NCBI RefSeq assembly: GCF_006345805.1
Contig: NW_021836641.1
Coordinates: 1-23,568 of the forward strand
DNA: 23,568 bases
Origin: Octopus sinensis
Lineage: Eukaryota
Reading direction: 5' to 3'
Shown: positions 1-23,568 of the stretch, in pieces
Position numbering within the stretch: position 1 is the stretch's first letter
Layout of the letters: each line of letters begins with the position of its first letter
The notes under the pieces: generated by a model
Databases searched by the model: none
The model's input: only the letters and a program-made list of their open reading frames with translations
What the model was told of the DNA's origin: nothing
Position numbers and translations under genes: made by a program

Positions 1-200
1 CATACATATATATGTGTGTGTACGTGTGTGCATAAACGCTGACTGTAGTTAGAATTGGATAAATGCTATTTATTTACTGCTTTTATCTCCTTCAAGAAAT
101 CCTTGAAGGGGATGAAGACGTTCGATAAAATGCATTTCTTCAAATTATGACTACCTTCATTTATTACTATATATAAATCTGTACACAACTACAGACAATC

Positions 201-257
<57 letters not shown>

Positions 258-304
258 TAGATAGAATAGATATAGATAATAGATAGATAAAAGATAGATA
301 GATA

Positions 305-349
<45 letters not shown>

Positions 350-546
350 AGATATATAGATAGAAGATAGATAGATATATAGATGATGTATGTATAGAAT
401 GTAGTATGTGTATGATTGGTATGTATGTATGTATTATTATGTATGTAGTACGTACGTACGTATGTATGTAAGTATGTATGTATGTTATGTATGTATGTAT
501 GTATGTATGTATGTATGTTGTGTGTGTATGTATGTATGTATGTATG
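201..546. repeat. Compound microsatellite: (GATA)n followed by degenerate (TATG)n
   Basis: Tandem GATA units at ~201-385 and TATG units at ~386-546 are directly visible. Confidence 0.95.
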
Positions 547-604
547 TTTCAGGCAGGTAAGCCATCCTTAAACTGAAAGTCCATCGATGGCTTAGCAGGC
601 AGAA

Positions 605-836
605 ATTTCGTGGTCTCTTACGACATTAAAATGTTAAAATACTCCCTTTAGCATGAATTGGAGAATACTCTTACGCTTCCAAACATACCAAGGTAACAAT
701 AAGCCCTGCCAACTTTGTACGAATGAATCTTACCATATTCTCACATTTAAGAACCAAATTCTCAAAGCGAAACTCTGAACCAGTCTCTTCATGCAAGCAC
801 AAAACCTTAAACCCACTAAATCATTTCAAACCCATA
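605..836 (+). mobile_element. Penelope-like element (PLE) GIY-YIG endonuclease C-terminal relic
   Basis: Manual translation across stops and frameshifts gives ISWSL...NTPFSMNWRILLRFQTYQGNNKPCQLCTNESYHILTF, then KRNSEPVSSCKHKT. This matches the PLE GIY-YIG tail pattern W.I...PY.....C.LC..EK..IL....LN.RSE..S.C.H. Confidence 0.62.
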
Positions 837-1159
837 GCTTTTTTCGAGCAGCAAAGAATAACTCACCATTTTATCTCCTCTCCTCTTTACTATAAACTAT
901 CCTCATAATATACATAAAAATCATTTTTACAGCTCTACGCTATACAGACACTTAGAGATTATCTAAGACTTCCCTAGTCTCCAACCGAAATCTTCCCAAA
1001 AGTGCCCATCATACATATGCTCACATAAATATATATTTACATGCAAGCAACTTAGAGTACCCTTTTCTTTTAGTTTCCATTTTTCTTAAACGTAAAACAT
1101 GGCGCTGATTAAGTGTTTCAAGCAGTTCATGTGGGTGAGCTGGTCTTTCGCACGCTGAC

Positions 1160-1261
1160 CGTCATTTGACCCCTTGGCTATCATCGACTCCCTTTAATTC
1201 CTTGCCGACCCCTAGGGGTTCCATTGGACTCCCTTTGGTGACCCCTTGGTTAGAACGACTG
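1160..1261. mobile_element. Terminal fragment of a hAT (Charlie-like) DNA transposon/MITE
   Basis: Ends in GGTTAGAACGACTG (reverse complement CAGTCGTTCTAACC, close to the CAGTGGTTCTCAACC-type TIR) and carries several GACCCC subterminal repeats. No partner TIR found. Confidence 0.4.
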
Positions 1262-1399
1262 ACAATACCACATAGGCTGTCGGACGGGTTAACAAGAGAT
1301 GCATTCGGATCATATGATTTGGAAACTACATTGCAACACCCGTTTGAAATCTATATTGCAATACCTACCCAATGACTGCACAACCAGCAATAAGATGCA

Positions 1400-1661
1400 A
1401 ATTGTTCTGAGAAGCATGCGGTGGAAGCATAAAGATTGCGTGTCCCTAGATCCTGAAGCGGGTCCAAAATGGGAGACCGGGGGATAGACAAAGAGCGAGA
1501 TGGTTGGATAATACACAAAGCCGCAGTTGATCGTGCCTTTGGAATACAGCCTGATTGTGTACAACTGTTGCTTCTATTAGGGACCTATGGAGAAGGTACC
1601 TGAGAACTCTACCTCACAAGACCCTCCAAGAAGTAGTGGGAGTCGAAAATGGATGGATGGG
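1400..1661 (+). mobile_element. 3' end of an RTE-clade (Expander/Rex3-like) LINE, copy A
   Basis: Frames give ..MRW.., RQRARWLDN and LWRRYLR, and the fragment ends in AAAATGGATGGATGGG, the (GATG)n-type tail I associate with this lineage. Confidence 0.6.
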
Positions 1662-1704
1662 TGGAACAAGTCCCTGACTAGGACTCAATTTGTTTGCTCC
1701 TGTT

Positions 1705-2062
1705 CAAACTAAAGAGGCGCGAGGTAATGTCTAAAGTTTTCTACGGAGCCTGTGTATTGTTTTGCAGAGAAGTGTGTGCAATAAGCAGGATTATTCTGAT
1801 CTTAACTATTTCACTTCAGCAGTACAGAAGCATGGGAGATCTAAAGACTACTCTTCAACCTTCCTGGATCATAAAATGTTTGGTCAACTGAGAATTGACA
1901 GTTATGTCAGTGAAATTTGCAAATGGATGGAAGCAATGAACAAATAGAGGATATGGAGAAAAATTCGGTTGAGAACCGTTGAAATCGTATGTTGTTAAAT
2001 CCACCACGGTGTTACGAGTCCAGCTGTTTAGCCAACAGAAATTATTACAAATAATTCTTTGA
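1705..2062 (+). pseudogene. Decayed hAT transposase N-terminal region (ZMYM1-like/DUF4371), copy A
   Basis: EVMSKVFYGACVLF / VCNKQDYSDLNYFTSAVQKHGRSKDYSSTFLDHKMFGQLRID / LRTVEIVCC / PRCYESSCLANRNYYK resemble, in order, the motifs LYCWPCLLF, W.K.G..DL..L....KHE.S..H, NREIL.RLI..VCFL and FRGHDES...NRGNY.ELL. Frameshifts and stops are present. Confidence 0.7.
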
Positions 2063-2077
2063 TGGAGATAGACTCAC

Positions 2078-2136
2078 TATAGCTTAATAGTTAAGAAGCT
2101 CTCCTCGGAACCACGAGTTTCGGGGTTCGAAGTCTG
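2078..2136 (+). mobile_element. tRNA-like SINE head fragment (Pol III A/B boxes)
   Basis: A-box-like TAGCTTAATAGTTAAG and B-box-like GGTTCGAAGTC at tRNA-like spacing. Confidence 0.35.
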
Positions 2137-2555
2137 TAAGTCTTTAAATCCATGATGTCTGTCACACTAGAATTTTTACAACATGGAAGTCCTTATTCCC
2201 TCAATAACACATCCCAGAAACTTTGCATTATAGCAAACAGCACACAACATGTGTATAAACATTTTGTTTATATCGCATATTATATACATCGCACATATAA
2301 CTTTATTTTTACCTTCTACTTCTTTTAGTCATTAGACTACGGCCATGCTGGGGCACCGCCTTGAAGAATTTTAGTCGAACGAATCGACCACAATACTTTT
2401 CTTTTTAAGCCTTTATTCTATCGGTCTAATATGCTGAACTGTTAAGTTACAGCGACTTAAACACACCAACACCGTTTGACAACCGGTAGTGCTGGTCAAT
2501 CACTCACAGACATACACACACATGCACACACACGTATTATGTATGAATGTATGTG

Positions 2556-2577
2556 TATCTATCTATCTATCTATCTT

Positions 2578-2650
<73 letters not shown>

Positions 2651-2725
2651 ATATATATATATTATATATAGATATATATATATATGTGTTTTGTGTGTGT
2701 TGTGTGTGTTTGTGTGTGTGTGTGT

Positions 2726-2762
<37 letters not shown>

Positions 2763-2775
2763 TACATATATATAT
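2556..2775. repeat. Compound microsatellite (TCTA)n-(TA)n-(TG)n
   Basis: Directly visible tandem units. Confidence 0.95.
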
Positions 2776-2779
2776 AATA

Positions 2780-2937
2780 AATAATACAAGCATATAATGG
2801 TACAGAACGTCACCAACGGTTGCAAATAACATGAAATACGTAAACAACGATAAAAAAGGAAAACAGGACAAGTAAACACAGAGAAAGGACCCTTCATCAG
2901 TTGTCGGGTGTGTATCTACTCCTCATTTCGAGCATTC
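2780..2937 (-). mobile_element. Short interspersed repeat, probable PLE terminal-repeat relic
   Basis: Minus strand contains CTGATGAAGGG and a CTGTACC..TATATGC tail shared with 20449-20720. Flanked by (TA)n on both sides. Confidence 0.38.
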
Positions 2938-3399
2938 ATATATATATATATATATATATATGTTATATAAATATATAAACATGCATACACCGTTTTTTTT
3001 AAATGTTCCTGCCTACCAAATCTACTCATAATGCCTTGGCCAGCTCACGACTATAGTAAAAGATATTTGCCCTAGATGTCATGCAGTAGAACTGAACCAG
3101 GAACCATATGGTTAGGAAACAAACTTCTTATTACACAACCACGTCATATACGCGCTCGCGTGCGTGCGTATCTGAGTCTATGTATGTATGTATGTATGTA
3201 TGTATGTATTATACTATTTAGTAGATAGGTAACTAGGCCTGTCTTGAGCCTTAGGATTCATCAGGCCGATAACCCAGTTCCCATCGAGCATACGTGTGTA
3301 GTATAGCTATATTCTCCTCAAACGAGACCTCGGGGCGTCGCAGGGTAACTCATTTACAATGAACCTGAGCAATGTGACATAAAGTATTTCGATCAAGAA

Positions 3400-3798
3400 T
3401 ACAACACATTCAACAGTCCAGGAATCGAAGCTACGATGGATGCACAAAGATTGCCTTCTCCCAGGTCCCCGAAGCGAGTCCAAGAGGCCGGGAAGTAAAC
3501 CAAGAGCGGGATGGTTGAATAATATCCATAGTCCTAGTTCGTTACACTTAGGAATCCAGCCTGACTGTTGCTTCTTAAAGGACTCTATGTAGAAAATGCC
3601 TGAGGAGTCTACTCTCAAGAACTTCCTAGGAATACTGGGCGTCGGAATTGCATAGGTAGGTGGAATCAATTACAGAGCGGTAGGTGAGATACAATTTTAT
3701 CCATTTATGAAGAGGACTCAACTTGTTTCCTCTTGTTTCACACTAAAGGGATCCGAGGTACTGCCTAAATTTTTCTGCGGAGCCAAAGTATTGTTTTC
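3400..3798 (+). mobile_element. Diverged copy B1 of the RTE 3' end plus start of the hAT fragment
   Basis: Translates VQESKLRW...KRPGSKPRAGWLNNIHSPSSLHLGIQPD. Colinear with 1411-1762 and 3823-4093 but more diverged, with a ~45 bp insertion near 3670-3712. Confidence 0.6.
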
Positions 3799-3809
3799 CA
3801 TCACGGCAA

Positions 3810-3993
3810 GAAACCGAAGGAGAGACAAAGAGCGAGATAATATCCAAGGCCTCCTTTGGTGATGCCTCAGGATCCTGTCTGATTGTGTTACAACGGCTGT
3901 TGCTTCTGCTACGACCCTATGGAGGAGGTACCTGAGAATTCTACCCAACAAGACCCTTCCAGAAATAGTGGGAGTCGAAAATGGATGGATGGG
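3810..3993 (+). mobile_element. RTE-clade LINE 3' end, copy B2
   Basis: AGACAAAGAGCGAGA start shared with 1486, LWRRYLRILP...VGVENGWMG, and the ATGGATGGATGGG tail at 3981-3993. Confidence 0.62.
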
Positions 3994-4034
3994 TGAAACA
4001 ATCACTGACTAGGACTCAACTTGTTTCCTTCTGC

Positions 4035-4385
4035 TCAGAATAAAGGGATGCGAGGTAATGTCTGAAGTTTTCTACGGAGCCTGTGTATTGTTTTGCAGAG
4101 AAGTGTGTGCAATAAGCAGGATTATTCTGATCTTAACTATTTCACTTCAGCAGTACAGAAGTATGAGAGATCTGAAGACTACTCTTCAACCTTCCTGGAT
4201 CATAAAATGTTTGGTCAACTGAGAATTGACAGCTTAAGTGTCAGTGAAATTCGCAAATGGATGGAACCAATGAACAAATAGAGGAAATAGAGAAAAATTT
4301 GGTTGAGAACCGTTGAAACCGTTAATTTCACTTCAATGTTGGTCGACCAATAGAAGTTATTTTACATAGAATTGCTTGTTTTAGG
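4035..4385 (+). pseudogene. Decayed hAT transposase N-terminal region (ZMYM1-like/DUF4371), copy B2
   Basis: GCEVMSEVFYGACVLF / VCNKQDYSDLNYFTSAVQKYERSEDYSSTFLDHKMFGQLRID / IWLRTVETVNF / NRS..YIELLVL. Near-identical to copy A over ~245 nt. Confidence 0.72.
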
Positions 4386-4394
4386 TTGACACAC

Positions 4395-4453
4395 TATAAC
4401 TAGTTGGTCAGCAATTTCGCCTTGAATCCGTAAGGTTCCGGATTCGATTCCAC
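4395..4453 (+). mobile_element. tRNA-like SINE head fragment
   Basis: A-box-like TAACTAGTTGGTCAG and B-box-like GGATTCGATTCC; same relative position as 2078-2136 in copy A. Confidence 0.35.
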
Positions 4454-4624
4454 TTTGCATCTTTCAGTCAACGGGCTGCGGTCATGCTGGGATACCGCAT
4501 TGAAGGTTTTAGTCGAACAAATAGACCCCTGCACTTTTTTGAAGCCTGGTACTTATTGCACCGGTTTCTTTTTTGCCGAACCCGTTGTCAAGAGGGACAA
4601 ACATAAACACACACACACACAAAC
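4454..4624 (-). mobile_element. SINE family 1, 3' fragment
   Basis: GGTCATGCTGGGATACCGC...TTAGTCGAACAAAT.GACC is the reverse complement of the tail at 22790-22870. Confidence 0.8.
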
Positions 4625-4631
4625 ATATTTT

Positions 4632-5402
4632 CCCTATGTGCGACATTTAACTGGGGTTTCACATGAGCAATGATGCAACATTCCATGTGCATATTACCAA
4701 GATGGCAAAACTGTGCAGGCGAGTGGCTGGCTGGATTTTGAGGACATTCAGAACCAGGAAAAGGGAGACCCTGCTACTCTTAAGGAAGACTTTCGTTCTC
4801 AGCCGCTTGGACTACTGCTCCCAACTATGGTCCCCAGGGAGTGTAAAACAAACTGTGAAACTCGAAACAATCCAGCCCCAATACACAAAGAAGATTGACT
4901 CGATGCAAAAGATAGGCTACTGGGAGCGGCTAAAAGAGCTGAGTCTCTATTTCCTGGAGAGAAGACAAGGGAGATATGCGGTGATACCTATTTGGAAGAT
5001 CTTGGGGAGTTTAGCTCCCAATTTTGTAATTGACAGCTATACCAATCATCGAACTGGACGGAACTGCATCATACCAAAGATCCCGTCTTCCCTAACTAAA
5101 ATAAGGACACAGTACTGCAATAGTCTAAGTTTCAAGGGCCCGCAATTGTTCAATATCCTTCCAAGCAACCTTAGGGATCTACATGGTGTTGATGTGGAAG
5201 TTTTCGTGGAACGTCTGAACAGGTTTCTATCTGAGATACGAGATGAACCCACATCGCGGCCGGAGACGCAAAGAAGAGCAGCTCCGTCCAGCTCGCTGTT
5301 TCACCAAAAACAAAACCGGAAACAGCACCGACTAACGACAGGTGGTGCACCAGCATGACCTCTGCCCTGAGGCAAAACCAATAAATGATAAAAAAAGATA
5401 GA
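4632..5402 (+). mobile_element. 5'-truncated CR1/L2-group LINE: ORF2 C-terminus (ORF 4663-5358) plus 3' tail
   Basis: ORF motifs GWILRTFRTR, LSRLDYCSQLWSP, YWERLKEL.LY.LERR, SFKGPQLFNILP are typical of the post-RT region of this group. An A-rich tail follows at ~5375-5402. Confidence 0.9.
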
Positions 5403-5659
5403 ACTTATGAAGTACTGCTAGCAGGGTTTCGTGGCCGAAACAGTCATAAGCTTTGCCATTTTTCAAGCTCAAGACTGTCAACTTGCGTTCAAACAAAATG
5501 ACGTTTGAACAGGGAACGCTCATAAGTAAGACAAACACAGGGGAGATAACCGGCGTTACAACAACATGCCCCCCCCCCAAAAAAAAAAAAGATAAACGTA
5601 AACAAGAGACAATACTTTACGTCTCCGGAGGTCTATCGTTAAATTCCGCCAAGTTGTAA

Positions 5660-5985
5660 TTCTTAAACTACGGACATAAGAAAAAATCTGGTTCCTGGAA
5701 TTTACTCAGTTGTTGGAGGTACTTAAGTGCTTTAAGAGATAGAGTTTATCGAGAGAACATTTTAAAGATATTTTTGACCTGTTAATATAAGGTTCAGTTT
5801 TGGAAAGGATTTTCAGTTGATGTCATAGGTGATCCCTTCGTCTTTAACTTTCCAGATTAAAGTAGAGTGGGTCGTTGTATGCCTCTTCTCACGGTTTATA
5901 AAAGTTGAAAGACGGTTGATATATCTGTACTGAAATTTAGATATAACAACCAAGACACGTGGTGTAGTGAGATCGTTAATCGCTG
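5660..5985 (-). mobile_element. Penelope-like element GIY-YIG endonuclease relic
   Basis: Minus-strand translation KFQYRYINRLSTFINREKRHTTTHSTLIWKVKDEGITYDIN, frameshift, then KILSKTEPYINRSKISLKCSLDKLYLLKH...NSRNQIFSY matches the PLE GIY-YIG pattern FK.RY.NH..SF......T.LS..IW.LK...W.I...PY. Confidence 0.75.
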
Positions 5986-6119
5986 TTTAGATTCCTGCAA
6001 CCGACTGGCGTCTCGTTCAGGCAGGAATGTCGGGATCTCGTATGTGCATATCTATCTATTCACCTGCCTGCCTGTCTGTTCGTCTGCCTTTGTCTATCTG
6101 TCAGTCTATGTTGTCTATA

Positions 6120-6127
6120 TATATGTG

Positions 6128-6164
<37 letters not shown>

Positions 6165-6389
6165 GCGTGTGTATCTTTGTGTTTATTTCCCATCACCACT
6201 TGTCAAATGGTGTAGGTTAACTTACATCCTCCGTAACGTAGCAGTTTAGCTAAAAAAGAAAGACCGATGGAATAAAATACCAAGTTTACAAATTAGTCCT
6301 GGGGGTGATTTGTCGGGGACTAAATCCTTCGATTGCGGTGCTCCAGCATGACCATAGTCCAATAACTGAAACAAGTAAAAGGTAGAAAG
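6120..6389 (+). mobile_element. SINE family 1, 3' half
   Basis: Colinear with 22660-22893, including GCGGTGCTCCAGCATGACC and the ACTGAAACAAGTAAAAG tail. Confidence 0.82.
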
Positions 6390-6483
6390 TGTGAAGAGTG
6401 AGTGAAAGAACTTTTCACTTTCAAAGCATAAGTTTTTCCTTTATTTCACTTTTACTGCTTTGGAACGAGAAATATAAGATAAC

Positions 6484-6753
6484 AATATCAAATTCCTTGA
6501 TCATTTACTAACCAATTTGAAGAATTTTTTATGCCTTTGATTATAATATCTTGAAAAAAGGCAATGAGGTTCTTGAATGCTCTCAGTTTTCACCCAAGAA
6601 TTCAGCTGATGCTAAAAGAAAAAGAAAAAATGCCTCGCAACAGTTTTCAAAGAATTATAACGGTCGGTAGATTTATTTCTAACCATATCTTGCAGCATTT
6701 CTTCAGCAGAACGAACATGTTCCAACCTGGAACGAATGACTGACTACATGCTT
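6484..6753 (+). pseudogene. Decayed hAT transposase C-terminal dimerisation region
   Basis: TVFKEL*RSVDLFLTISCSISSAERTCSNLERMTDYML resembles the Dimer_Tnp_hAT motif FP.L..L....LT.P.S.AS.ERSFS.L.RIK.YL. Confidence 0.65.
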
Positions 6754-6906
6754 CTGTGGGTCACAAAACAAGGAGAAACTAAATGGCCCCTATTCTTGTT
6801 TCATTATTTATTTTTTTCTGCTTTGTATGTTTTATTGAGAAAAGAAACAACCGATGCGTTTGAAACAGTAGGGTTCCTTGCAGTTCGAGATCTTGGAGCG
6901 GGTTAC

Positions 6907-7090
6907 TTCACACACACACACAAACACACACACTGACACACAAATACACATATACACACATGTACAAGCACGCATGCATATACATAGGGCATCCATACAC
7001 ACACACATATGAGTGCATGCACACACACACAAACGGGTACATGCACACAAATACAGGTACGCATACTCACACGTACAAGCATGCACACAA

Positions 7091-7123
<33 letters not shown>

Positions 7124-7203
7124 GAAGTACACGTGCACACATGCACATTCCCACACTCTCGAAAATCACATATACACACGCACATAATATACCCCTTCAC
7201 ACT

Positions 7204-7244
<41 letters not shown>

Positions 7245-7271
7245 ACACACACACACACAAACACACACATA
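6907..7271. repeat. Degenerate (CA)n-rich tract
   Basis: Directly visible. Confidence 0.92.
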
Positions 7272-7675
7272 CAATTCTGATGTATAATTGAATAACTTAA
7301 GTAAAATTTTCTGGTGCTTTCAATAATAAAAATAAAATATTTTATACATTTTTTTCGTTTGTTATTTTGTAATTTCTATAAAATATTGAAAACTTTGTTG
7401 ATTTAAGCGTGACATTCCATCGCATTTGTAATTTGCAATCCATGCAGTGTGTGTGTATGTATGCGTGCGTGTGTGTGCGTGTGCATGTGAATATGTGTAC
7501 ACGTATACACATACGTACGCTCACACATATATTATATGTGCACACGTGTGTGTGTGATATGTATGTGCATCTTTGCATATGTATCTGTGTGTGTGCATAT
7601 ATATATATACGTATATATATGTATATATATATTTAAATCTATATATATATATATATACACACACACAAATATATA

Positions 7676-7816
7676 GGCGCAGGCCTGGCTGTGTGGTAAG
7701 GAGCTTGCTTCCCAACCACAAAATTCCGGGTTCAGTCCCACTGCGTGACACCTTGGTCATGTGTCTTCTACTATAGCCTCAGGCCGACCCAAACCTTGTG
7801 AATGGATTTGGTACAT
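7676..7816 (+). mobile_element. SINE family 1, tRNA-derived head
   Basis: GGCGCAGGCCTGGCTGTGTGGTAAG (A box) ... GGGTTCAGTCCC (B box), colinear with 22508-22605. Confidence 0.88.
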
Positions 7817-7824
7817 ATATATAT

Positions 7825-7859
<35 letters not shown>

Positions 7860-8028
7860 GTATATAATATATATATATATGTATGTATGTATATATACAT
7901 ATATTATACACATATATATACACACACATATATACATGCATATACATACATACATATACACATATATATATATATATACTATTATATACACACACAACCT
8001 CACACACACACACCAACACACACACATA

Positions 8029-8068
<40 letters not shown>

Positions 8069-8621
8069 TAAATATAAGAGAGTGGTCACTATATGGCTCA
8101 CTCTAGCACCAGTTAATCCAAAAGGTTTCAACCACGAAAATACATGTTTTCCCATGAAAGTCAGTACGATTATAGATATACATTAATAATTAGTATCTAT
8201 TCTCTCACCCTTATTAATTAATATATATATATATCTATATATATATATATATATATTATATATAATATATAATATATATATATACCAAACTATTTCTGTG
8301 TAAGTAGTAAGTTCCCCCCGTAGCAGAGAGCACACACTGAATAAGTATGTGCGCGCTTGTGGCTGTGTGCGCACACACACGCACGTACACAGAAGCGCGC
8401 GTGCACGCACACACACAGACACACACACACAGACACTCACAAAATTTTTTATATTCGCTCATACACACAGCAAAGAATGTTTGAAGATTTGATTTGAATA
8501 AAGTACAGAAGAATTAGATAAGTGCTGTAAATATATATTTACTTATAAGCATGTAATGTATACGCATACGAATATATACACATACATTCAGTCATACACC
8601 CCACGCACACACACACAAACA

Positions 8622-8680
<59 letters not shown>

Positions 8681-8787
8681 TTATATACATACATATTGCA
8701 TATATACATATATATATACACATATAAGTATATGTATAATGGTATATATAGGTGATGTGTGTGTGTGTATATATATGATGTTGTATA

Positions 8788-8825
<38 letters not shown>

Positions 8826-9005
8826 TATGTATATGGATATATGCATAACTAACTATATCTATCTATCTATCTATCTCTCTCTATATATATATACACACAT
8901 ACATACATACATGCATACATACATCTATACATATACATAATATGTATATATATATACATACAACCCATATATATAAGTATATATATATATACATATATAT
9001 ATATG

Positions 9006-9041
<36 letters not shown>

Positions 9042-9105
9042 CATATATATACACACACACATATATATATATAAACACGCCCCCCCCCCACATACACACA
9101 CACAG
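7813..9105. repeat. Cluster of (TA)n/(CA)n/(TCTA)n compound microsatellites with short non-repetitive gaps
   Basis: Directly visible; gaps at about 8075-8215, 8285-8345 and 8460-8550. Confidence 0.9.
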
Positions 9106-9489
9106 TGTTTCAATAATGATCTAAGTACGAAATTATTGGTGTATGTATGTGAAAATTTGTAAAACTTCTGATGAGGCATCGAACCAAATCGATCACAGGG
9201 AATATCGAACAGGTATTTAACAATGATATGGAGATCAAATTCAGAAAATTTCAAAGACGGGTGAGTTTATTAAGACTGCGCCCCGACACCTCCTCCCCGC
9301 CACTGATATCAGCCACACCACCGCTCACCAACAATAACATCAACAACAAAAAGGAATATGGGGTTAACAAGCCAGCCCTCTATGTGGTCGCTTGATTTCG
9401 TAGAAATGGCAACTAAATTTCTTTCAAATTCAATTCCACTTATTACGTAATACTTTTTAAATATTGATATAATATATAAACAATATATT

Positions 9490-9745
9490 CTATCTTTCAC
9501 TTGCTTCAGTCATTAAACTGCGGCCATGCTGGTGCTCTATCTTCAAGGGTTTCGTCGAACAAAACACAGTTCTTATTTTAAAGCTAGATACTTATCCTGT
9601 CGGTGTCCTTTTGCCAAACCGCTATGTTACAAGGATGTAAACTATGTTACTGGGACGTAAACTCTGTTACTGGGACGTAAACAAACCAATACCGATTGTT
9701 AGGTGGTGGCAGGGGACCAACCCAAAGACGCACATACACGCATAC
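9490..9745 (-). mobile_element. SINE family 1, 3' half with an internal 20-bp triplication
   Basis: GGCCATGCTGGTGCTC tail motif. Units TATGTTACAAGGATGTAAAC / TATGTTACTGGGACGTAAAC / TCTGTTACTGGGACGTAAAC at 9623-9682. Confidence 0.8.
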
Positions 9746-10145
9746 ATGCGTACATACATACATACATATACATAATATATACCTACACACATAAATGTGT
9801 ATGTTTATATATATATATATAATATATATATATAATATATAATAATTATATATATATATCAGTAATAATATAGGGTGAAATAATTAATTGGAATATCATT
9901 AATTTCACAAGTAGATTTCGGATGTAAAAGCCTCATTCGAGAAAGAAAGTTTAAGTAATGCTAAGTAATTAAGGGTTTAGCACGTTTTGCCTCACCACAC
10001 ACCGAATTTAGAAATAGCAGTCAAAGAGTTATAGCTATTTTCTACTAAAAGGGAGATCTCAGTAAAACCACAGCACTTGAAAGGCAAACACAGGACAGGC
10101 AAGAGAGAAAGAAATGACGGCAATCTATCATACAATTTTAAGTCA

Positions 10146-10235
10146 CCTACGGACGTACGTTTCGAAATTAAGTTTAGGAAAGCATAAGAATTAGATAATT
10201 ATGTCTTACCCAACTTCTTTTCTCATCAGCGTAGG
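10146..10235 (-). ncRNA. Type I hammerhead ribozyme HHR-1 (minus-strand copy)
   Basis: Reverse complement of 10624-10714 apart from a 1-nt indel in stem II. Predicted GUC cleavage between 10152 and 10151. Confidence 0.88.
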
Positions 10236-10623
10236 ACACTACAATTATGAATAATTGTATATTAAATTTCGCGGTACTAGAAAGAACTCATCTCAACTCA
10301 GTATCAGAGCGAGCTAAAGCGGTAAGTAATCACCAAATTCAAAGTGTGAATGAAAGTTTGTGTCACCAACCCCCTCCCACCAGCGTGCAGCCAAGACAAG
10401 ATGTTGTGGTCATTTACTGGGATGAAATATGGTTATCAGTAATAATATAGGGTGAAATTAATTAATTTGGAATAATCATTAATTTCACCAAGTAGATTTC
10501 GGCATGTAAAAGCCTCATTCGAGGAAAGTTTATGTAATACTAAGTAATTAAGGGTTTAGCAACGTTTTGCCTCACCACACACCGAATTTAGAAATAGCAG
10601 TCAATTATTCATAATTGTAGTGT

Positions 10624-10714
10624 CCTACGCTGATGAGAAAAGAAGTTGGGTAAGACATAATTATCTAATTCTTATGCTTTCCTAAAACTTAATTTCGAAA
10701 CGTACGTCCGTAGG
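10624..10714 (+). ncRNA. Type I hammerhead ribozyme HHR-1 (plus-strand copy)
   Basis: Stem I CCTACG (10624-29) / CGTAGG (10709-14); core CTGATGA (10630-36); long imperfect stem II G10637-C10696 (GAAA.AAGTT...CATAA / TTATG...AACTT.TTTC); GAAA (10697-700); palindromic stem III ACGTACGT; cleavage triplet GTC ending at 10708. Confidence 0.9.
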
Positions 10715-10929
10715 TGACTTAAAATTGTATGATAGATTGCCGTCATTTCTTTCTCTCTTGCCTGTCTGTGTTTGCCTTTCAAGTGCTGTGGTTTTACTGA
10801 GATCTCCCTTTTAGTAGAAAGAATAGCTATAACTCTTTGACTGCTATTTCTAAATTCGGTGTGTGGTGAGGCAAAACGTTGCTAAACCCTTAATTACTTA
10901 GTATATATATATATATATATATATATACA

Positions 10930-10985
10930 CCACAGGCTTCTTTCTGTTTCCGTTTAGAAAATCTACTCACACGGCTTTGGTAAAT
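10930..10985 (-). mobile_element. SINE family 1, middle fragment
   Basis: CAGGCTTCTTTCTGTTTCCGTTT...TCTACTCACACGGCTTTGGT is the reverse complement of the 22578-22630 segment. Confidence 0.65.
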
Positions 10986-11489
10986 AATCTTTAAAGAAGT
11001 AAAAATAGGAAATGGATAATGTAGTCTTAGATATACTGTATGATGAAGAGGCGGTATGGTCATGGCTGGGACGACTTTGATCATAAATCTACTCAATGGA
11101 TTCAGACCTTGGAATAAACATTAACAACATCAACAAAACAAGACGAAAGGGATTCTCTTGGAGGTAATTCAAATCTGCTGGAAATACCAGTTAAATCTGT
11201 CTTGAAAAAGGAAGGTTGCTTTTGACAATATAGTCGTAAATATGTTTTGCCTTGGGCCCTTAAGCTTTTGTTGGTATCGTAGTATGGGGATGGGTTGTGA
11301 CAGGCAAGAAGCCATCCTTCTCCAGGCCTAATGGCAGCCGATGTATTCTAGGGACAGCAAGAGAGACAGAGACAGAGACAGACATACAGACAGACAGACA
11401 TACAGACAGACAGACAGACAGAGACAGAGAGAGAAAGAGAGAGAGAAGTGGGGAGGGAGAAAGACAGACGAAAAGAAGAAAGGTATGAA

Positions 11490-11585
11490 ATAGTAAAAAT
11501 CGACTCCAGTACGTGGATGGTACTTTATTTATCGACTCCGATAGATGAAAGGCGACGTTGATCTTGGCCGGGTTGGAACTCGGGG
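11490..11585 (-). mobile_element. Second SINE family fragment (B box plus conserved central domain)
   Basis: Minus strand reads GAGTTCCAACCC (B-box-like) ... GCCTTTCATCTATCGGAGTCGATAAATAAAGTACC, resembling the CCTTTCATCCTTTCGGGGTCGATAAA..AGTACC domain I recall from cephalopod SINEs. Confidence 0.55.
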
Positions 11586-11984
11586 CACAGTAACTACAGG
11601 AACGTACCGGCTAGAAATAGCAGTCAAATTTCCCTCACATCCAGCGCTTAGGGCAGCAAAGGAACAGGAACACAATAGAAATAGTAAATGGTTTACGGTA
11701 CAAAAGAAAATCACTTTAAACTTACTAAAATAATATTCGAAGAGGTTACTATAATCGAAATATAATCTCTAAGTGTTCATAGCATCGTACTGAAGATCTG
11801 ATCAAGGACTTTGCTATGAAAAAAAAAAGTCGGAGAACGCTTTTGAAATATGAACAAAGTGCGGGTATACAAAAATGGACAATATTTCACATCTTTCTGT
11901 TGGTTTTGTTTCGTTTGGAAAAATAAAAATTTATTTTATGGTTTATTATTGTTTATATTTTGAATTACATATATATGAGGGCAC

Positions 11985-12033
11985 CAACATCTTTTTAAGT
12001 GCTAAGGGCCTCTATGGGTCTTAATCCGGCCCT
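11985..12033. mobile_element. Isolated hAT-type terminus
   Basis: Ends TTAATCCGGCCCT; reverse complement AGGGCCGGATTAA resembles CAGGGCCGG-type hAT TIRs. No partner found. Confidence 0.35.
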
Positions 12034-12299
12034 TCTCACACCACAACTCTCCTTGTCTTTATACATATTTTTTTTTAAATCAAGAAAATCCACTGAATTT
12101 TGATTTGGTTCGTTGTCAGTTAAATTCGTTTGCCTTAAAGCCAGGAATTTTTCAGCACTCTCTCGTATATACACTATGGCTAACTAAAAAAAAATCTTTT
12201 TATCACAGCTTCACACCTTTAATGCTATTCGTCTGCTCAGACAACAACAACAGCAACTATAAAACAATGACAAGTATATGCATACATAACATATATAAA

Positions 12300-12335
12300 T
12301 GCATACATATATACAGACATTATATATGTACGTGA

Positions 12336-12366
<31 letters not shown>

Positions 12367-12386
12367 TGTATGTGTGTGTGTGTGGG

Positions 12387-12417
<31 letters not shown>

Positions 12418-13313
12418 GTGTTGTGTGTGTGTGTGTGTGTGTGTGGTTTACCCACATAAACTTTACATTGCGTTATTTGTTAATTATTATTAACGACTGA
12501 AAAGTGGAAAATAAAATTTCATTTTATTTAAATAAATAAAGGGAAACTACTAATCAACAAAATGGCGGAAGCCTTCTCTCTAAAATTAACCTCTTTAGTG
12601 CAGGAGATGCAAAAATAAAACAAAAAAAAACAACGTTAGTAATCATTAAAAAAAGTATGGAAATAAAAACAGCAAGAGGGAAAAGTTATTACGGCCGTCT
12701 ACACAGAAATTGACATCAAAAGCTTCTGTAGTCTATCTAAAATATAGGCTTGCTTATCACAGCAGCCATTACGAGAGTATACTGCGATAGGGCAGTTGTG
12801 GTGGTTATGGTTCCTGTTGTTGTTCTTGCTGTTCCTAAAAGATGTCAATACTTAATATTATCTCTGTTTTACTATCGTTTACGTTATATTTTGTTGTTCG
12901 CTTTTTGAATTTTTCAGTTGTTTTTTAGTTGTTGTTTTTTTCTGTTTTGCGCCTTTGATATTTTTTATGGCTATCCACATTTTTTATTTATTTATTTATT
13001 TATTTATCTATATTTGTTTCTGTCAGTCAGACTTTCCCTCTGTTTGACTTTTTCCTTCTCGTTTTCTTTCTCTCTCCCTCTGTATTATCACTTTCAATCT
13101 CTCTCTCTGTCTTCCTTTATACATATAACATATATCGGCATAACATGCATACAAAAATGCATACACACACACAACACACACACACACACACACACACACG
13201 TGCATTTTTAATGTTTATTTACATATCAAATTTATACATGCCCAAGCACACGTATGCACACATACGCACATGCATACAGACGCATACACATATTCATATA
13301 TATTCATAAGTGC

Positions 13314-13358
<45 letters not shown>

Positions 13359-13545
13359 GCATTTATATATGTATATGTATGTATGTATATACATATATAC
13401 ACGCTCGATCACACACACACAAAGACTAGTATTACACATGTACCAACTATTTGACTCTATAGCTATCTCTTTCTCCCTTTATCTCTCTCTCTCTCTCTCT
13501 CTCTCCCAAACATACATACATATATATATGTATGTATATATATAT

Positions 13546-13576
<31 letters not shown>

Positions 13577-13666
13577 ATATATATAATGTATATATATATA
13601 TACATATATACATATATACAAGTGTGTGTTATTGATATACATATCTATATATACATGAATACATAC

Positions 13667-13736
<70 letters not shown>

Positions 13737-13800
13737 CTGTGTGTGTGAATGTGTCTGTGTATGTATGTATACACAGATGAGTTCATATACACAGGCGAGT
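12300..13800. repeat. Cluster of (TG)n, (CA)n, (TA)n and (CT)n tracts with AT-rich gaps
   Basis: Directly visible; main tracts ~12335-12445, 13165-13200 and 13250-13800. Confidence 0.85.
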
Positions 13801-14139
13801 GTATATGTGTATAGATGAAAATATAGATATTCCTGATGTTGTTCCTATTGTTGTTGGTGGTGGTCGTGTTGTTTAAATTTACGGTGTTGTTGAGGCAATT
13901 AGTCTTTTTTATATACATATATTTTAATATTTATTATATTTTTCTTCTTTTATATCAATTTTCCTCCTTTTTTATGTTTCTATCTCTCAACTAAATTTAT
14001 TTCAATATACGCAGACACATGCCCTCCCCACACACACGCGGACATTTACACATATACACATACACGTGAATTTGAGCGTTTATGAGTGTGTTTATGCGTA
14101 TGTGTTTTGTGTGTGTATATATGTACGTGTGTGTGTGTG

Positions 14140-14200
14140 TGACACGGGATGTACCGCACACTTTCCGTTTACCCAATTCCACAGACACAAAGCATTTGGT
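14140..14200 (-). mobile_element. SINE family 1, degraded middle fragment
   Basis: CTTTCCGTTTACCCAATTCCAC...CACAAAGCATTTGGT resembles the reverse complement of 22578-22620. Confidence 0.45.
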
Positions 14201-14296
14201 TTAGAGACGTTAATGAACTAAGAAAAGTTATTGTTCTGAAATAAACATACAGGATTAACAAGGAAACAAGAAAGTAACAATAATAATAATAATAAT

Positions 14297-14334
<38 letters not shown>

Positions 14335-14381
14335 TAATAATAATAATAATAATAATAATGATAATAATAATAATAATAACA

Positions 14382-14901
14382 ATGGCTCTCATGGCTTCTG
14401 ATCTTAACTGATTGGAAGTGTTATCATGTACATTGTTTTGTCTTGGTATAAAAGATGGGCTACAGCAAATATTCTGCTCAATACCACAGATTGTTTGACT
14501 TTAACCAGTTGAGCATGCCTTTAGTGGCTGACGATATGTGCATCTCTGATCACGAGCAGAAGTAGTGGGGGAGCATCATAGCCATGTGTTGAGAGGGATT
14601 CTTTGGGGTTTGAATAATTCACCTCTGGAAACATGGGTGGTTCTTTCAACATCCTTAAACAACCCTTATTCAGGGACCGTTTGAGCGGGATGGGCTACTC
14701 AACCTGAAGAGAATTCTAACTGGGCCCCACCTGCAAGGTCATGCGCTGTTTATGTTGATATGAGATCACCATGTCGCGCACATATGGTTGTGATGCATGT
14801 GCCTGGTGTACCTTTATCAGACGGGTAGTCATGATGGGTATATTGGGCTTCGTATATTTTACCCCAGTGTCACTTTGATGGCATTCACTGCTCTCTCACT
14901 C

Positions 14902-14944
<43 letters not shown>
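14382..14944 (+). mobile_element. Probable retroposed element (LINE 3' UTR or SINE) with an (AAT)n tail, embedded in an (AAT)n array
   Basis: A ~520 bp block of balanced composition between (AAT)n at 14279-14381 and (AAT)n at 14902-14944, ending CTGCTCTCTCACTC-AATAATAAT. No ORF recognised. Confidence 0.5.
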
Positions 14945-14946
<2 letters not shown>

Positions 14947-15186
14947 TGCAGCAACAATAACATCAGAAGTAGCAACAATGATATAGATAGTTACAATAAT
15001 AATGACGATGGTAGTGGTTGTGGTGGTGGTGGTGGTGGTGGTGATAACTAAACTCCAAAACAGTTGTGTGTTCCATATTTGAAAGAAAAACTGCTGCCGA
15101 TATATAAAAATATACATATATACACACACATACATAAATATAATCAAATATATGTATATATACACATATATTCACAAATTTGTAGG

Positions 15187-15187
<1 letters not shown>

Positions 15188-15264
<77 letters not shown>

Positions 15265-15265
15265 T
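15188..15265. repeat. (TAGA)n microsatellite
   Basis: Directly visible. Confidence 0.95.
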
Positions 15266-15282
15266 ACTTACATAAATTCTTA

Positions 15283-16184
15283 TATAAAAGTTGCGTTCAA
15301 AAAGCATCTGTCTTTATTTTTTGCGCCAAAGCTAATACCGCATGACCAAAATCCCTTAGGTGCGAGGTGATGCCATCTTTCCTGCGCATGCCCGAAAATA
15401 TTCGCGCCAGCAGGCCGCTTCAGTTCCCGGCTGTTACGCCTTGAGTAGAGACGTGTAGTACGCGCTCGTCGAATTTTCGTTTTCACACAAAGTGACCGAA
15501 CGAATCGAGCACAGATCATAAACCCATGTCTTATCACTAGTAATGATGTTCTTCATGAAGTCTGGGTCATGGTTTGTACAGTCCAGTATTTCCTGAGAGA
15601 TTTTCATGCGGTGTTTCCTTAGCTGCACTGTCAGCCCCTTGGGGATTAACTTCGCCGACTCTCTCTGCATGCACAAGTCCCCTGATAAAATGGATTCCAC
15701 TGATTCTGTGGTTATTCCCGCTTCGTGAGCAATTTCCTGCATTGTTACACGACAGTCTTCCATGATTATTCGCTGAACCTTCTCAATCGGCTCCTCGCTT
15801 CGGCTTGTGGATAGCCTGCTTGAGCATGGCTCGCTCTCCATTGAGGTGTGGTTATGTTTGAAGCGGTTGTACCACTCCCTGATCTGATTTTTACCATGAC
15901 ATCGTCACCAAAGACCTACTGAGTCTTCTGAAATCTTTGACCCTGAGCATCATCAAACCTTTGGCAAATTTTGATACAATACCCTTCTCAATTCGTTCGG
16001 GGAAAACGAAAATCCGACGAGAGCGCACTAAATACTTGTACTTAAGGCGTAACAGCCGAGTTCTAACGAAGTCAACGGGCGCAAAGAGGTTGGTATCACA
16101 TCCCACCCAAAGGATTTTGCCCACGTGGAATTTGTTATAGCGGGGAGAAATAAAGGTGGATACTCTTTGACCGCACCGCGTGTA
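15283..16184 (-). mobile_element. Mariner relic with two opposed left ends; transposase N-terminal half on the minus strand (ORF 15434-15841 is part of it)
   Basis: Minus strand gives YCIKIC..FGDDVM..IREWYNRFK, SRLSTS, DCRVTMQEIA, SAKLIPK.LT and DPDFMKNIITSDKTWVY. TIR-like ends next to TA occur at ~15283 and ~16184. Confidence 0.85.
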
Positions 16185-16731
16185 TGTGAGTGTCTGTGTA
16201 TGCATTACAAATAAGGAATCTGTTTTCCATAACAAAAACCGGTTGATGATAATAATCTGCACAAACGTCAAAACGTGGGTGATTGATTCTAGTAAGCGGG
16301 AAATTTATGCTTCATTTTGAATGACTATTAATAGGAGCTATGAGTTTTCGATCCAAAGAGCCTTCTAATGGCGAAACTATTTGTCGTAAGATAGCAACTA
16401 AATCCAGTTAATGTAATCAAGTGAAGACAATGAGGTACAGACGCACATACGTAAATGTCTGTATGTATAGTTATTGGTTGTGAAGTGGGAGTGAAGTGGC
16501 TCAGTCTAATGTTACCTCTGCTGCTGCTCGTGCCGGTGCTGCTCTTGTCTCACTGATCAGCACTGGACTTTCAAACTGAGACGTCTGTACATTTGTGATG
16601 AACAACTGGATCGATGTTTCCCAGTGTTGATTAAACCGATTGATTATTTAAGATAAAGTTCTCTCATACAAGAGGGAACCATGTTTTTATACACAATGTG
16701 TACGCATAATAAACGCATTTGCACATATCAG

Positions 16732-16778
<47 letters not shown>

Positions 16779-16785
16779 CATATAT

Positions 16786-16990
16786 AAATAACGGGAAAGT
16801 TTACGAAAATAAGCAAAAGACGAAGGCAGGTGAAGTACAAACAAACAAATGTATTAGTATGGCGCTGAGGAATAGAAATAGAAAAAGTCTTTTACGTTTC
16901 GCGCCTACGCTCTTCGACAGAAAGATACACAGAAAAAAACAAGGAGAGAAAAAATGCGTGTAGGAGCTAACGATCTATCATGGCGTCCTA
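16786..16990 (-). mobile_element. Probable PLE terminal-repeat relic carrying a minimal HHR-like motif
   Basis: Flanked by (TA)n-rich tracts. Shares layout and the GAAGAGC..GC.CGAAACGT motif with 19697-19890. Confidence 0.5.
16888..16925 (-). ncRNA. Minimal HHR-like motif with a non-canonical core
   Basis: TCTTT-CTGTCGA-A-GAGC-GTAG-GCGC-GAAACGT-A-AAAGA: 5-bp stem I and ACGT palindrome, but A6 is replaced by U and stem II has one mismatch. Confidence 0.45.
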
Positions 16991-17130
16991 CATTGATATA
17001 GATATACACATATATCATTATATATATATACATACGTATATCTATGCGTGCACGTGTTGTTTGTGCATATATGCGTGTGTGCATATATATAAATTTTTGT
17101 ATATATATATGTGTGTGTGTATATATATAT

Positions 17131-17476
17131 TATTATGGCTGCCCCTCGTTATCGAGTATGGCCATTGCACGAAGCTTAACTGTTACTGGTGCTGTGATCA
17201 AATGTGACTTTTTAGCCCAGCTAAAGATCTACAATGTCTTGTACAAAATTGGCAACTAAAACCTTTACCGGTAAAAGCCGGCTGTAGTTGTAACTGGGTT
17301 TCATGTACCTTTGCATGTCGTTTAAGTCCTCCTGCCGAATTACACTCTCTTCCACATGCCTGACAGATATGATTAGTATGGTGTGTTACACCACCACCAG
17401 TGGCCAGGTTGTCACTCATCTGTCTCGCTTTATGACTACAAAGATGACTCTTGAGTCCAGCTTTACTGAGGCAGGG

Positions 17477-17480
<4 letters not shown>
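17131..17480 (-). mobile_element. RTE-clade LINE 3' end encoding C2H2-type zinc fingers
   Basis: CLSKAGLKSHLCSH, CQACGRECNSAGGLKRHAKVH and CQFCTRHCRSLAGLKSH repeat the C..C.R.C.S..GL.SH motif of RTE ORF2 C-termini. A short 3' UTR ends GAGGGGCAGCCAT-AATA. Confidence 0.72.
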
Positions 17481-17524
<44 letters not shown>

Positions 17525-17984
17525 GCACTTACAATTTTATACGCGTACATTCATGAATATGTATTTGAGTGTAAATCTATCTATCTATCTAGCCATCTGT
17601 CAGTCTTTTCTATCTGTCTGTCTGTCTAGCTAGCTACACGTATATGTGTGTGTGTGTGTGTGTGCGTGTGAGTGTGTGTGTGTGTCTGTGAGTGTGATGT
17701 CAGAAAATTATTATCACTAACTAACACCAATATATATATATATATAAACGCATACACACGTAGACTTATATGACACACACATACATACACTCACATATAC
17801 ACCCATATATACATATATATCTTCACACATATACCCATACATACATGCATACATACACACACACACACATACACACACATATCCATATATACCTTCACAC
17901 ACACATGTGTTCGTCTGGCGAAAAACGAAAGGAAACGACGAGGTAAAAATTATCTCAACCCTGTAATTTACTTATATTTATTGT

Positions 17985-18195
17985 CTGTCTCTTCCTCCTC
18001 CCCTGCTTCTTTTCTTCCCTCTCACACTTCCCCTTCTCTCTCTCCCCCATCTCCCTCTCTCTCTCTCTCTTTCTCTCTATCTTTTCATCAGCCCTCACTC
18101 TATTTATCCTCTCCCTTTCTTTCTGGCTCTCTTACACATTCTGTCTCTGTTTGTCTCTATCTCTCCTCCCTTTCTCTTTGTATCTCTTATTATCA

Positions 18196-18239
<44 letters not shown>

Positions 18240-18385
18240 ATCTATCTCCTACTCTCTCTTTCACTCTCCACCTCTATTGACTATTATAGTTCATTCTTTA
18301 TCTCTCTCTCTCTCTCTTTCTCTCACTCATTTTCTTTCTTTCTTTCTTCTTTTTCCTCGCTCTACTCTCTCTTCCCCCTTTCTCT

Positions 18386-18420
<35 letters not shown>

Positions 18421-18440
18421 GCAATCTCTCTCTGTATATC
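17985..18440. repeat. Polypyrimidine/(CT)n low-complexity tract
   Basis: Directly visible. Confidence 0.92.
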
Positions 18441-19386
18441 GGCATCTTTTCAGACACTGATTAATTATAAGTGACTGAAGCGTTACACACACACACACAC
18501 ATTTAAAAACATACATACACACATACATACATACACACATACATACATACATAATCACCTATCAATCCCTCTATCTGTCTGTCTATGTATCTGTTTCTCT
18601 ATCTCTTTGTCTTTCTCTTTCCCTTTCTCTTACACTTTATTTTTTGGGGTTTTTAAACTTATATTTATGTAACTTCATTATTTATTTGTTTCTCATTTTA
18701 TCGATAAGAAACTAAAACGGGAAGCACAGTAGTGACACGGTTCACCAGTCTATGCGTTCGCCTCTAACCCAAAGTATAGCCTTTCATTCTTACAGTATTT
18801 CTTTATTTTATTTCGTTTCTGTTCCTTAAGCGAGACAGTCAACCCAATTTCAGTGAATAGATGCCAGCAGATATTTGAAACGTGCCTCGTTTGATATCAG
18901 GGTTTACAAAATCAACCAACTATATTATAGACTACCTTCTCGCTTGATTGATTCCGTTGAATATTGACTCACTGGCCGAAGGCACAACGTGAAACAAGCA
19001 GAAGGTAGGTGCGAATTGGAAGTGTGTGCGCATGCCCGTCGCTAAGAGAGAGCACTAGACAGCTCTATTCAATGGTACACCCTCAAATTTGCAGTGGTAC
19101 ACTTATTTTGAAACTTTACAAATTTGTAACCACCCAGAATGATCTGAAGCCGTCCCCACCCACAAAGCACCAAAATTTGTTGACGGATCTGGTTATGCTG
19201 CTATTCTATATTTATACTTTAACCTGATGGTGCTTTGTTTTACTGGGAAGCAATACTACTGTATTGCACTATTTAATCATATTTTTCTTTGAAAACTTTT
19301 TCACTGTTCTCGGTCTGTTAACGGCCAGGCATTCAGACGAGTATGCTAGCATTGATGTAGAAATATTTGAAATTTTGTCCAGGTGA

Positions 19387-19460
19387 ATCTAGCTGAAGAG
19401 AACTAATCAAATTTACGTTAACAAACGTAATTTGGAAAGTTCGAAATCTAGGTCCTAGAT
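19387..19460 (+). ncRNA. Type I hammerhead ribozyme HHR-2
   Basis: Stem I ATCTAG (19387-92) / CTAGAT (19455-60); core CTGAAGA (19393-99); stem II GAACT/AGTTC extended by CAAATT-T-ACGTT/AACGTAATTTG; GAAA (19443-46); near-palindromic stem III ATCTAGGT; cleavage triplet GTC ending at 19454. Confidence 0.85.
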
Positions 19461-19655
19461 GATCCACATCTTAGTTGTATATTTATTTAACGTTCTTCCT
19501 ACAGGTGAAACTTTTTATGTTTGCCGCCCGCAAACATCTTTGCTAGTATAGATATACAGTGAAGCTTTACTATAGCGTCGTATATTATCAACTGCTATTT
19601 CCAGTAAATATTGGTGCATTGTTGTACCACTATCTTATCTTATATATATATATAT

Positions 19656-19696
<41 letters not shown>

Positions 19697-19699
<3 letters not shown>

Positions 19700-19890
19700 T
19701 CCAAACATGAACAAAGAGATAACACAACAACGCGAGGATGTGGAACAAGTATAGTGTTATTGGACGCTCGGAAAAGGAAAGAAAGGAAGATTTAACGTTT
19801 CGAGCGGAGCTCTTCCTCAGAAATATAGAAAAAGGAAAGGTCCAAAGGGAAGACAGAGAAAGAAAATCGCCAACGATACACATGCGGTCA
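19697..19890 (-). mobile_element. Probable PLE terminal-repeat relic carrying a minimal HHR-like motif
   Basis: Lies between (GA)n and (TA)n tracts; related in layout to 16786-16990. Confidence 0.5.
19790..19824 (-). ncRNA. Minimal type I HHR-like motif
   Basis: ATTT-CTGAGGA-A-GAGC-TCC-GCTC-GAAACGT-T-AAAT: core intact with an extra A after A9, 4-bp stems I and II, ACGT palindrome. The U at position 17 is a weaker cleavage base. Confidence 0.55.
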
Positions 19891-20448
19891 TATATATATA
19901 TATATAATATATATATTATATATATATATTATATATATATATATATACATTAAATTGTTATTATATGATCGAACGCACGCGTCGTTGTCTTCTACTTCTT
20001 CTCAAAGTAAGTTACTTTAATAATTATGACGCGCACTCTTAACTCTTTACTTGACCTTTCCTCCCTGCCTGTCTGTCTTCCTCTCTACCTGTCTCTCTCT
20101 TTCTTATTTTTCACCCTTTCTGGTTTCTTCGCCTCTCTCTCTCACTCCTCCTCCTCTCTCTCGTCGCTGACCGGAAGGCTACTAACTTTCTTTCTGCCTA
20201 CTACCTTCAACCAGTCAACATCGGCTTTTTCTGTCTTCGCTAGCCGGTCTTCAGAATGCGTCCTAATGAATTTTTCCACCGTCTAGGCTTAAAAAAGCCC
20301 TTATTGTTGGTTTCCTTGTCCTGCCTTTTACTGATTTATCTTTATTTGTACTGTTTTTTTCTTTATTTGCATTGCTTTTACGTCCTGTTCTTGTCACCCT
20401 TTTTTACCCCTCCGCAAAATTTTTTTATTTAATTCATTTGCGGGAAGG

Positions 20449-20720
20449 GCTGTTTCAGTGTAGTCGTGTTCTGCCCTTACCTTCGAAACACGCAATGAGT
20501 CGAAACAGGGGGAGCTGAAGAAGGGAAATTGTTCCCTCTGTTGTTTGTCTTGTACTCTGTTTTTTCGTTAAAAAAAAGTCGTTTCCTTGTTTTGTTTCTA
20601 AGTTTTCGTTTCTCGTTGTGTTCTACGTTTATTTGTGGTATCCTGTACTCATATATGCATGTATATATACATATAGATGTAGGTATGTACAAATGTGTAT
20701 GTATGCATATGTTTTATTTA
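20449..20720 (+). mobile_element. Interspersed repeat related to 2780-2937 (probable PLE terminal relic)
   Basis: CTGAAGAAGGG and CCTGTACTCATATATGCATG motifs shared with the reverse complement of 2780-2937. Confidence 0.38.
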
Positions 20721-21238
20721 TTAAATTGTTATATATATATATATATATATATATATACTGTTGACGTCTTTAGAATTTATAAGCTTCAAGAATGGGAAGC
20801 AATTTTTTGGGGGGTGGGAATAGTGGATCTCGAAGCAAATGATATAGTCATAAATGGTAGCATATAAATATTATATTGTAAAAACTCTTTGGACAGAAAA
20901 AGTCGAAGGCGGTCCGCGGGTTCGAGCCTCCTTCATGATCGGCTATTCAAAAAAATGAATTATTTCACGTTTTCCCAAAGTTTCTAAATTCTTATGACGT
21001 CAATAACATCCAATTCTCGCTGGTAAAAATAACATTTCTAAAATGGAAAGAGTAATTCGAAACATTGCTTTGATCCAATGGTCGAACGTCCGTCTGTCAT
21101 ATCTTCAGAAATTGCAGGTTCGATTCCCACAGGCAGACTTCGACTCATTTTCTGTCCAAAGGGTTTTGACCCAATATTTACACGCTTTTAGTTATATCTT
21201 TATCAATATCTTCGAGATCCACTGTTCCAAAAAAGATA

Positions 21239-21700
21239 TATGTGTGAGGTTCAACAGAAAAGTTCATTGGCTGACTACGATACTTTTATGGAATGTAACC
21301 AAACGAGGTCTATTTTTCAACATAGTCCCCCTTACGGTGCCCACACTACTTCTATCGGTGTTGCAGTGCTTGAATTCCATTGGTGAAGAAGCTATCATCC
21401 TGTTGGTTAAAAAGTCATCAACAACAGATATGACGTCATCACCACTGCGATACTGGTCCCCAGTCAAGTGTTTGGTTGTTTTTTTTCATGCTGGGGAACA
21501 GATGAAAATGAGATGTGGCCAAATCAGGAGAATAAGGAGGATGATCAAACAGTTCAAATCTACAGTCATGCACAACTGGCATTGATCCAACGATTTGTGT
21601 GGCTGGAGCATTATCCTGGTGAAACGACCCTTTTCGTCAGATTTCCTGGACGTTTGGTCTTGATAACCTTTTGTAACTGCCTCAGCATGTTAGCATGAAC
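21239..21700 (-). mobile_element. Mariner transposon right end, decayed transposase C-terminus
   Basis: NMLRQLQKVIKTKRPG, FELFDHPPYSPDLA, QQDDSFFTNGIQALQHR and KGDYVEK* on the minus strand. TIR-like sequence next to TA at ~21239. Confidence 0.9.
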
Positions 21701-21829
21701 TTTTCAACCCATCCTCGTATTACTGTGGTTTTTTACAAAGACTTTGACAGTGACTTCGACGTTTCAGTTTACTAACGCCCCTAAGAGTTTTCATGAGATT
21801 TTTTGTCTTTTTTTATGTATTTATTTTTC

Positions 21830-22100
21830 TAAAGCATTGTTCATTCTCGAGCCACGCCTAGCTCATAAGGGCCGGTTTCCCGGTTTCCTTGGCATATAGG
21901 TTCCCCACCTAGATGGGACGCCGGTCCGACGCAGGTGAGCTGCAAAATGCAGGAGGAAAGAGTGAGAGAAAGTTGTGGCGAAAGAGTCAGCAGAAGTTCG
22001 CCATTACCTCAGGTGTTTCGCTCATAAACACACACACATTGCCCGGTCTGAGATTCGAACGCGAGTCTGCTGCTCTAACCACTAGGCCATGTGCCACCAC
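21830..22100 (-). mobile_element. tRNA-derived SINE, third family (Meta-domain-like)
   Basis: Minus strand: TGGCCTAGTGGTTAG (A box), GTTCGAATC (B box), then CTGCG..GGAC.GGCGTCCCATCTAGG...GAAACCGG...CCGGCCC.TATGAGC, resembling the MetaSINE central domain as I recall it. The domain assignment is tentative. Confidence 0.72.
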
Positions 22101-22507
22101 TTTGTAAAGCATAAAACACATTAAATATCTAAGAAAGCGCCAAAATTCATTTATTTCGCTGTCTAACTTATGTCGCGTGTATCACGCGGATCAGTCACGT
22201 GTGAGAGTTTAAAAAATGAATAATTCACTACTGAAAAATACTTATTTATTTGGCAGGAAATAAAGTCCTTTCATTTTGGGGGATGGAATGAAGTAGGGAG
22301 TGGGGGTTCTATTGTAAAATTCCATGTTATAGACTTAAAGTTTTGAGTTATCAAAATTAGATCAATTAAAGATAATGCGTCGATGCCAAAGATATTAGTT
22401 AATTTGAACACTCCGACCGACATTCTTTTGTTTGTTTTTCCAAGGAATCTGCGTAATTTTCTTTAAACATGTGGGATTCCATTATTGTATGGGATTGATA
22501 TTACGAC

Positions 22508-22893
22508 CCACATGGTTCCGGGTTCAGTCCCACTGCGTGGCACCTTGGGCAAGTGTCTTCTACTTTAGCCTCGGGCCGACCAAAGCCATGTGAGTGGATT
22601 TGGCAGACGGAAACTGAAAGAAGCCCGTCGTATATATATGTATATGTATATATATGTATGTGTGCGTGTATACGTTTGTGTGTCTGTTTGTCCCCCCAAC
22701 ATCGCTTGGCAACTGATGCTAATGTGTTTACGTCCCCGTCACTTAGCGGTTCAGCAAAAGAGACCGATAGAATAAGTACTAGGCTTTTAAAGAATAAGTC
22801 CTGGGGTCTATTTGCTCAACTAAAGGCGGTGCCCCAGCATGGCCACAGTCAAATGACTGAAACAAGTAAAAGAGAATGAGAGTAAAAGAGTAA
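22508..22893 (+). mobile_element. SINE family 1, near full length (A box missing)
   Basis: B box GGGTTCAGTCCC, internal TA/TG microsatellite, tail GGCGGTGCCCCAGCATGGCC...ACTGAAACAAGTAAAAGAG with (AGTAAAAGAG)-like terminal repeats. Confidence 0.9.
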
Positions 22894-22916
22894 TGCGAAG
22901 ATAGAAATAAGAGGCT

Positions 22917-23222
22917 TTAATTGCAAATTACTTTAGTTTCTGCAGCAGACACCAGCTTTAAGTTGCTGTGTTTACTTTTGTATATAATTACATAAAATTA
23001 TTCTTTAGAATAACTCTACAAATAAATGATTCAGCGACAGCTATGTGTTGGTGTTTCAAGCATTCTACTTGATGGAACAAGCGCCAACATAGATGTCACT
23101 GTATCATATTTAATTGTATAGTGATTCTAGAGAATAATTTTATGTAATTTTATGTATAAATTAAATGCAGCAATTTAGAGCTGGTGTCTGGTGCAGAAAC
23201 AAATGTTGTAATTTGCAGTTAA
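22917..23222. mobile_element. Fold-back (palindromic) MITE-like element
   Basis: 22917-23060 is the reverse complement of 23068-23222 along its whole length with scattered mismatches and small indels. 7-nt spacer CATTCTA; TTAA at both outer ends. Confidence 0.85.
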
Positions 23223-23460
23223 AACCTGTTCTTTCCACATTTGTGTTGAATAAATTTGTATGAGCCAGTTTCAGTTCTCCTTTTCCAACAGAAACTAGAT
23301 CAATTCTTGCCTGTGACATCTGACACTATCTCCAAACACAATCTCGCATCACCGTTTCCTATGAATACTAATTCCACATCGACATTGTTCCTCTTCTCTT
23401 CTTTTTCTTGTTTTTTTTCTTATTGTCTTCCTTTTCTTTTTCTTTCTTTCCACTTATAAT

Positions 23461-23568
23461 TTTTCTTCTTCTTCTTCTTCTTCTTCTTCTTCTTCTTCTT
23501 CTTCTTTTTTAATCCTCTTCATCTCTTCAAGCCTCCCCTTACCCGACTTCTTCTTCTTCTTCTTCTTC
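23461..23568. repeat. (CTT)n microsatellite, running to the window edge
   Basis: Directly visible. Confidence 0.95.

What the first reader, a model, noticed from the sequence alone, without database searches (positions are those of the whole stretch)
19380..19509. Hammerhead ribozyme inside a 122-nt intron-shaped module bounded by an exact 8-bp direct repeat
Seen: CAGGTGAA at 19380-19387 and again at 19502-19509. The first gives a donor CAG|GTGAAT (intron start 19383). The second is preceded by branch-like TTTAAC (19486-91) and TTCTTCCTACAG| (intron end 19504). Splicing 19383-19504 would restore exactly one CAGGTGAA, and HHR-2 (19387-19460) lies wholly inside. Established: introner-type insertions create introns using duplicated target AG/GT, and some Penelope-like elements retain spliceosomal introns. 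Inference: either a self-cleaving mini-intron (a splicing-versus-cleavage switch) or a small HHR-carrying insertion with an 8-bp TSD that is invisible after splicing. No coding frame is restored, and the branch point is rather close to the acceptor.
Basis: partly seen in the sequence, partly recalled or inferred. Interest (0 to 1): 0.8.

Follow-up and report, generated by a model that had tools for sequence, protein, structure and literature searches.

The report
Solo Penelope-type hammerhead, intron shape probably coincidental
A real hammerhead ribozyme motif of the kind carried by Penelope-like retroelements sits here inside a longer non-coding repeat unit, and the 8-base repeat that makes it look like a tiny intron is most likely a coincidence, not a splice module or an insertion scar.

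Summary
CAGGTGAA is exact at 19380-19387 and 19502-19509. A type I hammerhead (HHR) lies at 19387-19460, with Rfam RF00163 at 33.8 bits against a gathering score of 34 and an intact catalytic core; it would cleave after C19454.

- The HHR has a 2-bp helix III capped by the palindromic loop CUAG. This is the dimer- or protein-dependent type known from Penelope-like elements (PLEs), and it stands alone here.
- The sequence downstream of it shares exact blocks at matching offsets with the tail of a second HHR unit in this window (9958-10257 and 10602-10904). TGTTTGCC lies at +57/+54 and ACTGCTATTTC at +130/+125. Only 2 of 5000 shuffles reach this.
- Both tails are 180-190 nt long and end at a (TA)n microsatellite.
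- The second CAGGTGAA therefore lies inside a longer unit, so it is not the target-site duplication of a 114-bp insert.
- The related unit has no GT or AG signals at the matching positions.
- A flanking 8-bp repeat of this kind arises by chance about 2% of the time.
- The splice-like signals are decent (top 1% in the window), but there is no exon, no coding frame and no other copy.

Best reading: a solo PLE-derived, retrozyme-like HHR unit. No family copies could be retrieved, so the intron and insertion readings are unlikely but not excluded.

The parts
19380..19387 (+). First CAGGTGAA copy. It is donor-like (CAG|GTGAAT) and ends one base into helix I of the hammerhead.
   Evidence: donor score ranks 12th of 1429 GT sites
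19387..19460 (+). Type I hammerhead ribozyme motif (HHR-2). Helix I is AUCUAG (19387-92) paired with CUAGAU (19455-60). The core is CUGAAGA (19393-99). Helix II is GAACU/AGUUC plus a 12-bp extension (19400-19442). GAAA lies at 19443-46. Helix III is A-U and U.G with the palindromic loop CUAG (19446-53). The cleavage triplet GUC lies at 19452-54, with the cut after 19454.
   Evidence: Rfam RF00163 at 33.8 bits, E 6e-7; descriptor scan; folds
19446..19460 (+). Near-palindrome AUCUAGGUCCUAGAU, made of the helix III segment plus the 3' strand of helix I. It drives intermolecular pairing and competes with the active fold.
   Evidence: RNAcofold dimer at -46.9 kcal/mol against 2 x -17.4 for the monomers; the canonical HHR fold is -11.9 against a monomer minimum free energy of -17.4
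19461..19640 (+). 180-nt tail of the HHR-bearing unit. It is collinear with the 190-nt tail of the HHR-1 unit (10715-10904) and ends at a (TA)n microsatellite.
19493..19501 (+). It has a counterpart (TTTCTTTCTCTCTT) at the same offset in the HHR-1 unit.
19502..19509 (+). Second CAGGTGAA copy, acceptor-like (CTACAG|G). It lies inside the tail. The homologous stretch of the HHR-1 unit reads TTGCCTGTCTG, with no AG.
19517..19537 (+). Hairpin AUGUUUGC-CGCCC-GCAAACAU, which contains the conserved block TGTTTGCC (19518-25; +57 after helix I, against +54 in HHR-1).
19591..19601 (+). Conserved block ACTGCTATTTC (+130 after helix I, against +125 in HHR-1). The same 11-mer is also at 10011(-), 10591(-), 10840(+) and 11614(-).
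19641..19697 (.). (TA)n followed by (GA)n microsatellite abutting the end of the unit. The HHR-1 unit likewise abuts a (TA)n at 10905.

Best explanation
HHR-2 is a solitary Penelope-type hammerhead. It has a minimal helix III with a palindromic loop and depends on a dimer or a protein for activity. It is embedded in a non-coding, HHR-bearing retroelement unit of at least about 250 nt, running from about 19365 or further upstream to about 19640. That unit resembles a PLE pseudo-LTR or a solo non-LTR retrozyme monomer, and it sits next to a (TA)n microsatellite.

Shown here:
- The ribozyme motif.
- Its architecture.
- The collinearity of its tail with a second HHR unit in the window.

Inferred:
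- The unit was made by PLE-type target-primed reverse transcription. In that process the reverse transcriptase starts a short distance downstream of the HHR, so 5'-truncated copies keep the HHR plus a tail.
- The lone copy is now an inert relic that cleaves poorly, if at all.
- The two CAGGTGAA copies are a chance repeat internal to the unit, or straddling its 5' edge. The module looks like an intron only because the repeated word contains AG|GT and a pyrimidine-rich stretch of the unit happens to precede the second copy.
For: - HHR motif: Rfam RF00163 at 33.8 bits, E 6e-7. Three descriptor hits against 0.025 expected.
- Helix III of 2 bp with a CUAG loop matches the description of metazoan and PLE HHRs that work as dimers and are inactive as single motifs (PMC4209133). 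The PAc PLE hammerhead cleaves only with its protein (PMC11167929).
- The active fold is not the minimum free energy fold, and a palindrome drives dimer pairing.
- The tail of HHR-2 shares exact blocks with the tail of HHR-1 at matching offsets. TGTTTGCC lies at +57 versus +54 and ACTGCTATTTC at +130 versus +125. Only 2 of 5000 shuffles and 1 of 786 real-sequence controls reach this.
- The combined pattern TGTTTGCC-N55-75-ACTGCTATTTC occurs 3 times against 0.00 expected.
- Local alignment of the two tails gives p about 0.01.
- The tails are 180 and 190 nt long, and both end at (TA)n.
- The HHR-1 locus shows the inverted, 5'-truncated, head-to-head arrangement typical of PLEs (PMC8557442). PLEs also have a bias for microsatellite targets (PMC8557442).
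- At the positions homologous to the second repeat, the HHR-1 unit has a pyrimidine tract but no AG|G.
- Chance level of the direct repeat is about 2%.
Against: - The collinearity statistic was devised after I saw the BLAST matches.
- The global alignment of the two tails is not significant (z = 1.4).
- The ACTGCTATTTC motif also occurs at two loci without an HHR.
- No PLE reverse transcriptase or GIY-YIG open reading frame is in the window.
- HHR-1 itself gets no Rfam hit.
- A 2% coincidence for the repeat is not negligible evidence for a real duplication, and the splice-like signals are in the top 1% of the window.
- No other copy of the HHR-2 family could be found, so the unit boundaries are inferred from one distant relative.
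Confidence: 0.6

Rival explanations
1. A 114-bp HHR-carrying mini-insertion (19388-19501) flanked by a genuine 8-bp target-site duplication CAGGTGAA. It would be an extremely 5'-truncated PLE or retrozyme copy made by PLE-type integration.
For: - The exact 8-bp direct repeat has about a 2% chance level.
- PLE insertions in Adineta vaga carry 8-, 9- and 10-bp duplications (PMC3846280).
- The PLE reverse transcriptase initiates internally, a few tens of nt downstream of the HHR, and copies are often 5'-truncated (PMC11167929). A short piece made of HHR plus tail is therefore mechanistically possible.
- The flanks are AT-rich, as are PLE endonuclease targets.
Against: - Sequence beyond the second repeat (19518-25 and 19591-601) is collinear with the tail of HHR-1 at the same offsets from the ribozyme. 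The HHR and the sequence outside the supposed insert therefore belong to one unit.
- Removing 19388-19501 would leave a tail without its HHR.
- No empty site or second copy was found.
Confidence: 0.15
2. A functional 122-nt spliceosomal mini-intron (19383-19504) containing the hammerhead, in which cleavage and splicing compete. It might be a PLE-derived introner.
For: - Donor CAG|GTGAAT and acceptor TTCTTCCTACAG|G rank in the top 1% of GT and AG sites in the window.
- Branch-like TTTAAC lies 14 nt from the AG.
- PLEs are known to retain introns. In D. virilis Penelope an intron ends at the 5' end of helix I of the HHR (PMC4209133, PMC8557442).
- Transposons of many classes can create introns (PMC12130899).
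Against: - No exon evidence: stops in every frame, no protein-family match, and microsatellite flanks.
- The donor has A at +5, and the branch point is close to the acceptor.
- The signals follow largely from the repeated word itself.
- The related HHR-1 unit has neither signal at the homologous positions.
- A lone HHR of this type is expected to be nearly inactive (PMC4209133).
- The main text of the introner survey PMC12130899 never mentions Penelope-like elements.
- The position weight matrices were written from memory and serve only for ranking.
Confidence: 0.05
3. A remnant of rolling-circle or tandem copying: a 122-nt unit copied 1.07 times, so that the 8 bases are terminal redundancy of a very small HHR circular RNA.
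For: - Non-LTR retrozymes are tandem HHR units thought to move through circular RNAs (PMC7229834).
- A repeat spaced exactly one unit apart is what a slightly over-length copy would give.
Against: - Known metazoan units are about 170-400 nt (PMC7229834), not 122 nt.
- Similarity stops after 8 bases, or 10 of 11.
- An RNA processed by the ribozyme would start at 19455, not at 19380.
- The tail continues collinearly with HHR-1 past the repeat.
Confidence: 0.03
4. The first CAG (19380-82) is the acceptor of an upstream PLE 5'-UTR intron, as in D. virilis Penelope, where the intron ends at helix I. The second copy is irrelevant.
For: - An AG lies 4 nt before helix I here (TTTTGTCCAG|GTGA-AUCUAG) and 3 nt before helix I in HHR-1 (AATTGTAG|TGT-CCUACG).
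- There is a precedent in PMC4209133.
Against: - The acceptor score is poor (-0.6; about 146 of 1197 AG sites score as well or better).
- There is no convincing donor in the 100 nt upstream.
- Two cases of an AG within a few bases are expected by chance fairly often.
Confidence: 0.05

Closest known systems
Hammerheads of Penelope-like elements, as found in shrimp, Drosophila, rotifer and mosquito PLEs, with a small palindromic helix III (Cervera & de la Pena 2014, PMC4209133)
   Same: - Type I topology, a complete core and the G10.1-C11.1 pair.
- A long helix II.
- A helix III of 1-2 bp with a palindromic loop (CUAG).
- Predicted dependence on dimerisation.
- Genome-dispersed single motifs.
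- The neighbouring locus shows the PLE-style inverted, 5'-truncated arrangement and a microsatellite target.
   Different: - No PLE open reading frame (reverse transcriptase or GIY-YIG) is in the window.
- There is no second pseudo-LTR copy next to HHR-2.
[quoted passage not shown]
- Helix II carries an unusually long 35-nt insert.
Metazoan non-LTR retrozymes and their solo monomers (PMC7229834; bioRxiv 10.64898/2026.07.22.740005)
   Same: - A short (about 250-400 nt), AT-rich, non-coding unit with one type I HHR.
- Monomeric dispersed copies are described, and these elements are related to PLE pseudo-LTRs.
   Different: - Retrozymes are defined by tandem arrays and by canonical HHRs with loop-loop contacts that cleave well.
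- Here there is a single unit with a minimal HHR.
- Circular RNA could not be tested.
D. virilis Penelope 5'-UTR intron next to the HHR (PMC4209133; PMC8557442)
   Same: A splice-type signal lies immediately 5' of helix I of a PLE hammerhead.
   Different: - In Penelope the intron ends at helix I and lies upstream of the ribozyme.
- Here the proposed intron would begin there and contain the ribozyme.
- There is no evidence of transcription or splicing.
Introners, which are transposon-generated introns (PMC12130899; PMC9860276)
   Same: A short insert-like module bounded by a duplicated word that supplies AG|GT.
   Different: - Introners are recognised as many near-identical copies that form annotated, spliced introns in genes.
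- Here there is one copy and no gene, and the second repeat lies inside a longer element.
- The main text of that survey never mentions Penelope-like elements.
Intronic hammerheads of amniotes (from my own knowledge: de la Pena & Garcia-Robles 2010)
   Same: An HHR lying within an intron-like interval.
   Different: - Those are conserved, efficient ribozymes in long introns of known genes.
- They are not mini-introns bounded by direct repeats.

Membership tests
Hammerhead ribozyme, type I (Rfam RF00163) | Conserved catalytic core: CUGANGA, GAAA, A15.1-U16.1 and a cleavage triplet NUH | tested here: met
   CUGAAGA at 19393-99, GAAA at 19443-46 and GUC at 19452-54
Hammerhead ribozyme, type I (Rfam RF00163) | Three-way junction with base-paired helices I and II, open at helix I | tested here: met
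   Helix I is 6 bp and helix II is 5 bp plus an extension
Hammerhead ribozyme, type I (Rfam RF00163) | Score at or above Rfam's gathering threshold | tested here: inconclusive
   33.8 bits against 34.0. It was missed in the whole-window gathering search. E = 6e-7 in the local search.
Hammerhead ribozyme, type I (Rfam RF00163) | Self-cleavage at the predicted site | not testable with these tools
   This needs in vitro transcription. The prediction is poor monomer activity (PMC4209133).
Penelope-like-element hammerhead | Helix III of 1-2 bp capped by a short palindromic loop, allowing a dimeric active form | tested here: met
   A-U and U.G pairs with loop CUAG. An intermolecular duplex is predicted.
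Penelope-like-element hammerhead | Located in the pseudo-LTR of an element that encodes a reverse transcriptase and a GIY-YIG endonuclease | tested here: not met
   There is no such open reading frame in the 23.5-kb window, and the flanks are full of stops. Only a solo non-coding unit is present.
Penelope-like-element hammerhead | PLE-style insertion architecture: 5' truncation, inverted or partial-tandem copies, microsatellite target | tested here: inconclusive
   It is clear for the related HHR-1 locus. For HHR-2 only the adjacency to (TA)n and the tail collinearity are seen.
Metazoan non-LTR retrozyme | Tandem repeats of 170-400-nt units, each with a type I HHR | tested here: not met
   There is a single HHR in this orientation and no tandem copy. 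At most it is a solo monomer.
Metazoan non-LTR retrozyme | Expression as linear and circular monomer RNAs | not testable with these tools
   No transcriptome data are available.
Spliceosomal intron or introner | GT...AG boundaries with consensus context, a branch point and a pyrimidine tract | tested here: met
   CAG|GTGAAT, TTTAAC and TTCTTCCTACAG|G. Both sites are in the top 1% of the window on a rough position weight matrix.
Spliceosomal intron or introner | Lies in a transcribed exon, so that splicing joins functional sequence | tested here: inconclusive
   There is no open frame, no protein-family hit and microsatellite flanks. Transcription is not testable.
Spliceosomal intron or introner | Many near-identical copies forming introns, with duplications outside the element | tested here: not met
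   No other copy was found in the window or in the searchable collections. The second repeat lies inside the stretch collinear with HHR-1.

The most novel reading that the evidence does not exclude
The HHR-2 family of PLE-derived units carries a genuine spliceosomal mini-intron that encloses its hammerhead. A transcript would then be either spliced, which removes the ribozyme, or self-cleaved. This would be the first ribozyme-containing introner-like module derived from a Penelope-type element.
Probability: 0.04. Interest if true: 0.75.

Novelty: new member of a known kind. Interest (0 to 1): 0.2.

Why it matters
As it stands, this is one more dispersed Penelope-type hammerhead in a repeat-rich animal genome, which is a known and very abundant class. 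It has modest value as an example. It shows that a ribozyme missed by Rfam's gathering threshold can be placed in a longer unit by collinearity with a second unit in the same window. It also shows how a repeated word containing AGGT can mimic an intron or an insertion scar.

Suppose the splice reading were confirmed by RNA-seq and by conservation across family copies. It would then link self-cleaving ribozymes, PLE intron retention and transposon-driven intron gain, which would be of real interest.

Tried and rejected
Searches for other copies, all negative:
- The window itself by BLASTn.
- JGI metagenome contigs with two HHR patterns.
- IMG/VR viral contigs.
- GTDB genome contigs.
- The 5.8-billion-protein collection, queried with the 44-aa spurious open reading frame that spans the HHR.

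Attempts to identify the source genome:
- An exact look-up of the 231-aa open reading frame found nothing.
- A homology search found only relatives at 63% identity or less on short ENA contigs. Same-species DNA could therefore not be fetched.

Other checks that led nowhere or were rejected:
- Pfam on seven long open reading frames gave only sub-threshold zinc-finger hits.
- Six-frame translations of both HHR loci are full of stops, so I did not scan them.
- Rfam does not detect HHR-1 at E <= 1, although HHR-1 passes the descriptor and folds as expected.
- A hammerhead-like core at 19786-19820 (-) was rejected: it has no helix I and no Rfam hit.
- The other two CAGGTGAA copies (16827 +, 6059 -) have unrelated flanks.
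- The upstream regions of HHR-1 and HHR-2 show no significant similarity.
- A possible partial-tandem edge was not significant: TGGTGCxTTGTTxTAC at 19228 and 19612.
- No tRNA-derived SINE head was found.
- The first CAG as an acceptor of a Penelope-like upstream intron was considered and set aside, because the acceptor score is poor and there is no donor.

Full report
**Observation**

- CAGGTGAA is exact at 19380-19387 and at 19502-19509.
- The first copy reads CAG|GTGAAT.
- The second copy is preceded by TTTAAC (19486-91) and TTCTTCCTACAG (19493-19504).
- The interval 19383-19504 is 122 nt.
- The repeat extends to 10 of 11 bases and no further.
- The other two CAGGTGAA copies in the window (16827 +, 6059 -) have unrelated flanks.

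I estimated the chance level by asking how often an exact direct repeat of at least 8 bp brackets a 74-nt core, within 15 nt upstream and 70 nt downstream. This occurs in 1.7% of dinucleotide shuffles of the locus and at 2.4% of non-repetitive positions of the window. That is unusual but not decisive, because the bracket was defined after the repeat was seen.

**The ribozyme**

At gathering threshold Rfam finds nothing in the window. A local search gives Hammerhead_1 (RF00163) at exactly 19387-19460, with 33.8 bits against a gathering score of 34 and E = 6e-7.
- All core positions are present: CUGAAGA, GAAA and the A15.1-U16.1 pair.
- The cleavage triplet is GUC, with the cut after C19454.
- Helix I is 6 bp (AUCUAG/CUAGAU).
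- Helix II is GAACU/AGUUC, continued by a 12-bp extension.
- Helix III is only A-U and U.G, closed by the palindromic loop CUAG.

A descriptor scan of my own finds this motif and two more, at 10624-10714 (+) and 10235-10146 (-). That is three hits against 0.025 expected in 200 shuffles.

A helix III of 1-2 bp with a palindromic loop is the hallmark of metazoan and Penelope-like-element (PLE) hammerheads.
- These work as dimers and show no detectable cleavage as single motifs (PMC4209133).
- The one PLE hammerhead studied with its protein cleaves only when the protein is present (PMC11167929).

The folding results agree with this.
- The canonical fold of HHR-2 is -11.9 kcal/mol, against a monomer minimum free energy of -17.4.
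- The segment AUCUAGGUCCUAGAU is a near-palindrome that dominates the predicted dimer (-46.9 kcal/mol).
- A lone copy is therefore a poor candidate for an efficient switch.

**What it belongs to**

The window is saturated with microsatellites and decayed repeats. It holds no PLE reading frame.

The other two hammerheads lie in a 303-nt unit that is present in several forms.
- A full copy lies at 10602-10904 (+).
- A second full copy lies at 9958-10257 (-), 98% identical to the first.
- A 68-nt 5'-truncated inverted copy (10537-10604) abuts the + copy head to head.
- The + copy ends at a (TA)n tract.

This is the arrangement described for PLEs: inverted 5'-truncated copies, partial tandems and microsatellite targets (PMC8557442).

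The region after HHR-2 resembles the region after HHR-1 in a collinear way.
- TTGTAT lies at +15 versus +11 after helix I.
- A pyrimidine tract lies at about +33-41 versus +35-48.
- TGTTTGCC lies at +57 versus +54.
- ACTGCTATTTC lies at +130 versus +125.
- The tails are 180 and 190 nt long, and both end at (TA)n.

I counted exact matches of at least 7 nt at offsets that agree within 6 nt.
- The observed total is 19 matched bases.
- Only 2 of 5000 shuffles and 1 of 786 real-sequence controls reach this.
- The pattern TGTTTGCC-N55-75-ACTGCTATTTC occurs three times in the window against 0.00 expected.
- Local alignment of the two tails gives p about 0.01.

There are caveats.
- I devised the statistic after seeing the matches.
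- The global alignment is not significant (z = 1.4).
- The 11-mer also occurs at two loci without a recognisable hammerhead.
- Rfam does not detect HHR-1.

I take the homology as probable, at about three chances in four.

**Consequence for the module**

If HHR-2 and its tail form one unit, as HHR-1 and its tail do, several things follow.
- The second CAGGTGAA (19502-09, +42 to +49 after helix I) lies inside the unit. It cannot be the downstream half of a target-site duplication of a 114-bp insert.
- Compared with HHR-1, there is no extra piece between the repeats.
- The pyrimidine tract read as a polypyrimidine tract is a shared feature of the two units.
- At the homologous place HHR-1 reads TCTCTTGCCTGTCTG, with no AG. 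It also has no CAG|GT in front of helix I.

**The intron reading on its merits**

I ranked the splice-like sites with rough position weight matrices written from memory, used only for ranking.
- The donor ranks 12th of 1429 GT sites on the + strand.
- The acceptor ranks 14th of 1197 AG sites.

The signals are therefore respectable. Most of the score lies in the repeated word itself. There are further weaknesses.
- The donor has A at +5.
- The branch A is 14 nt from the AG.
- Every frame around the module is closed.
- Nothing here shows transcription.

PLEs do retain introns. In D. virilis Penelope an intron ends at the 5' end of helix I (PMC4209133, PMC8557442). That intron lies upstream of the ribozyme.

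Read that way, the first CAG would be an acceptor. Its score is poor and no donor lies upstream.

Introners are recognised by many spliced copies in genes (PMC12130899). Here there is a single copy and no gene.

**The insertion reading on its merits**

PLE insertions do make 8-10-bp duplications (PMC3846280). The PLE reverse transcriptase starts about 85-92 nt downstream of the hammerhead cut (PMC11167929). Very short copies consisting of HHR plus tail are therefore plausible in principle. The collinear tail beyond the second repeat argues against that reading here.

**Search for relatives**

No other copy was found in any of these places:
- the window;
- JGI metagenome contigs;
- viral contigs;
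- prokaryotic genome contigs;
- the large protein collection, queried with the spurious open reading frame across the ribozyme.

The source genome is not represented in the protein collection. The best reverse-transcriptase hit has 63% identity. The decisive comparison of family copies therefore could not be made.

**Verdict**

- The hammerhead is real and of a known kind.
- It most likely sits in a solo PLE-derived, retrozyme-like unit (confidence 0.6).
- The 8-bp repeat is most likely fortuitous, and the intron shape is a by-product of the repeated word.
- The mini-insertion (0.15) and the functional mini-intron (0.05) remain possible until the source genome and its transcriptome are consulted.

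Noticed in passing
window 9857-10904: A complex hammerhead-bearing repeat. A full 303-nt unit lies at 10602-10904 (+), and a 98% identical inverted copy lies at 9958-10257. A 68-nt 5'-truncated inverted copy (10537-10604) abuts the + copy head to head. There is also a 94% direct repeat (9857-10024 and 10434-10604). The structure ends at (TA)n. This is the arrangement described for Penelope-like elements. Its hammerhead (10624-10714 and 10235-10146) passes a descriptor and folds as expected, but gets no Rfam hit at E <= 1.
   Followed up: partly
window 10011(-), 10591(-), 10840(+), 11614(-), 19591(+); one mismatch at 11181(-): The 11-mer ACTGCTATTTC lies within a motif of about 17 nt, TTGACTGCTATTTCTAG. 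It occurs 6 times (allowing up to 1 mismatch) against 0.59 expected. The loci at 11614 and 11181 have no recognisable hammerhead upstream. It may be a conserved 3'-region signal of these elements or a separate small repeat.
   Followed up: partly
window 19517-19537: A perfect 8-bp hairpin (AUGUUUGC-CGCCC-GCAAACAU) lies 63-83 nt downstream of the hammerhead cut. The position is similar to that of the stem-loop where the Anolis PLE reverse transcriptase starts (PMC11167929). The hairpin itself is not conserved in HHR-1.
   Followed up: no
window 7716-7811 and 22508-22603: A 96-nt dispersed repeat with 87.5% identity, possibly a SINE-like element. No tRNA-like head was found by ARAGORN.
   Followed up: partly
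window 4663-5358 (+): A 231-aa open reading frame that looks like the C-terminal part of a non-LTR-type reverse transcriptase. Homologues carry PF00078. The best match has only 63% identity and lies on a short metagenome contig. The source genome is not in the protein collection.
   Followed up: partly
window 17198-17524 (-): A 108-aa open reading frame with sub-threshold C2H2 zinc-finger matches. It runs into a (TA)n tract.
   Followed up: no
window 19228-19243 and 19612-19627: TGGTGCTTTGTTTTAC and TGGTGCATTGTTGTAC (14 of 16 identical) lie 384 nt apart. This could mark a partial-tandem edge of the HHR-2 unit, but it is not significant on shuffles.
   Followed up: partly
whole window: The microsatellite load is extreme, with (TA)n, (CA)n, (GA)n, (GATA)n and (AAT)n. 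This produces many spurious sub-threshold microRNA hits in Rfam at relaxed thresholds.
   Followed up: no
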